64,000 nt of DNA from Candidatus Woesebacteria bacterium RIFCSPHIGHO2_02_FULL_42_20 (GCA_001792535.1 MGGS01000013.1:692-64691); one strand, 5' to 3'; shown: positions 1-64,000, numbered from the stretch's first letter. Notes: generated by a model from the letters alone, not told the origin. Numbers and translations: made by a program.

Positions 1-428
1 GAGCGAATGGTCATTTTGCGCACTTCGCCCTCGAAGGCGCCGATTTTGACAAAATCTCCGATATTAAAAACGTCTTCCATAATTATGAAAAAGCCGCCAA
101 TGAAATCTTTGACCATAGATTGTGAACCGAATGAAAGGCCGACGCCAAGCACCCCCAACCCGGCGAGTAACGGTCCGATATTTACTCCCCATTGACCCAA
201 AATCATTAAAACTGCAATCAGTAAAATGCCAAAATTAATAATGTTTAAGAGGAGTGAACGAACGGTTTTTGTTTTGGCGAGGCGCTTTTCATTAAAACGA
301 CCAGACACCTTTGCGAAAGCAAATTTTAAAGCGTTTTTTGTGATAAACCGTATGACAAAAGTAGCAACTATGATTCCAGCGGAAGCGGCTATTTTACCGA
401 TGTTTTCGACTATAAAATTACTATTCAT
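1..428 (-). CDS. MscS-family small-conductance mechanosensitive channel (N-terminal about 140 aa; C-terminus runs off window start)
   Basis: Reverse-strand translation from ATG(428) gives MNSNFIVENIGK...GVLGVGLSFGSQSMVKDFIGGFFIIMEDVFNIGDFVKIGAFEGEVRKMTIRS: three TM helices plus the conserved MscS pore/beta-domain signature (GD.V.I....G.V....R.T.IR). Not in ORF track because it leaves the window. Confidence 0.7.
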   Translation of the reverse strand, partial: MNSNFIVENIGKIAASAGIIVATFVIRFITKNALKFAFAKVSGRFNEKRLAKTKTVRSLLLNIINFGILLIAVLMILGQWGVNIGPLLAGLGVLGVGLSFGSQSMVKDFIGGFFIIMEDVFNIGDFVKIGAFEGEVRKMTIR

Positions 429-442
429 GCTATTATTGTACC

Positions 443-1123
443 ATGCTTAATAATATTCTCCCCGCCTATAAACTTCCCGGTATGTCCACCTACGACATAA
501 TTAGGTGGTTTAAAAAAGAAACAGGGTTTAAAGGCAAGGTTGGCCACGGAGGAACACTAGACGTTTTTGCAAGTGGCGTTGTGCTGCTTCTTCTTGATCA
601 AGCGACTAAGAGGTTTGCCGATATCCAGAAACTTGAAAAAACTTATTTGGCTGGGGTCAGGCTGGGTGTAGAGTCTACAACATTGGATGTTGAGGGGGAT
701 TTCAGTCGCGAAGCAATAAATAAAGATCTTGCCGTTTCTGATATAAAAGCTGGGCTGGAGAAGTTTAAAGGTGAATTTCTCCAGAGTGTGCCTGCTTATT
801 CTGCGGCCAAGCATCACGGCAAACCGCTTTACGAATTAGCCAGAAAAGGAATAGAAGTCGACAAGAACAAACTAGTAACTATTTATTCGTTGGATATTGT
901 TTCGTTTAAATCACCGCTAATTACCCTAAAAATTGGATGCTCTTCGGGGACCTATGTGAGACAGCTTGCTTATGACATCTTTAACGCTTTGGGGAGCGCA
1001 AGTTTTTTGTACTTTTTAGAGAGGCAAAAAATCGGAAAAATTGATAAAAAGATGTGCGCCGAAGTAGAAGATTTGGCTTCAAACTGGAAGAAACATCTTT
1101 TTGGAGTGGCTGATCTCTTGTAG
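443..1123 (+). CDS. truB: tRNA pseudouridine(55) synthase TruB
   Basis: N-terminal KLPGMSTYD and GHGGTLD motifs with the catalytic Asp context typical of the TruB family; 226 aa. Confidence 0.85.
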   Translation: MLNNILPAYKLPGMSTYDIIRWFKKETGFKGKVGHGGTLDVFASGVVLLLLDQATKRFADIQKLEKTYLAGVRLGVESTTLDVEGDFSREAINKDLAVSDIKAGLEKFKGEFLQSVPAYSAAKHHGKPLYELARKGIEVDKNKLVTIYSLDIVSFKSPLITLKIGCSSGTYVRQLAYDIFNALGSASFLYFLERQKIGKIDKKMCAEVEDLASNWKKHLFGVADLL

Positions 1124-1132
1124 AATTTAAGT

Positions 1133-1771
1133 ATGTCTAAAGACAAAGAAAAAAAGGAGCATAAAAAGAGGGTCAAAGCTGTTATTGAGGAAACGCTTGC
1201 CGAACAAAGTACCGTGGAAACGGCAGGTCAAGTGGCCCAAAAAGACGTGGAGCCTAATCTGAAGGAAGCCGATGACAGACCGCACCCCAATGTTGTTAAA
1301 TTGTTTGCAATTGCATTTGCCTCGATGGTCTTTGTCGCAGTCATATCCGGAGCTGTTTATACTTATCTTAATGGTGTTAGTTCTTTAAGAACTGAAGGAG
1401 TGACGCCTACGTCTACGCCACACCCAGAGGATAAAGAGCCTTTGACAGGGACCCCCGGGCCAGCTCCTACACTCAAGGAACAAGTTGACTTGTCAGTCTA
1501 TAAACTTGTTGTTTTGAACGGCAGCGGAAAAATCGGAGTTGCCTCGCAAGCTAAGTCAGACTTAGCCAAAGCTGGTTTTGTGTCTATTAGCACAAATAAT
1601 GCCGGTGCTTTCGACTTTGCTGAAACTTTGGTGTCCGCCAAGGAAAGCGTGCCCGAGTCCGTGAAAAGTTTGGTTAAGGGAACTCTTTCGAAAAGTTATG
1701 CTGTGGCAGATGGTGAAGCGTTACCGCCCGCCTCCGGTTTTGATATCGAAATTACTTTAGGATCGAAGTAG
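1133..1771 (+). CDS. membrane-anchored LytR_C (LytR/CpsA/Psr C-terminal) domain protein
   Basis: Lys-rich N-terminus, one TM helix (LFAIAFASMVFVAVISGAVYTYL), Pro/Thr linker, C-terminal VVLNGSGKIGVASQAKSDLAKAGF resembling the LytR_C domain. Confidence 0.6.
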   Translation: MSKDKEKKEHKKRVKAVIEETLAEQSTVETAGQVAQKDVEPNLKEADDRPHPNVVKLFAIAFASMVFVAVISGAVYTYLNGVSSLRTEGVTPTSTPHPEDKEPLTGTPGPAPTLKEQVDLSVYKLVVLNGSGKIGVASQAKSDLAKAGFVSISTNNAGAFDFAETLVSAKESVPESVKSLVKGTLSKSYAVADGEALPPASGFDIEITLGSK

Positions 1772-2456
1772 GATTGATAGGTACACCGTTTTCGATAATT
1801 TCAAAGTGCAAATGATCCCCAAATGCCCGGCCGGAGGAACCCATTTCGCCAATTTGTGTGTATAAATCCACTTCTTGACCTTCTTTAACCTTGATTGTGG
1901 ACAAATGTGCATAGCGGGATATAATCCCGTTCCCGTGATTTACGATGACCGAGTTTCCGTAGCCGATTCTGGAATAAGTAATGTTTTCTACTATTCCCGT
2001 CATTACGGGTCTGATAACGTCTCCTGTGATTCCGTCGAGATCAACCCCCGGGTGGAAAAAATGGTATCCTTGTGTGATTCTTATAGTTTCGACTGGGTAC
2101 TGAATGCCGCTTTTAGTTACTAATGGTTCGCTGCTAGTCACATACAGTTCTTCCTCGAGGCTTGAACCTAAAGCAGTATTTGAAGTAAAGAGGGACCCGG
2201 TAATGAGCGCAAATGCCAGGTTTCCGCCAAGGATCTTGTTTATTTTACTGTGCTCAAAAATGTGCCTGAAAAACCTAGAGACGATATTGCCTCCACGAAA
2301 TCTTCGAAGATGTTTCATTTTTGGAATGAAGGGAAATTCGCGTACATTGACCTTTCGCCTTTTAATTACCTTTAAGTTTAAAATAAGGCGATATTTGGGC
2401 AGATTAAAGGAATAATTTAACATTAAAAAATCCCGATTATCTCGGGAAGTCGCCAA
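1752..2456 (-). CDS. M23 family metallopeptidase (LytM-like)
   Basis: HFFHPGVDLD ... NHGNGIISRYAHL ... GSSGRAFGDHLHFEI: canonical HxxxD and HxH zinc motifs of peptidase M23; N-terminal signal/TM. Confidence 0.8.
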   Translation of the reverse strand: MATSRDNRDFLMLNYSFNLPKYRLILNLKVIKRRKVNVREFPFIPKMKHLRRFRGGNIVSRFFRHIFEHSKINKILGGNLAFALITGSLFTSNTALGSSLEEELYVTSSEPLVTKSGIQYPVETIRITQGYHFFHPGVDLDGITGDVIRPVMTGIVENITYSRIGYGNSVIVNHGNGIISRYAHLSTIKVKEGQEVDLYTQIGEMGSSGRAFGDHLHFEIIENGVPINPTSILK

Positions 2457-2501
2457 TTATATCCTATAATAACTTGAAAAGTCAAGTTCAGTGATGTTTT
2501 T

Positions 2502-3440
2502 TCATACACCGGCTACTGACACTCCGGTATAGAGAATGAAAATCATCGCTAGTGTCCAGAGGATAACCGATGCCACTAGTGACACATCGGTTAAAAGCAG
2601 TTTTTCGGGTGCTTCGCTTCTGCCTTCAAAAATTAATTTCTGATACCTCATTATTCCGAATATTACTATTGGAATAGTGATCATAAGTAGTTTGTTTATT
2701 GTTGTGGTTCTTGAAATCTCGGCTAAAAGTAGCCAAATAGGAAGTGACGCCTTGGGTGACTCAAAGAAAGTAAACAGTGCCCAGCTCATCCAAGACGCGT
2801 TGCCAAACATAGTAACATAAGAGTTTAGTAATTCCTTCTGGTAGTGATTGAGGCTTTTTCTGGTTTCAAGCTTGGTTGCCTTTACAAAATTCAACTCGGC
2901 CCGGCGCTTGCCTGAGGCTAAAAATAGCGCTGTCGAGACGACACAGAGGAGAAACCACACGGAAAGATGAGCGTCGATGACTACGGCACCTGCATAGACT
3001 CTAATGATAAATCCCGATGCAATGATCAAAATGTCAGCGACAGCGATATTTTTGATCCCCAATGAATAAATGAGCTGTAAAAAAAGGTAGCCCAAAATGA
3101 GGGCAAAGAAAAGATCTCCTGCCCTGTTTGCCATGAAAAGCGATAAAAAAGCCAAAATGGCAGCAATGCTAGTGGCAACAGTCGGTGAAACCGTATTTGC
3201 CGCGACAGGTCTATTTTTTTTGGTGGGGTGGAGCTTGTCGTTTTTGGCGTCTAAGACGTCGTTAAAAACGTAAGTAGCGCTGGCGGCAATGCTAAAAACG
3301 ATGAAAGCGTAGAATGAGAAAACAAACAAATTTCTATCTAAGAGTGAACCACTAAAAAGGAGGGCAGCAAAAACCGATAAGTTTTTGATCCAATGAATTG
3401 GGCGGGTCAGCTTTATTATTTCGATCGGTAAGTAAGCCAT
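2502..3440 (-). CDS. UbiA-superfamily polyprenyl-phosphate transferase (context suggests decaprenyl-phosphate phosphoribosyltransferase-like)
   Basis: Eight to nine TM helices; Asp-rich motif NDVLDAKNDKLHPTKKNRPVAANTVS (NDxxDxxxD followed by HP.K..RP), the UbiA fold signature. Overlaps the next gene by 25 nt. Confidence 0.7.
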   Translation of the reverse strand: MAYLPIEIIKLTRPIHWIKNLSVFAALLFSGSLLDRNLFVFSFYAFIVFSIAASATYVFNDVLDAKNDKLHPTKKNRPVAANTVSPTVATSIAAILAFLSLFMANRAGDLFFALILGYLFLQLIYSLGIKNIAVADILIIASGFIIRVYAGAVVIDAHLSVWFLLCVVSTALFLASGKRRAELNFVKATKLETRKSLNHYQKELLNSYVTMFGNASWMSWALFTFFESPKASLPIWLLLAEISRTTTINKLLMITIPIVIFGIMRYQKLIFEGRSEAPEKLLLTDVSLVASVILWTLAMIFILYTGVSVAGV

Positions 3441-4447
3441 AAGAGTAGTCCACCTACAAAGAACGCGACTCCCACAATTGTATATAACTTAAGGTTTGCA
3501 TTCAAACTCAAAGAGATCACGCCCAAAAGCGCAGTTACTAACCAATAGAAAAGGGCAACTTTTCTTTTGCTCCATCCCGAGTCGAGCAGTTTGTGGTGAA
3601 GGTGACCCCTGTCTCCCCAAACGGGGGATTTTCCGGAAAGTACTCTTCGTACTATGGTGTACCCGGTATCGATTATGGGTACACCCAAAACAACAGCCAG
3701 GGTCCCAACTTTAGTCGTTGAAAGTATCGAGAGGATGGCAAGCATAAAACCTGCGAGGTTTGACCCTGCAAAAGACGGCATGATTTTTTGGGGATAAATA
3801 TGCCAAGGAAGGAAACCAAGAAAGGCTCCGGCGGTAATTGACGCGAGAATAATTACAGGCCACTGTGCAATATCGGCCGAGAACTTGAGAGAAAGAATAC
3901 CGATAAAGATTGCCGCTATGGCGACGGTTCCAGACAGTTGTCCGTCAACTCCTTTTGCTCCCATATTAAGTATGTTCATTAAAAATACTATCCAAAAGAT
4001 TGCGAAAATGTCGGCGAGAATAGGGTATTTGGATAGGTCGATTATGCCCGTTCCAAAGGGGTTATTAATAAAATTTATTCCGATGCCCGCAAGTATAGGA
4101 ATAGTCGCGGCGACTAACTGAGCTAGAAGCCTGAAGTAAGGATTGATGTCATATTTGTCATCGAGAATTCCTATGATGGTGATGAAAGTGGCAGCCAAGA
4201 GAATTGCTTGGATGTGGCTGTCTAAAGGTAGAAAGGAAGCTATGGCGAGCGCTAAGGCGATGAAAATTGCCAGCCCTCCACCGCGTGGGACAGGATATGT
4301 GTGGATGGTCTTGGGGTGAGTTGTTTTTTTAGGATCGTCGATAATGCCGATTTTCCAGGCAAACTTAATTACAACAGGTGTGGTTACGAAGGCGAGGAAG
4401 AAAGCCAATAGAACCGGGTTTATAAAGAGTCGGACAAAGTTGTTCAT
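3416..4447 (-). CDS. MraY/WecA-family (GT4) polyprenyl-phosphate N-acetylhexosamine-1-phosphate transferase
   Basis: Ten to eleven TM helices; GIIDDPKKTTHPKTIHTYPVPRGGG and ILDDKYDINP acidic motifs typical of MraY/WecA/WbpL. Not in a dcw/mur context, so a WecA-like role is more likely than MraY. Confidence 0.75.
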   Translation of the reverse strand: MNNFVRLFINPVLLAFFLAFVTTPVVIKFAWKIGIIDDPKKTTHPKTIHTYPVPRGGGLAIFIALALAIASFLPLDSHIQAILLAATFITIIGILDDKYDINPYFRLLAQLVAATIPILAGIGINFINNPFGTGIIDLSKYPILADIFAIFWIVFLMNILNMGAKGVDGQLSGTVAIAAIFIGILSLKFSADIAQWPVIILASITAGAFLGFLPWHIYPQKIMPSFAGSNLAGFMLAILSILSTTKVGTLAVVLGVPIIDTGYTIVRRVLSGKSPVWGDRGHLHHKLLDSGWSKRKVALFYWLVTALLGVISLSLNANLKLYTIVGVAFFVGGLLLWLTYRSK

Positions 4448-4465
4448 CTATTTAGATTGGTCATC

Positions 4466-4822
4466 TTAAAAATTACCCACAAGCGAAAGAGTTTTATAAA
4501 CGGCGAAGGCTGCCATGACCGAGGTGACGGCAACCGTACTGGTGAGCAATTTTTGTAAAAATTTATCTTTGATTATCTTTGCAACCCCAACGTTTACCAT
4601 CGTTGCAATTAAGGCGGTGGCAGGTGGTAAAACCAGGTATATTTTAGGTAAAAGTTGTTCGTTCCCCCTGGGCTTCCCGTAAAAAAGCGGTATCTCGGGG
4701 GGAAGGTTGTTTTGGAAAAGTAAACTGACAAAGATTGCAAGCGAGTCAATTGCCAGGCTCAGTGTGACAATTCTTTTAAACGGCAAGCCGCTTGCAACTA
4801 ATTTACGATCAGTGTTTTTCAC
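4466..4822 (-). CDS. small integral membrane protein (3 TM), unknown function
   Basis: 118-aa ORF overlapping the downstream GT-C gene by 4 nt; hydrophobic helices; no recognisable motif. Confidence 0.35.
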   Translation of the reverse strand: MKNTDRKLVASGLPFKRIVTLSLAIDSLAIFVSLLFQNNLPPEIPLFYGKPRGNEQLLPKIYLVLPPATALIATMVNVGVAKIIKDKFLQKLLTSTVAVTSVMAAFAVYKTLSLVGNF

Positions 4823-6318
4823 TCTTGGTGGATTTTACCTCGACTTTGTTGTAAGTACCAAATTTCCGCCGTCTGAATGGTTTTTATTTTTATAAAGTTT
4901 TGTTTTAGAAATTGGTTTAGTTGAGGAAAACTGTCTGCCTCGCTTAGTACGACCACGGCTTTAGGGGGGTTAGCAGCCAGATCAATTAAAACTGTTTCGG
5001 GTGAATAAAAATCCTTTACGTGATAATCTGCTACATATTTTATTGGCGGGAGCCTTTTGGCAAGGGCGTAAATTGTTGATGTGCTGCCCCAGACAAAAAT
5101 TCTGTCGTACCGGTCCGTTATAGTAGTTAGAAACTGCGCTACTTCATAGTCTCGTGGTGTATTGGAGTCAAAATTCTTGAGGTAATCGTTTATGGTTACT
5201 TTGCTTGTAGCAAATTCAAAGAAGCGGTTATAGTAACTTGAGGTGGAGTAATACCAAAACTTAAAATAAAATGGGACGACTGCAAATAGCGAGAGCGGGA
5301 TAATTGAGTAAACCTGTTCTTTCTTTGGCGAAGTTGCCAATAATGCAACCAACAGAGAAAGGGGTGGTACCGTTTGCATTAAATAATGGGGGTAGGGCCG
5401 CTCGGAAAGAGTTGCCGCAAAAAGCGTGAAGACAAGCCAAACAGTAGCAAAAGTAAAAGTAAGCGACAGTTTTTTGCGAAGAAGGTAAAGAGTAACCGTT
5501 ACAATTAATACAATTAAGCCACGAATAAGAATGGGTGCGTTACGCTCTAAAAACGGCGCTTGCGTTTCATCTGGCCTCCAGGAAGATAAATATCCGACGT
5601 TTTGAGCAAAAGCGGCGCTTATATATTGGCTTAATCCGCCCCGAAAATAATACCAAGCGAAAGTTAGAAGTATAGGGGTTGCAAACCCGATGGCTAATGG
5701 AAGAGCTTTTCTTGCAGTATTAAGTAGTCCTTTAATGTTAAACGTCTCTTTAAATAGCCAAATTATAATAATTACAGGCAGATCAAAGGCAGCTGGGATT
5801 TTAAACAGTGTTGCAAGCGAAAATAAAGCTCCGGCGATTAGTATTTTTTGAGTATTTAGTTTTCCGGCCAAGAGTAGTAGAAAAGCAGCAACACTTAGTC
5901 CAATCATAAAAACTTCGGAATTGGCTATTTGACCTTCAAAAAGCGGGATTGTAGACAAAAGTGCAAAAACAAACGTGGCAACTTTTTGAGCCTTCAAGTT
6001 TTTGGGAAAGAGCCTTTTGGTAAGTTGCCAGAAAATTACGATGTAGACTATATTCCAAAGCGCAAGGATCATTCTAAACCAAAAAACGCTTCCGGCAATT
6101 GCAGCAAGGACATAAAGGAGAGGCGGTTTGTTGTCATGGATGTCGCGGTAAAGCACCAAGCCTTGGCGTATTCCTTCTCCCAGAGTTAAATAAATCATTT
6201 CATCGCCATAAGCGTAGGGCTCAAAAAAAGAGGGAATTCGAAGAATAAAAACCAAAACTAGTGTCGCAATTAACCAATTGGGTAGCGAGGCACCGACGAT
6301 TTTTTTGAGGAGTTTCAT
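4819..6318 (-). CDS. GT-C fold glycosyltransferase, ArnT/PMT (GT39/GT83)-like
   Basis: N-terminal YGDEMIYL ... KPPLLY (the DE and PPL motifs of PMT_2/ArnT enzymes), about 11 TM helices, then a C-terminal soluble domain of about 150 aa. Confidence 0.7.
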   Translation of the reverse strand: MKLLKKIVGASLPNWLIATLVLVFILRIPSFFEPYAYGDEMIYLTLGEGIRQGLVLYRDIHDNKPPLLYVLAAIAGSVFWFRMILALWNIVYIVIFWQLTKRLFPKNLKAQKVATFVFALLSTIPLFEGQIANSEVFMIGLSVAAFLLLLAGKLNTQKILIAGALFSLATLFKIPAAFDLPVIIIIWLFKETFNIKGLLNTARKALPLAIGFATPILLTFAWYYFRGGLSQYISAAFAQNVGYLSSWRPDETQAPFLERNAPILIRGLIVLIVTVTLYLLRKKLSLTFTFATVWLVFTLFAATLSERPYPHYLMQTVPPLSLLVALLATSPKKEQVYSIIPLSLFAVVPFYFKFWYYSTSSYYNRFFEFATSKVTINDYLKNFDSNTPRDYEVAQFLTTITDRYDRIFVWGSTSTIYALAKRLPPIKYVADYHVKDFYSPETVLIDLAANPPKAVVVLSEADSFPQLNQFLKQNFIKIKTIQTAEIWYLQQSRGKIHQE

Positions 6319-6340
6319 TGTTAATTGAGTTTAGCAGGTA

Positions 6341-7693
6341 TTATCTTGCCAGCAAAATAAACTTTAATTCGCCAAACTCCTTAACAAGGCCTTGCCTATA
6401 GTTTTCGATTTTAACTTCGTCGGGGTTTCCGCTGGTTATAACACCCACCCGAAAGGTTTTTTTGGGAATATCGTTTACAATGTCGTTTTCAGTCATTTGA
6501 GCCGTTCCTACATAAAAAGGCAACTCGGCTCCGCTTGGGACGTATAAAGGAGCTTCTAATTTATAGTATTTTGTTTCCCAAATGTGATGGGCGGCAGCAT
6601 TCCAATTAATGAGAAAGTCGTCGCCGCGTTTGACCTCGTGGATATATTGGGCGAGTTCCCGAAAAGGTCTCTTTGTGGGGTGGACGAAATATTGGTAGTC
6701 GACGAAGACGAATACTATTAGCAAAATACCCAATAAGACACCCGAGACTTTTCTGGTATTGGTTGCAAGCAAGATCATCGCGGCAGGGATTGTGTAGAGT
6801 AGGTAGCGGTCGAAAAAGATCGACTGAAATTTTTGGGAGACTGACCAGGTGAGCACTATTGGTCCCAAAAACCAGGAGAGCAAAAAGGTTGATTTGGCGA
6901 CGTTTGTGCCCCACCGTCGCACAATATATGTGGTATATGTTAAATACAGCCCGTAGCGTGCTAATTTATTTGGCAACCCCTCCGCGATATATTTTTGTAT
7001 GAGTCCGCGCAGGTCGGTTAGATTTGGTGTTGCGAGCCAGAACCCGGAGCCGACGAGTGTTGTTTGGTAATAAAGTGCAGACAGCCAGGGTGCGTAAATT
7101 AAGCCGATTGCCAGATATGACTTAAATATATTAAACGCCGTCTTTCTATGTCCCCAAACTGCAACTTTTACGAACCATAAGCCTTGGATAAATATGGCAA
7201 ATAGTGCAAAATGATGGCTGTAGAGTGCCCAGGAAGTACCAATAACATACCCCAAATAATCTTTGAAACTTGCTCGCTTTCGTACTCTTCCAAGCGTGTC
7301 GGTTTTTGGAAAAATTATTTTTGCAAAAAAATACATCGATATAGTGACACCGGCAGCTAGTATCGAATACATCCGGCCCTCAAATGCATACTGGAAGAAG
7401 AAGGGATTAAAAAAGGTAAAAGCGGTGGCTAAGATTGCGGCTCTTCGATTCCATAGCAAGGCCGTAATTTTATAAACGAAAAAGATAGCAACACAATAGT
7501 AAACAAATGACAGCGCTCTTATTGCCACTTCCCCGTCGCCGAATATTTTATACCAGTAGTGAAGCGTGAGGTTATACAGCGGTGGGCTGGTGTCACGGCT
7601 GATTATTTCCAAAATTTTCGGTACGGAATTTCTTGAAAGTACAGCGCTAAACGCTTCGTCCCCCCAAAGGCTTTGATTGAATACAGTTTGCAT
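6341..7693 (-). CDS. GT-C fold glycosyltransferase, ArnT/PMT-like (paralogue)
   Basis: WGDEAFS ... SPPLYN motifs, multiple TM helices, C-terminal soluble domain; same architecture as 4819..6318. Confidence 0.7.
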   Translation of the reverse strand: MQTVFNQSLWGDEAFSAVLSRNSVPKILEIISRDTSPPLYNLTLHYWYKIFGDGEVAIRALSFVYYCVAIFFVYKITALLWNRRAAILATAFTFFNPFFFQYAFEGRMYSILAAGVTISMYFFAKIIFPKTDTLGRVRKRASFKDYLGYVIGTSWALYSHHFALFAIFIQGLWFVKVAVWGHRKTAFNIFKSYLAIGLIYAPWLSALYYQTTLVGSGFWLATPNLTDLRGLIQKYIAEGLPNKLARYGLYLTYTTYIVRRWGTNVAKSTFLLSWFLGPIVLTWSVSQKFQSIFFDRYLLYTIPAAMILLATNTRKVSGVLLGILLIVFVFVDYQYFVHPTKRPFRELAQYIHEVKRGDDFLINWNAAAHHIWETKYYKLEAPLYVPSGAELPFYVGTAQMTENDIVNDIPKKTFRVGVITSGNPDEVKIENYRQGLVKEFGELKFILLAR

Positions 7694-7700
7694 AATTTAA

Positions 7701-8861
7701 CTATTTTGGGTACCAAACAAGGTATGTTCTTAGTGAATCCCACTCATCCTCTGATAAGTCGTTAAAAAAGTTGGAATAAATTTCATCCGAGCATAGGACT
7801 TTTTCAACATTTTTGCCGCTTTCCCAAACGAACCAGCAATCATTGAAAAAGGGATTGTATATAGTGTGATCAAAAAAGATTCTGCCGCCGGCATCGGCCA
7901 AAAGAAAAGGAGCCAGGTAGTCAGAAACATAATTTCCCTCCGGCTTTACGCGATTAAAATATAGGTTGTTAGAATAGTGTTCTTCAGCCACGTTATAAAT
8001 TGTGTAAACATAGTTTTCCTTGGTAGGTTCCAGTTGGAGGGGTAAAAGGCCGAAATTCCAGAAACGCTCTATACTGGTTGAAAAGTGGGTAGTAACTTTT
8101 CCTTTTAGAATCGTTTGGGCACCGGTATTTATATCAAGCACGACATCTTTGGTCCCCGTCAGTAATACTTTATTTTGTTTCAGCGAGCCGACAGCGCCGA
8201 AGTAGTAATAAGTTTTTGTAGCCGGTAGTGGGAGGCTGGAAATGTTTTTGTACTCCTGATAATCGTAAATTTGGATTTTGTTTAGATTGCAACTTGAAGA
8301 GTCTGTTATTGAAGGCGTGTTTGTTGACACAAGAAGCAGATGGTTTTCGATGCCCCAGTCGATAACGTCTATCTTTCCGCAATCGCCGCCGATTCTGAAT
8401 TCAGCTAGCTTTTCAGGCCCGTGAGTTTTCAAGTCATATCCCCAAACTTCCTGTTTGTTTTTTTCCCATTCCAGGACAGACAGTATAACCAATGGATAGT
8501 ATCTTTCAGTTTCTAACTCAATCTCTACATAGGCGTCTGAGGGTTTATTGGCTACTTTTTTGAACTCTGTCGTATCAATCTCTTTTCGCCTTAGTGAAAC
8601 TTCTTTTTCGTATTCAAAATAGGGGTGGGAAAACGCAGCGCGCGTTAATTTTCTGGTTTCTACATTCAGTTCCCAGTACGTTTCGTTTTTATCATATTCT
8701 CCCACTGGTTTTGATCCGAGCCCAGTATCTGTATAAAAAACCGCAGTCTCTTCGGTGGAAGTGGGTGTAGCGATGCCGTTATTTTTGTTGGCAATGAGAA
8801 AAATAATGGCAAGAAAGACAATGATCAAAATTGGGATTAGAATAAACCCCCTTTGCTTCAT
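7701..8861 (-). CDS. secreted/membrane-anchored hypothetical protein (candidate glycosylation target)
   Basis: N-terminal signal anchor MKQRGFILIPILIIVFLAIIFLIA, then a 360-aa soluble domain rich in Thr/Ser/Tyr; last gene of the GT-C block. Confidence 0.45.
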   Translation of the reverse strand: MKQRGFILIPILIIVFLAIIFLIANKNNGIATPTSTEETAVFYTDTGLGSKPVGEYDKNETYWELNVETRKLTRAAFSHPYFEYEKEVSLRRKEIDTTEFKKVANKPSDAYVEIELETERYYPLVILSVLEWEKNKQEVWGYDLKTHGPEKLAEFRIGGDCGKIDVIDWGIENHLLLVSTNTPSITDSSSCNLNKIQIYDYQEYKNISSLPLPATKTYYYFGAVGSLKQNKVLLTGTKDVVLDINTGAQTILKGKVTTHFSTSIERFWNFGLLPLQLEPTKENYVYTIYNVAEEHYSNNLYFNRVKPEGNYVSDYLAPFLLADAGGRIFFDHTIYNPFFNDCWFVWESGKNVEKVLCSDEIYSNFFNDLSEDEWDSLRTYLVWYPK

Positions 8862-9197
8862 GACTTAAATATAACAAAAATTTAGTACAATTGGAGAGAT
8901 TCTTGTTGTAACTCATCGCGGCCACAAAACCGATCAAAAATTGGCGAAAAGTGAGTACAGGATTTATAGAGTTAAAGACGAACCAAAATTAGTCGACCAA
9001 CTGCATTTAGAACTTGCGATAGGAGAAAGCGATTGGCAAGGCTATTTACTCCCAACCGGTTTTCCCAAGGACTAAAAAGCCAAAAGCAGAATTGTTCCTA
9101 CAAACGAGTTAATATCTCCTAATTCGAAGGTAGTTGCTCCTTGCCGCCTCTAAAAATAAAGTGGTAAACTGTGGTAAACTACAGTTACTATTAAGTT

Positions 9198-10058
9198 ATG
9201 GGGGTAATTGCAGGGTTACTGGCGATGTCTTTCTGGGGAACGGCTATTTTTTTGGCCGCACTTGCTTCTCGTAAATTAGGAAACGTATTGACTCTTTTTT
9301 GGATGCAGCTTTTCGGGTTTCTGGTTGGTCTTGCTTACTTTCTATTCAACTTAAATTCATTTACTTTTTCTAGAATTTCTCAAAACGCACCGGTCTTACT
9401 TTTAGTGGCAGTGTTTCAGGTAATTGCCTATCTTGGTTTTTACAAAGGACTGGAAAAAGCAGAAGTTTCCTTGGTTGGTCCGGTTGGTGCAGCTTGGGGA
9501 TTGGTTGTCGCAATCTTAGGTGTAATATTTTTGAAGGAGGTCTTAAGTACCCCTCAACTTTTAGCAATAGGACTTATTATTGTTGGTATTATACTCCTTT
9601 CGGTTAATATAAAGGATTTAGTAAGTTCTAAAAAAGTTAATCTTTTGGTTGGTGTTAAAGAGGGGGTTATTGCAATGCTGGGGTGGGGAATATCGCTATA
9701 TCTTTTGGTCTTTCCAAGCAAAGACTTGGGGTGGTTTTTACCGACAATAACTTTCCGTTTTATGGTATTAGTAATTTTGGTAGGATATATTCTTTTTTCA
9801 AAGGGAATTTTCGTTCCAGATAAAAAGAAGTTTCCAATAAAACTTCTTTTAGCAATCGGCTTTTTTGATATTGGTGGATTTTTTGCTTATTCATTTGGAG
9901 TGGCAGGAATACAAGCTTCTATAGTCGCCCCGATCGGTAGTGCTTTTGCACTGGTATCTGTGCTTTTGGCTAAAGTATTTTTAAAAGAGAAGATTGACCA
10001 ATATAAGACAGTTGGAATATTGGCTATTGTGGGCGGGTTAGTTCTCATGTTCGTTTAA
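9198..10058 (+). CDS. EamA/DMT-family transporter
   Basis: 286 aa, ten TM helices in a 5+5 duplicated arrangement typical of the drug/metabolite (EamA) superfamily. Confidence 0.65.
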   Translation: MGVIAGLLAMSFWGTAIFLAALASRKLGNVLTLFWMQLFGFLVGLAYFLFNLNSFTFSRISQNAPVLLLVAVFQVIAYLGFYKGLEKAEVSLVGPVGAAWGLVVAILGVIFLKEVLSTPQLLAIGLIIVGIILLSVNIKDLVSSKKVNLLVGVKEGVIAMLGWGISLYLLVFPSKDLGWFLPTITFRFMVLVILVGYILFSKGIFVPDKKKFPIKLLLAIGFFDIGGFFAYSFGVAGIQASIVAPIGSAFALVSVLLAKVFLKEKIDQYKTVGILAIVGGLVLMFV

Positions 10059-10092
10059 TTACTCTCTTTGCTTATTGTAATATAATTCGGCC

Positions 10093-10806
10093 ATGACTTG
10101 GGAACTCGACCCGGACCTCAGGCAAAGATCCGAAGCCATACTAGAGACAAAATCTGACCGTATAGGTCGTGCGTATTGGGATTCTCGATTGAAAAGAAGC
10201 CTTGACCTAGTGGCATCTGGCATGAGTCTGCCGTTTGCCTCCTTCCCCGTTGTCTTGGGGGGGTTAGCTATCTTAGCTAGCGACAGACACAATCCATTAG
10301 TCGACGTTGGTTACGATCTTTTGGATAGCGGCAGAAAAACCAGACATTACAAAATGAGGACAATGGTACCCAATGCTCAGGTGCTCGAGGCAGAAGTTGT
10401 CGGTGGAATGTTGCTAAAAGATTTCAAAAAAGGAAGAAGAGATCCTAGGGTTACTAGAGTTGGTAAGTTTTTAAGAAAGACAACTCTTGATGAGTTGCCA
10501 CAGCTGATTAATGTTTTACAAGGAGACCTTTCGATGGTTGGACCAAGGATGCCTTCGATGACCGACTGGGGGTATATAAGAGAAAATAGAGATTCGGAGC
10601 CTTATAAAAGTTTTATTGATCTTCTGCATGAGGGGTTGAAAATTGGAGCTACCGGTTTTTACGGAATCATGGGTAGGTCAAATTTAGATATGGGAAATAG
10701 GCTTGGTTTGGATGTTGTTTACGGAGAAAAAGCCAGTTTTAAGGGCGACTTAAGAATAATTGGATTGACTTTCCCGATATTTCTTTCAAGAAATAAAAGC
10801 GCATGA
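10093..10806 (+). CDS. small monotopic phosphoglycosyl transferase (bacterial sugar transferase; PglC/WbaP C-terminal-domain type)
   Basis: Single re-entrant hydrophobic segment, then KMRTMVPNA ... TLDELPQLINVLQGDLSMVGPR: the KxRSM and DELPQL...GxMSxVGPRP signatures of polyprenyl-phosphate hexose-1-P transferases. Confidence 0.8.
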   Translation: MTWELDPDLRQRSEAILETKSDRIGRAYWDSRLKRSLDLVASGMSLPFASFPVVLGGLAILASDRHNPLVDVGYDLLDSGRKTRHYKMRTMVPNAQVLEAEVVGGMLLKDFKKGRRDPRVTRVGKFLRKTTLDELPQLINVLQGDLSMVGPRMPSMTDWGYIRENRDSEPYKSFIDLLHEGLKIGATGFYGIMGRSNLDMGNRLGLDVVYGEKASFKGDLRIIGLTFPIFLSRNKSA

Positions 10807-10815
10807 TTTTTTAAA

Positions 10816-12309
10816 TTAGACCTTCTCGGTAACGCGGTACTCGATATATTTTCCAAGCATGAGGCGGGTGTGGGCGTCGAGGCCAGGGAGAGCCGAGAAG
10901 AAAAACCCGGCTATTGGCATCAAGACAAATTCCAAAGGCATAAGAACAGCCCTCCACAAGGGAAAGTCTTTGGGTCGCTTGGGTTTATAAATGTTGTCAA
11001 AAATAAGCATGACAACCAAGAATCCCAAAGAAAGGGTTAGGATAAAAGAAGAAATTTTTGGTAGCATAAATCCGATTGTCGTCCTTCCAAAGGTGGGGTT
11101 TAAGAATGTCGGGATGGTAAGCCCCAGCGTGATAATAAACCAGTTGACCGGCCACATAAAATGTGACCATGTTACGTGAACCAGGCGCATTGTTTTATTG
11201 AAAAACGGCACGCTTGGTTTAAGAAAATAATCCCGCATGATCCAGGGATAGTCGGATACTCCCCAGGCCCACCTTCTATATTGTTCATATTGGTTTTTGA
11301 GAGTTTTCCAAAAACTGGTGGACTCGGCGGCGTCGATGTACAAAGGAAGGTAAATAGGCTCGACTTCGACCTCACCGTGGTTGATGTAGAATGCTTTGAA
11401 AAATATGCCCCAGTCCTCCGGAATTTTGTCTGGGTCCCAATAGCCGGATTCGTGGAGCAACTTAAACGAAAGGCTGTAGTTTGCTTGGTTCAAGAGCCTG
11501 TCCCGACGCGGGAGAATTGACAAATTCCAAATTGACCCCATTGTATTTTGTATACGAGTGATTGCCGGGAGTCGCCAAATGTTGTTGTAGTAAAGTATTG
11601 CCGCTTGCCAAAACATTAAATGCCTTTTGGGATTGTCTAAAAATTTGTAAGTAAGACACGCAAAGTGATTTGGGTGGTAAACGTGGTCGGCGTCGCAACT
11701 GGTGACTGTTAAATAATTTATGTCCATTTTTTGTTTATTAATCAGTTCGTTGTATACCCAGATAGCGGCGTACCTCTCGTTGCTTGCTTTACCGACAATC
11801 TCGCCCTTGGCTAGTTCGTGGACAGTGACGAAGAAGTTTGCAAATTTTTTGCCAAAAGTCTTTTGAAGATGGTTTGCTTTTTTAGTTCTTTCGCCTTCCT
11901 CTTCTCTCACTTCCATTGCCAATGCAACCGAGATTTGTTTTAAGGGTAAGGTTTGATTCACTATGGCATTAAAAGTTCGCTCTAGGGTGTGAAGTGGTTC
12001 TTTGTAGGTGGTTAGGATAATCACATTGTGGACTTTTTTCCAATCCGGAAAGCTTTTGACGTCGGCTGTCCAGTCAAACCTCATTGCGGCCTGAATTCTG
12101 AAATGAGAGATAAAAGAGCTAATGGCAATCTGAAATGACTGGTAAAACCAGTAAATGTCAAAAAATAAAATGTAATACGCCGCGACAAACGGCATAACAA
12201 AAATTCCCCAATAGGGAAAAAGTATCAAGTTCCATGAAACAAGCCCTGGAACTATCTCAAAAAAACGTAGAAATCGCTTCTCGTGTTTAGCTATAAATTG
12301 TTTGACCAT
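10816..12309 (-). CDS. processive GT2 glycosyltransferase, cellulose-synthase-like
   Basis: N- and C-terminal TM helices flanking a GT-A domain with ILTTYKEP, SCDADH (DxD), PEDWG and QYRRWAWG (QxxRW) motifs. Confidence 0.7.
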   Translation of the reverse strand: MVKQFIAKHEKRFLRFFEIVPGLVSWNLILFPYWGIFVMPFVAAYYILFFDIYWFYQSFQIAISSFISHFRIQAAMRFDWTADVKSFPDWKKVHNVIILTTYKEPLHTLERTFNAIVNQTLPLKQISVALAMEVREEEGERTKKANHLQKTFGKKFANFFVTVHELAKGEIVGKASNERYAAIWVYNELINKQKMDINYLTVTSCDADHVYHPNHFACLTYKFLDNPKRHLMFWQAAILYYNNIWRLPAITRIQNTMGSIWNLSILPRRDRLLNQANYSLSFKLLHESGYWDPDKIPEDWGIFFKAFYINHGEVEVEPIYLPLYIDAAESTSFWKTLKNQYEQYRRWAWGVSDYPWIMRDYFLKPSVPFFNKTMRLVHVTWSHFMWPVNWFIITLGLTIPTFLNPTFGRTTIGFMLPKISSFILTLSLGFLVVMLIFDNIYKPKRPKDFPLWRAVLMPLEFVLMPIAGFFFSALPGLDAHTRLMLGKYIEYRVTEKV

Positions 12310-12319
12310 GGAGCTAGGT

Positions 12320-13771
12320 CTATTTTAGTCGAGGGAACAATATTTCTCCACTTTTTACTTTAGGGCCAGAAAAAATTTTCAGGATTTTTTCCGAAGTTTT
12401 GGGGAGGAAGGGTTGAAGGCCAAAAGCAATGTGCTTTATTTGCCTAACGTATCCAGGTATCTTATCTAAATTTTTCCCCTCCCAAGGTTGGTCGACATTG
12501 ATATCTCTGTCAATTTCAGTGATATCTCTCCACAACTCTTCAAGTGCTAAGTTGAACTCGAAGTTTTCCAAATGAATATGATAGCCCCCGAGTTCTGAAG
12601 AGGTTGGTAAGCGTGATTTTATTGGGTTTATTATTACATTGTTTATTTCGCAAAGTTTGGCAACTCTTGCGACTAAGTTTCCCAAACCATTTGCTAAATC
12701 GGAGTTGTAGACCTCCTTAAATTTATTTTCGGAAAAATCTCCATCACTAAAAGGTGAGAATTTAGCTAATAGATAATAACGCAACCCGTCTACAGTAGCA
12801 TTATTTCCTACGAGTTTTGAATATCTTTCGATTAATTCTTCAGGATCAACAACGTTACCTAAAGTTTTGGACATCTTTTGTCCATTTACTGTAAAGTACT
12901 CATGAATAAAAATTTTCTTGGGTAGCTCTAATCCTGCCGATAAAAGAAACGCTGGCCAATAAATGCTATGAAATCTAAGTATACCCTTTCCGATAACATG
13001 AAGGTCCGCAGGCCAAAGTTTTTTATATTTTTGGTCGTCCCAGCCAAAGCCAATTCCACTTTGATAGATGTTCAAGGCATCGAACCAGACATACATCCTT
13101 TGTGTGCTGTCGCCTGGGACTGGTACGCCCCAGTTTCTGGCGCGTTCGTTTGTGCGCGATATACTTATATCCTCAAGTTTTCCAGACAAAAATGATAGTA
13201 CTTCATTTCTTCTTTTATCAGGAATAATCTCGAGTTTATTTGATTGAATTAAGTCGACTAGCCGTTTTTGATATTTTGATAAAGCAAAGAAGTAATTGCT
13301 TTCCTCGACCTTCTCAAGCTTTTTGCCAGGATGTTCAAAACATTCCCCTTTGTCGTTTAGTTCGCCGGTAGCATAAAAAGTTTCGCAGCCGACACAATAT
13401 AAACCTTTGTATTGTTTTTGATAAATATCCTTTTTGCAAAGTTCCCAAAGTTTCTGACTTGAACGATAATGGTTTTTTTGATCACTCCCTTTTTGCCAAA
13501 TGTCATACTTAGCATTTAATTTAATTGCCAATCTTTCAAATAAACTATTGTTTCTATCGACAAATTCTTGTACAGGTGTCCCTTCTTTTTCAGCGGCCTG
13601 TACATTTTTAAGCGCATTTTCGTCTCCTCCACAAAGTTTAGTTATATTATTTCTGAGGAGTTTATAGTATCGAGCTATGACATCGGTTTGGACGAACTCT
13701 AGAGCATGGCCAATATGCGGCTTGGCGTTAACATAAGGGATTGCGCTGGTTATATAAAATTTCTTGCCCAT
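12320..13771 (-). CDS. metG: methionyl-tRNA synthetase
   Basis: Class I aaRS motifs PYVNAKPHIGHA (HIGH) and KMSKTLGNVVDP (KMSKS); MetRS-type zinc knuckle CVGCETF...C; 483 aa, no C-terminal tRNA-binding extension. Confidence 0.9.
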   Translation of the reverse strand: MGKKFYITSAIPYVNAKPHIGHALEFVQTDVIARYYKLLRNNITKLCGGDENALKNVQAAEKEGTPVQEFVDRNNSLFERLAIKLNAKYDIWQKGSDQKNHYRSSQKLWELCKKDIYQKQYKGLYCVGCETFYATGELNDKGECFEHPGKKLEKVEESNYFFALSKYQKRLVDLIQSNKLEIIPDKRRNEVLSFLSGKLEDISISRTNERARNWGVPVPGDSTQRMYVWFDALNIYQSGIGFGWDDQKYKKLWPADLHVIGKGILRFHSIYWPAFLLSAGLELPKKIFIHEYFTVNGQKMSKTLGNVVDPEELIERYSKLVGNNATVDGLRYYLLAKFSPFSDGDFSENKFKEVYNSDLANGLGNLVARVAKLCEINNVIINPIKSRLPTSSELGGYHIHLENFEFNLALEELWRDITEIDRDINVDQPWEGKNLDKIPGYVRQIKHIAFGLQPFLPKTSEKILKIFSGPKVKSGEILFPRLK

Positions 13772-13780
13772 AAGAGTATT

Positions 13781-14575
13781 CTACAACAATCTAATTTTAT
13801 CTCCGACTTTTAAATTCAATTTAAATGCTGCGCTGCCAACTCGGTTTTGGGTGGCAAGTTCTATAAAACGCTGGTTTCCAATTCCCGAACTGCCAATATA
13901 GAAAGCTGTTTCGCCGTCGGGAACGTCTTTGAGTCTTTGGTAAAATTTGAATTTTTTAGTTAATTTTTTTACCTCGCAATCCAGGAGTGTCGTTTTGGCA
14001 TTTCCGAATGAATCAATATACCAGATACAAACTGGCACATCTGCAATTTGATTGATTGATATGGGTAGAGATGGGATTTTACGACCGTCCCAGAGCCACC
14101 TGCTGGCCCATGGGGTAAAGTCAAAGCTTCGAAACTGGGATTTCACAACTCTCTCGCTCGTTGTTTGACTAATTAAACTACGTTCGATCGCAAAGTCAAT
14201 TACTTTTGAAATATCAAGCAGATATATTTCCTCTACTAAATTTAGTTTTTTGACAAGTGACAGGTTGTAACCCTTTATTGTGGAAACGACTAAAGTATTT
14301 TTGTACCAGAAGTAACAGAATCTTGAGCCGTTTTCTCCATCGTCTTTGGTTTGCCCGCGGGGGGCGACATTTAGCAAAATCACACCTTCGCTTCCTTCCG
14401 AAGCGTCTAAAATATCGACTAAATTTCCTGCAGCCTCGAGGGTAGAAGCGGTTTCCAGATTACTGTCTACTCCCACAAATGAAATGAGCGTGTTAGGAAA
14501 CAGGCAAGCCCAGCGCGTTTCTTGGCGCCCTATGTCATTCTCGCTTTTACAATCGTTAATTATGGTGATAAACAT
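13781..14575 (-). CDS. SAM hydroxide adenosyltransferase-like protein (DUF62 / fluorinase-chlorinase superfamily)
   Basis: C-terminal VCIWYIDSFGNAKTTL matches the conserved V.yiD.FGN motif; N-terminal ITIINDC...NDIG resembles the TDFG...D.YVG start of the family; 264 aa is the typical size. Confidence 0.55.
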   Translation of the reverse strand: MFITIINDCKSENDIGRQETRWACLFPNTLISFVGVDSNLETASTLEAAGNLVDILDASEGSEGVILLNVAPRGQTKDDGENGSRFCYFWYKNTLVVSTIKGYNLSLVKKLNLVEEIYLLDISKVIDFAIERSLISQTTSERVVKSQFRSFDFTPWASRWLWDGRKIPSLPISINQIADVPVCIWYIDSFGNAKTTLLDCEVKKLTKKFKFYQRLKDVPDGETAFYIGSSGIGNQRFIELATQNRVGSAAFKLNLKVGDKIRLL

Positions 14576-14689
14576 AAAAAAACCTCCTTTTGGAGGCCGG
14601 TTCCCAAAGGAAATAAAACCTCCGACTAGGAAGTTTCCATTTCCATCATCATCTGTTTTTGGGTCATTTGGATTATTCTAACCGATAAA

Positions 14690-15073
14690 TTATTTTTTGA
14701 CAATCTTTTTGATTCTCTCGGCCCATCTATTTGCCCACTCATCCGACTCGATCTTTTTAATTGCAAGCATGAAACCTGGCTTTTTGAGCATTTCCGAAAC
14801 AGTCGCTATGGTAGCGCTTGAAACCTTAAGGTTCTTTTTTATATTTTCATAATTTCTTTTTTTTGCTAGCCAGTATCCGATGGCAAGCCTTTTTGTAAAA
14901 AGAATTTGTTCGGTTTCGGTCAGGAAGTCTTTAATAAAAGAAATTGACTCCCCGGGTGTTTTTAAATCAGTAATCAGTTGGGCAAAAACAGTAGTTATTT
15001 CTTTTTCTAACGATTTGTTTAATTTTTCTTTCGCAGTGCGCATGAACCCTTTAATTTGAGTGAAGTATATCAA
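14690..15073 (-). CDS. YerC/YecD (TrpR-like) family HTH protein
   Basis: C-terminal RLAIGYWLAKKRNYENIKKNLKVSSATIATVSEMLKK aligns to the HTH of B. subtilis YerC (RLQVAKMIKQGYTYATIEQESGASTATISRVKRSL). Confidence 0.5.
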   Translation of the reverse strand: MIYFTQIKGFMRTAKEKLNKSLEKEITTVFAQLITDLKTPGESISFIKDFLTETEQILFTKRLAIGYWLAKKRNYENIKKNLKVSSATIATVSEMLKKPGFMLAIKKIESDEWANRWAERIKKIVKK

Positions 15074-15399
15074 CTTGGCTTTCGAAAGTAAAACTCAAAA
15101 GCAACCACTATTCCGGTAATCAGAATGAGATTTAAAATATTGCCTATCCCTATTATTCTCAAGATCAAAAACAACGTTATTGCACTCGAAATAACTATTC
15201 CTTTTCCGGTATTGAGTAATAAAATTGAGAGTGTAAAAAGCATCGCAAGGAAAAAATTAGTAATAAAAAGGCTTACTAAAAGATTGTTATCCGGCCTGGT
15301 AAAGAAAAGCAGCGACAAAAATGATAACCAGAGCAAGATTGTGATAACAGTGCTTAGTTTTGCTTTTTTCGAAGCATCTATTTGCCTTTTTGGTTTCAT
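15070..15399 (-). CDS. small membrane protein (3 TM), unknown
   Basis: 109-aa hydrophobic ORF overlapping the YerC-like gene start by 4 nt. Confidence 0.3.
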   Translation of the reverse strand: MKPKRQIDASKKAKLSTVITILLWLSFLSLLFFTRPDNNLLVSLFITNFFLAMLFTLSILLLNTGKGIVISSAITLFLILRIIGIGNILNLILITGIVVAFEFYFRKPS

Positions 15400-15438
15400 A
15401 CCTTTTTCATTTTAGCCTTTTTACCGATATAATTTGAA

Positions 15439-16416
15439 TTGAACATGAACGAAGTACTCCTTTTTGTGACTGTTTTGATAGGCTTTGTCGTATTAGGCTA
15501 TTATGTTAATCGCAAACTTTCGGAGTTTGGTGACAAACAAAAACCAGCGGATGAATTACTTGAGTATCTGCGTACTACCAATACCCGTCTCGATGAACAA
15601 GGTAAAAACTTTAATGCCAGGCTAGATAACGCGGCCAAGGTGATTTCCGATGTTCAGAAAAACATTGGTGAAATGAGCGAAATTGGCCGAAGCATGCGCG
15701 ATTTACAAGAGTTTCTTAAAAGCCCCAAGCTACGCGGCAATGTCGGCGAGCATGTATTAAATGAGCTCTTGGGTCAAATGTTGCCTAAGCAATCCTTTCA
15801 TCTGCAGTATTCTTTTAAGTCGGGAGAAAAGGTAGATGCTGCTATCAAAACAACGGCCGGGATTATTCCGATTGATTCGAAGTTTCCGATGGAGAACTTT
15901 CGCAGAATGATGACGGCGGATTCTGATGCGGCAAAAAAAGATGCAGCGAGGCAGTTTGTAAAAGATGTCAAAAAACACATAGACGACATATCCCAAAAAT
16001 ACATTTTGACCGAAGAGGGGACTATCGATTATGCCTTGATGTATGTGCCCTCGGAAGCCGTTTATTATGAAATTGTGAATGACGCCGGTCTTTTTGATTA
16101 TTCGGGAACAAAAAGGGTATTACCGGTTTCGCCCACTACTTTCTATGCCTATCTTAGGGCGATTTTAATGAGTTTCGAAGGCCAAAAAATTGAATCGAAA
16201 GCAAAAGAAGTACTCGCCTCAATCCGAGCTATTCAAAAAGATTATGCAAAAGTGGATGACAATTTATCTGTTTTGCGCAAACACATACGCAACTCGTATA
16301 AGTCGCTGTCGGGTTTACAAGTCTCTTTTTCGGCCTTGGGTAGTAAAATTTCCTCTGCGGGTAAACTGGAAAACAGGGATGGCAAAAGTCTAGGAGATTC
16401 ACAAGATGAAGAGTAG
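15439..16416 (+). CDS. rmuC: DNA recombination protein RmuC
   Basis: N-terminal TM anchor, long coiled coil, conserved C-terminal RmuC region (KLRGNVGEHVLNELL ... YVPSEAVYYEI ... VLPVSPTTFYAYLRAI). Confidence 0.8.
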   Translation: MNMNEVLLFVTVLIGFVVLGYYVNRKLSEFGDKQKPADELLEYLRTTNTRLDEQGKNFNARLDNAAKVISDVQKNIGEMSEIGRSMRDLQEFLKSPKLRGNVGEHVLNELLGQMLPKQSFHLQYSFKSGEKVDAAIKTTAGIIPIDSKFPMENFRRMMTADSDAAKKDAARQFVKDVKKHIDDISQKYILTEEGTIDYALMYVPSEAVYYEIVNDAGLFDYSGTKRVLPVSPTTFYAYLRAILMSFEGQKIESKAKEVLASIRAIQKDYAKVDDNLSVLRKHIRNSYKSLSGLQVSFSALGSKISSAGKLENRDGKSLGDSQDEE

Positions 16417-17074
16417 TAATAAATTTTCTTCAAAACTTATTTTAATACCAACCTTGCTTGTGGTTGCCATTTCTTTTTTGATTTTAACTATTTCTGGATT
16501 TAACTACGACAACCTTTCAGGACTTGTAACTTCTTACGGTGTTTTAGGGGCCGTGTTCTATATGGCCCTTGGTGTTTTGAGTATAGTCTTGGCGCCGACG
16601 TCGACAATTCCGCTTTGGCCGGTAGTACTCGGAGCTTACGGCTTCTGGGTTGCAGTTATTTTGACTTGGGTTAGTGGTATTGTGGGTGCGATTGTTAATT
16701 ATTATATAGCCAAAATATTTGGCCGACCGGTTGTAAAAAAACTAATTGGTGAAAAAGCTTTATCGGAGGTTGATAGGATAGCTGGAATTGTCGGTTGGAA
16801 AGGTTTGGTGGTTGTTCGAACGATCGGTAATGCTTCTTTTGATTATGCTTCATACGCATTTGGATTAGCGAAGTATAATTTTAAAAGTTATCTTGCAGTT
16901 ACGGCAATTACAACTTTTTTTTGGGATGCAGCTGTTTTCTTTTTTTTAGGCAAAGCTATATCTTTAACCCTAATTCCGTCAATTGCAGTGATGATAGGCA
17001 TGTATTTTTTAGCCGTATTTATAGGTGTTAAAGTTTGGCGGTACTACCTCAAAGTTGAAAAGAAGAGTAAATAA
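16406..17074 (+). CDS. DedA/TVP38-family membrane protein
   Basis: Six TM helices with the GxxxV/Y...G pattern of SNARE-associated/DedA proteins; overlaps rmuC end by 11 nt. Confidence 0.6.
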   Translation: MKSSNKFSSKLILIPTLLVVAISFLILTISGFNYDNLSGLVTSYGVLGAVFYMALGVLSIVLAPTSTIPLWPVVLGAYGFWVAVILTWVSGIVGAIVNYYIAKIFGRPVVKKLIGEKALSEVDRIAGIVGWKGLVVVRTIGNASFDYASYAFGLAKYNFKSYLAVTAITTFFWDAAVFFFLGKAISLTLIPSIAVMIGMYFLAVFIGVKVWRYYLKVEKKSK

Positions 17075-17193
17075 AAGAGAGTAAAAGTTGCGGAAGGGAA
17101 AACGGGAACAAACTTACCTTGGTGTATTTTAGAATTCGTGGTCTCCATGATGATTGTTGACAGGTATTTTTTCTACTGATAGTATTACAGTGT

Positions 17194-17442
17194 ATGAACG
17201 GCAAGCAAATAAAAAGAAAGACCAAGGTGGTATCGATCTCGCTTGATCCTGAGGTTTTGGTACTGGTTGATAAACTTAGGAAGGAAGACAGTCAAGACCG
17301 AAGCAGTTTTATAAATTCAATTGTTAAAAAACAGGCTTTATGGCAGGAGTTCAAAAAACTGCAAGAATACGGTCGCGAAAAGGCCAAAAAGTTCAAAATA
17401 ACCTCAGAGGAAGATGTTTACAGGATCATGGGTGATGCATGA
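17194..17442 (+). CDS. RHH/CopG-like antitoxin of a type II TA pair
   Basis: 82 aa; N-terminal beta-strand then two helices (VVSISLDPEVLVLVDKLRKE); 4-nt overlap with the downstream PIN gene. Confidence 0.5.
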   Translation: MNGKQIKRKTKVVSISLDPEVLVLVDKLRKEDSQDRSSFINSIVKKQALWQEFKKLQEYGREKAKKFKITSEEDVYRIMGDA

Positions 17443-17846
17443 AGGTTGTTTGCGATACCAATATCTATATCTCTTTCCTTAAGTTTGGAGGTAAGGCTGA
17501 AATACTTTTGGAGCACGCTTTTAAGGGTGAATTTGATTTGGTTATATCGCCTGAAATTATTAAAGAAACTGCTGATGTCCTTAAAAAGAAGTTCGGCTGG
17601 GATAATGAGAAAGTTAGTAGGTCTATCATGGTTATGACTAATGCGAGTCAGGTTGTAAAACCTACAAAGAAGATAGAAAAAATTAAAACCGATAAATCTG
17701 ACAATAAAATCTTAGAATGTGCAGTTGAAGGGAAGGCCGATTATATTGTTACTGGTGATAAAAAACATTTACTTCCCCTTAAAAAATTCAAAGGAATTCC
17801 AATTTATTCCCCGCAGGAATTTTTGAAAAAGGTTCTATATAATTAG
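17439..17846 (+). CDS. PIN-domain toxin (VapC-like)
   Basis: MKVVCDTNIYISFL ... ISPEIIKE ... YIVTGDKKH: the conserved Asp/Glu/Asp acidic residues of PIN nucleases. Confidence 0.7.
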   Translation: MKVVCDTNIYISFLKFGGKAEILLEHAFKGEFDLVISPEIIKETADVLKKKFGWDNEKVSRSIMVMTNASQVVKPTKKIEKIKTDKSDNKILECAVEGKADYIVTGDKKHLLPLKKFKGIPIYSPQEFLKKVLYN

Positions 17847-17865
17847 TCTGGATTTATGAAATACA

Positions 17866-17928
17866 GAACTCTTGGGAAAACAGGATTGAAGGTATCGGAA
17901 GTTGGAATGAGCACTTAGCAATTGACAA
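17866..17928 (+). pseudogene. aldo/keto reductase N-terminal stub (20 codons then stop)
   Basis: MKYRTLGKTGLKVSEVGMST* is the canonical AKR start (MKYR.LGKTGLKVSE.GLG) truncated by TAG; about 80% nt-identical to a second stub at 18563. Confidence 0.5.
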
Positions 17929-17967
17929 AAATGTTCATGATGTATATTATAAAAACATACAAATGAA

Positions 17968-18273
17968 ATGGCAAGGAGGAGCGGGGATTATTTTGAGTTT
18001 GATTGGGACAAAGGAAATAAAGACAAAAATTGGGTTAGACATCGAGTTTCTAACCAACAGGCGGAGCAAATTTTTGTAGATAAGTTTGCTTTTGTTACGC
18101 CCGACGTAAAACATTCGACTATCGAGCCCAGATATCAGATTTTAGGACAGACTTTTGCAGGTAGATATTTAGCCGTTTATTACACATTAAGAGGAATTAA
18201 AATCAGAATAATCTCAGCTAGGCCGATGAACAAAAAAGAAAGAACACAACATGAAAAGCAAAAAGAAATTTAA
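17968..18273 (+). CDS. BrnT-family ribonuclease toxin (DUF497)
   Basis: FEFDWDKGNKDKNWVRHRVSNQQAEQIF ... RIISARPMNKKE matches the BrnT signature (F.WD..K...N..KH.V...EAE..F ... ISAR.A...E). Confidence 0.7.
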   Translation: MARRSGDYFEFDWDKGNKDKNWVRHRVSNQQAEQIFVDKFAFVTPDVKHSTIEPRYQILGQTFAGRYLAVYYTLRGIKIRIISARPMNKKERTQHEKQKEI

Positions 18274-18547
18274 GACCGTACCGAAATTTAAGAATGAGGA
18301 TGAAGAAAGGGACTTTTGGGATAAAGCAGACTCTTCAGAGTATTTTGATTGGAGTAAGGGTCATCGTGCCAAATTTCCCAACCTGAAACTTTCGACGGAG
18401 ACAATTTCCTTACGTGTTCCAAAGGGGTTATTGGATGATATTAAAATTCAAGCAAACAAGCGTGATGTTCCCTATCAGTCTTTAATTAAAATTTATCTGG
18501 ATGAGGCGCTTCGTATTGACCAAAGAGAAAAAATCTTGAGGAGATAG
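18251..18547 (+). CDS. BrnA-family antitoxin
   Basis: Overlaps BrnT by 23 nt; ..EERDFWDKADSSEYFDWSKG ... ISLRVPKGLLDDIKIQANKRDVPYQSLIKIYLDEAL (RHH-like C-terminus) as in BrnA. Confidence 0.65.
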   Translation: MKSKKKFKTVPKFKNEDEERDFWDKADSSEYFDWSKGHRAKFPNLKLSTETISLRVPKGLLDDIKIQANKRDVPYQSLIKIYLDEALRIDQREKILRR

Positions 18548-18562
18548 CTTGTTTTGGTTCAG

Positions 18563-18625
18563 ATGAAATACAAAACTCTTGGTAAAACTGGATTGAAAGT
18601 TTTGGGGGTTGGAATAGGGGTGTGA
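18563..18625 (+). pseudogene. second aldo/keto reductase N-terminal stub
   Basis: MKYKTLGKTGLKVLGVGIGV* (20 codons, TGA); paralogous to 17866..17928. Confidence 0.5.
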
Positions 18626-20007
18626 AAGTTGACATGAACAAATTAAAATCTATAAACCCTTCAAACAAAGAACTCCTCGGAGAAATTGAGATTTCCTCGG
18701 AAGCAGAAATAAAGAGGAAAGTTGCAAACGCACAAAAAGCAAAAGAAGCATGGAAGTCTTTGGGTTTGGAAAAAAGAGTGAAAATTCTTAGAGAAATTTC
18801 GCAAAACCTTGTCAGTCGAAAAGAAGAAATTGCCGTTTTGGTTTCCAAGGAAATGGGAATGCCGATCAACGATAGTAGGTACGATGTTGATGATTCTGTT
18901 CGTTACTTTAACTGGTATTTAGATAATGCAGAGGAGTACTTATCGCCGGAGGTTGTATACGATAGTGAATCTGTAAAACATACAGTCTATTACGAGCCAT
19001 TGGGTGTTGATGCCTCAATTGCCCCCTGGAATTTTCCATTATCAAACTTTGTTTGGCTGGTCGGACAAAATTTGATTGCAGGCAATTGTGTTGTCTTTAA
19101 GCATTCTGAAGAAGTTCCTTTGTTTGGAAAATTAATAGAAGAAATAATTAATAGTTGTGGTTTACCAGAAGGTGTTTTTTCAGAAGTTTACGGAGATGGG
19201 AAAGTTGGGGACTTTCTTGCTCGTCAGAACATTAACTTAATTTGCTTTACAGGAAGCACTAGGGCTGGGAAGTATCTTTACAAGGTCGGAGCCGAAAAGT
19301 TTATAAAGGTTCTTCTGGAACTGGGCGGTTCTGCACCAGGAGTTATTTTTGAAGATACGAGTATAGACAAAGTTCTAAACTCAATTTACTCCTCAAGGTT
19401 TGGGAACTGTGGACAGATGTGTGACGCGTTAAAGAGGCTAATAATACATGAAAGTAAGATGAACGAGGTTTTAGAAAAACTTAAAGCAAAACTTGAATCG
19501 CTAAAAATTGGGAATGCTTTAGACGAAAGTACTGAACTAGGACCTCTGGTTGCCGAAAGACAGATTAAGCTGTTAGAAGAGCAAGTTGGAGACGCATTAA
19601 GCAAGGGTGCGATGTTAGTTACTGGAGGCACAAGGCATAAGGGTTTGGAAGGGTTTTTCTATCTTCCAACAATTCTTATCAACATAAAGAGAAATATGAG
19701 AGTTTGGAAAGAAGAAATTTTCGGACCAGTTCTTCCGGTTGTTTCTTTCAAGAAAGAAGAGAAGGCAGTTGAGTTAGCAAATGATACATCTTACGGGCTG
19801 GGCGGATATTTGTACACAGAGGATAAAGAAAAAGCAAAAAGGGTAGCGTCAAAACTTCAGACAGGAATGGTTTCGATTAACGGTCTGAGTTATTTGCAAC
19901 CTTGTAGCCCCTTCGGAGGTTATAAGGACTCTGGAATCGGCAGAGAGCATGGACGATTCGGGTTTCATGATGTTACGCAAGTAAAGGTCGTGGCGGAAGA
20001 AAAATGA
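18622..20007 (+). CDS. NAD(P)-dependent aldehyde dehydrogenase
   Basis: ALDH-family signatures SIAPWNFP, FTGSTRAGK, LELGGSAP and catalytic Cys context FGNCGQMC; 461 aa. Start may be the internal ATG at 18634. Confidence 0.85.
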   Translation: MKVDMNKLKSINPSNKELLGEIEISSEAEIKRKVANAQKAKEAWKSLGLEKRVKILREISQNLVSRKEEIAVLVSKEMGMPINDSRYDVDDSVRYFNWYLDNAEEYLSPEVVYDSESVKHTVYYEPLGVDASIAPWNFPLSNFVWLVGQNLIAGNCVVFKHSEEVPLFGKLIEEIINSCGLPEGVFSEVYGDGKVGDFLARQNINLICFTGSTRAGKYLYKVGAEKFIKVLLELGGSAPGVIFEDTSIDKVLNSIYSSRFGNCGQMCDALKRLIIHESKMNEVLEKLKAKLESLKIGNALDESTELGPLVAERQIKLLEEQVGDALSKGAMLVTGGTRHKGLEGFFYLPTILINIKRNMRVWKEEIFGPVLPVVSFKKEEKAVELANDTSYGLGGYLYTEDKEKAKRVASKLQTGMVSINGLSYLQPCSPFGGYKDSGIGREHGRFGFHDVTQVKVVAEEK

Positions 20008-20240
20008 ATAAGATTAAAATTTTGGTTGAGGGATATGCGAGGGTGAATTCTGACGGAACCTGGGACTCGACGTCGTCGACTACGTGTTTGTAACGCATTA
20101 TCACCCTGGCCACTGCCCCGAACACGCGTCGCTTCTGGTTAATACCGAAAAAGGGAAAGTAGTTGTCGCGGCCGCAGAAAAAGGCTTTTGGAGATGGCAG
20201 ATTTTATAATCCCCGGCCACGGAAAGATATTTAAAGTAAG
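20005..20240 (+). pseudogene. decayed MBL-fold metallo-hydrolase gene (frameshifted, internally deleted)
   Basis: Three frames carry fragments MNKIKILVEGYARVNSDG... / ...LDVVDYVFVTHYHPGHC... (degenerate HxHxDH) / ...IIPGHGKIFKV (typical MBL C-terminus) within 236 bp. Confidence 0.45.
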
Positions 20241-20655
20241 ATGACGGAGTTAGCAGAGATAACAGAAGAATCTGTTGATCACTTTGTTACACAGTTGCAA
20301 GCAGACAGGGTCAGGGCACTTAGCCGTGTTGAACCTGGGTCTACTGCGGCCTCAGTGCTAGGAGATCTTTATCCTCTGCTTCATGGGCCACTCTATCCTA
20401 GAAGAAAAAGTGCAGAGATAGCAACAGCTTAATCTTTTTGCAGTTTTAGCAGAGCCGACTGCCGAGGTAGAACTCCCATATTTGGCTAGAGCAGTTCAGG
20501 CTTTCCAAAGACCGGGATTGGCTGTTAACTCTACGGCTCTTCTAGTAAATTGGCCGGCAAAAGCGTCAAGAACCCTGGAAGGCATTACTCATAACTCTTC
20601 GTTGAGAGATGAGATTGACAAAACAGGCATATTTAGTGAGATCGAAAATATGTAG
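20241..20655 (+). pseudogene. unidentified decayed ORF(s), locally GC-rich
   Basis: A 63-codon ORF (20241..20432) is followed in another frame by a 77-codon start-less open frame to 20655; both Ala/Arg-rich, unlike neighbouring genes. Likely a frameshifted remnant. Confidence 0.3.
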
Positions 20656-20660
20656 GGGAT

Positions 20661-20924
20661 ATGGAAAATCTGGATACTAAATTAAAGAGGTGGTTGGTAA
20701 AGTTTTTGGCGCGTCAAAGAAGCTACGTTGACGTGGACACGAGAATACTGGGGATTGAGGCAAATACAGAGTTGGCTATGAGACAGAAAATTGGGAGGAG
20801 GATGGCTGAAGTTTCAGGACCCGGTCTCTCGCTTGGTTTGACTACTGAGAATAATCCACAGCTATTAAGATGTTATGGTAAACACGTATATTTGGCAAAC
20901 ATAGACGTTAGGTCAAAACAGTGA
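20661..20924 (+). CDS. hypothetical protein (87 aa)
   Basis: ORF with ATG start directly after the decayed region; no recognisable motif. Confidence 0.3.
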   Translation: MENLDTKLKRWLVKFLARQRSYVDVDTRILGIEANTELAMRQKIGRRMAEVSGPGLSLGLTTENNPQLLRCYGKHVYLANIDVRSKQ

Positions 20925-20997
20925 TTAAAGAGTTGGAGTTTAAACTAACGAGTTCCCATTCCGACTCTTTTAAACACAGGAGACAACGACTGGCCGT

Positions 20998-21486
20998 TTA
21001 AGGGTGGGAAGCGATTTTGAGTGCATATTTAGCATAAAACTTCACGTGTTTTTTGAGATTGTATCTCGGGTCGTCTAACTCTTCTTTTGTAAACCATTTG
21101 TGTCTTACTACATGTTTGTCCCTTGATTTTTTAACAGTGCTAGCGGTTGTCAGAAAGTATCTGAAGCCAATATGAAAATGATTTTTGCCGGCCTCGTGGA
21201 TATCTGAAAATGTTGGTGTCACAATGTTATGACCTTTCAAATCACTAAAGATATTTTCCTCAGGAATACTCTTTCTAGGATCGATTAGCCCAATTTCATT
21301 TTTAGTTATTCCGGTTTCCTCTTCTATTTCACGAAAGATACTCCCTTCGATGTTTTCGTCGGGGTCGATATGACCTCCTGGTGGAAGCCAGAGATAATAT
21401 CTATCGTTATAAATCAGCAGAACTTTATTTTTTTTGACTATAAAACAACTTACTGTGTAATCGAGGTATTTGCTGGTATGCGCCAT
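20998..21486 (-). CDS. NUDIX hydrolase
   Basis: NUDIX box GGHIDPDENIEGSIFREIEEETGI (Gx5Ex7REUxEExGU). Confidence 0.8.
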   Translation of the reverse strand: MAHTSKYLDYTVSCFIVKKNKVLLIYNDRYYLWLPPGGHIDPDENIEGSIFREIEEETGITKNEIGLIDPRKSIPEENIFSDLKGHNIVTPTFSDIHEAGKNHFHIGFRYFLTTASTVKKSRDKHVVRHKWFTKEELDDPRYNLKKHVKFYAKYALKIASHP

Positions 21487-21925
21487 GGGGATATTGTAGC
21501 TTAATTTTATTTATACTTTCAACACAAAGCCATGCAGCCATTGCACCAAATCCTGTCTTGTTAATTTGAAAAGGCTTTATTTGTTTTATGTTTTTAATAA
21601 AGATCAGAAGACAATACTTTTTGTCTTTAAATAATTCGAAATAATATTTGATTTTTTCTTTTTCAATTCCGTCTTCTTTGCCAAACTTTTGTAAAATGTT
21701 TTTGGCTTCCGAAGGATTTAGATTTTCGAGCTGCAATACCTTTGCCACAGCAGCCTCTACTGTTACTGACTCACCTGAATTTTTGAAATAAACAACGTCG
21801 CCCGGTTTAATTTTATTCCACGGTGCTCGTTTGGTTTTGTACCAGCGGGATTCAATAGATTTTCTGCCATCAAGAATCTCTGGGATTAGCCCCCAAGATT
21901 TCTTCATTATGGCGACGTGATCCAT
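21425..21925 (-). CDS. ASCH/PUA-like domain protein
   Basis: N-terminal ESRWYKTKRAPWNKIKPGDVVYFK pattern typical of ASCH domains; 3' end overlaps the NUDIX gene start by 62 nt in another frame. Confidence 0.45.
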   Translation of the reverse strand: MDHVAIMKKSWGLIPEILDGRKSIESRWYKTKRAPWNKIKPGDVVYFKNSGESVTVEAAVAKVLQLENLNPSEAKNILQKFGKEDGIEKEKIKYYFELFKDKKYCLLIFIKNIKQIKPFQINKTGFGAMAAWLCVESINKIKLQYPHGAYQQIPRLHSKLFYSQKK

Positions 21926-21931
21926 TTAACT

Positions 21932-22207
21932 CTATTTTATTCTCCAATACTTAATCTGACCAAAGTAAATACACAAGGAAAATAAAACTGTTACAAAAAG
22001 TGTTGTAAACTCGGTAAAGAAGTAACCAATGTCAACTAATTCTTGATTGCCAGAAAGGCGGAGCGTGAAACCGATAACGAAACTGACTAAAGGAAAAACA
22101 AATATTGCCAGCTTTCCTAATTTCAGATTAAAGTTGCCAACAAAGTTTTTGATTAGTATTACAGTTGCAGTTAAGACTATTAATTCTACAGAAATGCTTT
22201 TTATCAT
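21932..22207 (-). CDS. small membrane protein (3 TM), unknown
   Basis: 91-aa hydrophobic ORF. Confidence 0.3.
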   Translation of the reverse strand: MIKSISVELIVLTATVILIKNFVGNFNLKLGKLAIFVFPLVSFVIGFTLRLSGNQELVDIGYFFTEFTTLFVTVLFSLCIYFGQIKYWRIK

Positions 22208-22270
22208 GGCTAACTGGCGAGTATAGCATTTAGAAAATTTATTATCTTTTAAAATTTATCGGTGGTTAAA

Positions 22271-23257
22271 CTAATTTGTATACTGAAAAAGTTCGGGGTT
22301 AATTTTCCAATCAGGCGTGGGATAGTTTGTCCCCCAAGCTTCTGGACTATCCACAGCATTAAAATAGGAGATTGTTTTAAGAAGAGGGTAATTATAACTA
22401 CTGTTTACAGCATCTAGAAACCATTCTTTCTGGAATTGGTCATCGCCCGTTACGCCAAACTCAGTGATTATTATTGGTTTATTATACACCTTGAAGATAT
22501 TGTATTTTTCTGAAAATATCTCGTCAAAATCTCTTACCTTTCCGTAATTGTCTATGTCCCATTTGGGGTATATAAAAACCGATAAGCCAATAAGATCAAC
22601 ATATTCGTTACCGGGCCAGTAATTGTTGGCGTTTTTGTGGCCAACCGGGGACCATATATAAAAGTTTTTTGAATCAATACTTCGGCATTTATCGACAAAA
22701 TATCTGAATGCGTATATAAAGCTGTCATGGTCTTCTTTTGCCCAGGGGTATCTTTCTGTTACGTTTTCCATTTCGTGACCCCAGCGGACAAATACTGGAT
22801 TTTTGGAATTTTTAAAATCAGCGCATATAGTGTCGATTTCTCCGTCATACAGCCCATCAACGATATCGGTTAGCAAAGAAGTGTTTTTTTCCTGGCTGCC
22901 GTCTTTGCTGAATGGCTCGACAGTAACCATTGGCCAGCGATTTTTTTGAAATACATTTTCGAAAAACTCATCAAGATTTCCCTTTCGGTACTCGTTCCAC
23001 TTAATAAATTGATGTTGAATTGCCATTGTGTTTACTTTATCAAAGTGGTCTTCAGGGTCGTAAACCCCGAAATTTATTGTAATATTTTTCCATTCTAGGT
23101 TGCAGTTTTTCTGCAAAGGTTTTAATCCGGAGTTACACAGGATTGATTTGTATCCCCAAGTAATTCCGCTAATGGCAGACGTGCCACGGGTTACAATTGC
23201 AGATATGGGAAATATGAACAAAACCAAACCGAAAATTATTAGTAGAAATCTTTTCAT
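22271..23257 (-). CDS. secreted clan GH-A glycoside hydrolase, GH26-like (beta-mannanase-like)
   Basis: Signal anchor; VRWGHEMEN (acid/base Glu in the W.R.GHE.N context of GH26) and IIITEFG (nucleophile Glu in an ITE motif). Start overlaps the upstream GT2 stop by 1 nt. Confidence 0.55.
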   Translation of the reverse strand: MKRFLLIIFGLVLFIFPISAIVTRGTSAISGITWGYKSILCNSGLKPLQKNCNLEWKNITINFGVYDPEDHFDKVNTMAIQHQFIKWNEYRKGNLDEFFENVFQKNRWPMVTVEPFSKDGSQEKNTSLLTDIVDGLYDGEIDTICADFKNSKNPVFVRWGHEMENVTERYPWAKEDHDSFIYAFRYFVDKCRSIDSKNFYIWSPVGHKNANNYWPGNEYVDLIGLSVFIYPKWDIDNYGKVRDFDEIFSEKYNIFKVYNKPIIITEFGVTGDDQFQKEWFLDAVNSSYNYPLLKTISYFNAVDSPEAWGTNYPTPDWKINPELFQYTN

Positions 23258-24837
23258 TATTTATTTTCTCCGTATAATTTATTCTCTCTAAGATGGTTTC
23301 CGATAATAGCAAAGAGTGAAAGTGTGTAGGTAAGAGCATTTAGTATTGCAAAATAGTAATAACCATAAACTCTGTTTGACGCGTTTCCAAGGAGTGTAAT
23401 ATAACTCGATAGAATAATTATCAAAAGATATGGCGTTAACATGAAAATGGGTAATGGTTTTTTACCTGACTCTCCCTTTGTAGTCACTTTAAAAGAGACT
23501 TCCTTGCGAGAAAGGCCGGCAAGTAAACCGTATAATACTCCTGCTAAAATCCACGGCCATCTGACTATCTGAAAAATAAATGTTTCCCAAGAGATAATTT
23601 TTGAGTTAACAGGCCTTAGCAACTGTATTTTTTTAATCCATAAAGTAATTCCTAAAGCAACAATGGTAGTTAGCCAAGAAATAAAACTAAATGTAATGTA
23701 AGTTACGTTAGCCCACGGCCTATTAGTTAGTATTGCAAATATAGGCAGGCCATATGCAAAAACCATTGTTGTTGAAAAAAGTGGATACCAAAGTTGGGAA
23801 AACAAAAATTGCACCTTAAGTTTCAGAGGCAAGCTTTTTATATATTTAGGGGTAATGGTTAGCAGAATTATGACCAAACTTCTTGTCCATTGAAATTCTT
23901 GTATCATGCTGTCTGGGAAACTTCCGGCACCGTCGCCATGAGCAATAGCCTCAAATGCGTGAACACCCTTCCAGCCAAATGAATTCATCATAAGCGTTGT
24001 TGAATGGTCCTCTGCCAGTTCAGGGCCTAAGCCCCCAATTTCCTTGAGTGCTTTGGTGCGTACGGCATAATGCGATCCGATACAAAGTGGCGCCCATCCG
24101 GAGTTATAACCCGCTTGCAGGGGGCCATGAAGTGTTGCTTCGGAGTAAAGCCTGGCTCTTGCAGCCCAGCTTTTGTCCGTATTGGCATCGCAAATACTCG
24201 GCGCTGATACATATCCGACTCTGGGATTTGCAAACGGCCGTAGCATTTCTTCCAGGTATCCCTGTTCCGGTACGTGGTCGGCGTCCATTTGAACAACGAA
24301 CTCGTAGTTATCATAACCCCAACGATCGTAAAAGTAAGCTAGGTTTCCCTCTTTGCATTTAGTCCTTCTCGGCCAATTCTCACGATGGTATTCTACAACC
24401 CCCTTTCTGGTTGAAATAAATACGCGTTTTTGTTTGCACCAAGCAATTACTTCGTCAGTGGGGTTTTCATCCGCAAGCCAAGTGTCGTGGGGATATTTTT
24501 GGTTAAGCATCGCAGTGAGTGTCTTTTTGACTATTTCAAAAGGTTCTGATGGCGCTTTTGTGACTACCATTGCAACTCTAAGATCATCTGGAATTGGAAG
24601 GGCGGGGTTTGGCTTTTTCATTCTCGAGGCGAAAAAGAAAAAATAGGCGGGCATTAGCATGTTCCAAGCAATCAGCAGGCTATTGAAGACAAAACTCAAT
24701 TTTCCGACTACATGTGAAGGGTCGAGCCACCAAATCCAAAAAACAGCAACAAAGAAAAGCCATAGGCTAAGTAATATATAAAAAACCACCCTTTGCCTTA
24801 GGTTCATGACATCAACAAGATATGGCACTCTTTTCAT
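23257..24837 (-). CDS. processive synthase-type GT2 glycosyltransferase (cellulose/chitin-synthase-like)
   Basis: Two N-terminal and four to five C-terminal TM helices; VVTKAPSEP, QMDADH (DxD), LAEDHSTT (TED) and IQEFQWTRS (QxxRW variant with Q replacing R). Confidence 0.7.
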   Translation of the reverse strand: MKRVPYLVDVMNLRQRVVFYILLSLWLFFVAVFWIWWLDPSHVVGKLSFVFNSLLIAWNMLMPAYFFFFASRMKKPNPALPIPDDLRVAMVVTKAPSEPFEIVKKTLTAMLNQKYPHDTWLADENPTDEVIAWCKQKRVFISTRKGVVEYHRENWPRRTKCKEGNLAYFYDRWGYDNYEFVVQMDADHVPEQGYLEEMLRPFANPRVGYVSAPSICDANTDKSWAARARLYSEATLHGPLQAGYNSGWAPLCIGSHYAVRTKALKEIGGLGPELAEDHSTTLMMNSFGWKGVHAFEAIAHGDGAGSFPDSMIQEFQWTRSLVIILLTITPKYIKSLPLKLKVQFLFSQLWYPLFSTTMVFAYGLPIFAILTNRPWANVTYITFSFISWLTTIVALGITLWIKKIQLLRPVNSKIISWETFIFQIVRWPWILAGVLYGLLAGLSRKEVSFKVTTKGESGKKPLPIFMLTPYLLIIILSSYITLLGNASNRVYGYYYFAILNALTYTLSLFAIIGNHLRENKLYGENK

Positions 24838-24920
24838 AAACGAAGCATGAATTATAACTAAGATTGGAAGGCTGCGTCAATATAGCAAAGAAATTCTCCA
24901 GGCGTGGTAAAATTAGATTC

Positions 24921-27842
24921 ATGGCGGAAGAAAAGAAATTGAACAAGGAACAAAAAGAGGCGGTTGGGTTTAGGGACGGGCCGCTTTTGATTATTGCCGG
25001 GGCTGGGACGGGTAAAACCACTGTTGTAACCGAGCGGATAAAGCGGTTGATTAGCAAAGGACTGGCAAAACCTCAAGAAATTTTAGCCTTGACTTTTACC
25101 GAGAAAGCCGCGCTCGAGATGGAGACCAGGGTCGACGAGATAATGCCTTACGGCTACACACAGATGTGGATTATGACTTTCCACTCCTTCTGCGATCGGG
25201 TTTTGCGTGCTGATGCGCTTCACGTTGGCTTGGATCCAAGATATAAATTGATGACTGAAGCGGATGCAATAGCTTTAATCCGCAGAAATCTCTTTAAATT
25301 GGAGTTGGAATATTTTAGGCCTTTGGGTAATCCGACCAAATTCGTAAGCGGTATACTGCAACATTTTTCGCGTCTTCAAGACGAAGATGTAGACCCAAGT
25401 GACTATCTCACTTGGGTAAATTCCAATTTTCAAATTCCAAATTCCAAATTAAGTCAAGAACAAAGAGTTGAGGGAAATAAATACAGGGAGTTGGCAAATA
25501 CCTACAGAAAGTATGAGGAGTTAAAAATCAAAGAGGGTGTCATGGATTTTGGGGACTTAATTACCAAAACCCTAAAACTTTTTCGCGATCGGCCGAATGT
25601 TTTAAAACAGTATAAGTCCAAGTTTAAGTACGTCTTGGTAGATGAGTATCAGGATACCAACATTTCCCAAAACGAGTTAGTCAAACTTTTGGTCGGTAAA
25701 GAGGGCAATATTACTGTTGTAGCGGATGACGACCAAGCGATTTACCGCTGGAGGGGCGCTTCGATCTCTAACGTTATTCAGTTCAGAAAAAGCTTTCCTG
25801 AAACACACGTTGTAACGCTGACGAAAAATTATCGTTCTACCCAAAAAATTCTGGATAAAGCCTACCAACTTATACAGAATAATAACCCCGACAGATTGGA
25901 GGTTGTTGAGAAAATAGGCAAAAAACTTGTATCACAAGTTGACAAGAATGGCGAGGATATTAACTTTATTCATAGAGACCGTATTGAAAACGAAGCAGAC
26001 AGCGTGGCGAAAGAGGTAATTCAACTGATTAAACTGCAGAAATATGATTATAAGGATATCGCCGTGCTCGTGCGAGCCAATAATCACGCAGATGCCTTTG
26101 CCAGAGCCTTTGCCTGGCAGGGTATCCCTTATCAATTTTTAGGCCCCGGAAGACTTTTTAGACAATCGGAAGTTGTTGACCTGGTTTCTTATTTGCGAGT
26201 TTTGTATAACTTTGAAGATTCAGTGTCCTTTTATAGAGTTTTATCGATTGATTACTTTGATATTCTTGCGCGTGATTTGGCAAAAATTGGAAATTATGCC
26301 AAGCGCTATAACTTAAGCTTGTTTGAAACCGTTGAAAAAATTGATGAAGTGTCGGTCGGCGAGGAAACCAAGGAAAAACTAAAGAAGATTATGTTACTGA
26401 TAAACAAGCACCTAAAACTTGTACGGCGTGAAACCACGGGCCAAATTCTTTATTACTTTTTGCAGGATAGCGGTTTACTACAAAATCTTATTAACCCCCA
26501 GTCACCTGAGGCTGAAAAACAGGCTAAGAATATATCAAAATTTTTTGACAAACTAAAAAACTACGAAGCGGAGCACGAAGACGCGACTATTCCGGCCGTC
26601 GTTGATTGGTTGGATTTATCCACCGAGTTGGGCGAGTCTCCTTTGGCTGCAGACACTGACAGGCCGGAAGTTGACGCGGTAAATATTCTGACTGTTCACG
26701 GAAGTAAGGGCCTAGAATTTCCCGTTGTATTCTTGGTTAACCTCGTCGGCCAGCGCTTTCCGTCGACAGAAAGGCAGGAGCAGATTCCAATTCCGGAGGA
26801 GTTGATCAAAGAAATTTTACCGCAAGGTGATTTTCATCTGCAGGAGGAGCGAAGGCTTTTTTATGTCGGAATGACTCGGGCGCGCGAGCGCCTGTATTTT
26901 TCGGCGGCAGATTACTATGGGGAAGGGAAGAGAGAAAAGAAGCTTAGCCCGTTTATTTTTGAAGCGCTTGGGGATGAAGCAATAGCCAGCGAGCCCTTCG
27001 GCGATGCTCAGGGTAAACAGCTAAGTTTTTTGGATTACGAGCCCACCAATCACCAATCACTAATTACTAATCACCGGCAAAATTTCCATATAGATTATCT
27101 CTCTTACTCCCAAATCGAGACTTTCAAGGTCTGTCCTTTGCACTATAAACTTGGGTATATTTTACGGATTCCTACTCCCCTGTCTGCATCACAAAGTTTC
27201 GGGACCTCAATACACACGACTTTGAAATACTTCTACGAGCAAGTTAAAAATGGTAGTAAATCTGCTGAAAAGCTTCTTTTAGATATTTATAAGGACTCTT
27301 GGGTTAAAGAAGGCTATACTAGTCGTGAGCACGAGAAGAAGTTTTTCGAAAAAGGTAAGGATTATTTAAAAGGCTATTTTAATGTGGAATTTGATTCGAA
27401 GGTGTTACCGGCACTCCTTGAACAGCGATTTACGATCCCGTTGGCAGAAGAAAGTGAACGACCTTTAAAAATCGGCGGTGTAATAGATCGAGTTGATGAA
27501 CATGAAGACGGGTCAGTTGAAATAATTGACTACAAGACAGGAGCAAATATACCTTCCCAAAAAGAGGTTGATAGTAATTTGCAAATGACTTTTTACGCAC
27601 TCGCTGCAGTGATGTTACAAGATAATCCGTTTAATAAGGACCCCAAGGATATCGCCTTGTCTTTATATTTTCTTGACAACCAGCAAAAAATTTCGACGAG
27701 GAAAACTAAAGAACAGCTGCAAAGCGCAATAAAAGAAATCTTTGAAATTAGAAAAGAGATAGAGCAATCAAACTTTACCTGCTCCGGCCACATGTTCTGC
27801 CGTAACTGTGAGTATAAACTGATGTGCAATATTGACAACTAA
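24921..27842 (+). CDS. UvrD/PcrA-type SF1 helicase fused to a C-terminal Cas4/AddB-like PD-(D/E)XK Fe-S nuclease
   Basis: Walker A AGAGTGKTT; helicase motifs DEYQDTN, TKNYRST, VHGSKGLEF, GMTRAR; C-terminal nuclease with one upstream Cys (CPLHY), the EIIDYKTG motif and terminal Cys triad CSGHMFCRNCEYKLMC. Start chosen at ATG 24921 (MAEEKK). Confidence 0.8.
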   Translation: MAEEKKLNKEQKEAVGFRDGPLLIIAGAGTGKTTVVTERIKRLISKGLAKPQEILALTFTEKAALEMETRVDEIMPYGYTQMWIMTFHSFCDRVLRADALHVGLDPRYKLMTEADAIALIRRNLFKLELEYFRPLGNPTKFVSGILQHFSRLQDEDVDPSDYLTWVNSNFQIPNSKLSQEQRVEGNKYRELANTYRKYEELKIKEGVMDFGDLITKTLKLFRDRPNVLKQYKSKFKYVLVDEYQDTNISQNELVKLLVGKEGNITVVADDDQAIYRWRGASISNVIQFRKSFPETHVVTLTKNYRSTQKILDKAYQLIQNNNPDRLEVVEKIGKKLVSQVDKNGEDINFIHRDRIENEADSVAKEVIQLIKLQKYDYKDIAVLVRANNHADAFARAFAWQGIPYQFLGPGRLFRQSEVVDLVSYLRVLYNFEDSVSFYRVLSIDYFDILARDLAKIGNYAKRYNLSLFETVEKIDEVSVGEETKEKLKKIMLLINKHLKLVRRETTGQILYYFLQDSGLLQNLINPQSPEAEKQAKNISKFFDKLKNYEAEHEDATIPAVVDWLDLSTELGESPLAADTDRPEVDAVNILTVHGSKGLEFPVVFLVNLVGQRFPSTERQEQIPIPEELIKEILPQGDFHLQEERRLFYVGMTRARERLYFSAADYYGEGKREKKLSPFIFEALGDEAIASEPFGDAQGKQLSFLDYEPTNHQSLITNHRQNFHIDYLSYSQIETFKVCPLHYKLGYILRIPTPLSASQSFGTSIHTTLKYFYEQVKNGSKSAEKLLLDIYKDSWVKEGYTSREHEKKFFEKGKDYLKGYFNVEFDSKVLPALLEQRFTIPLAEESERPLKIGGVIDRVDEHEDGSVEIIDYKTGANIPSQKEVDSNLQMTFYALAAVMLQDNPFNKDPKDIALSLYFLDNQQKISTRKTKEQLQSAIKEIFEIRKEIEQSNFTCSGHMFCRNCEYKLMCNIDN

Positions 27843-28411
27843 AGCACTCTTCGGGGTAGGCGGTAGATATAAAAAGCGCTTGTGAAGCAAAGGGTCGCCA
27901 TTAAAATAAACAACGTGTTAAAACCAAACAAAGTTACGATAATCCCGCCAACTATAGCACCGATTGATAAGCTAAAGTAGTTAGTTGACTCCCATGCGCC
28001 CCACTGACGACCGGCCTTGTCTACATTGAGATGTTTTGAGTAAACAGCGTCGAAAGCGGGAGAATAAAATGCCTCGGCCGAACCGATTAGCACCTGGACC
28101 AATAAAAGAAAAAGAACCGAATTAGCTTGAGTATAAAGCAGGTACCCAAAAGCAATTACTCCGTATCCACCTGCGACTATTAGTTCGTTTTGTTTAATTT
28201 TATCTGCGAACCTTCCAGCGATTAAAGTAGTAGCACCTGCGGCGAATGCAAAAGCTCCTCCTGTGATGCTGGCATCTAACAAACTCCCCCCCACTTTGTC
28301 GACGAAAAGTGCATAAATTGGGGCAAGCATTGCACCGGAAACCAAAATAAGTGCGTTTGTTCCGAGTAAAATCTTCAACGCCTTGTTTAGGGGGATTTTA
28401 AAAAATGCCAC
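27839..28411 (-). CDS. six-TM membrane protein, MFS-like half-transporter
   Basis: 190 aa, six TM helices, GRFADK loop resembling an MFS motif-A; only half the length of a canonical MFS protein. Confidence 0.4.
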   Translation of the reverse strand: MAFFKIPLNKALKILLGTNALILVSGAMLAPIYALFVDKVGGSLLDASITGGAFAFAAGATTLIAGRFADKIKQNELIVAGGYGVIAFGYLLYTQANSVLFLLLVQVLIGSAEAFYSPAFDAVYSKHLNVDKAGRQWGAWESTNYFSLSIGAIVGGIIVTLFGFNTLFILMATLCFTSAFYIYRLPRRVL

Positions 28412-28453
28412 AAATACATATTAGCAAAAACGTAGTACCCTTGTTCAAATTGC

Positions 28454-28482
28454 TTGCGAAGTAAAAGTTGCTTTGCTATAAT
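28454..28482 (+). promoter_or_regulatory. sigma70-type promoter of the r-protein operon (TTGCGA-17-TATAAT)
   Basis: -35 TTGCGA at 28454..28459 and -10 TATAAT at 28477..28482, 17-nt spacer, about 100 nt upstream of rplC. Confidence 0.5.
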
Positions 28483-28543
28483 TCACTCTTGCATGGAGGT
28501 GATTAAACTATAACCTCTTAAGGATTGTCGGCAGGGAGTACCT

Positions 28544-28569
28544 AAAGGTGCCTGCGGCACCTTTTTTTT
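28544..28569 (+). terminator. intrinsic-terminator-like hairpin plus U8 tract in the rplC leader (candidate attenuator)
   Basis: AAAGGTGCC-TGC-GGCACCTTT perfect 9-bp stem directly followed by TTTTTTTT, ending 11 nt before the rplC ATG (28580). Confidence 0.55.
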
Positions 28570-28579
28570 GGTCAAATTT

Positions 28580-29218
28580 ATGATTAACACATTACTAGGA
28601 CAAAAACAACAAATGGATCAAGTATTTATTGAATGGGTCCGCTACCCGGTAACTTGGGTTGTGGCTGGGCCTTGTGTCGTTACTTATGTTAAAAAGGCTG
28701 ACCAAACCGATTACTGGTCCGTTCAACTTGGGTTTGGTGAAAAGCGGATTAAAAATACGACAAAACCAATGGAAGGACATCTCCGCGGGGTAATAAAAAA
28801 TAAGAAAGCCCCGCGTTTTTTGCGCGAAATAAAAGTGTTTGACGATCCCGGGCTTAAAGTCGGGGATGTGGTTTCTCTAAAGGACGTTTTTGAAGTCGGT
28901 AACGTCGTTGTAGTTACAGGCGTATCCAAAGGTAAAGGCTTTGCAGGAGTAGTTAAAAGGCATGGGTTTGCCGGCGGCCCCAAAACCCATGGGCAATCCG
29001 ACAGATGGAGGGCTCCCGGATCGATCGGTCAAGGTACGACTCCGGGTAGAGTTTATAAGGGTAAAAAAATGGCCGGACGAATGGGTAGCGAGAGAACGAC
29101 AGTAAAGGGTCTTAGGATAATGAAGATTGAAGAGGAGGCCGGTCGTATTGCAGTTCTTGGCGCCATTCCTGGTCGATATGGCAGCATGGTGACTATTACA
29201 AAAGGGGGTTTCAAATGA
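28580..29218 (+). CDS. rplC: 50S ribosomal protein uL3
   Basis: MINTLLGQKQQMDQVF ... matches the uL3 N-terminus (GKK.GMTQ.F); conserved operon position. The ORF track's TTG at 28568 is an alternative start. Confidence 0.85.
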   Translation: MINTLLGQKQQMDQVFIEWVRYPVTWVVAGPCVVTYVKKADQTDYWSVQLGFGEKRIKNTTKPMEGHLRGVIKNKKAPRFLREIKVFDDPGLKVGDVVSLKDVFEVGNVVVVTGVSKGKGFAGVVKRHGFAGGPKTHGQSDRWRAPGSIGQGTTPGRVYKGKKMAGRMGSERTTVKGLRIMKIEEEAGRIAVLGAIPGRYGSMVTITKGGFK

Positions 29219-29826
29219 AGGCGACAGTGTTTAGTGACAAAGGCGTGAAAAGTAAAATGGTTGACTTACCCAAGGAATACACCGAGAAAGTGAGCCGGAG
29301 TCTTCTTTGGCAAGTGCTTCATGTTTATCGCGACAGATTTCATACAGGTAGCTCGAAAGTGAAGACCAGATCGGAAATTAATAGGACTAAAAAGAAATTG
29401 TATAGGCAAAAAGGTACCGGGGGGGCCAGGCATGGAGCTAAATCGGCCCCGATATTTGTGGGTGGAGGTGTGGCTCACGGACCAAAGGTTGCAAGGAGGC
29501 TACTCGATGCCCCGAAAGTTATGAAAAAAAAGGCACTAAACCTTTCAATCAAAATGAAAGGTAAGGAAAATGCCATTTTGGTAGTTTCCGGGGTTGACAA
29601 GTTCACAAAAACCAAGGAAGTTGGAGAGTTTTTAGGCAAGCTTGGGTTTGCAGGCAAGCGGATTATTTTTGCGGTTTCAGAGGAGAATTACAAAAGTTTT
29701 AACAAAGCAGCAAGGAATTTAAAAAATATTAAAGTGAAACCCTTTACCGGCCTAACTGCTTATGATGTTTTTTTTAGCGACAAGCTTGTTTTCGACCAAA
29801 CAGTTTTAAGCAAGGACAAAAAATGA
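29215..29826 (+). CDS. rplD: 50S ribosomal protein uL4
   Basis: uL4-like translation, 203 aa, operon order. Confidence 0.85.
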   Translation: MKATVFSDKGVKSKMVDLPKEYTEKVSRSLLWQVLHVYRDRFHTGSSKVKTRSEINRTKKKLYRQKGTGGARHGAKSAPIFVGGGVAHGPKVARRLLDAPKVMKKKALNLSIKMKGKENAILVVSGVDKFTKTKEVGEFLGKLGFAGKRIIFAVSEENYKSFNKAARNLKNIKVKPFTGLTAYDVFFSDKLVFDQTVLSKDKK

Positions 29827-30116
29827 AGATAACACCGATATTGTCTGAGAAGAGTTTGACGCTTGCCAAAGGTGGTAAGTATAGTTTTTGGGTAGATTCA
29901 AAATTTGGTAAGCACGCAATAAAAAAAATTATAGGCAAAACCTTTGGGGTAGACGTCAAGAGTGTAAAAACACTGAATTTCCAAAAACGGATCCGGAAAA
30001 ATTATCTTGGGAAGAAAATAACCAAAAGTGCGGCTAAAAAAGCAGTCATCGAAATAGGTGAAAAACAAGAAATAGACATCTTTAAGGAAAGTATTAAGGA
30101 GAGCAAAGGAAAATGA
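29823..30116 (+). CDS. rplW: 50S ribosomal protein uL23
   Basis: MKITPILSEKSLTLAKGGKYSFWV...; uL23 signature and position. Confidence 0.85.
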   Translation: MKITPILSEKSLTLAKGGKYSFWVDSKFGKHAIKKIIGKTFGVDVKSVKTLNFQKRIRKNYLGKKITKSAAKKAVIEIGEKQEIDIFKESIKESKGK

Positions 30117-30853
30117 AGCTAAGAAGGATATTACCCAAAAAATCAGGACGGGCTAAGGGAACAGTCACTGTGCGCCACCAGGGTGGTAGACAAAAGAGAT
30201 TTTTACGCGAAATAGATTGGAAGAGGGACAAAAGAGGCATCGTTGGCTATGTGGAAACTATCGAGTATGATCCGAATAGAAATGCCAATATTGCCGGAAT
30301 AGTTTATGAAGACGGTGAGCGTAGATTCATATTGGCACCTGATGGGCTGGGTTTGGCAGATAAAGTGGTATCTGGTCCAGATTCTCCAATGGAAATCGGC
30401 AATGCCCTGCCGCTTGCTAAAATACCGGTTGGGACTACAATTCACAATATTGAAATAATTCCGGGCAAGGGTGGCCAAATAGCAAGAAGCGCCGGAGTCT
30501 CTGCTCTGGTTCAGGGCAAAGAAGAATCATACGTATTGATTAAGCTCTCATCGGGGGAGGTAAAGAGATTTAGGCCAGACTCGTATGCGACACTGGGCCA
30601 GGTTGGAAACGTTGAAGCGAGAACGGTAAGGCTTGGCAAGGCGGGGAGAAAAAGAAGAATGGGAATACGCCCGACGGTAAGAGGGACGGCTCAAAATCCT
30701 AGATCCCATCCTCATGGTGGCGGTGAAGGTAGGAGCGGAGTTGGTATGAAATACCCGAAAACTCCGTGGGGCAAGCCGGCTGTGGGAAAAACCAGAAAGC
30801 CAAGAAAATATTCGGATAGACTTATTATAGAAAGGAAAAAGAGTAAACACTAA
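30113..30853 (+). CDS. rplB: 50S ribosomal protein uL2
   Basis: Conserved uL2 core (...[22 protein letters not shown]...); 246 aa (short, N-terminally trimmed form). Confidence 0.85.
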
Positions 30854-31134
30854 TGTCAAGATCGTCTAAAAAGGGACCATTTGTAGACGCAAAGTTAATT
30901 AAAAAGCTTGGGCGCGGGCTTGGTATCAAGGCGAGTCCGATCAAAACATGGTCAAGGTCCAGTCAAATTCCGCCCGAGTTTGTTGGCAAATACTTTTCTG
31001 TCCACAATGGCAGGGTCTTTATAGGCGTTTTTGTGACCGAAGACATGGTTGGCCACAGGCTTGGCGAATTTGCGCCGACAAGAACATTTCGAGGCCACGG
31101 GCAAGTGGTGAAAAGAATTATTGAAAAGACTTGA
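30853..31134 (+). CDS. rpsS: 30S ribosomal protein uS19
   Basis: [12 protein letters not shown]...[33 protein letters not shown]. Confidence 0.9.
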
Positions 31135-31141
31135 GAAAATT

Positions 31142-31528
31142 ATGGAAATAGTTGCAGTGCAAAAATTTATCAGAATGTCGCCTAAGAAATTGAGAATTGT
31201 GGCCGACAAGGTTAGAAAAATGAAGCCCCAGGCGGCTGTCGATATTTTGCCGTTTGTTGAAAAAAGTGCGGCAGAGCCTTTGATGAAAGTAATTAAGACA
31301 GCAATTGCTAATGCGAGAGTAAAAAATGTAAGCGAGGATTTGCTTAGGATAAAGGAAGTTCAAATTAACGAAGGGCCACGGCTTAAACGCGGCCGGCCGG
31401 TGTCGCGAGGAAGGTCGCACCCTTATAAACGACGGATGAGTCACATTCGTGTTGTCTTAACCACCAAATCGGTGCCAAAGGCCAAGAAAGTGAAAGGAGA
31501 CAAAGAGAAAAATGGGACAGAAAATTAA
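31142..31528 (+). CDS. rplV: 50S ribosomal protein uL22
   Basis: MEIVAVQKFIRMSPKKLRIVADKVR matches the uL22 N-terminus; start moved to ATG 31142 (track ORF 31121 overlaps the rpsS stop). Confidence 0.8.
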   Translation: MEIVAVQKFIRMSPKKLRIVADKVRKMKPQAAVDILPFVEKSAAEPLMKVIKTAIANARVKNVSEDLLRIKEVQINEGPRLKRGRPVSRGRSHPYKRRMSHIRVVLTTKSVPKAKKVKGDKEKNGTEN

Positions 31529-32174
31529 TCCCATAGGTTTTAGAATTGGGTCGTATATTAATTGGAAATCAAGGTGGTTTTCGGAAGATAACAACTATAA
31601 AGATTACCTGGTTGAAGACATTTTGATCAGAAAAGTATTATCCGATAGACTTAAGCTTGCGGGCTTGACGGAGGTTGAAATTGAAAGGTTGCCAAAAAGC
31701 ATGACAGTGACTCTTAGCGTATCTAGGCCCGGTGTGGTTATAGGCCGGGGAGGAACGGGGATAGAAGACGTAAAAGGGTACATAATTGAGGCAATGAACA
31801 GCATGCGTGTTAAAGGTAAAAGGGTGGCTAAGTTGACCAAGATGGATATAGTAGTAAAAGAAGTAAAGAACCCTGAAATTAGTGCCCGGCTGGTAGCTCA
31901 GAGAATTGTCGGGGAACTGGAGAGAAGGTTTCCCCACAGAAGAGTAATAAATAAAGCCATGGAGAGGGTGATGGCCGCCGGTGCAAAAGGAGTAAAGGTG
32001 ACGTTGGGTGGCAGGATAGGTGGAGCAGACATCTCGAGGGTGGAAAAATATCATACAGGATCGGTTCCTACCCAGACTCTTCGGCAAAACATTGACTACT
32101 TTGAAACACCCGCGCTTCTCAAGAAAGGTTACGTTGGGGTGAAGGTCTGGATCCATAGAGGGGAAGAAAAATAA
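31512..32174 (+). CDS. rpsC: 30S ribosomal protein uS3
   Basis: MGQKINPIGFRIG... KH domain; 220 aa. Confidence 0.9.
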   Translation: MGQKINPIGFRIGSYINWKSRWFSEDNNYKDYLVEDILIRKVLSDRLKLAGLTEVEIERLPKSMTVTLSVSRPGVVIGRGGTGIEDVKGYIIEAMNSMRVKGKRVAKLTKMDIVVKEVKNPEISARLVAQRIVGELERRFPHRRVINKAMERVMAAGAKGVKVTLGGRIGGADISRVEKYHTGSVPTQTLRQNIDYFETPALLKKGYVGVKVWIHRGEEK

Positions 32175-32588
32175 ATGTTACAACCAAAACGAACAAAGTT
32201 TCGGAAAAGTTTTAGAGGCAGGCGCAAAGGCATAGCTGTTAGGGGCAGCAAATTATCCTTTGGTGAGTATGGCCTGAAATCGCTTGGGACTACGTGGATG
32301 TCTGCGGCGCAAATTGAAGCCGCAAGGCGTGCCGTAACGCATTATTTGAAAAGAAAGGGGCGGATGTGGATTCGGATTTTTCCGGATAAACCTGTTACTG
32401 CTCGGGCTGCGGGCCAGCGAATGGGTGGAGGCAAAGGAGACATTGACAGATATGTGGCGGTGATCAAACCGGGTAGGGTACTTTTTGAAGTTGCCGGGGT
32501 GCCGGAAGAGGTAGCACGAGAAGCGTTCAATAGAGCTGCGGTAAAGTTACCCGTTAAAACAAAGTTAGTCAGAAAGGAAAAGCAATGA
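32175..32588 (+). CDS. rplP: 50S ribosomal protein uL16
   Basis: [16 protein letters not shown]... uL16 N-terminus. Confidence 0.9.
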
Positions 32589-32803
32589 AAAGTAAGGACT
32601 TGGATGGAGCACGAAGAAAGTCACTGAAAGAACTTGAAGAAATGGTAATCAAACTTGAAGGCGATAAAATTAAGGAAATTAGCAATAAAATGTCAGCCAA
32701 GAGCAAAAATTTAAAGGTGGCCAGAAACTTAAGAAAAGAAATAGCACAAATAAAAACTTTGATTAGGGAAAAACAAATAATCGAGACATTGACCAAAAAA
32801 TAA
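32585..32803 (+). CDS. rpmC: 50S ribosomal protein uL29
   Basis: 72-aa helical protein in the canonical position after rplP. Confidence 0.75.
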
Positions 32804-32805
32804 TC

Positions 32806-33105
32806 ATGAAAATATTCACAGGGAAAGTGATTTCTAAAAGGATGCAAAAAACGGCAACCGTGTTGGTGGAAAGAAAGGTTTCGCACCCTGTTTATTTGAA
32901 GCTCATGAAAAGGACAAGGAAGTATCATGTGCATGATGAAGTAGACGTGAAAGTGGGCGACGCTGTCAGATTTGTTGCTACAAAGCCTGTCAGTAAACTG
33001 AAAAAATGGAAAATTATCGGGGTTGTTGGCGGTTTGTCGGTAAAATCTCCGGTAAAGGAGGGGAAGAAGCGAAGCAGTATTACAAAAAAGAAAGGCGATA
33101 AATGA
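32806..33105 (+). CDS. rpsQ: 30S ribosomal protein uS17
   Basis: GKVISKRMQKTATVLVER... uS17 OB fold with a basic C-terminal extension. Confidence 0.85.
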   Translation: MKIFTGKVISKRMQKTATVLVERKVSHPVYLKLMKRTRKYHVHDEVDVKVGDAVRFVATKPVSKLKKWKIIGVVGGLSVKSPVKEGKKRSSITKKKGDK

Positions 33106-33467
33106 TTCAATTTCGAAGTGTGATTAATCCGGCTGATAATTCGGGAGCCAAAAAATTAATGGTAATTGGAATTTCGCCGAAAATTGGCAAGAAAGCAAGT
33201 GTTGGAGACGTCGTGAAATGTGTAGTCAAAGGTGCAGACCCGAATGGAAATGTTGTAGACGGAGAGATGGTGTCGGTTGTAATAGTTCGGACGAAAAAAG
33301 AAGTCGGAAGGGCGGATGGTACTTATACTCGTTTTGACGATAATGCCGGAGTGGTAATCGATAAACAAGGGTTGCCCAAAGGGACTAGGGTTTTAGGTCC
33401 AATTGCAAAAGAAGTTAAAGAAACCGGATACACAAAAATTGCGTCACTGGCCAGGGAGGTTGTATAA
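33102..33467 (+). CDS. rplN: 50S ribosomal protein uL14
   Basis: MIQFRSVINPADNSGAKKLMVIG... uL14 N-terminus. Confidence 0.9.
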   Translation: MIQFRSVINPADNSGAKKLMVIGISPKIGKKASVGDVVKCVVKGADPNGNVVDGEMVSVVIVRTKKEVGRADGTYTRFDDNAGVVIDKQGLPKGTRVLGPIAKEVKETGYTKIASLAREVV

Positions 33468-33812
33468 ATGCTAAAAATTAAAAAAGGTGACACTGTCAAG
33501 GTGGTAGCGGGAAAAGATAAAGGTAAAGACGGGGTTGTCGAAAGGGTTTTTGCCGACAAGTTCGATTTGCTGGTGCCTAACTTAAATTTGTACAAAAAGC
33601 ATGTCAAGGCAGCCGTGGCGCCGGACAAAAAAGGCGGGATATATGAAATTCCAAAACCTCTTTCGATTGCCAACGTTGCTTTAGTTTGCCCCCACTGTAA
33701 AAAAATAGCCCGGGTGGGTTTTAAAGTCTTGGCAACGGGTGAGAAACAGAGATTTTGCAAGAAATGCAATCGGGCAATTGACACGAAATCAAAGAAGGAC
33801 AAAGGGGGCTAA
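33468..33812 (+). CDS. rplX: 50S ribosomal protein uL24 with an embedded C4 zinc ribbon
   Basis: MLKIKKGDTVKVVAGKDKGKDG (KOW motif); C-terminal half contains CPHC...CKKC. Confidence 0.85.
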   Translation: MLKIKKGDTVKVVAGKDKGKDGVVERVFADKFDLLVPNLNLYKKHVKAAVAPDKKGGIYEIPKPLSIANVALVCPHCKKIARVGFKVLATGEKQRFCKKCNRAIDTKSKKDKGG

Positions 33813-33815
33813 AAA

Positions 33816-34361
33816 ATGAAATCGCAACTTAGGAAAGACTATATTAGTAAAGTTAGGCCACAGCTAAGGGAGGAATTTGGGCTTACAAGCGTGATGGCTG
33901 TGCCGGGTATTACAAAAGTCGTAGTTAATTCTGGCGTTGGTTTTACCCTTAAGAACAAAGATTTACTGGCAAAGGTGAAAAAAGACATTGCGGCAATTAC
34001 CGGCCAGCAGCCTGCAACTCGAAAAGCTAGGATTTCCGTGGCAGGCTTCGACATAAGAGCTGGTATGCCTGTTGGCATTCAGGTTACTTTAAGAGGAGAC
34101 GCTGCCTACAACTTTTTGGCGAAGTTGTTTAATATTGTCCTTCCCAGGCTTAGAGACTTTAGGGGGATTAAAAAAAATGGGTTTGACCAAAATGGGAATT
34201 ATACTTTGGGAATCGGAGAGCACACCGTTTTTCCGGAAATCGATCTTTCCAAAGTAGAAAAGCCATTTGGAATGGAAATAACAATTGTCACTAGTACGAA
34301 CGACAAAAAACTGGCAATGAAACTGCTTGACTTATTAGGTGCACCATTTGAAAAGGAATAA
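33816..34361 (+). CDS. rplE: 50S ribosomal protein uL5
   Basis: uL5 translation, 181 aa, operon order. Confidence 0.85.
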   Translation: MKSQLRKDYISKVRPQLREEFGLTSVMAVPGITKVVVNSGVGFTLKNKDLLAKVKKDIAAITGQQPATRKARISVAGFDIRAGMPVGIQVTLRGDAAYNFLAKLFNIVLPRLRDFRGIKKNGFDQNGNYTLGIGEHTVFPEIDLSKVEKPFGMEITIVTSTNDKKLAMKLLDLLGAPFEKE

Positions 34362-34364
34362 ATT

Positions 34365-34550
34365 ATGGCAAAGACATCTAAAGAAGTTAGAGAGTACAAG
34401 AAATTGAAATACCAAGTTAGGTACAGAAATAGGTGCCGGCTTTGTGGAAGATCGAGGGGATTTATGAGAAAATTCGGACTTTGTAGACTTTGTTTCCGGA
34501 AACACGCGCATTTGGGCGAAATTCCGGGAGTTAGGAAGGCTAGTTGGTGA
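34365..34550 (+). CDS. rpsN: 30S ribosomal protein uS14, type Z (zinc-binding)
   Basis: 61 aa with CRLC...CRLC zinc knuckle. Confidence 0.9.
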
Positions 34551-34553
34551 CTT

Positions 34554-34937
34554 ATGGCTTATTCAAATTATTACATTGGCGACGCCCTTATCAGGATTAA
34601 AAACGCCTGTATGGCAAAGCAAACTGAAGTTGTTGTTCCAAACACAAAAATTGTAAGAGCCGTTATGGAGGTACTCAAGCGGGAAAAGTTTGTGGAAAGT
34701 GTGAATTCTAGGGAAGGTGGTCTTGAGGTGAAGTTGAAAACTAAAAAAGGACAGAGTTTGGTGACCGACATAAAGTTGATGTCAAAGCCGGGCAGAAGGC
34801 TGTATTTGACCAGAGCGCAAATAAAAGCAAAAAAGGGTTTTGCAACTTTAATACTCTCGACAAGTAAGGGAGTGAAATCGGGAAAAGAGGCACTGAAGGA
34901 AAACCAGGGTGGAGAGCTGATTGCGGAGGTAAGCTAA
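34554..34937 (+). CDS. rpsH: 30S ribosomal protein uS8
   Basis: uS8-like, 127 aa, position. Confidence 0.85.
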   Translation: MAYSNYYIGDALIRIKNACMAKQTEVVVPNTKIVRAVMEVLKREKFVESVNSREGGLEVKLKTKKGQSLVTDIKLMSKPGRRLYLTRAQIKAKKGFATLILSTSKGVKSGKEALKENQGGELIAEVS

Positions 34938-34938
34938 T

Positions 34939-35487
34939 ATGGCAAGATTTGGCAAATTACCGGTAAATATCCCAAAAGAGGTGAAAATTGAAGTAACGGG
35001 CGGCGTTATGAAGATAGAAGGACCTAAAGGTGCTTTGGAGAGAAAATTACCTGATAGAGTTAGTGTCAAACAAGAAGGCACTGTGCTGTTTGTTCTAAGC
35101 CGTGGTCGTGACAAACAAAGTTTGGCCAATCAGGGAACGACCAGGTCTCACATAATGAATATGATCACCGGAGTGACGCAAGGCTGGAAAAAAACTTTGG
35201 AGTTAGTCGGTTCCGGTTACAGAGCCGAAGTCCAAGGGAAGGACTTGATACTTACGGTAGGCTACTCGCACCCAGTGAAAGTTAGCGCGCCTGGTACTGT
35301 AAGTTTTTCGGTAGAGAAAAACGTAATAAACGTTGAAGGAATTGACTTGGAGGTAGTATGCCAGTTGGCTGCCAATGTCAGGCGAGTTCGTGAACCGGAG
35401 CCGTATAAAGGGAAAGGAATTAAATACATCGACGAAATCGTCCGAAGAAAGGCGGGTAAAGCTGCTGCAAAGGCAGTAGTAGCATAA
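34939..35487 (+). CDS. rplF: 50S ribosomal protein uL6
   Basis: MARFGKLPVNIPKEVKIEV... duplicated uL6 domains. Confidence 0.85.
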   Translation: MARFGKLPVNIPKEVKIEVTGGVMKIEGPKGALERKLPDRVSVKQEGTVLFVLSRGRDKQSLANQGTTRSHIMNMITGVTQGWKKTLELVGSGYRAEVQGKDLILTVGYSHPVKVSAPGTVSFSVEKNVINVEGIDLEVVCQLAANVRRVREPEPYKGKGIKYIDEIVRRKAGKAAAKAVVA

Positions 35488-35492
35488 AAGCT

Positions 35493-35840
35493 ATGAATAA
35501 AAGAGAAAACAGAATTAAAAGGAAAAGAAGGGTCAGGTCTAAAATTTTTGGTACTAAAGAAAGACCTCGAATTTCGGTGTTCAGGTCTTCAAAACACATT
35601 TATGCGCAATTGGTTAATGACGATAAAGGAGAAACGCTCGCCTTCGCTTCCAGCAAAGGATTTAAAATCGAGCAGACAAAGGGCAAACTTGGGATAGCTG
35701 TTATGGTTGGGGAAAAGCTTGCCGGTCTTGCAAAATTAAAAAAGGTTACAATGGCCGTTTTTGATAAGGGCGGATACAAATTTCATGGCCGGGTTAAAGC
35801 TTTGGCTGAAGGAGCCAGACGAGGCGGATTAAAGTTTTAA
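35493..35840 (+). CDS. rplR: 50S ribosomal protein uL18
   Basis: uL18-like, 115 aa, position. Confidence 0.85.
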   Translation: MNKRENRIKRKRRVRSKIFGTKERPRISVFRSSKHIYAQLVNDDKGETLAFASSKGFKIEQTKGKLGIAVMVGEKLAGLAKLKKVTMAVFDKGGYKFHGRVKALAEGARRGGLKF

Positions 35841-35843
35841 GCT

Positions 35844-36308
35844 ATGCAAAATTTTGAGAGAAATAAAGAGTATCAGGAGTCCGTAGTTCAAATAAACAGG
35901 ATTTCTAAAAAAACAAAAGGGGGTAACCAAATGAGATTCTCTGCCTTGGTAGTTGTGGGTGATAAAAAAGGCAGGGTTGGAGCAGGCCTTTCTAAAGCGA
36001 AAGATGTCCGAAATGCCATTACAAAGGCCATAAGTTTTGCAAAGAAGCGGATGTTTGAAGTACCCCTGAACGGTACAACTATCCCATTCGCTGTTACTCA
36101 TAAATATAGCGCGGCGAAAATATTGTTGAAACCTGCTCCCCCGGGTTCAGGGATAATTGCAGGAGGGCCGATGCGGTTGGTACTGGATGCCGCAGGAGTG
36201 CGGGATGTTGTAGGCAAAATTTTAGGGACAAAAAATAAAATATCAAATGTTTATGCAACATTGGAAGCTCTGAAGAAATTGAGCGATTTGCAGGAAAGGA
36301 GAAGCTAA
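35844..36308 (+). CDS. rpsE: 30S ribosomal protein uS5
   Basis: uS5 dsRBD and C-terminal domain; 154 aa. Confidence 0.85.
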   Translation: MQNFERNKEYQESVVQINRISKKTKGGNQMRFSALVVVGDKKGRVGAGLSKAKDVRNAITKAISFAKKRMFEVPLNGTTIPFAVTHKYSAAKILLKPAPPGSGIIAGGPMRLVLDAAGVRDVVGKILGTKNKISNVYATLEALKKLSDLQERRS

Positions 36309-36312
36309 AACT

Positions 36313-36750
36313 ATGGCAATGGTTGGAAAAGTAAATGCCAAAAAAAGAAAGAGGGTCGGGCGCGGCTATGGTTCGGGCCGTGGTGGGCATACGGCAGGAC
36401 GTGGCCAAAAAGGCCAAAAAAGTAGGAGAAAAATCGGCGTAATATTTGAGGGCGTCAAAATTAAGAAGTCCCTTTTAATTAGGCTTCCGGTCAGGCGTGG
36501 TAAAGAAAAATTAAAGCCTTCAAGCAAGCCTTTGATAGTTAATCTTAAGTACCTTGAAATTCTCCCTTCGGGAACGTTGGTGAATATTGAAAATTTGGTC
36601 AAATATAAAGTTGTTGATTCCCGGGATGCAAAAAGATTTGGATTGAAAATATTAGGCGACGGAAAACTTACTAAAAAACTTGAAATTGCATTGCCGATTT
36701 CAAAGTCTGCCATGGAAAAAGTTAAAAAGGTCGGAGGAAGCATCAGTTAA
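36313..36750 (+). CDS. rplO: 50S ribosomal protein uL15 (follows rpsE directly; no rpmD/L30)
   Basis: Gly/Arg-rich N-terminus [23 protein letters not shown] typical of uL15; only 4 nt separate rpsE and rplO. Confidence 0.85.
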
Positions 36751-38057
36751 TGATCAACCAAATTGTGGAATTTTTTTCACGCCTGCTGCGCTCGCGTGAA
36801 ATACGGCGCAAATTGCTTATAACAGCAGCAATTTTGGTGGTTTACCGTTTTGCGGCTCATATCCCGGCGGCCGGAGTGGACAGGTCTTCGCTTCAGAGAT
36901 TGTTTACAGGAAGCCCGCTGCTTTCACTTTTGGATGTATTCTCGGGCGGAACTTTGGCAAATTTCTCGATAATGGCGCTGGCACTTACCCCCTACATTAA
37001 CGCTTCGATTATATTGCAACTTTTGACAATGGTTGTTCCCCGCTTGGAGGAACTTTCAAAGGAAGGTGAATATGGTCAGGAAAAAATAAATCAATATACG
37101 AGATTTTTAATGGTGCCACTGGCTGCGATGCAATCTTTTGGCATGTACACGCTTTTGACTGGCCAAGGTGTCATAGACAGGCTGGAAACACTTCCATTGA
37201 TAGCAATGCTGGTTACCATGACGGCGGGGAGCGTTTTTTCGGTATGGCTTGGCGAACTCATCACAGAGTACGGTATCGGAAACGGAATATCGTTTTTAAT
37301 TTTTGCGGGGATTGTGGCGAGGCTGCCGGTTACCGTGGCGCAATCGGTTACGACCGTCCAAAGCAGCGACTTGCTGCGTATATCTGTGTTTTTGATCTTG
37401 GCGTTTGTAATAATTGCATTAATTGTTTTTGTGAATGAAGCCAAACGAAATATTCCAATTACTTATGCCAGGCGGTCTGTCCGTGGACTTGCTTCAAACA
37501 CCTCAATTCTTCCATTAAAGCTTAACCAGGCTGGTGTCATTCCCATAATCTTTGCCGTATCACTAGTGTTTTTACCATCAATGGTCGCCCAATTTCTTTC
37601 AAGCGGGAATGTCAGCGATCAGATTTATCAAATTAGTGTAAAAATTACCCAACTGTTTAACCCTAATTCTTTTGTCTACAATGGAACTTATTTCGCTCTG
37701 GTTTTTGGCTTTACTTACTTTTATACCTCTGTGGTTTTTAACCCTGAGAAAATTGCCGAAAATCTTCAAAAGAATGGTGGTTTCATTTCGGGGATTAGGC
37801 CCGGCGGGGCAACGAAAAATTATCTGTCTTACGTAATTACGCGCATAACTTTGGTGGGGGCTTTGTTTTTGGGCCTTATAGCCATTTTGCCGTCGCTGAT
37901 ACAAAACTCTATAGGGATTTCAAATCTCGCCATCGGGGGTACCGGCGTGCTGATAGTTGTTTCGGTTATCTTGGAGATGACCAGCGAGCTTGAGGGGCAG
38001 CTTGTAATGAAGAAGTACGAGAGCTTTATAGCAGTTTCGAGAAAACCCAGAGCGTAA
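36750..38057 (+). CDS. secY: preprotein translocase subunit SecY
   Basis: 435 aa, ten TM helices, conserved SecY plug/hinge regions; ATG overlaps the rplO stop (TAATG). Confidence 0.9.
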
Positions 38058-38146
38058 GCTCGGGGATGAATCGAACCTGATATGTCATCCTTTTTTAGAA
38101 AAGGAAACTCCGCTCGTAAGAGCGGAGAGGATGTCATTAAATAAAC

Positions 38147-38767
38147 ATGATTGTAGTTATACTTGGCCCTCAGGGGTCGGGAAAAGGAACACAGGCGAGG
38201 TTAATTGCCGAAAAACTCGGGTTTTTTTACTTTGGTATGGGAGATTTGGTAAGAAGGTTGGCAGATACCGATCCTGCTTTGTCCAGAGAATTGGCAAAAG
38301 GAGATTTAATGCCAGATTCGGAAGGATTTGAGTATGTCAAAAGATATCTGGAAAACAACAATTCCTTTGACAATATAGTTTTTGACGGCTTTCCGCGCTC
38401 AGTAGTTCAATATGAACTTTTGAAAAATTGGCTAAAAGAGAAGGGTTCGTCTATAGACTTTGCGGTTCTCATCAGTATCACTGAGAACGAGTCCATAAAG
38501 CGATTAACCAACAGAAGAAAAGATCCTAAAACCGGGGAAATTTACAATCTGGTTACCAATCCTCCTCCTGACAATGTGGACAGAAGTTCTCTGGTGCAGC
38601 GAGAAGATGATAACCCCGAAGCAATTAAAAAAAGATTGGAATTATATAAAAAAGTGACACTCCCTTTAATAGAGCAATTCAGGGAAGACGGAATTCTAAT
38701 CGAGATTGACGGTGAGCAGCCTATTGATGTGATATTTGATAACATTTCCAGTAAATTATCAAAATGA
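38147..38767 (+). CDS. adk: adenylate kinase
   Basis: P-loop GPQGSGKGTQA, NMP-binding and short lid regions; 206 aa. Confidence 0.9.
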   Translation: MIVVILGPQGSGKGTQARLIAEKLGFFYFGMGDLVRRLADTDPALSRELAKGDLMPDSEGFEYVKRYLENNNSFDNIVFDGFPRSVVQYELLKNWLKEKGSSIDFAVLISITENESIKRLTNRRKDPKTGEIYNLVTNPPPDNVDRSSLVQREDDNPEAIKKRLELYKKVTLPLIEQFREDGILIEIDGEQPIDVIFDNISSKLSK

Positions 38768-39525
38768 GTGCCAAAGTAAATGTAAAAACTGTAGCGGATA
38801 TTGAAAAAATGCGCCAGGGGGGCAAAAAACTGGCCGAAATCAGGCGCTCGCTAGAATCTGCCATAAAACCGGGAATCGCGGCAAGCGAAATTGACGCCCT
38901 GGCAGACAAATTAATTGAAAAGGCCGGATGTAAACCATCATTTAAAATGGTCTCCGGTTATTGTTGGTCCACATGTGTAAATGTGAATGAAGGAGTGGTT
39001 CACGGAATACCGAAAAAAGAAATAGTCTTTGCCGACGGGGACTTAGTGAGTGTCGACGTAGGGGTCTATTACAGAGGTTATCACACCGACACTTCAACTT
39101 CTGTGATTGCCGGTAAAGCTAAAAATGGCCAGTTGTCTTTTTTGGCCACTGGCCGCAATGCACTAAAGAAGGGAATACTTGCCGCTAGGATTGGTAACAA
39201 AGTAGGAGACATATCGGAAGCTATCGAATCTTCTTTAAAAAAAGCAAATCTTAGCCCAATTAGAGCTCTGGTCGGTCATGGAATAGGTAAAGAACTTCAC
39301 GAAGCGCCCTATATTCCGTGCTTTGTATCAAATTCGCTCGACGAGAGCCTCAAAATAAAGGAAGGCTGGACACTGGCGATTGAGGTTATGTATACCCAAG
39401 GCAAACCCGATCTTGTTCTCGAAGAAGATAATTGGACAATACGCACAAAAGATGCTAAAATTTCAGGGCTTTTTGAAGAGACCGTAGCGGTTATCCAAAA
39501 CGGTCCTATTATTTTAACAAAGTGA
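38764..39525 (+). CDS. map: methionine aminopeptidase type I
   Basis: Pita-bread fold metal ligands (D...D...H...E...E); 253 aa. Confidence 0.85.
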
Positions 39526-39541
39526 ATTTATGATTGGTTTT

Positions 39542-39757
39542 ATGGCTAAACAGATCAACGAAGTAGTCGATGGAGAAGTACTTGAAGCGCTGCCGAATAC
39601 AATGTTTCGGGTATCGCTAGGTGAAGGGCGGAGCGTGCTTACCACACTAACCGGAAAAATGAGAAGGCGGTTTGCACGAATTTTTCCAGGGGATAAAGTA
39701 AAAGTCGAGTTTACGCCGTACGACAAGGATAGAGGCAGAATAGTGTATAAATATTAG
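39542..39757 (+). CDS. infA: translation initiation factor IF-1
   Basis: [61 protein letters not shown]: S1-like OB fold of IF-1; start set at the second ATG (39542). Confidence 0.85.
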
Positions 39758-39770
39758 AAAGGCATTCAGG

Positions 39771-39884
39771 ATGAAAGTAAGATCGTCGGTAAAAAAAATT
39801 TGCAACAATTGTAAAATAGTCAAAAGAAAAGGGGTTTTGTATGTAATTTGCATTAACCCTAAACACAAACAGAGGCAAGGATAA
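39771..39884 (+). CDS. rpmJ: 50S ribosomal protein bL36 (zinc form)
   Basis: [37 protein letters not shown] (37 aa, C-x2-C-x12-C-x4-H); not in ORF track (below size cut-off). Confidence 0.85.
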
Positions 39885-39892
39885 AAGTATAT

Positions 39893-40306
39893 ATGGCTAG
39901 AATCGCTGGAGTAGAATTACCCGAAAATATTAAAATTGACTACGCGTTGACTAAAATTCATGGCATCGGCTGGTCAGCGGCAAAAGAGGTCTTAAGAGAT
40001 GCTAAAGTGAGTAATACTAAACATGTTGCCGAGCTTACCCCCGAGGAAATTACTCATATCGCGTCCGTTGTCGATAAATTTCCCACAGAAGGTGAGCTTT
40101 CGCGTCGAGTGCGCTCAAACATTCAAAGACTTCAAGTAATCGCCTCCTATAGAGGTGTCAGACACAATCGTGGCTTGCCTGTCCGGGGGCAAAGAACTAA
40201 GACGAATGCAAGGACCAAACGCGGCAAAAGAAAGACTGTTGGAGCGTTTAAAAAAGACATACTTACAAAGATGAAGCCAGGAGGAGAGGACAAAAGCAAG
40301 GAGTAA
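39893..40306 (+). CDS. rpsM: 30S ribosomal protein uS13
   Basis: MARIAGVELPENIKIDYALTKIHGIGWSAAKEVL... uS13 N-terminus. Confidence 0.9.
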   Translation: MARIAGVELPENIKIDYALTKIHGIGWSAAKEVLRDAKVSNTKHVAELTPEEITHIASVVDKFPTEGELSRRVRSNIQRLQVIASYRGVRHNRGLPVRGQRTKTNARTKRGKRKTVGAFKKDILTKMKPGGEDKSKE

Positions 40307-40309
40307 GCG

Positions 40310-40675
40310 ATGCCAGCAAAGAAAAAAATAGACACGGCAAAAGTTTTTATCGCTGCCAGTTTTAATAACACTCTGGTTAATATCACCGACGACGGTGGTA
40401 ATTCGCTGATATGGGGTTCGGCGGGTTCTTCAGGATTTAAAGGTACTAGAAAAGCAACGCCGTATGCGGCGACAACCGCTGTTGAAAAAGTTGTCAGCCA
40501 GGCCCGTGACCAGCTCGGGGTCAAGGAGGTTGAAGTTTATATCAAAGGCCCCGGGGCCGGCCGCGATGCGGCTCTGCGAGCTATTCGTGCCTCGGGACTG
40601 AAAATTTCGATGATAGCCGATGTTACGCCTGTGCCGCACGACGGTCCCAGGCCAAAAAAGAGGAGAAGGTCGTAA
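40310..40675 (+). CDS. rpsK: 30S ribosomal protein uS11
   Basis: uS11 core; 121 aa. Confidence 0.9.
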   Translation: MPAKKKIDTAKVFIAASFNNTLVNITDDGGNSLIWGSAGSSGFKGTRKATPYAATTAVEKVVSQARDQLGVKEVEVYIKGPGAGRDAALRAIRASGLKISMIADVTPVPHDGPRPKKRRRS

Positions 40676-40676
40676 T

Positions 40677-41276
40677 ATGGGAAGGTACCTGGGACCAAAA
40701 GACAGACTATCGAGGCGCGAAAACTTTGACTTGTTTGGCAAAGGCTCGAAGATTACTCGGCTTAGCGTTCCTCCTGGAATGCACGGTCATAAGGGAACCA
40801 GAAAAGTTTCTGAATACGGAAGTCAGCTGAGAGAGAAACAAAAAGTAAAGAGAATGTATGGCCTAATGGAAAGACAACTCCGTAAATATATTGGGCAGGC
40901 ACTTAAAACTTTAGGGAACACGACAAATGTGTTGTTTGCACTTTTGGAAAGACGGCTTGACAACGTGGTTTTCCGCCTTGGTTTTGCGCCAACTCGTCCA
41001 GCAGCACGCCAGCTGGTGTCTCATAGACATGTGACGGTAAATGGTAAAGTGGTAAACATACCCTCATATCAAGTCGAGAAAGATAACTTGATTAGTCTTA
41101 CAGCTAAGGGTGTGAAGGTACCTTCAACAAAATTGAAGCTGGAAGCTAAAGATCACAACTTACCCGACTGGTTGCAAAAAAAGGCTTTAGTAGGTAAAGT
41201 ATCAAGGTTGCCGATACGTGATGACGTTCAGGAAGAAATTGACGACGCGGGCGTGATTGAGTTTTATTCGAGATAA
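40677..41276 (+). CDS. rpsD: 30S ribosomal protein uS4
   Basis: MGRYLGPKDRLSRRENFDLFGKG... uS4 N-terminus; start moved to ATG 40677 (track ORF 40620 overlaps rpsK). Confidence 0.85.
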   Translation: MGRYLGPKDRLSRRENFDLFGKGSKITRLSVPPGMHGHKGTRKVSEYGSQLREKQKVKRMYGLMERQLRKYIGQALKTLGNTTNVLFALLERRLDNVVFRLGFAPTRPAARQLVSHRHVTVNGKVVNIPSYQVEKDNLISLTAKGVKVPSTKLKLEAKDHNLPDWLQKKALVGKVSRLPIRDDVQEEIDDAGVIEFYSR

Positions 41277-41423
41277 TATGAATATATTAACGAGAGTCAA
41301 GAGCCTTGTGCTCTTATTCGAGGTAATATGAATATATTAACGAGAGTCAAGAGCCTTGTGCTCTTATTCGAGGTAATATGCATATATTAACGGGAAGCAA
41401 GAGCTTATGCTCTTGCCGAGATA
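41274..41423. repeat. three tandem 50-bp direct repeats in the rpsD-rpoA spacer
   Basis: TAATATGAATATATTAACGAGAGTCAAGAGCCTTGTGCTCTTATTCGAGG occurs twice exactly (41274..41323, 41324..41373), then a diverged third copy (41374..41423); each contains the 6-bp inverted repeat AAGAGC-CTTGT-GCTCTT. The first unit begins on the rpsD stop codon. Confidence 0.8.
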
Positions 41424-41443
41424 GTTTTAAGGAGGTGAATTAA

Positions 41444-42358
41444 GTGAGCGAACCAATATTTGAGATACAAGAAGACAAAAAAGAAAAAGGATATTCGGTT
41501 TTTACATTATCGCCTTTGGAGCAAGGGTATGGTCACACTTTGGGAACTAGTTTGCGTAGAGTACTACTGACGAGTTTGGAAGGATCAGCTGTAACAAGTG
41601 TAAAAATTGCAGGTGTAAAACACCAGTTTTCCACTCTTAAAGGTATGAAGGAAGACGTTGTTGATTTTATATTAAATGTCAAGCAGATTAGATTTTCTTA
41701 TGACGGAGATAAACCGGTAAAATTGCATCTTGCTGCAAAAACCGCCGGTGAAATTAAAGCTGGTAATATCAAAGTTTCAGGAAATATTAAAGTGGCGAAT
41801 CCAGATCTAGTTCTTTCAAAGCTTTCTAAAGGAGCAAATTTTTCCGTAGATATGGTCGTTGAAAAAGGTTTTGGCTACTCTCCGGCAGAAGAAAGAGAGC
41901 GGGGAGAAATTGGCATGATTCCAATTGACGCGGCTTTTTCGCCGGTTGTCAAAGTTAACTATAAGGTAGAAGAAACAAGAGTTGGGCGTCTTACAAATTT
42001 TGATAAATTGACTTTGGAAGTCTGGACCGATGGCACTATAGAACCCAAAGAAGCATTAATTAGAGCTTCCAAAACTTTGGTTTCGTATTTCGAACAAGTC
42101 ATTTCACCTAAAAAGGTAAAAAAGAAAAAGGATGCGGGGCCTGTTGACGCTCTGGGGCCGGTAGGTAAATTGTCGGTTGAGGAGATAGGCCTTCCGACCA
42201 GAGTTGCGAATGCACTTTCCAGAGCAGGTTATGAGACGGTAGAAAAACTGGTTAAGGCAAACCCGCAAGACTTGATGAAGGTAAGAAACTTGGGAGAGAA
42301 ATCTTTTAAGATAACCCGCGCTGCACTGATGGAGAAAGGGGTGGATTTTGTAAAGTGA
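41444..42358 (+). CDS. rpoA: DNA-directed RNA polymerase subunit alpha
   Basis: GTG start preceded by AGGAGG; N-terminal dimerisation domain (...GYGHTLGTSLRRVLLTSLEG...) and C-terminal alpha-CTD; 304 aa. Confidence 0.9.
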   Translation: MSEPIFEIQEDKKEKGYSVFTLSPLEQGYGHTLGTSLRRVLLTSLEGSAVTSVKIAGVKHQFSTLKGMKEDVVDFILNVKQIRFSYDGDKPVKLHLAAKTAGEIKAGNIKVSGNIKVANPDLVLSKLSKGANFSVDMVVEKGFGYSPAEERERGEIGMIPIDAAFSPVVKVNYKVEETRVGRLTNFDKLTLEVWTDGTIEPKEALIRASKTLVSYFEQVISPKKVKKKKDAGPVDALGPVGKLSVEEIGLPTRVANALSRAGYETVEKLVKANPQDLMKVRNLGEKSFKITRAALMEKGVDFVK

Positions 42359-42786
42359 GAAATAAGGTTTTCGGACGAAAGTTGGGGAGAGATACCGACA
42401 CCAGAAAAGCATTGTTGCGAAGCATTGTGGCTGCTGTGGTCAAAAACGGTAGCATCATTACAACCAAACCCAAGGCAAAGTTTGTTCAAGGATTTGTGGA
42501 TAAACTTGTGGTTTTGGTTAAAAAAGATACGTTAGCCGCAAGAAGGATGGTTTTTGCAAAACTTGGAAATGATAAAACAACTACGCAAAAGTTGTTCGGA
42601 GACTACAAGCTTTCCTTTGGGTATCGGAAAAGCGGCTTTACAAGGATAGTCAATTTGCCAAAACGAAAAGGCGACAGAGCGTCAATTGTGCGCCTGGAAT
42701 TTGTGGATAGGCCGGTAGCCAAAAAGACTGTGGAGGCAAAAAAGATAAAGGTGGGTTTAACAAAACCACAGGTCAAAAAGGAATAG
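42355..42786 (+). CDS. rplQ: 50S ribosomal protein bL17
   Basis: GTG start overlapping the rpoA stop; RNKVFGRKLGRDTDTRKALLRS matches the bL17 N-terminus. Confidence 0.8.
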   Translation: MRNKVFGRKLGRDTDTRKALLRSIVAAVVKNGSIITTKPKAKFVQGFVDKLVVLVKKDTLAARRMVFAKLGNDKTTTQKLFGDYKLSFGYRKSGFTRIVNLPKRKGDRASIVRLEFVDRPVAKKTVEAKKIKVGLTKPQVKKE

Positions 42787-42790
42787 AAAA

Positions 42791-43210
42791 ATGAAAACAC
42801 ACCAACCAAAAGTAAGTAAGATTAAGCGGGATTGGCATTTGATGGATGCAGCGAGCGAGCCGTTGGGTAGGCTGGCCAGCCGTTCGGCTTATTTATTGAT
42901 TGGGAAAAATAAAAAAGACTATACACCCAATTATGATATGGGTGATTTTGTTGTTGTGGTAAATGCAAGGAAAGTAAAAGTGACGGGTAAAAAAGCCAGC
43001 CAGAAAGTTTATCGAAGCCATTCGGGGTACCCCGGGGGTTTTAAGGAAGTTACATTTAAAAGGCTTAGTGAGAAAAAGCCGGAGGACATAATTAAAAAGG
43101 CCGTTTTTGGTATGCTTCCCGACAACAGGCTTAAGAAATTCAGACTTAAAAGGCTGATGGTGGTTGCAGGCAGCGACAACCCTTTCCAAAATAAATTTGA
43201 AGGCAAATAA
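42791..43210 (+). CDS. rplM: 50S ribosomal protein uL13
   Basis: uL13-like, 139 aa. Confidence 0.85.
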   Translation: MKTHQPKVSKIKRDWHLMDAASEPLGRLASRSAYLLIGKNKKDYTPNYDMGDFVVVVNARKVKVTGKKASQKVYRSHSGYPGGFKEVTFKRLSEKKPEDIIKKAVFGMLPDNRLKKFRLKRLMVVAGSDNPFQNKFEGK

Positions 43211-43214
43211 AAAT

Positions 43215-43631
43215 ATGGCTAAAGATACAAAAACAAAAAAGGGCTATGTATACGCCATTGGGCGAAGGAAATCCGCTTCGGCAAGGGTGAGGCTTTTCAA
43301 AGGAAACAAGGAAAGCCTGGTAAATGGAGAGGTTATCGGAAAATACTTTCCCGGCGAAGCCATGAGAAAGGTTTGGTCCAAGCCGTTTACGCTAGCGGGT
43401 GTGGCCGGTAAGTACTTCGTTACTATAAAGGTTTCAGGTGGCGGTAAAATTGGGCAATTGGAAGCGGCAGTCCATGGAATTTCCAGAGCGCTCTCGCTTA
43501 TCGACTCGAATAAGTTTAGAAGTACTCTCAAGAAGTTTGGCTTACTTACCCGCGATCCCAGGGTTCGTGAGCGAAGAAAAATCGGCACTGGCGGAAAAGC
43601 CCGCCGTAAAAAGCAGTCACCAAAGAGGTAA
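43215..43631 (+). CDS. rpsI: 30S ribosomal protein uS9
   Basis: MAKDTKTKKGYVYAIGRRKSASARVRL ... C-terminal GGKARRKKQSPKR; start set at ATG 43215. Confidence 0.85.
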   Translation: MAKDTKTKKGYVYAIGRRKSASARVRLFKGNKESLVNGEVIGKYFPGEAMRKVWSKPFTLAGVAGKYFVTIKVSGGGKIGQLEAAVHGISRALSLIDSNKFRSTLKKFGLLTRDPRVRERRKIGTGGKARRKKQSPKR

Positions 43632-43660
43632 TTCTTCTTAGCACTGTCAAGAAGTAGACT

Positions 43661-44827
43661 TTAGCCTCCGGTAACTCGAATTGCTTCATCAATCGAAGTA
43701 ACTCCTTGGATTACCTTGTCGACGGACGAGTTCCGGAGGCTTTTTATCTTCTTTTGCTTAATTATCGGCAAGAGATCTGCCAGTTGCGGACTTTCAGTAA
43801 TAACAGATCTTATGTCGTCGTCGAAAGGGACAACTTCAAAAATTCCAATGCGGCCTTTGAAGCCGGAGGCTAAGCATTCGTTACAGCCCTTGCCTTTATA
43901 GACTGCATTGGTTTGGGAGTTGCCTAAAAATTTAGCTTCTTGGGGAGTGGGACTGTGTTGCTCTTTGCAACTGTTACAAATTTTGCGCACAAGCCTTGAG
44001 GAAATTACGGCATTAACAGAGTTGGCAGTTACAGACCTGGGCACCCCCATTTCGATTAGTCTTGCCGTTACTCCAAAGACGTTTAAAGTGTGAAATGTCG
44101 AAAACACCAATCTGCCGGTTAAGGCGGCTTGAATTGATATTTGAGCGGTTTCGCTGTCTCTGATTTCTCCTACCATGATAACGTCGGGATCTTGGCGTAA
44201 GACCGCCCGAAGCGCTTTGGCAAAGGTGAAACCGACTGCCTCGCTGATATGAGTTTGTCTGATGCCCTCCATTTGTACCTCGACCGGGTCCTCAATTGTA
44301 ATAATATTGTTGGTGTCTTTTTTTACCGAGTTTAGCATTGAGTAGAGGAGGGTTGTTTTGCCTGACCCGGACGGACCGGTAGTCAAAATCATTCCATAAG
44401 GTTGGCTGATGAGGTTTAAAACGGTTTTGTATTGAGTTTCATCAAACCCGAGTTGGGATATACTTATCAGGATGTCTTCGCGGTTTAGTATTCGCATTAC
44501 AATTGCTTCGCCGTAGATTGTCGGGAAGGCAGAAACCCTGATATTGTAAACCCTGATGTCATAGTTAAACTCAAAATGGCCGTCTTGGGGTAACCTGTGC
44601 TCCGTAATGTCAAGCCCGGCGAGGACTTTTATTCTCGAGGTGGTAGACTCGCTGCTGTCGAGATTAACGTGCTCGATATCCCGAAGCATACCGTCTATGC
44701 GAAATTTAATTTGGATCTTTTCCCTTTGAGGTTCGATGTGAATATCACTGGCACGCTTGCCTATGGCGTCCGTTAATACTTTGTTTAGCCAGTCGTTTTC
44801 CCCGGCCCGGAGTGTGAAATCTGCCAT
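43661..44827 (-). CDS. GspE/PilB/ComGA-family secretion/pilus ATPase (short, lacks N1 domain)
   Basis: Walker A GPSGSGKTT, Asp box, Walker B, His box, C-terminal tetracysteine CNSC...CNEC; 388 aa. Confidence 0.75.
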   Translation of the reverse strand: MADFTLRAGENDWLNKVLTDAIGKRASDIHIEPQREKIQIKFRIDGMLRDIEHVNLDSSESTTSRIKVLAGLDITEHRLPQDGHFEFNYDIRVYNIRVSAFPTIYGEAIVMRILNREDILISISQLGFDETQYKTVLNLISQPYGMILTTGPSGSGKTTLLYSMLNSVKKDTNNIITIEDPVEVQMEGIRQTHISEAVGFTFAKALRAVLRQDPDVIMVGEIRDSETAQISIQAALTGRLVFSTFHTLNVFGVTARLIEMGVPRSVTANSVNAVISSRLVRKICNSCKEQHSPTPQEAKFLGNSQTNAVYKGKGCNECLASGFKGRIGIFEVVPFDDDIRSVITESPQLADLLPIIKQKKIKSLRNSSVDKVIQGVTSIDEAIRVTGG

Positions 44828-45171
44828 ATGACCATTATGTTACTTTTCGGTAAGTTCGGCAAATGCTGCTGTAAACTTTCTTTTTTAATCAAATCTATAA
44901 ATCGCTTTAGGGTATCGACTATTACTGGTATTTCCAGGTAATCAATAAAAATTGCAGTTCAGGCAAGCCATCCGGGAAGAAGCGAAACACTGCTGTCGGA
45001 AAATCTTTCTACCACAAATTCATCGGTTAGCCAGAGTATATGAAGCCATTAACTTCAAACTTGGTACCACGGGCGTAGCGACAGCGTAGCCCGTGCGGGG
45101 AAGTTAAACCCGTATCCTGCGTGGTAGGATAATCATGTAAGTGAAATTCAAAGTACAATCACACGTAACCT

Positions 45172-45483
45172 ATGTGGGAACAAATGAAAATACAATTAGA
45201 GATTACATTCAAAATCAGGGAAAACAGGATACGGGTCGATCAGAGATCGTACGAGGAAATGATACCACAGGTGAAGTGTAACGGAACCCGTGGAGACTCA
45301 TTGATTGTGACAAAAAGTGGCGGTATATTAAGCCACGCTGCAATACTCTCAAGAGAGTTAAAAAAACCTTGTATTGTTGGCGTAGGTGAGTCTATTAGTA
45401 TTTTAAAGAATGGTGATGTCGTAAGTGTTAGGGCAGATTTGGGAGTTGTGGAATTAGTGAATAACCCATCCAATAATGCATGA
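45172..45483 (+). CDS. stand-alone PEP-utilising-enzyme mobile (phosphohistidine swivel) domain protein
   Basis: GDSLIVTKSGGILSHAAILSRELKKPCIVGVGE matches the swivel-domain consensus (GG.TSHAAI.ARE.GIP.VVG) including the phosphocarrier His; 103 aa. Confidence 0.65.
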   Translation: MWEQMKIQLEITFKIRENRIRVDQRSYEEMIPQVKCNGTRGDSLIVTKSGGILSHAAILSRELKKPCIVGVGESISILKNGDVVSVRADLGVVELVNNPSNNA

Positions 45484-45521
45484 CCAAAGAGGAGGTACTT
45501 TCTAAAATTGATCAGGGTGCT

Positions 45522-46997
45522 TTAGGTGTTTCTTAGTATTTTAATAGTTCCTTTATCTGCATGGACTTCGACCAAGTCCCCATCTCTTAAAATAGCAGTT
45601 GCATTAACCGTGCCGACAATACACGGCACACCGAATTCTCGGGCAACAATTGCGGCATGGCAGGTGATACCACCTTCGTCGGTTACGAAAGCTGCTGCTT
45701 TTTCCATAGCAATTACAAAATCAGGGTTTATCATTGAAGAGACCAGAATATCACCTTTATTTACTTTTGGTATATCTTTATTGCTGAAAACAACTTTTAC
45801 TTTTCCTTTCGCAGTGCCTCTTGAAGCACAAATTCCTTTAATTTGATTAGTTGCATCTTTCGACCCGGCCTTTTTTTGTTTTTTGTATTTTTTAGAAACT
45901 AAGTTTTGCAAATTTACTGCCTCATCGCCAAACCGTTTGGCCAGTTTTCCCTGGATCCAAATAATGGCAAACCCCTTTTGTCTTTCTTTAACTAGGTGGA
46001 CTAAATTCTGCTTGCTAACTTTGTTGTCTAGACAGGAGGCAATTTCATCTGGTTCTAAAGAAAGGATTACAGAAAAGGGTAGACCTGCCCTTTTTGCGAT
46101 TTCCTTAAAAAGAGCGACTTTTGTGGCCTGGAAAAGATGTTCGTTAGATTCTGTAGTCAAGGTCCTTAGAAAAATAAATGTTCTCAAAGCCTCGACAAGC
46201 TTTAGTAATTTTCCATGAATGGTATATTTTTGTATGCTTTCCTTGTACTCTTTTTCAGCCTTTGTCCTTTCGCTCCTGATTCTATTAATTTCATAATCTA
46301 GGTTTGTTTTTAATAGATAAAGTTTAATTCGCTCTAAATAGTCATTTTTGGTGAAGGAAACATCTTCGGTTGTTATCGGACCCTTTTGCCATGCATAGTT
46401 TCGGACATGAAACTCAATATCTTTGTCTATCTTTTTACCCTCTTTAATTTTTTGCGCAGTCAACATTAATTTTAGGGGCTCGTCTCTATAGGCCAGCTCG
46501 CCTAAATCTGCCGGTATAGTAACTTTTCCAATAGCATTTTTGGGCAACTCTTTTGATAATCTTTCTTCCAGATACATATCGGGCCTAACCCACGCAGGAA
46601 TCATTGATTTTACATACATTTCAGAGAATTGATTTAAGTGTTTGAGCAGTTCTTGGTTACTCAATTCTTTAAAATTAATTTGTTCTAAATAATAGCGGAA
46701 GTTTTCAACGTTTTCTGTTATATCAAAAATTTTCTTTGCAAATTTTTCAAAGAAACTTTGATCTTCGTTGAATTTATTATCAAAAAAGTTATAAAAACTT
46801 TGAAGGTCGTCTTCAAGGTAATATTCGTCACCGTTTAGGATCATAAAGTTATCTGAGGTAATTGACAACCCTGTATATTTTATCTGATTGCTTTTTGTGT
46901 TGGCCTGAATTTGTCCCCATTCAATAAACCAGCAAAACTTTCTACTAACTTCAAAAGTCCAGTTTAGGTGATTAACTTTTTCTAAAACCATTCTCAA
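45522..46997 (-). CDS. protein with unknown N-terminal 390-aa domain and C-terminal PEP-utilising swivel domain
   Basis: C-terminus DEGGITCHAAIVAREFGVPCIVGTVNA is a second phosphohistidine domain. No ATP-grasp (PPDK_N) or PEP-binding TIM barrel is present; convergent with 45172..45483. Confidence 0.6.
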   Translation of the reverse strand: MRMVLEKVNHLNWTFEVSRKFCWFIEWGQIQANTKSNQIKYTGLSITSDNFMILNGDEYYLEDDLQSFYNFFDNKFNEDQSFFEKFAKKIFDITENVENFRYYLEQINFKELSNQELLKHLNQFSEMYVKSMIPAWVRPDMYLEERLSKELPKNAIGKVTIPADLGELAYRDEPLKLMLTAQKIKEGKKIDKDIEFHVRNYAWQKGPITTEDVSFTKNDYLERIKLYLLKTNLDYEINRIRSERTKAEKEYKESIQKYTIHGKLLKLVEALRTFIFLRTLTTESNEHLFQATKVALFKEIAKRAGLPFSVILSLEPDEIASCLDNKVSKQNLVHLVKERQKGFAIIWIQGKLAKRFGDEAVNLQNLVSKKYKKQKKAGSKDATNQIKGICASRGTAKGKVKVVFSNKDIPKVNKGDILVSSMINPDFVIAMEKAAAFVTDEGGITCHAAIVAREFGVPCIVGTVNATAILRDGDLVEVHADKGTIKILRNT

Positions 46998-47037
46998 GTT
47001 ATAAATATCCAGGAAATTAAACCGAAGAAGTGCTTAA

Positions 47038-47748
47038 TCAGATTATATTTCCTGTTTTTCTGAATTCCTCGTACATTCTTGCTACGTCTCCAAGCCTATC
47101 CAAAATGTCAGGGATATTACCTGTGTTTAAATCATTTAATACATCCTTCGCTTCTTCCCTTGACAAAACATCGCGTGCCAGATCAGTTACACTTTTTGGA
47201 TCTTGATTGCCGATTCTTCTAACCATAATAGCTGCCAGTATCAGATTTATTCCGGAAATATCTTCATCAACGTGCCTTATATGTGCCCCACTCTTGGTAA
47301 CTAAAACTTCAATAGCAATTCCTCCTTGTGGAGTTACTTGCGCGGTTACCCATTTTTTATCCGGTGTTTTATTATCGCCGTTAACAATAAACGTTTGTGC
47401 ATCTCCAGTTGCCTCGACATCATCAATCTCTGTTCTTATGACCGGCCAAAATATTGAGTCTTCTACACTCGCCATTTTTGCAAGACCGGCCTGTTGTAGC
47501 CGTCTCGCTTCACCTCTTTTACCTTCTGAAAGTCTTTGTTTGGCTTGCACCGATTCATCCGGAAATTGGAATTCCGGTTTTTGTTTGGTCAAGATATATG
47601 TAGCTTCCACGGGGTAAATTACTGCATGAGTATAGCCCTCACCGGCTTTAATTTGAATTAACCTCCCCGTTTCTTTTACGGTTTCAGTTACTTGCTTATT
47701 GTCTATATTATCATGGGATACATCGGAGGATTCATCAGGCGATGGCAT
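47038..47748 (-). CDS. hypothetical protein (236 aa)
   Basis: ORF only; acidic, no recognised motif. Confidence 0.35.
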   Translation of the reverse strand: MPSPDESSDVSHDNIDNKQVTETVKETGRLIQIKAGEGYTHAVIYPVEATYILTKQKPEFQFPDESVQAKQRLSEGKRGEARRLQQAGLAKMASVEDSIFWPVIRTEIDDVEATGDAQTFIVNGDNKTPDKKWVTAQVTPQGGIAIEVLVTKSGAHIRHVDEDISGINLILAAIMVRRIGNQDPKSVTDLARDVLSREEAKDVLNDLNTGNIPDILDRLGDVARMYEEFRKTGNII

Positions 47749-47749
47749 A

Positions 47750-48124
47750 TTAGGGATTCTTTTGTGAAGTAACCTTTTCCAAAACCTCTTTTTCCTTGAG
47801 TTCCACCTTAATTGTGCGGAGAAGTTGAGTACCTAAACTTGCAAGTTTAAACCCTGTTGATGCCACAAAGCCCATGAAAAATAAGTGGGCGGCAATGTTT
47901 AGTGGTTTATTTAATTTATCGGAACTGACGAGTTCCTGTTTAAAGTCTGCGTCAGCCGGGGCTTGGTCGGCAAACTTTGAAAAATCCAAAGAAACCGATT
48001 CGAAGGAAAAGAGATTAATAGGCTCTACTTTTTTAGTAAATACCTGATAAACATTGAGTACGGAGAATAAAATCGCAGCAACCCCGACTCCAAGTAAGAC
48101 ATAACCTACCAACTTTTCACTCAT
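47750..48124 (-). CDS. small N-terminally anchored membrane protein
   Basis: One TM helix (LVGYVLLGVGVAAILFSVLNVY), 124 aa; start abuts the stop of 47038..47748 gene. Confidence 0.35.
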   Translation of the reverse strand: MSEKLVGYVLLGVGVAAILFSVLNVYQVFTKKVEPINLFSFESVSLDFSKFADQAPADADFKQELVSSDKLNKPLNIAAHLFFMGFVASTGFKLASLGTQLLRTIKVELKEKEVLEKVTSQKNP

Positions 48125-48199
48125 ACGATGTTATTATACAACAAACTGAACCTTAATTTCACTAGTGGATCAAAGATAGCAGTTCCAATGGAGTGGGCG

Positions 48200-48227
48200 T
48201 TGACATTGAGTATCAAAACACTATAAT
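48200..48227 (+). promoter_or_regulatory. consensus sigma70 promoter TTGACA-16-TATAAT; predicts a near-leaderless transcript for 48237..48524
   Basis: TTGACA at 48200..48205 and TATAAT at 48222..48227; start codon ATG at 48237, about 3 nt after the expected TSS. Confidence 0.5.
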
Positions 48228-48236
48228 TATATTAGT

Positions 48237-48524
48237 ATGCAGAAGGTAATACTACAAGTACCAATGGACAAATCTCTTCGAGACCTTGCCGAGTTTTCGG
48301 CATCAACCCAGGGGTTTTCTTCACTCCAGGAAGCTGTGCGCCTTTTTGTGAACAAACTTGCCAAAGGATTAATAAATGTCTCCCTTGAAGAAGTAGAATA
48401 TCTTAGTAAGGCTGAAGGTCGAGCTTTGACCAAAAAATATAAGGCCTTCGTTTCGGAAAAGAAGAAGGGTAAAACACACCTTGCCCACTCGGCCAATGAA
48501 ATGTTGGATCAGTTGACTTCCTAA
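48237..48524 (+). CDS. hypothetical small protein (95 aa)
   Basis: ORF downstream of a consensus promoter; helical, Lys-rich; no motif. Confidence 0.35.
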   Translation: MQKVILQVPMDKSLRDLAEFSASTQGFSSLQEAVRLFVNKLAKGLINVSLEEVEYLSKAEGRALTKKYKAFVSEKKKGKTHLAHSANEMLDQLTS

Positions 48525-48713
48525 TAAGGTTAGACTTTTTTGTAAATGGCAGATCTAATCCGATATTAAAAGATCATAAATTAATTGGAAGCTTAAAAGG
48601 GTCTCGTGCATTCAGCGTCACCGGGAATTATAGAGTTACTTATATAGAGGTCAAAAGCGGCCACTATATATTTATAGATGTTGGCACTCACTCTCAGATA
48701 TATAAATAGATAT

Positions 48714-49367
48714 CTACTCTTTTGTTTCAATTTCAAAGTTGTTTAATTGATCAAAGAGCATTTTTACTTTCTCTTCTGTGACATCCTCCGGTTTTATTTT
48801 GCGGTGAGCAAAGATTTGTTTTTCAATTTCGAACCACATTGGAATAAATTTATCAAATTGTTCTTTTGTGTAAATAAGCTTATCTCTTGACAAATAACTC
48901 CTTTTTACCTCATTGAGACGATGTTCTAGTGATGTTGTTTTGTGTGGAGATACTCTTAAATCGGAGTATACACAAAGTTTTCGCATTATATTCGAATTGA
49001 AAGTTTCTTCTGTCTTTGCAAAACCAAACCCTTTGATCAAAACGAATGTTTTTGAGTTGACGTCCAGTTCTTCACAAATTGTATATGTCGCAATATGATC
49101 GTTATTGCTGAACTTGTCGATAAATTCTCTTTGTACTTTTTTCCAATATTTAATCCCTCTCTCTTCTAAATATTCGGGAAATAGGTCCAGATCTGCCTTA
49201 ATAATATTTCCCATGTTATGGAGAAGACAAGCAGAAATAATTGAGTTTTTATCTAGAGGTTTTTCGAAATTATCACAAATGATGGATGCTACTCCGGCAA
49301 CGCGGAGCATATGAGTCTGTAGCTGTGGCATGATTTTATATTTTTGATAAATTTGGGAGATTTTCAT
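48714..49367 (-). CDS. HD-domain-like phosphohydrolase-fold protein (HD motif degenerate: HN)
   Basis: THMLRVAGVASII ... ISACLLHNMGNI resembles HD-domain motifs I/II, but the invariant Asp of the HD doublet is Asn. Confidence 0.45.
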   Translation of the reverse strand: MKISQIYQKYKIMPQLQTHMLRVAGVASIICDNFEKPLDKNSIISACLLHNMGNIIKADLDLFPEYLEERGIKYWKKVQREFIDKFSNNDHIATYTICEELDVNSKTFVLIKGFGFAKTEETFNSNIMRKLCVYSDLRVSPHKTTSLEHRLNEVKRSYLSRDKLIYTKEQFDKFIPMWFEIEKQIFAHRKIKPEDVTEEKVKMLFDQLNNFEIETKE

Positions 49368-49377
49368 AAAAAATTTT

Positions 49378-49470
49378 GTCGAGATTTACGAAAAAGTTAG
49401 AACCGAATTTCGCAAAGGGTAGCTCGGCCGCCTGCGGCGGCCTCGCTTCCGTTATTTTTTGCGCGCGCGA
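49378..49470 (+). repeat. att-arm repeat copy A (element-end arm; candidate attL)
   Basis: GTCGAGATTTACGAAAAAGTTAGAACCGAATTTC followed by GC-rich hairpins (GGCCGCC-TGC-GGCGGCC, CCTCGC-TTC-GCGAGG) and a T-run; about 80% identical to copies at 55568 and 57184 (inverted). Confidence 0.6.
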
Positions 49471-49493
49471 TTTTATCCTCGCTTCGCGAGGAG

Positions 49494-49955
49494 CTATAGA
49501 GAAATTGAATTCACCAAATCTCTAAAAATAGGAAGATTGGCTTCGTCAATTTGTTGATAAGCTGTTTTCCACTCGGATTTATTAACAACCTCAACATTAT
49601 TTGGCGAGCCTTGAATTCTTACCGTATCATAGTTATCGTTGATAAGAAAAACCTCTCGTGAATATACCCATTCTGTTTGAGCTGTTTCTGATAGAGTTGA
49701 GATATACTCAACTCCTTTGTAATTTCCGATATTCGTTTGTTTAATTCTGATCAACTTACTTCTTAAATCTGATTTTGTTTCCCCATCTTTCATTGTAAGT
49801 AAGGGTAAGTAGCCCTCGAGCCAAGGTTGATTCTTTTTGTACTCGTCTATCGCGGTTCCTTGTGGTTTCTTTGTGTACTGTACACTTATATAATATGAAT
49901 TTTTCTTATCGTACTTTCTGTCTAACCGATCTGTTCCGTATGGATATCTTAACAA
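49494..49955 (-). CDS. hypothetical protein (153 aa) occupying the position of the missing recombinase catalytic domain
   Basis: ORF only; its 5' end abuts the truncated recombinase homology at about 49960. Confidence 0.3.
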   Translation of the reverse strand: MLRYPYGTDRLDRKYDKKNSYYISVQYTKKPQGTAIDEYKKNQPWLEGYLPLLTMKDGETKSDLRSKLIRIKQTNIGNYKGVEYISTLSETAQTEWVYSREVFLINDNYDTVRIQGSPNNVEVVNKSEWKTAYQQIDEANLPIFRDLVNSISL

Positions 49956-49959
49956 TCCG

Positions 49960-50976
49960 AAAACCAGAGGAATAGATGTTGACCCTGAAAAATCAAAGGC
50001 AGTAAAACGAGCTTTTGAAATGTTTGCGGAAGGAAGTCATACTTTTACGGATATTGCCAAATATCTTCATAAATTTGAATTGGGGCGCAAAAACGGGAAA
50101 CCACTTCATATCAACGAAATCCGGCAAATACTCTCGAATAAGTTTTACGTTGGGATAATGTTTTATAACGGTGAGTATCACGACGGAAACCACAAGAGTT
50201 TTGTTTCCAAGGAGCTATTCCAGAAAGTACAAGAGGAAATGCAAAGACGGAGTAAACATTTCAAAAAGTCATATCATTTCCCGTTTTTAGGACTAGCAAG
50301 GTGTAGCGAATGCGGCGCGGCGATCACGGCCGAGCAACACATCAAGTTTTACAAAACCACCAACCGCAAGGTTACTTACGTTTATTATCGTTGCACCAAA
50401 AAACTTGGTCCATGTTCTCAAACGCCAATTACCAATTTTGAAATGGAGGAACAATTAAGAAAAGTTGTTTCTGATGTCGTGCTTCCGCAGTCTTGGGCAG
50501 ACCAGTGGTTGAAATTTTTGGAACGAGACGAGTTAGTCGAAAAACAATCATCAGGAACAACTATCCAAAATCTCAAAACTGAAATTCAAGATCTAGATCG
50601 AAAACAAAACACACTTTTGGACAGTTATCTTGATAGCGTTGTTGATCCTGAAACTTATAAATCTAAGAAAAACGAAATGTTCGAAACAAAACTTAAATTA
50701 CAAGAAGAAATCGTCAAAGTTGAGGAGACGGGTTCGAGTTGGCTCGAACCTATGAGAAATTTCGTAAATTGCGCCTTACAGGCGCAAAAAATCGCGCGCG
50801 CAAAAAATAATTGCGAAGAATTAGCATTCTTCGCAAAACGTGTCGGCTCGAACTTCTTTTTATCCAATCGGCAGCTCTCAGCAGAGCATAAAAAGGGCTT
50901 TGCGGCGCTCCGTGCGGGCGGCGGCGCACGGAGCGCCTCCACCGACTCTATCGATTTTTCTCTCTTGGTCGCATAG
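49960..50976 (+). pseudogene. 5'-truncated large serine recombinase (lacks catalytic resolvase domain)
   Basis: Homology begins at TRGIDVDPEKSKAVKRAFEMFAEGSHTFT and runs to the stop; about 90% aa identity to residues 165-536 of the recombinase at 57432; Ser-nucleophile N-terminal about 165 aa absent; ends at a TTGGTCG core junction (50965). Confidence 0.75.
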
Positions 50977-51141
50977 AAGCGAACAATCTTGAACTAGTTA
51001 CCGAAGCTATTTTATCACATTGGAAACTAATAAACTTTGACGAAAAAAGTATAGTCCTCAATCCATATAATGTGTTCCAAGATAGAAACAGCATGGGTTT
51101 TGTATACAGCTATTGATAATGAAGTCATGGCTTGAACTGAT

Positions 51142-51576
51142 ATGAAGACAGACAAACTAACATTAAAGCAGCGCAAATGGTTAGAAATCTACCTTGAAAC
51201 CGGTAACGCAACTGCAGCAGCGCGTCGCGCGTACAACTGCAACGAACGTAGCGCAAGGCAAATAGGTTACGAGAACATGACAAAACTTGACTTTACAGAC
51301 GTTCTAGAAGCCCATGGCGCTACTGCAGCAATGCTTGTGAAGTTAATTGTAGAAGGTGCTAAAGCAACAAAACTGATTAAAGACAAGGAATTTCCCGATT
51401 GGGAAGTAAGGCACAAATACTTAATAACCATTCTGCGCTTGAAGAAAATGTACCCGCAGCCGGAAGCTATAGGCAATAATGGCGAGGAACCAATCCGTAT
51501 TGTCTTCCAAGACCCGTTTCAAGACCCAACACCAAGCACAAAAATTGACACGAATAGACCTAATTTGATAACATAA
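51142..51576 (+). CDS. phage terminase small subunit (Terminase_2/TerS-like)
   Basis: LTLKQRKWLEIYLETGNATAAARRAYNCNERSARQIGYENMTK matches the TerS HTH signature (LT.KQ..F..EYL..GNAT.AA..AGY). Confidence 0.6.
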   Translation: MKTDKLTLKQRKWLEIYLETGNATAAARRAYNCNERSARQIGYENMTKLDFTDVLEAHGATAAMLVKLIVEGAKATKLIKDKEFPDWEVRHKYLITILRLKKMYPQPEAIGNNGEEPIRIVFQDPFQDPTPSTKIDTNRPNLIT

Positions 51577-51937
51577 TGTTGCTACAATAAGTAGCAAATT
51601 AAGTTAATTAGCTTCATAGAACGCTTTAAGCAGTCCGAAGCAAGTCGCAACGGCTGCTTTTTTATTTGTCCAAAAAGCGTCTATGAAGAAACGTTTCAAA
51701 AGAAAACTAAACGTAGTTCCCACAAAACCGAATTCCGGTTACGCTTCTATTCCCCAAAATCCAACAGAACGGGTAATTCAACTTGTGACGCTTATGGCGT
51801 CGGTGAAAACCGATACAGAAGAAGCAAAGCTAAATGCTACAACCATTTCCGATAACAACGGCAGAAGAATAAACTTATAAAGCCCCTACAATTCCGCATA
51901 AACCCTATAAAAAAATGATATACTTACAGCAAAGATT

Positions 51938-52921
51938 ATGGCTAAAAGCGGTCTATCCATTATTGTTATTGGTGGTTTAAATACAGATATTGTTGCAATT
52001 GGTGCTAAAAAACTATTAAAAGCGGGTGAACACACCTATGCTAGCGAATTAAGGATTGGTGCCGGCGGGAAATCGCGCAATATGGCACAAATGATTGCTA
52101 CTTTAGTTGGTAAGGATAAAGTAGCGATGGTTGGAAAGACTTCAAAAGACCCATATGGTTTTTGGAAAGTGCCATTAGTAGCCTTAAAGCAAGCAAAAGT
52201 AAACACCGAATATGTAAAGATAGCGTCTTTTAAGGAAAGTAATCAGTTCCCCGGAATTGCACTTATACCCGTAGACACGGAGGGAAGAAACCAAATCTAT
52301 GTATTACCGGGAATTACAAATAGTTTTTTGCCCAAAGATATTGATGACGCAAGCGAACTTTTCAAATCGGTTGCAAAAAACAATGGCATATTACTTGTTT
52401 CATTGGAATTACCCTTGCAAACAGCAATTTACGCAATCAAAAAGGCTAATCAAATGGGTATAAAAGTTTTCTTTGACCCCGGTGGAATAGACGAAACAGA
52501 AAATTATAGTGAATTACTAAAACAGAATATCTATTTGATTAAACCAAACGAACATGAAGCTAAAATTCTAACAAGTATAGCAGTTATTGATTTTGATACT
52601 GCGAAGAAAGCAGCGACAAAGTTATTAGGCAAAGGTACAGAAAATGTCCTTATCACAGTTGGGGTAAATGGTGGCTACTTCTTTAACAAAATCGTAGGAA
52701 AACATATCCCTATCCCTAAAATTAAAAGCAGTTCTGTAAAAGACGAAACGGGTTGCGGCGACCAAACCATGGCGGCTTTGTGCACGGCACTTGCCGAAGA
52801 CAAAGATATTCTTGAAGCAATCAATATCGGACTACTTGCGGGAACCTTGCAGTTTGGCAAATCGGGCATTGTCCCTATTACCAAAAAAGAAATTAACAAG
52901 TATTTACATAACAGACTATGA
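51938..52921 (+). CDS. pfkB/ribokinase-family carbohydrate kinase
   Basis: N-terminal IIVIGGLNTDIV (GG dipeptide region) and C-terminal ETGCGDQTMAAL (DTxGAGD-type anion hole) motifs; 327 aa. Confidence 0.7.
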   Translation: MAKSGLSIIVIGGLNTDIVAIGAKKLLKAGEHTYASELRIGAGGKSRNMAQMIATLVGKDKVAMVGKTSKDPYGFWKVPLVALKQAKVNTEYVKIASFKESNQFPGIALIPVDTEGRNQIYVLPGITNSFLPKDIDDASELFKSVAKNNGILLVSLELPLQTAIYAIKKANQMGIKVFFDPGGIDETENYSELLKQNIYLIKPNEHEAKILTSIAVIDFDTAKKAATKLLGKGTENVLITVGVNGGYFFNKIVGKHIPIPKIKSSSVKDETGCGDQTMAALCTALAEDKDILEAINIGLLAGTLQFGKSGIVPITKKEINKYLHNRL

Positions 52922-53310
52922 TTTCCGATGTTTTAGCAGTTTATAATTTAATTAAAGAAACAGTTGACGAAGCGAGTGTATTAAACGCTTTATTTTCGTT
53001 TGATGGTACGCGAAAAGAAGGTGACGAAGTAATTAAAGTGAGGATTAACAAGGCAACAGACAACCAATGGTTTTATGAAATAGAACCGTATGAAGATTAT
53101 ATTTTAATTCCCTTTCCGGTTAACCAAGCAGTATATGTGGATTATGGTCTAGAAAAGGATAGTCAAAACCCTTCGGTAAAATTTTTTAGGTATGTATCAA
53201 GCCCGCTTTCAAGATATAGCCAAGGTGGTGAACCTAATGTTAGGGTAGATTTTTTTGTGTTTGGGTACAGACCTTCGGATTTAATGGCAAGTCGCAAGAA
53301 AAAAGCCTAG
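52918..53310 (+). CDS. hypothetical protein (130 aa)
   Basis: ORF overlapping the pfkB stop by 4 nt; no motif. Confidence 0.3.
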   Translation: MISDVLAVYNLIKETVDEASVLNALFSFDGTRKEGDEVIKVRINKATDNQWFYEIEPYEDYILIPFPVNQAVYVDYGLEKDSQNPSVKFFRYVSSPLSRYSQGGEPNVRVDFFVFGYRPSDLMASRKKKA

Positions 53311-53326
53311 CAAGGAAAAAATAACA

Positions 53327-54034
53327 ATGAACGTCAATGGTAATTTACAGTATAAGCAAGCACAACGGGAACTTTTTGACGAACTTGAAAATAAGTTCAA
53401 AAACGGTGAAAAACCCTCAACCATTGTTGAACCCGTAAAAGATTATGAAAATGATAATAGAATTTGTTTAACAAGCGTAGCTTTTATTCCACCACACCTT
53501 CAAGAAATAATATTGTCCACGGTTGTTGACCCGCTTAAAAGTGCAGATAGCCAACAATACTATTACATTCAAAACTCCTTCCATTTAACCATTCAAAATA
53601 TACGAACGATTAACTTGCCGCCGTTGTTTAGCGATAGCGATATTGAAAAGGCAATAAAAGTATTTGACCAAATAGTGCCAAAACATAAACATTTGTTCTT
53701 TGATATTGAAGGTCTTTTTGAACTTCCAACAAGTCTATCTTTGCGTGCCTATGCTGATAAAGGATTAAAAGATTTAGCCTTGGAATTAAGGCGGGGGTTA
53801 AAAGAAGCCGGGGTTCCCGATAACAAAACGTATGCTTCAAGTGATGTAGTATTTGGCAATACAAGTGTTTGCAGATATACAACAACACCAAATGATTTGT
53901 TTTTTAATGAAGTTAAACGGCTAAAAAATATAAAGATAGGTCGTTTAGAAGTTTCAACAGTTTCCTTAATCACGACAAATTCTGTTTGTCACCCTAGTAA
54001 AACAAAAATAATCAAAGAATTTAACTTGGCTTAA
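53327..54034 (+). CDS. hypothetical protein (235 aa), weak 2H-phosphoesterase-like HxT/S motifs
   Basis: FHLTIQ and CHPSK could be the two H-x-T/S-x motifs of the 2H superfamily; weak. Confidence 0.3.
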   Translation: MNVNGNLQYKQAQRELFDELENKFKNGEKPSTIVEPVKDYENDNRICLTSVAFIPPHLQEIILSTVVDPLKSADSQQYYYIQNSFHLTIQNIRTINLPPLFSDSDIEKAIKVFDQIVPKHKHLFFDIEGLFELPTSLSLRAYADKGLKDLALELRRGLKEAGVPDNKTYASSDVVFGNTSVCRYTTTPNDLFFNEVKRLKNIKIGRLEVSTVSLITTNSVCHPSKTKIIKEFNLA

Positions 54035-54046
54035 AGTGTTTATTTT

Positions 54047-55591
54047 ATGGATAATGACATTGACCTAACAAAGCTAAAATATGTTTTATATGCCCGTAAA
54101 TCCACAGACGACCCCGAACGGCAAGTAAGGTCGGTTGAAGACCAAATAGCCGAATGTGAACATTTGGCAATGCGGTTAGGTATACACCTCGTAAAACCCC
54201 ACATAATTGAAAAAAAGTCCGCTAAAAGACCCGGACAAAGACCATTGTTCAAACAAATGCTAAATGACATCAGGAAAGGCGTCTACGACGGCATAGTGGC
54301 GTGGAACCCGGATAGGTTGGCAAGGAACATGAAGGAAGGTGGGGAAATTATTGATATGGTGGACGAAGACCTAATAAAAGATATGCGCTTTGTTACCCAC
54401 CACTTTTCAAAAGACGCGAACGGTAAAATGTTACTTGGAATGGCATTTGTATTATCAAAGCAGTATTCGGACAAATTATCACAAGACGTAACAAGGGGCT
54501 TGCACCGTAAAGTTGAAGAAGGCAAATCACACATTCCAAAACACGGCTATATTAAAGACGAAGAAGGGTTGTATAGACCCGACGGCAGAAACTTTGAATT
54601 GATTTGTGAAGCGTGGGCAATGCGTAAAGAAGGCACGTCCTTGGAACAAATAGAAGAATATCTTGATAAAGAAGGCTATCAACGAATAATTAAAACGTCC
54701 GGTAAACCCGTAAAACTTACCTTCAAGCGATTAAGCGATTTGTTCAAAGACCCATTCTACTACGGCTTACTTATTCAAGGCGCAAAACGGATTGATTTAC
54801 GTGAAGTATACGAATTCAAACAAGCTGTAACCGAAGCGGACTACAACCAAATTCAACAGCTTTTTTATAACAAAACCAAGCCATATCGTACGCGCCGGTT
54901 AAGTTTCTATCCCCTTAAACTAATGCTTAAGTGCAGTTTTTGCAGTAGTAATATGGTGATTGCGCCTTCAACCGGTTCAACAAAGCGGTATTTGAATGCA
55001 AGGTGTGATAACAAGTTCTGTTCGCGCAAAAAGAAATCAATACGTATGATAAACGTATTTAACTTTATTTACGACTTTTTGGACAAAGGACTTAATTTTA
55101 CAGTAAAGGATTATAACGACTACTACAAGGGAATGACCACGTATTCCGAAGCCAAACAACAAAAGGTGCAAATTGAAATTCACAGCAAGCAAGCAATTTT
55201 GCGCAATGTTGATATTGAAGTGCGGGAACGCGCATTAAAGATATTGGATTTTGAAAAGTCTTCAACGGTGCGGAAGATTAACGAAGACAAAATCGCCGAG
55301 CTTGAAGACCAAAAAGAACAATTGAAGGAACAAATAGCCAAGTTGCAGCAGCAAATAGCAGAACCCGAAAAGGATAGATTAACGTTAGAAGAATTCTTGA
55401 ACTTGTCAAAAAATGCCGCCACGGTGGTCAAATCGGGTGACGCAAGTGTTAAAGACCAAATTTGCCGTTTAATTTTCTTGAACTTTACCGTTGATGAAGC
55501 GAAAGTGGCGTCATATCAACTAAAAGAACCATTTACCACCCTACTAAAACATCATAGTTTGTCATTTGGTCGAGATTTACGAAAAAGTTAG
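54047..55591 (+). CDS. large serine recombinase (resolvase catalytic domain, recombinase domain, zinc ribbon, coiled coil)
   Basis: YARKSTDDPERQVRSVEDQ (catalytic Ser), DRLARN, Cys cluster CSFC...C.NKFC, C-terminal coiled coil; last 7 codons lie inside att-arm repeat B. Confidence 0.85.
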   Translation: MDNDIDLTKLKYVLYARKSTDDPERQVRSVEDQIAECEHLAMRLGIHLVKPHIIEKKSAKRPGQRPLFKQMLNDIRKGVYDGIVAWNPDRLARNMKEGGEIIDMVDEDLIKDMRFVTHHFSKDANGKMLLGMAFVLSKQYSDKLSQDVTRGLHRKVEEGKSHIPKHGYIKDEEGLYRPDGRNFELICEAWAMRKEGTSLEQIEEYLDKEGYQRIIKTSGKPVKLTFKRLSDLFKDPFYYGLLIQGAKRIDLREVYEFKQAVTEADYNQIQQLFYNKTKPYRTRRLSFYPLKLMLKCSFCSSNMVIAPSTGSTKRYLNARCDNKFCSRKKKSIRMINVFNFIYDFLDKGLNFTVKDYNDYYKGMTTYSEAKQQKVQIEIHSKQAILRNVDIEVRERALKILDFEKSSTVRKINEDKIAELEDQKEQLKEQIAKLQQQIAEPEKDRLTLEEFLNLSKNAATVVKSGDASVKDQICRLIFLNFTVDEAKVASYQLKEPFTTLLKHHSLSFGRDLRKS

Positions 55592-55671
55592 AACCGAATT
55601 TCAAAGTTGTTAGCTCGGCCGCTTCGCGGCCTCGCAAGGTGAGCGCGGCGCCCCCACCCGCCGCGCTTCCG
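55568..55671 (+). repeat. att-arm repeat B; left copy of a perfect 104-bp inverted repeat
   Basis: GGTCGAGATTTACGAAAAAGTTAGAACCGAATTTCAAAGTTGTTAGCTCGGCCGCTTCGCGGCCTCGCAAGGTGAGCGCGGCGCCCCCACCCGCCGCGCTTCCG; reverse complement found exactly at 57184..57287; contains two GC hairpins. Confidence 0.85.
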
Positions 55672-55733
55672 TTATTTTATGCGTATTTTATGCGCGCGCG
55701 ATTTTTAGATAGCAATTATTAATGCGAAATATT

Positions 55734-56966
55734 CTAATAAGACTTCAGTGTGCTTTTCAGTAAAATTCCGTTTGCCCAATATTCACCAGTACCCCCAGAG
55801 GGTAAAATGTCATAGGTATAGTGCTGGTTATACAATTTACTTTCTACTTTTATAACTTTGACTCCGGCTATGTAGTCACTATCTTTTATTTGTCCCACCA
55901 AACGCCCATCTCCCAAAGGATGTCCGGAAGAAGCGCTTAGCTCCTTACCATCAGCTAAAAGTATGTGTGCAATTCTAAAGTCAGCAGGAACAAGGGAATG
56001 GCTAACTTGTTGAACAGTTCCAGCAACTGGTTCACCAGTATCATTGGTTGTCCAAACGGGCGTACCAATAACAACGTCTTTAATCAAAACTTCTCCCTGC
56101 GGTGTAGAAATTTTTGCTTGACTATCAAGACAAATTGGTCCGGGTCCGCCGCGATAGCGTTGTATCAACTCGACTGATTCAAATAAATCTAAGGTCTTAA
56201 GCTTGTTCTGAAAATCAGTTTCTTTTCCACTAGGGACGTTCAATTCAGTGGAAAGGGCTTCATACCATGGATTCGTTCTGTTCCCAAAAGATTCCTGTCC
56301 GCTTTCAATATTTACCACCGCAATTTCAACAGTAGAGCTGCCAATCTGTTTTTTAGCCACATCGACTAAATCGGGATAATTCGCATGTAACCATTCATCT
56401 TCTTCAAACCAGCTCAATGGTGTTCTAAATGTTACCCATAAATAAGCTGTGTCTTCTCTAATGCGTTCTTTGTATTTGCCCAACTGTTCGTCAGTATAGG
56501 TATAGTCCACATTGAGTATCTTGGAATCCGTGCTTAGTTTGCGTCCATAGAGCTGGCCGCCGATACGACTAGGTGTGGCAAAAAGAGTGGTTTTAATCTT
56601 CAAAACATCTGAAGGAAGTTGTAAGTCCATAAGAGATAATTGATCACTGGCGATCTTGATATCTGCATTCGGTTTAAACTTTACCCGCAACTTGCCCGTC
56701 ACAATATCTTCTGTTTCATTTTTACCCAAGGTAAGCTTATCTATCTTCTTGTTCAGTGTATAGAAAGTATAAAACCCTCCAAATAATAAAACGGCAAACA
56801 GAATCATCGCTGAAAACATCCATGGATTTATCTTTCTCCTTCTGGAAGATGCTGTGAGATTGCTTGTCTGATTTTGCCCGATTTGCTGCGTATTTTGATC
56901 ACCAATATTTGTTTGATTTTCCATATGTATCTCTATGAAAAAGTATATCATATTTGAAGATTTCAA
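55734..56966 (-). CDS. membrane-anchored protein with C-terminal Hint (Hedgehog/intein-like, bacterial intein-like) domain
   Basis: TM anchor (MFSAMILFAVLLFGGFYTFY), 230-aa unknown domain, then GGPGPI-CLDSQAKISTPQGEVLIKDVVIGTPV...HPL...YTYDILPSGGTGEYWANGILLKS: Hint signature beginning with the nucleophile Cys and ending in the Y.YD....F.ANGIL.HN block. Confidence 0.7.
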   Translation of the reverse strand: MKSSNMIYFFIEIHMENQTNIGDQNTQQIGQNQTSNLTASSRRRKINPWMFSAMILFAVLLFGGFYTFYTLNKKIDKLTLGKNETEDIVTGKLRVKFKPNADIKIASDQLSLMDLQLPSDVLKIKTTLFATPSRIGGQLYGRKLSTDSKILNVDYTYTDEQLGKYKERIREDTAYLWVTFRTPLSWFEEDEWLHANYPDLVDVAKKQIGSSTVEIAVVNIESGQESFGNRTNPWYEALSTELNVPSGKETDFQNKLKTLDLFESVELIQRYRGGPGPICLDSQAKISTPQGEVLIKDVVIGTPVWTTNDTGEPVAGTVQQVSHSLVPADFRIAHILLADGKELSASSGHPLGDGRLVGQIKDSDYIAGVKVIKVESKLYNQHYTYDILPSGGTGEYWANGILLKSTLKSY

Positions 56967-57183
56967 GTATCAAAATGCTCTTGTATTTTTATTGCCTTCT
57001 CTGGTATATTGTTATCGTACTCAACTCATGGCGGATCTCTTTTTTGATGGCCGTCTTGGTCAACTAGGAGAGATCCGAGTTGAGTACAACCAGGGCGGCC
57101 ATTTAAGTTGTATAAAAGTTCTTTAAAATTTTTGCGTTTTTTTTAGTTTTGCTCAGAACAAAACCAATTCGAGCTGACACGTT

Positions 57184-57372
57184 CGGAAGCGCGGCGGGTG
57201 GGGGCGCCGCGCTCACCTTGCGAGGCCGCGAAGCGGCCGAGCTAACAACTTTGAAATTCGGTTCTAACTTTTTCGTAAATCTCGACCAAAAGAGAAAGAG
57301 AGTCCGTCGAGTTGGAGGCGCTCCTTGCGCCGCCGCCCGCACGGAGCGCCGCAAAGCCCTTTTTATATTCTG
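57184..57372 (-). repeat. inverted att-arm repeat C (104 bp identical to B) fused to an inverted 85-bp copy of a recombinase 3' end
   Basis: 57184..57287 is the exact reverse complement of 55568..55671; 57288..57372 reverse complement matches 58838..58925 (3' end of recombinase 57432..) with few mismatches. An inverted attP-like site. Confidence 0.85.
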
Positions 57373-57431
57373 CCGAGAGCTACCGGAAAAAAGAAGGAAA
57401 GAAAACGCAAAAATTTTAGGAAAACAAAAAT

Positions 57432-59042
57432 ATGAACAAATACATAGCTTATTGCCGAAAATCGAGAGACGAAGCAGACAAACAAATTTTGTCCATTGAG
57501 GCGCAAATTGCTGAATTAAAAGAATTTGCCAAACGGGAGCATTTGGAGATTGTCGAGTTTGTCGAGGAAGCCAAAACCGCCAAAATACCAGGAAGGGAGC
57601 AGTTTGCCAAAGTCCTAAAGAAAATCGAACAGGGGCACGCAAACGGAATCGTTGCGTGGCACCCCGATCGTTTGGCTAGAAACTCAATGGATGGCGGTAA
57701 AATTATTTACCTTCTGGATACCGGCAAACTGCTTGATCTGAAATTTCCAACGTCTTGGTTTGAGAATACACCACAAGGAAAGTTTATGCTTTCAATCGCC
57801 TTTGGCCAATCGAAATATTATGTAGACAATCTTTCCGAGAACGTAAAGCGAGGATTGCGCCAGAAACTCCGCAACGGAGTTTGGCCGGCTAAAGCTCCTT
57901 ATGGCTATGTGAACAATCCCAAAACCAGAGGAATTGATGTTGACCTCGAAAGATCAAAAGCCATCAAACGAGCTTTTGAAATGTTTGCGGAAGGAAGCCA
58001 TACATTTACTGATATTGCCAAGTATCTCCATAAATTCGATCTGAAACGCAAAAACGGAAAACCTCTCCATGTCAACGAAATCCGGCAGATACTCTCAAAC
58101 AAATTTTATATTGGAATTATGTTTTACAACGGTGAGTATCACGACGGAAATCATAAATGTTTTATCTCTAAAGAGTTATTCCAAAAAACACAAGGAGAAA
58201 TGAACCGAAGAAGCAAACATTTTAAAAAGTCATACCGTTTTCCGTTTTTGGGACTCGTAAGGTGCAGCGAATGTGGCGCGGCAATCACCGCCGAGCAACA
58301 CACGAAGTTCTACAAAACTACCAACCATAAAGTTACCTACGTTTACTATCGCTGCACCAAAAAACTTGGTCCTTGTTCTCAAATACCAATTACCAGTTTT
58401 GAGATGGAAGAACAAATAAGAAAGGTTGTTTCTGATGTGAGCTTGCCGCAAAGCTGGGCTGATAATTGGTTGAAATTTTTAGAACGGGACGAATTAATCG
58501 AGAAACAATCATCAGAAACAACTATCCAAAATCTCAAAACTGAAATGCAGGAAATAGATCGAAAGCAAAACACACTTTTGGACAGCTATCTCGATAGTGT
58601 CGTTGACCCCGAAACTTATAAAAGCAAGAAAAACGAAATGTTTGAATCAAAACTCAAATTACAAGAAGAAATCGCCAAAGTTGAGGAGACGGGTTCGAAT
58701 TGGCTCGAACCTATGAGAGAATTTGTAAATTGCGCCTTACAGGCGCAAAAAATCGCGCGCGCAAAAAATAATTGCGAAGAATTAGCATTCTTCGCAAAAC
58801 GTGTCGGCTCGAACTTCTTTTTATCTGATCGGCAGCTCGCGGCAGAATATAAAAAAGGCTTCTCGGCGCTCCGTGCGGGCGGCGGCGCAAGGAGCGCCTC
58901 CAACTCGACGGACTCTCTTTCTCTTTTGGTCGGGGTACCAGGAATCGAACCTGGACCGCACGGCCCCCAGCCGCGCATTCTACCACTAAACTATACCCCG
59001 GTAGAGAGTATTTTATACCCAAAATACCTTAGTTTGCACTAA
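57432..59042 (+). CDS. large serine recombinase; 3' end continues antisense through tRNA-Pro
   Basis: YIAYCRKSRDEADKQILSIEAQ (catalytic Ser), recombinase domain, zinc ribbon CSECG...C.KKLGPC, coiled coil. Homology with the other copies ends at about 58925; the last 39 codons (GVPGIEPGPHGPQPRI...) are antisense tRNA, so the native C-terminus is replaced by the integration junction. Confidence 0.85.
   Translation: MNKYIAYCRKSRDEADKQILSIEAQIAELKEFAKREHLEIVEFVEEAKTAKIPGREQFAKVLKKIEQGHANGIVAWHPDRLARNSMDGGKIIYLLDTGKLLDLKFPTSWFENTPQGKFMLSIAFGQSKYYVDNLSENVKRGLRQKLRNGVWPAKAPYGYVNNPKTRGIDVDLERSKAIKRAFEMFAEGSHTFTDIAKYLHKFDLKRKNGKPLHVNEIRQILSNKFYIGIMFYNGEYHDGNHKCFISKELFQKTQGEMNRRSKHFKKSYRFPFLGLVRCSECGAAITAEQHTKFYKTTNHKVTYVYYRCTKKLGPCSQIPITSFEMEEQIRKVVSDVSLPQSWADNWLKFLERDELIEKQSSETTIQNLKTEMQEIDRKQNTLLDSYLDSVVDPETYKSKKNEMFESKLKLQEEIAKVEETGSNWLEPMREFVNCALQAQKIARAKNNCEELAFFAKRVGSNFFLSDRQLAAEYKKGFSALRAGGGARSASNSTDSLSLLVGVPGIEPGPHGPQPRILPLNYTPVESILYPKYLSLH
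58926..58999 (-). tRNA. tRNA-Pro (anticodon GGG), CCA encoded
   Basis: Folded by hand: acceptor CGGGGTA/TACCCCG, D arm with GG, anticodon stem CGCGG/CCGTG, loop CUGGGGG (anticodon GGG), T arm CCAGG-TTCGATT-CCTGG, discriminator A plus CCA; 74 nt. Confidence 0.8.
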
Positions 59043-59154
59043 AAATATTATTTTGGGGAATCATAATCTCTTGCGAGAGTTACAAACTCGAGTAAGAGGA
59101 GTATATCATAAGAAACCCTTGTTTTTACCAAATGCGTGTGATACAAGATAGTCA

Positions 59155-60234
59155 ATGGCAAGAGGGAAAAGTGGATCTGCTGCAACCGAAACTTCAGGCA
59201 ATAGCTCCGGTTCCCAGAAACTTCAGGCAATAAAATTGGCGATGGAGCAGATAGAAAAGCAATACGGCAAGGGGTCGATTATGAAACTTGGAGATAGACA
59301 GTCAGTAAAAGTAGACATTATTCCGACCGGGTCTATTGCTCTTGATTTAGCACTCGGAGTCGGAGGTCTCCCTCGCGGTAGAATAGTAGAAATTTATGGG
59401 CCTGAAGCTTCTGGGAAAACAACACTTGCTTTACACGTCGTCGCCGAGGCTCAAAAAAGGGGTGGCCAGGCTGCTTTTATTGATGCCGAGCACGCGTTGG
59501 ACCCGGCCCGAGCCGAAACAATAGGGGTGAATCTGGATGACTTGCTCATGAGTCAACCTGATTCAGGGGAACAGGCCTTAGAAATCACCGAAACACTGAT
59601 AAGATCCGGAGCAGTGGACGTAATTGTGGTCGACTCGGTAGCGGCTTTGGTCCCGAGAGCTGAATTGGAAGGAGAGATGGGGGACGCGGTTATGGGTATG
59701 CAGGCCAGGCTTATGAGTCAAGCTTTGCGCAAGCTTACAGGAGCTATCTCAAAGTCCAAAACTATTTTGATTTTTACCAATCAGCTTCGGCAAAAGATCG
59801 GTGTAATGTTTGGCAATCCCGAAACTACACCCGGAGGATTGGCTTTGAAATTTTACTCTTCAGTCAGGATCGACATTAGAAGAATCGATACGATTAAAGA
59901 AGGGGATAATGTGGTTGGAGTGCGAGCGAGGGTCAGGGTTGTAAAAAATAAAGTCGCCCCCCCGCTTCGGGTTGCTGAGTTTGACATAATGAATGATGAG
60001 GGTATTTCCAAAGCAGGTGGGTTATTGGATGTAGCTATAGAGCTTGGAATAATGTCCAAAAGCTCTTCATTTTATAACTATGCAGGCAAGACACTGGCCC
60101 AAGGCAGAGAGGGAGCGAAACAACATATTAAGGATAATCCCAAATTTGCCGAGGAATTGGAAAAGAAAATCCGTGAAACAGTTGCTTCGGGTAAAAAAAT
60201 TCCGAAAGAGTTGGGAGATGAAGAAAAAGAGTAG
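59155..60234 (+). CDS. recA: recombinase RecA
   Basis: [20 protein letters not shown] (Walker A), L1/L2 loop regions, 359 aa. Confidence 0.9.
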
Positions 60235-60289
60235 TAAAAAACTCGAGGAATCCAAAAGCTAGACTTTCAAATAAGTCGTCAAATAACTA

Positions 60290-60973
60290 TTAAAATCGTT
60301 CAAATGCACTTCCGGAGAAATCGGTTTGCGGCCCCCTTAATTGATCAGCAAATGTCTTCATAAAAATTTTTCGAATCCTTCTGTCTGGGATAATAACAAT
60401 TGAATCAGAATCGATATGTGGGTAGTCATTTGGTGCATGAGAATTATTAGTATAATCGTGTTCGTATAAAGGATTCCAATCTATAGGAGCTCCTAATAAC
60501 CTTTCGGCTAAATGAACTATTTTGTCATGATCGCCCAAATTAAGAACATTAACACCGGGCTGAGCGACGAAGGTTACATCTTGATCCGAATTTATACTTG
60601 GAGTGGTTCTTATTCTAACTCTACTGCCAGTTAATATTAGCCCAGCGAAATTATCATGGGCCGTTGATTTCAAATAAGCCGAAAGAACAAATCCTCCTGC
60701 CAAGAGCCTTAATCTCGCTGGTTTATCCTTCGGATTTCCAAGACCCAAGATGGTCATAGCTTTTTTTCTATCGTCACCAGGGTTGCTGGTAATGTTAATC
60801 GCAATTAATTGACTTACTCGTCCAGCAAGTTCGGTAAGTTGTATTTCTGTAGCATCTGCAACTTCTCGAGGTTTTATGATATTCTTATCAATCAAACTGT
60901 TTATTTTAACTGCTTCCTCATAAGCGCTACTGGTCGGATCTTCAATAGTAAGTTCAGTATATTCTTCAGGCAT
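60290..60973 (-). CDS. hypothetical protein (227 aa) between recA and recX
   Basis: ORF only; soluble, His/Asp-rich C-terminal half; no motif recognised. Confidence 0.35.
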   Translation of the reverse strand: MPEEYTELTIEDPTSSAYEEAVKINSLIDKNIIKPREVADATEIQLTELAGRVSQLIAINITSNPGDDRKKAMTILGLGNPKDKPARLRLLAGGFVLSAYLKSTAHDNFAGLILTGSRVRIRTTPSINSDQDVTFVAQPGVNVLNLGDHDKIVHLAERLLGAPIDWNPLYEHDYTNNSHAPNDYPHIDSDSIVIIPDRRIRKIFMKTFADQLRGPQTDFSGSAFERF

Positions 60974-60993
60974 ACTGTATTATTATATAGCCA

Positions 60994-61623
60994 ATGTGTG
61001 TGATAACTTCAATACAACCTCAAAAAAATAAAAGAAATGTAAATGTCTACCTAGACGGAAGGTTCGGGTTCGGAATTGATCTTGTGAATTTTGTTAAGCT
61101 GGGTATCAAAATCGGACAGGAAGTTAGTGAAGAAAAAATTCTCGAGATAATCAAGAAGTCAGAACAGCAAAAAGCCTTAGATAAACTTCTGAGATTTGCA
61201 ACATTGCGGCCGAGATCTCAAAAGGAGATTGAAAGTTGGCTTGGCAAATACAAGGTTCATCAAAGTATGCGGGATGAGTTTTTGGCCAAGCTTAGACATT
61301 TGGAACTTTTAGACGACAAAAAATTTACCCAATGGTGGGTTGAGCAGAGGCGAAATTTCAGGCACTTTGGGGACAAGCTGATTAAAATGGAGTTGATCTG
61401 GAAAGGGGTTGACAAATCTATAATTAACGACGTATTTGAGGGGAACAAAGATTCAAATGATCAAAAGAGTGATGCAATGTTAATTCTGAGTAGGAAATTA
61501 CAACATCTGAGAAAAGTACCTCGTGAAAAGATGTATCGGAAACTTTTTGGATTTTTACAACGAAAAGGGTTTGATTATGAAGTCATTAAGCAGGCAATTG
61601 ACGAATTACTTCTTAAAGAATAA
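60994..61623 (+). CDS. recX: RecA regulator RecX
   Basis: ITSIQPQKNKRNVNVYLDGRFGFGI... and three-helix repeat architecture typical of RecX; 209 aa. Confidence 0.7.
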   Translation: MCVITSIQPQKNKRNVNVYLDGRFGFGIDLVNFVKLGIKIGQEVSEEKILEIIKKSEQQKALDKLLRFATLRPRSQKEIESWLGKYKVHQSMRDEFLAKLRHLELLDDKKFTQWWVEQRRNFRHFGDKLIKMELIWKGVDKSIINDVFEGNKDSNDQKSDAMLILSRKLQHLRKVPREKMYRKLFGFLQRKGFDYEVIKQAIDELLLKE

Positions 61624-61734
61624 AATAGGCGATAAGGAAGTAATATGCTGAAAAGTAAAGCGCAACAATTGCTTCAGCTAGTCGGTTAAATCTAGTTTCA
61701 ACCGATACACTTCCTTTAATAGAAAGAAGTTTTT

Positions 61735-62979
61735 ATGTCCAGTGACGATGTTAAATTAATATTAGAAGAAATTAAAAAAGATCGGAATAGACTCGAGAGG
61801 AAAGAAAAAGATCTTAAAGAGATAGAAGAGAAATTAACCTCAAAACTTGAGAAAGTGGCTTCACTGACTCGTGATGAAGCTAAAAAAGAGCTTTTGGACG
61901 TTATTCAAAAGAATTTAACGGTTGATATCGCCAAGAAAATCCGCCAAGGCGAGGAAAGGATAAAGCTTGAAGCCAGAGATAAGGCAAGAGAAATTTTAGC
62001 CGACGCAATGAAACATGGAGCGACAACCTATGTCGCCGAATATACTGTCTCGACAGTTTCTGTTGATTCCGAAGAAGCAAAAGGGAGGATAATCGGCCGT
62101 GAGGGAAGGAATATCAGGAGTTTTGAAAAGGAAACTGGTGTGGAAATTGAACTCGATGAAGGGAATGTAATCAGGCTTTCTTCTTTTGATTCTATTAGAA
62201 GGGAAATCGCAAGAAGATCGCTTGAGATTTTACTCAAGGATACGAGGATTCAGCCTTCAAGAATTGAAGAAGTGGTGCGACAGGTAAAATCCCAAATGGA
62301 AGATATTCTTCTTGAGGAGGGCAAAAAAATTGTTCAGGAATGTGGGGTATTTAATCTTCCGATCGAAGTTATAAAACTTATTGGCCGTTTTAAATTTAGA
62401 ACTTCGTATGGGCAAAACCTGGGCCTTCATACAATTGAGGAGACAAAAATTGGGGTAGCCATTGCTGCAGAGATCGGTGCGAACACAGAGGTCGTTAGAC
62501 TTGGTTGCCTCTTGCACGACATTGGTAAGGTGGTTACCGATGTCGAAGGTAACCATGTTGACGCCGGGGTTACGACCGTAAAGCGTTTCGGCTTTCCTAA
62601 AGAAGTTGTAGCAGCCGTTTCCGAGCACCATGAAGATAAGCCGTTTTCGTCGACAGAATCTGTGATTGTTTGGATAGCTGACGCGATTTCAGGTTCCCGG
62701 CCGGGTGCGCGCTACGAGCCGTATGAAAACTATGTCAAAAGAATGACCAAAATAGAAGAAATATCTGGAAGCTTTTCTGGTGTGGAGCAAGCGATTGCCT
62801 TTCAGGCAGGGCGCGATGTAAGAATTATTGTCAGGCCCGAGGAAGTGGAGGAAGACAAATTGACAGTTCTTGCAAATGACATAGCCAGAAGGTTGGAGAA
62901 AGAAGCCGAGTATGCCGGACAGGTCAAAGTTACTGTAATTAGGGAAACAAGGGCCCAGGCCACAACTGCGGCAAAATAA
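61735..62979 (+). CDS. rny: ribonuclease Y (KH + HD domains; no N-terminal TM anchor)
   Basis: Coiled-coil N-terminus, KH motif IIGREGRNIRSFEKETGVEIELD, HD motif LGCLLHDIGK ... SEHHE; 414 aa (shorter than canonical Rny). Confidence 0.85.
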   Translation: MSSDDVKLILEEIKKDRNRLERKEKDLKEIEEKLTSKLEKVASLTRDEAKKELLDVIQKNLTVDIAKKIRQGEERIKLEARDKAREILADAMKHGATTYVAEYTVSTVSVDSEEAKGRIIGREGRNIRSFEKETGVEIELDEGNVIRLSSFDSIRREIARRSLEILLKDTRIQPSRIEEVVRQVKSQMEDILLEEGKKIVQECGVFNLPIEVIKLIGRFKFRTSYGQNLGLHTIEETKIGVAIAAEIGANTEVVRLGCLLHDIGKVVTDVEGNHVDAGVTTVKRFGFPKEVVAAVSEHHEDKPFSSTESVIVWIADAISGSRPGARYEPYENYVKRMTKIEEISGSFSGVEQAIAFQAGRDVRIIVRPEEVEEDKLTVLANDIARRLEKEAEYAGQVKVTVIRETRAQATTAAK

Positions 62980-63035
62980 ATCTTCAAACTTGACAAAGGA
63001 AATTCTTTAAATTATGCTTGTGGCTGTAAATATCT

Positions 63036-63314
63036 ATGACAAAAAGAGAGTTAATCGAGTTAGTTGCCCGCAAATCGCACCTTACTAAAAGGGCGACGGA
63101 GGAATGTTTAGACGTTTTTCTATCTGAAATTGGGCGAGTTTTGGCAAAAGGAGAGAAGAGGGTTGTATTATCCGGCTTTGGAACTTTTCGGGTGATTCCC
63201 GTTAAGTCTAAAACGGTTAAAATTCCAAATACTGAAAAGTTTGTAACGATTAAGTCGCATAGATCTCCTAAATTCACTCCGGGTAAAAAATTCAAAAGAG
63301 CTATAGCCCGGTGA
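63036..63314 (+). CDS. hup: HU/IHF-family DNA-binding protein
   Basis: MTKRELIELVA...GFGTFRVIPVKSKTVKIPNTEKFVTIKSHRSPKFTPGKKFK: HU arm signature (GFG.F......R.GRNP.TG). Confidence 0.85.
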   Translation: MTKRELIELVARKSHLTKRATEECLDVFLSEIGRVLAKGEKRVVLSGFGTFRVIPVKSKTVKIPNTEKFVTIKSHRSPKFTPGKKFKRAIAR

Positions 63315-63337
63315 TATACTTTGACTAATGGGTCCTT

Positions 63338-64000
63338 CGATCAGGGTTAATCGCTTAACCAAAGATTTTGACGTAACAATAAGAGAACCTGGCTTGTCCG
63401 GAACGATCAAGAGTTTGCTTAAGCCCAGAAAAAAAAACGTTCACGCCTTAAAACAGGTTTCGTTTAGTATTGACAAAGGTGAACTTGTTGGTTTTATTGG
63501 TCCTAATGGCGCCGGCAAAACGACTACGCTCAAAACTCTTTCGGGGTTGCTTTATCCGACCAGTGGCCATGTATGGGTGGAGGGATACGATCCTTGGGAG
63601 CGCAAGAGTGAGTTTTTAAAAGGAATTACACTTGTGATGGGGCAAAAAAACCAACTGTGGTGGGATTTACCTGCGGTTGAAACATTCGAACTTAACAGGG
63701 TAATTTATGAGGTTTCCAAAAAGGACTACGCTGAAAACTTAAACGAGTTGGTGAGTCTTCTTGATGCCAAGAAATTTCTTAATATTCCGGTCAGAAGACT
63801 TTCATTAGGGCAAAGAATGAGGTTGGAGCTGATTGCGGCTCTGATACATAAACCCAAAGTATTGTTTTTGGATGAACCTACGATTGGTTTGGATGTCGTA
63901 GCCAGTCAAAAAATGAGAGACTTTATAGCAAGTTACAATAAGAAATACCAGGCAACCATTGTTTTGACGTCGCACAATATGAGCGACATAGCTAATCTCG
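63338..64000 (+). CDS. ABC transporter ATP-binding protein (C-terminus beyond window)
   Basis: Walker A GPNGAGKTTTLKTLSG, signature LSLGQRMRLELI, Walker B VLFLDEPTIGLD; not in ORF track because it runs off the end. Confidence 0.8.

Follow-up and report, generated by a model that had tools for sequence, protein, structure and literature searches.

The segment bracketed by long inverted repeats at positions 55568–57287 of the window, as we call the whole 64,000-nt stretch of DNA analyzed here, is probably (at a probability of roughly 0.8) the cargo module of a tRNA-inserted serine-integrase island, E2, and the repeats are arms of the attachment sites of that island. We established the relationship among three sites of the island at nucleotide resolution, together with its conservation in a family of related islands, an offset between P-type and B-type motifs on the Y-arm/tRNA side, and the fixed orientation of the module.

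Inverted repeats and recombinase genes

The sequences at 55568–55671 and 57184–57287 are exact reverse complements (104/104 nt), as the preliminary description had stated, and the pair extends to 114 nt with 2 mismatches (55558–55671 and 57184–57297). An inverted repeat of 104 nt is expected by chance at approximately 1e-53, and the arms contain 61% GC compared with 41% for the window. The 1512 bp between the arms hold a single long ORF on the minus strand, also in agreement with that description. A second inverted pair (57283–57385 and 58830–58932; 103 nt, 95% identity), which adjoins the first and brackets the recombinase gene SR-2, had been overlooked, as had extra copies of both repeat types at 49373–49431 and 50869–50941 and a tRNA-Pro gene (58927–59000) into which the SR-2 ORF runs.

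SR-1 (54047–55591) and SR-2 (57432–59042) are both full-length large serine recombinases and share 27% identity; SR-1 aligns with SR-2 over its full length. SR-2 matched the Pfam domains PF00239 (2.6e-22), PF07508 (4.5e-15), and PF13408 (2e-06), and PF00239 was the sole passing domain in SR-1. With 500–514 aa, both proteins are of the integrase type, and neither is a small (~190 aa) invertase with a C-terminal HTH. The description of a full-length serine recombinase gene outside each repeat was thus correct for both genes, but SR-1 belongs to a separate neighboring island.

Three islands stacked at a tRNA-Pro gene

Three integrase islands stand side by side in the region 49381–58931, at the 3' end of tRNA-Pro(GGG) (58927–59000, minus strand; ARAGORN, Rfam tRNA 61.2 bits). 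The host genome belongs to Woesebacteria (CPR), and its tRNA-Pro gene is the insertion target of a large serine integrase island, providing the right half of attB. The first island, E1 (49381–50970, plus strand), was recognized from repeats, Pfam matches, and junction alignment as a decayed member of the SR-2 family. It comprises a Y' arm (49381–~49455), an m' motif (49460–49474), a minus-strand ORF of 153 aa (49494–49955), a 5'-truncated integrase gene, SR-2' (from ~49935; ORF 50020–50976), with the Recombinase and Zn_ribbon domains of Pfam and without the catalytic domain, and an X' arm ending at 50970. The middle island, EA (50971–55571, plus strand), is a separate island of the other large serine integrase, SR-1, as identified by Pfam and by the junctions X'.Z and A.Y. 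EA is flanked by the X' arm and the Y arm, and besides the SR-1 gene it carries genes for a Terminase_2-like HTH protein (51142–51576) and a PfkB kinase (51938–52921), both assigned by Pfam, and two unknown genes. SR-1 relatives have different C-terminal tails and therefore different right-hand junctions.

E2 (55572–58931, 3.36 kb) is the last of the three islands. Its left Y arm (55572–55671, plus strand; 55558–55671 with the shared core) is the P'-type arm of attL, with the crossover at ~55571|55572. Just inside this arm lies the m motif, AAAAATCGCGCGCGCAtAAAATA (55684–55706, minus strand), which is kept beside the left Y arm in most family members and also occurs inside the SR-2 coding sequence (58748–58770). 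Similarly, the n motif, AACGTGTCAGCTCGAA (57168–57183, minus strand), lies just inside the right Y arm and recurs in the SR-2 coding sequence (58798–58813); it is found beside the internal Y arm in 27 of 39 loci, the window counted in. The right Y arm (57184–57283, minus strand) is the Y half of J2, the inverted attP-like site inside the island; the other half, X, is the internal X arm (57284–57396, minus strand), an inverted copy of the last ~103–113 nt of the SR-2 gene that stops 35 nt short of the SR-2 start codon. The SR-2 gene itself (57432–58931, plus strand) encodes a large serine integrase with Resolvase, Recombinase, and Zn ribbon domains, and in the integrated state its ORF continues into the tRNA to 59042, giving 536 aa. 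Its 3' end forms the terminal X arm (58830–58931, plus strand), which is the P-type arm of attR and provides the last 5 nt of the tRNA (discriminator and CCA, 58927–58931). All five junctions in the window have the core TTKGTCG, and the arm boundaries match to the nucleotide.

Attachment sites of E2

In the proposed mechanism, the attP of SR-2 consists of two arms, X (the last ~100 nt of its own gene) and Y (~100 nt with many GC hairpins). When X.Y recombined with the 3' end of the tRNA, attL (flank.Y at 55572) and attR (X.tRNA at 58931) would have formed, with the X arm restoring the discriminator and CCA of the tRNA. A second complete X.Y lies in inverted orientation (57184–57396) between the divergent cargo and integrase genes. 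The 104-bp repeat therefore consists of two Y arms, one belonging to attL and the other to this internal site, and the twin X pair brackets the integrase gene.

The first 25 nt of the Y arm resemble the T-arm of the tRNA, displaced by 4 bp; a TTAGAAC motif in the left Y arm lies 4 bp farther from the crossover than the T-arm motif does. When Y was compared with the tRNA side in 46 loci, identity peaked at an offset of +4 bp (0.40 versus a background of ~0.25). In large serine integrases, the motif bound by DBD2 is shifted by 4–5 bp, being nearer the center in attB than in attP (bioRxiv 10.1101/2025.01.03.631226). The 4-bp shift between Y and the T-arm is the signature of attP versus attB half-sites in this class of integrases. 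No such relationship of P-type and B-type motifs was seen between the X side and the flank side.

Conservation of the layout in related islands

SR-2 has 480 relatives in GTDB species representatives; integrases with 88–91% identity occur in different candidate phyla, and variants of the integrase tail mark other junctions, as would be expected of mobile islands. Among the evaluable relatives across Microgenomates, the X-type inverted pair was present in 60 of 62 loci (median length 106 nt, median identity 97.5%) and the Y-type pair in 38, with 0.9–5.5 kb of unrelated cargo between the Y arms (deformylase, transporter, glycosyltransferase, and others). A convergent tRNA gene abuts the 3' end of the integrase gene in 64 of 80 family loci. 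The relationship among attL, internal site, and attR is repeated in ~30 other loci, whose targets are Pro, Gln, Glu, Gly, Lys, Trp, and other tRNAs. Three-way junction alignments of the window and these ~30 loci showed that attL and attR each combine parts of attP and attB and share only a short core, which in the ~30 loci comprises 4–7 nt at the tRNA discriminator and CCA.

Repeats of ~100 nt are close to the resolution limit of short-read assemblers, and one N gap (L005) and contig ends within an arm (L009 and L010) were observed, as would fit a contig misassembly or a one-off rearrangement scar. That reading was refuted, and is practically without probability: both arms are spanned in five independent assemblies at 99.8–100% identity, and the same architecture recurs in 60 of the 62 relatives, from many studies and phyla-level lineages. 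The alternative offered in the preliminary description, a scar of att × att recombination, was right in that the arms are attachment-site arms, but the inverted-repeat layout is a design that the element family conserves (60/62 loci) and not a scar.

Median arm identities were 97.5–98.4% over ~100 nt per side, with 100% in 13 loci, and the arms diverge strongly between loci. Identity over ~100 nt far exceeds the need of integrase sites (~50 bp in known cases), and the attachment-site account does not cover this excess.

One reading of the inverted attPs, which we consider improbable, is that they let the island fold in a single-stranded form, circular or linear (X with X-bar, Y with Y-bar), or that one copy is re-synthesized from the other at each transfer. 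Pairing would produce one ~200-bp double-stranded attP flanked by two loops, and either route would keep the arms identical, consistent with high identity within loci despite strong divergence between them; gene conversion between 100-nt repeats, however, is a simpler account of that identity. The arms consist of GC-rich hairpin modules with stems that show covariation between loci, and normally only a single isomer is observed, which would be expected if the intermediate were one particular strand. Folded single-stranded substrates also serve other recombination systems, such as those of CTX phage and integron attC. Serine recombinases, on the other hand, cut both strands of duplex sites, and with a dumbbell as substrate the chromosome would end up broken and capped by a hairpin, requiring extra steps. 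Moreover, rolling-circle, relaxase, and phage functions are absent from the island, and some loci (L064 and L079) have mosaic arms from different lineages.

The finding of unrelated cargo within arms and inner motifs (m and n) that are both conserved also bears on whether the Y-to-Y-bar segment moves independently, as a cassette that islands swap through double recombination at its two sites in a manner resembling integron capture or RMCE. The left and right Y arms of L064 are of different lineages, and the same Hint gene occurs in three element contexts (the window, L011, and L012), as exchange would predict; ordinary homologous recombination between related islands nevertheless accounts for the mosaics. 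A free cassette, a Y-bar.Y junction, and a cassette array were looked for, and none was seen. Given the inverted orientation of the sites and a core that in most loci is asymmetric, the expected outcome of serine recombinase action would be inversion of the segment and not its excision. Independent mobility of the segment is therefore very unlikely.

Orientation of the cargo module

The preliminary description had proposed a candidate DNA-inversion switch. In such a programmed inversion, SR-2 or SR-1 would flip the 1.5-kb Y-to-Y segment and turn the Hint protein on or off, in the manner of Hin, Gin, and Cin. The near-perfect inverted repeats do adjoin the gene of a serine recombinase, and their crossover point lies at the outer edge of the arms; the C segment of phage P1 has the same layout, with crossover at the outer edge of long repeats. 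However, all 10 of the strain-level assemblies from the population had the reference orientation, and the orientation assigned across species from inner-flank motifs was canonical in 32 family modules, flipped in 1, and undetermined in 6. Loci with a single long cargo ORF of that type always had it on the minus strand, with the stop 42–69 nt from the left arm. Signs of flipping were found in the L068 module, which is inverted relative to its relatives L050, L026, and L025, and in the gene version of L011 and L012, for which the best derivation is an inverted module that then underwent a deletion between direct m motifs; several contigs also end within arms. With ratios of 32:1 and 10/10, the orientation is essentially fixed, and the segment is thus not a phase-variation switch.

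Other features of the module agree with this result. The whole cargo gene and 260 nt of conserved upstream region, 85% identical to that of L011, lie within the segment, so flipping would not detach the gene from its promoter; promoter enrichment was looked for, and none was found. SR-2 is an integrase of 500 aa whose sites are of the attP/attB type, and for large serine integrases attL × attP is not a permitted pairing. Furthermore, modules of up to 5.5 kb with housekeeping-like genes bear the same arms. A switch is therefore unlikely.

The internal attachment site

The internal site of the E2-type islands appears to be active, since three loci have its X arm joined to the 3' end of a tRNA. 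L090 has the arrangement tRNA-Glu(ttc).X-bar-SR-X.tRNA-Glu(ctc); in L056, a tRNA-Glu gene lies 171 nt upstream of the integrase gene; and in L093, from the same population as the window, tRNA-Pro is fused to an arm identical to the internal copy (131/131). L093 and L008 change partner within repeats and could thus be assembly chimeras; a 68-nt identical stretch is present at one partner switch in L093. For E2, an excised circle, an empty site, and a direct X.Y junction were searched for and not found, and no recombination directionality factor is evident among its only two genes.

Upon excision, E2 would form a circle with two attP sites in inverted orientation, of which the tail-to-tail copy would normally be used for integration. 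Since attP does not recombine with attL or attR under the rules of these integrases, the cargo module would normally be locked, with rare flips. The internal attP may still be competent with tRNA-type attB sites and so cause occasional rearrangements. Our best guess at its role is that of a spare attP and an integrase-binding site between two promoter regions.

The Hint-domain cargo protein

The cargo ORF (55734–56966, minus strand) encodes 410 aa from a TTG start, and in >23 public contigs the protein is annotated as 396 aa from the ATG at 56924 (gene 55734–56924). The protein is a membrane-anchored surface protein with a Q/N-rich N-terminus, a TM helix (residues 34–59; 56748–56825), a rare passenger domain with a double ferredoxin-like fold (residues 73–256; 56157–56708), and a predicted Hint_2/BIL-type autoprocessing domain (residues 265–392; 55749–56132). 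The passenger domain has only 10 relatives among 1.84 billion representatives. Against Hint_2 (PF13403), the whole protein scored 15.5 bits and its C-terminal 150 aa 17.6 bits, lower than the gathering cut-off of 28.4; the HMM search suggested in the preliminary description thus gave no significant hit by itself, but a Hint domain is supported by 15 homologues (P0003–P0017) annotated with PF13403 and by an AlphaFold model with pLDDT >90 in this domain, and the C-terminal third of the protein has the HINT fold.

Cys265, Ser332, and His335 (Ser332-x-x-His335) are nearly invariant in 17 sequences, and the domain closes with a conserved end, ...YWANGILLKSTL. The expectation of a C-terminal Hint domain with a nucleophilic Cys (Cys265 of 396 aa) and nothing functional after it was therefore confirmed. 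A conserved terminal Asn, which had also been anticipated, was not found: the protein ends in ...NGILLKS-TLKSY, with Lys-Ser instead of His-Asn and 5 residues beyond. This Lys-Ser excludes intein-type splicing or C-terminal cleavage. The position at the extreme C-terminus, earlier called unusual, is the rule in all 15 Hint_2 homologues and is the arrangement of Hedgehog and BIL proteins. An intein was rejected as an identity because the protein lacks His-Asn and a Cys/Ser/Thr +1 extein, with only 5 residues after Lys-Ser; a Hint-released polymorphic toxin was rejected because the protein ends 5 residues past the Hint domain and the segment contains no further ORF.

By its sequence, the protein is of the Hedgehog/BIL type, with Cys1 present and the terminal Asn absent. 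By analogy, the C-terminal Hint domain most likely performs a predicted N–S acyl shift at Ile264–Cys265, whereupon the Hint domain would be cut off, or the new C-terminus of the passenger would be passed to a nucleophile, as in Hedgehog and BIL proteins. Like the Hedgehog Hog, BIL, and Hint_2 domains, it has Cys at position 1, the S/T-x-x-H of block B, and a C-terminal location behind a passenger that is expected to be released or transferred. It differs from Hog in having no sterol-recognition region, from inteins in the replacement of the His-Asn end by Lys-Ser, and from Pfam Hint_2 in its score below the cut-off and its rare passenger. The same Hint gene (82% identity) is found in L011 and L012, where it has a Y arm on one side and, on the other, a 3' remnant of an integrase gene adjoining tRNA-Pro(TGG), and these loci have neither the inverted repeat nor a recombinase. 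The Hint gene is ordinary island cargo, and the repeat is not a switch.

Discussion

The SR-2-family islands share much with the systems of phiC31, Bxb1, SPbeta SprA, TP901-1, and A118/LI. The integrases have the Resolvase, Recombinase, and zinc-ribbon domains in ~500 aa, the common core is short, the attP half-site has the attB motif moved outward by 4 bp, and the target gene is preserved upon integration. Unlike in phiC31-type systems, attP overlaps the 3' end of the integrase gene, and the protein tail therefore changes with the integration state. The conserved arms are ~100 nt rather than ~25 nt, a full inverted copy of attP is retained inside the integrated element, and CPR bacteria are the hosts. 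The smallest islands measure ~2.7 kb, made up of a 0.93-kb cargo segment together with the arms and the integrase gene. Some islands carry just one cargo gene, and no directionality factor is recognizable in them.

A segment bounded by inverted repeats beside a serine recombinase gene is also typical of Hin/hix, Gin/gix, Cin/cix (the P1 C segment), and PinQ. By contrast, SR-2 is a large integrase and not a ~190-aa invertase, the orientation of the E2-type modules is fixed (32:1), the modules hold whole genes with their own upstream regions, and the sites in E2 are attL and attP instead of two equivalent sites. The predicted excised circle would resemble the yeast 2-micron plasmid (FLP/FRT), in which two inverted sites divide the circle into two unique halves; that plasmid, however, is self-replicating, its recombinase is a tyrosine recombinase, and its flipping acts in copy-number amplification, whereas no flipping is evident in E2.

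Tycheposons of Prochlorococcus are small tRNA-targeting cargo islands with a site-specific integrase, piled side by side; most have tyrosine recombinases and a minority large serine recombinases, and many have replication genes (bioRxiv 10.1101/2020.12.28.424599). They are like the SR-2-family islands in being small, cargo-bearing, tRNA-inserted, and stacked; an internal inverted attP is not described in the text searched. We found no description in the literature of an integrase island that keeps an inverted copy of its own attP. It is a tentative and rather doubtful proposition that the SR-2 family is an undescribed class of CPR serine-integrase islands whose life cycle depends on the built-in second attP. 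If true, the inverted copies would either pair in a single-stranded intermediate to give a duplex substrate or permit integration and re-targeting without a directionality factor, and under both alternatives the internal site would, in addition, be a driver of chromosomal rearrangements from tRNA to tRNA in these minimal genomes.

Microgenomates have tiny genomes with few recognized mobile elements. The ~480-member family (GTDB species representatives) consists of very small integrase islands in these bacteria, which carry single accessory genes from lineage to lineage, stack at tRNA genes, and nearly always retain a full inverted copy of their own attP. This raises the question in serine-integrase biology of why a live attP is kept in the chromosome. 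Because attP and attB can be read from each locus, the family offers dozens of natural integrase/site pairs, which are possible tools, and the islands open a direct way to study how genes flow and genomes rearrange among CPR bacteria.

Structure of the repeat locus

The preliminary description reported perfect 104-bp inverted repeats around one gene and between two recombinase genes, and all of these elements were confirmed. Positions 55568–55671 and 57184–57287 are exact reverse complements (104/104), and these two arms (hereafter Y) reach outward to 55558 and 57297 with two mismatches (114 nt). The Y arms have a GC content of 61%, compared with 41% for the window, and the chance expectation is negligible. 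A single long minus-strand ORF (55734–56966) lies between them; public gene calls place its start at the ATG at 56924, which gives a protein of 396 aa, and the identical protein is encoded by more than 23 contigs from several studies. Both neighbors are full-length large serine recombinase genes, namely, SR-1 (54047–55591) and SR-2 (57432–59042), whose products share 27% identity over their full length; SR-1 matched the Resolvase domain, and SR-2 matched Resolvase, Recombinase, and Zn_ribbon_recom.

A second inverted pair (57283–57385 and 58830–58932; 103 nt, 95% identity), which encloses SR-2 and adjoins the first pair, had been overlooked. Its arm type (hereafter X) corresponds to the 3′-terminal ~100 nt of SR-2. 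Also overlooked were extra copies of the X and Y repeat types at 49373–49431 and 50869–50941 and a tRNA-Pro(GGG) gene on the minus strand at 58927–59000, which is entered by the SR-2 ORF. This tRNA was the sole match in an Rfam search of the whole window, in which the arms gave no match, and a promoter and terminator scan of 55400–59100 gave a signal no higher than the shuffled expectation. Elsewhere in the window, a 50-nt unit occurs in three head-to-tail copies (100%, 98%, and 74%) at 41264–41413, between rpsD-like and rpoA-like genes.

Three islands at tRNA-Pro

Alignment of all X and Y copies showed five junctions in the window with a common core, TTKGTCG, and identical arm boundaries. These include flank.Y′ (49380/49381, junction a), A.Y (55571/55572, junction c), the reverse complement of X.Y (57283/57284, junction d), and X.tRNA (58931/58932, junction e), where the X end supplies the discriminator and CCA of the tRNA. 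The simplest reading is that three islands are piled up at the tRNA: E1 (49381–50970), a decayed SR-2-type island with a 5′-truncated integrase gene; EA (50971–55571), carrying SR-1, a Terminase_2-like gene, a PfkB kinase gene, and two unknown genes; and E2 (55572–58931), carrying the Hint gene and SR-2. On this reading, the reported repeat consists of two Y arms, one from the E2 attL (flank.Y) and one from an internal site; this internal site, between the Hint gene and SR-2, is a complete inverted X.Y junction, as expected for the attP of the excised element. The genes of the SR-1 island begin with the small Terminase_2-like (terS/HTH) gene (51142–51576), which recalls phage-satellite-like islands. 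In one strain-level assembly (contig L002, 12615–13613), SR-1 is interrupted at approximately 54367 of the window by an insertion encoding a 332-aa HTH_38 (IS30-type) protein, and two further contigs, L006 and L007, stop at the same insertion point.

The tail of each integrase protein varies with the integration state because both the SR-1 and SR-2 ORFs run across their attachment junctions. SR-2 has 536 aa when its ORF continues into the tRNA and would finish ...SLSLLVEIYEKVRTEFQSC (513 aa) across an X.Y junction, and the stop codon of SR-1 falls within the Y arm of the neighboring island. Exact look-ups of the SR-2 tail predicted for a circular or tandem X.Y junction, and of the SR-1 tails predicted beside the tRNA or beside its own left end, yielded no matches. 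Neither an excised circle nor an empty site was found for E2. Three SR-1 relatives of 554 aa (P0052, P0053, and P0056; contigs of 4.1–10.2 kb) have tails that enter sequence like the left end (Z) of the SR-1 island, as expected for a circular or tandem SR-1 island.

Conservation of the three-site layout

We surveyed one genome per GTDB species and obtained 480 stretches encoding SR-2 relatives; IMG/VR contained none. The best 80 of the 480 all come from Microgenomates-type CPR genomes or from bins mislabeled otherwise, and integrases with 88–91% identity were found across different candidate phyla. Many loci with a CPR-type integrase lie in bins titled "uncultured Gammaproteobacteria" or "Pseudomonadales," which are probably mislabeled or contaminated. 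In 64 of these best 80 loci, the 3′ end of a convergent tRNA gene (Pro, Gln, Glu, Gly, Lys, Trp, Ser, and others) abuts the 3′ end of the integrase gene, and the remaining 16 are mostly interrupted by contig ends. The three junctions could be aligned in approximately 30 loci and were always flank+core+Y at attL, X+core+Y at the internal site, and X+core+tRNA at attR, with a core of 4–7 nt at the tRNA discriminator/CCA. A direct X.Y junction after the integrase was found in 0 of the best 80 of the 480 loci.

An inverted X copy precedes the integrase start codon in 60 of 62 evaluable loci, at a median distance of 82 nt (maximum, 625 nt). The X pair has a median length of 106 nt and a median identity of 97.5%, with 13 loci at 100%; the Y pair, found in 38 loci, has medians of 97 nt and 98.4% and encloses unrelated cargo of 0.9–5.5 kb, with genes including those for peptide deformylase, an EamA transporter, a family-3 glycosyltransferase, an RmlD-type epimerase, a GNAT acetyltransferase, and a beta-propeller protein. 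The arms are sets of GC-rich hairpin modules, the stems of which vary among loci yet remain complementary. Two motifs, m (AAAATCGCGCGCGC...) and n (AAACTGTCGGCTCGAAC), are conserved just within the left and internal Y arms, respectively, and both recur in the 3′ coding region of the integrase gene, the last ~60 codons of which seem to be under DNA-level constraint. The SR-2 coding sequence also holds a perfect 11-bp hairpin (TTGCGAAGAAT TAGC ATTCTTCGCAA; 58772–58797) between its m and n motifs. Another motif, AAAACGCAAAAATTTTA, flanks the internal site at 57124–57144 and 57398–57418, directed outward to the cargo and integrase genes; it also occurs in other loci (e.g., L020 and L080) and might represent a shared promoter or leader element. 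Some islands are mosaic: the left and internal Y arms of L064 derive from different lineages, and the internal X arm of L079 is unlike its own integrase 3′ end and matches that of another subgroup.

We also considered whether the internal site arose from tandem copies via simple inversions, from head-to-head dimers, or from a single homologous crossover; none of these reproduced the observed order. A one-off history is unnecessary because the layout is conserved family-wide, and the three-site layout is a family design rather than an accident.

Orientation of the cargo module

The architecture had been proposed to form an invertible switch, a reading that the orientation data do not support. 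Within the population, the left junction was in the reference state in 10 of 10 independent assemblies that contain it (flipped, 0/10), 5 of which span both Y arms with 99.8–100% identity. Across the family, scoring by the m and n motifs gave 32 canonical modules, 1 flipped module, and 6 that were left unassigned. The flipped one, L068, is cleanly inverted in comparison with L050, L026, and L025, to which it is related. Homologous cargo was co-oriented in 38 of 41 pairs, and cargo consisting of a single long ORF beside the left arm lies on the minus strand with its stop codon 42–69 nt from that arm.

A homologue of the Hint gene with 82% identity occurs in two contigs, L011 and L012. On one side it is bordered by a Y arm and on the other by the 3′-terminal 184 nt of an integrase gene, and the locus lies beside tRNA-Pro(TGG) or the left end of EA. 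It has neither an inverted repeat nor a recombinase, and its direction relative to the X arm is reversed. Such an arrangement would result from inversion of the module and a later deletion between the m motifs, which would by then be direct repeats. Flips have thus occurred but as rare events, not as a working switch. This agrees with the enclosure of the conserved 260-nt upstream region of the Hint gene within the segment and with the fact that attL × attP is a non-permitted pair for large serine integrases (bioRxiv 10.1101/2025.01.03.631226).

Half-site character of the arms

When the Y arm was compared with the tRNA side of attR in 46 non-identical loci, identity stayed at the background of ~0.25 except in the register that moves Y outward by 4 bp, where it reached 0.40 (0.38 in a 26-locus set). 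Y carries a TTCGAAC-like motif that is displaced by 4 bp, away from the crossover, relative to the tRNA T-arm sequence. In large serine integrases, the outer DNA-binding domain sits 4–5 bp nearer the center on attB than on attP, according to a recent structural study (bioRxiv 10.1101/2025.01.03.631226). Judged by this rule and the 4-bp shift, Y has the character of a P-type half-site on that side, and the tRNA that of a B-type half-site. No such P-type/B-type motif relationship was seen between the X side and the chromosomal flank, and comparison of the X and Y arms detected neither symmetry nor homology.

Possible activity of the internal site

Three loci suggest that the internal site is active. 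In L090, from a Shapirobacteria bin, the integrase half lies between two tRNA-Glu genes in inverted orientation, each with its 3′ end fused to an X arm, as would result from recombination of the internal attP with a neighboring tRNA-Glu and loss of the cargo half. In L056, a tRNA-Glu gene lies 171 nt upstream of the integrase gene, as in L090. L093 comes from a Rifle sample and represents the same population; here, tRNA-Pro(GGG) joins an arm that matches the internal copy of the window at 131/131 positions, followed by SR-2. The 3′ end of this SR-2 leads, across an X arm of fine mosaic structure, to EA, SR-1, and the Hint gene. The mosaic X arm argues for a real allele; at the other switch, however, 68 nt in a row are identical, so L093 could be chimeric.

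In contig L008, the internal Y arm is joined to the terminator of a 6S-RNA-like gene (233–388; Rfam RF00013, 41.7 bits, below the cut-off of 46.4, E 5e-7), which has a terminator hairpin and may be a secondary, non-tRNA target of the integrase. Two SNPs in that arm had pointed to a chimera, but both also occur in the normal internal site of L007; the L008 junction is ambiguous and, on this comparison, may be genuine.

The Hint cargo protein

The Hint assignment made earlier holds at the fold level. The C-terminal third of the cargo protein is 41–52% identical to 15 PF13403-annotated proteins, and the C-terminal part has a pLDDT >90 in two AlphaFold models; a Pfam search gave only a subthreshold Hint_2 match. 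In all 15 homologues, the Hint domain is at the extreme C-terminus, ending ...TYDILPSGGTGxYWANGILLKSTL. The catalytic residues are Cys265 (position 1) and block B, Ser332-x-x-His335, and Lys390-Ser391 replaces the His-Asn end of inteins, with five residues remaining after it. An intein is excluded by this replacement and the five residues that follow, and a toxin-releasing module is excluded because the domain is terminal, with five residues after it. These features fit the Hedgehog/BIL class, in which cleavage or transfer occurs at the N-terminal junction only (review PMC7765530).

The passenger domain has ten relatives among 1.84 billion representatives, which carry the domain alone, with Hint_2, or with another C-terminal domain. 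Residues 34–59 form a predicted helix, the putative membrane anchor, and the N-termini of homologues are signal-peptide or lipoprotein-like sequences, which together suggest a surface location for the cargo protein.

Length and role of the arms

An integrase site requires ~50 bp. The arms are near-identical over ~100 nt within a locus, yet different between loci. The within-locus identity could reflect gene conversion between arms, accessory binding sites, single-stranded pairing of the two copies, or regeneration of one copy from the other. The internal attP could be selected as a spare integration site, as an integrase-binding operator between divergent genes, or as a pairing partner.

A literature search did not find this island architecture described. 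The nearest functional analogues found are the tycheposons (bioRxiv 10.1101/2020.12.28.424599), which, like the islands here, target tRNA genes. Tycheposons use mostly tyrosine recombinases, and the text searched does not mention an internal attP. The segment at 55672–57183 is the cargo module of a serine-integrase island, and its repeat forms part of a conserved architecture of three sites, one of them an internal inverted attP that is apparently active. This three-site architecture is the part of the finding worth pursuing.
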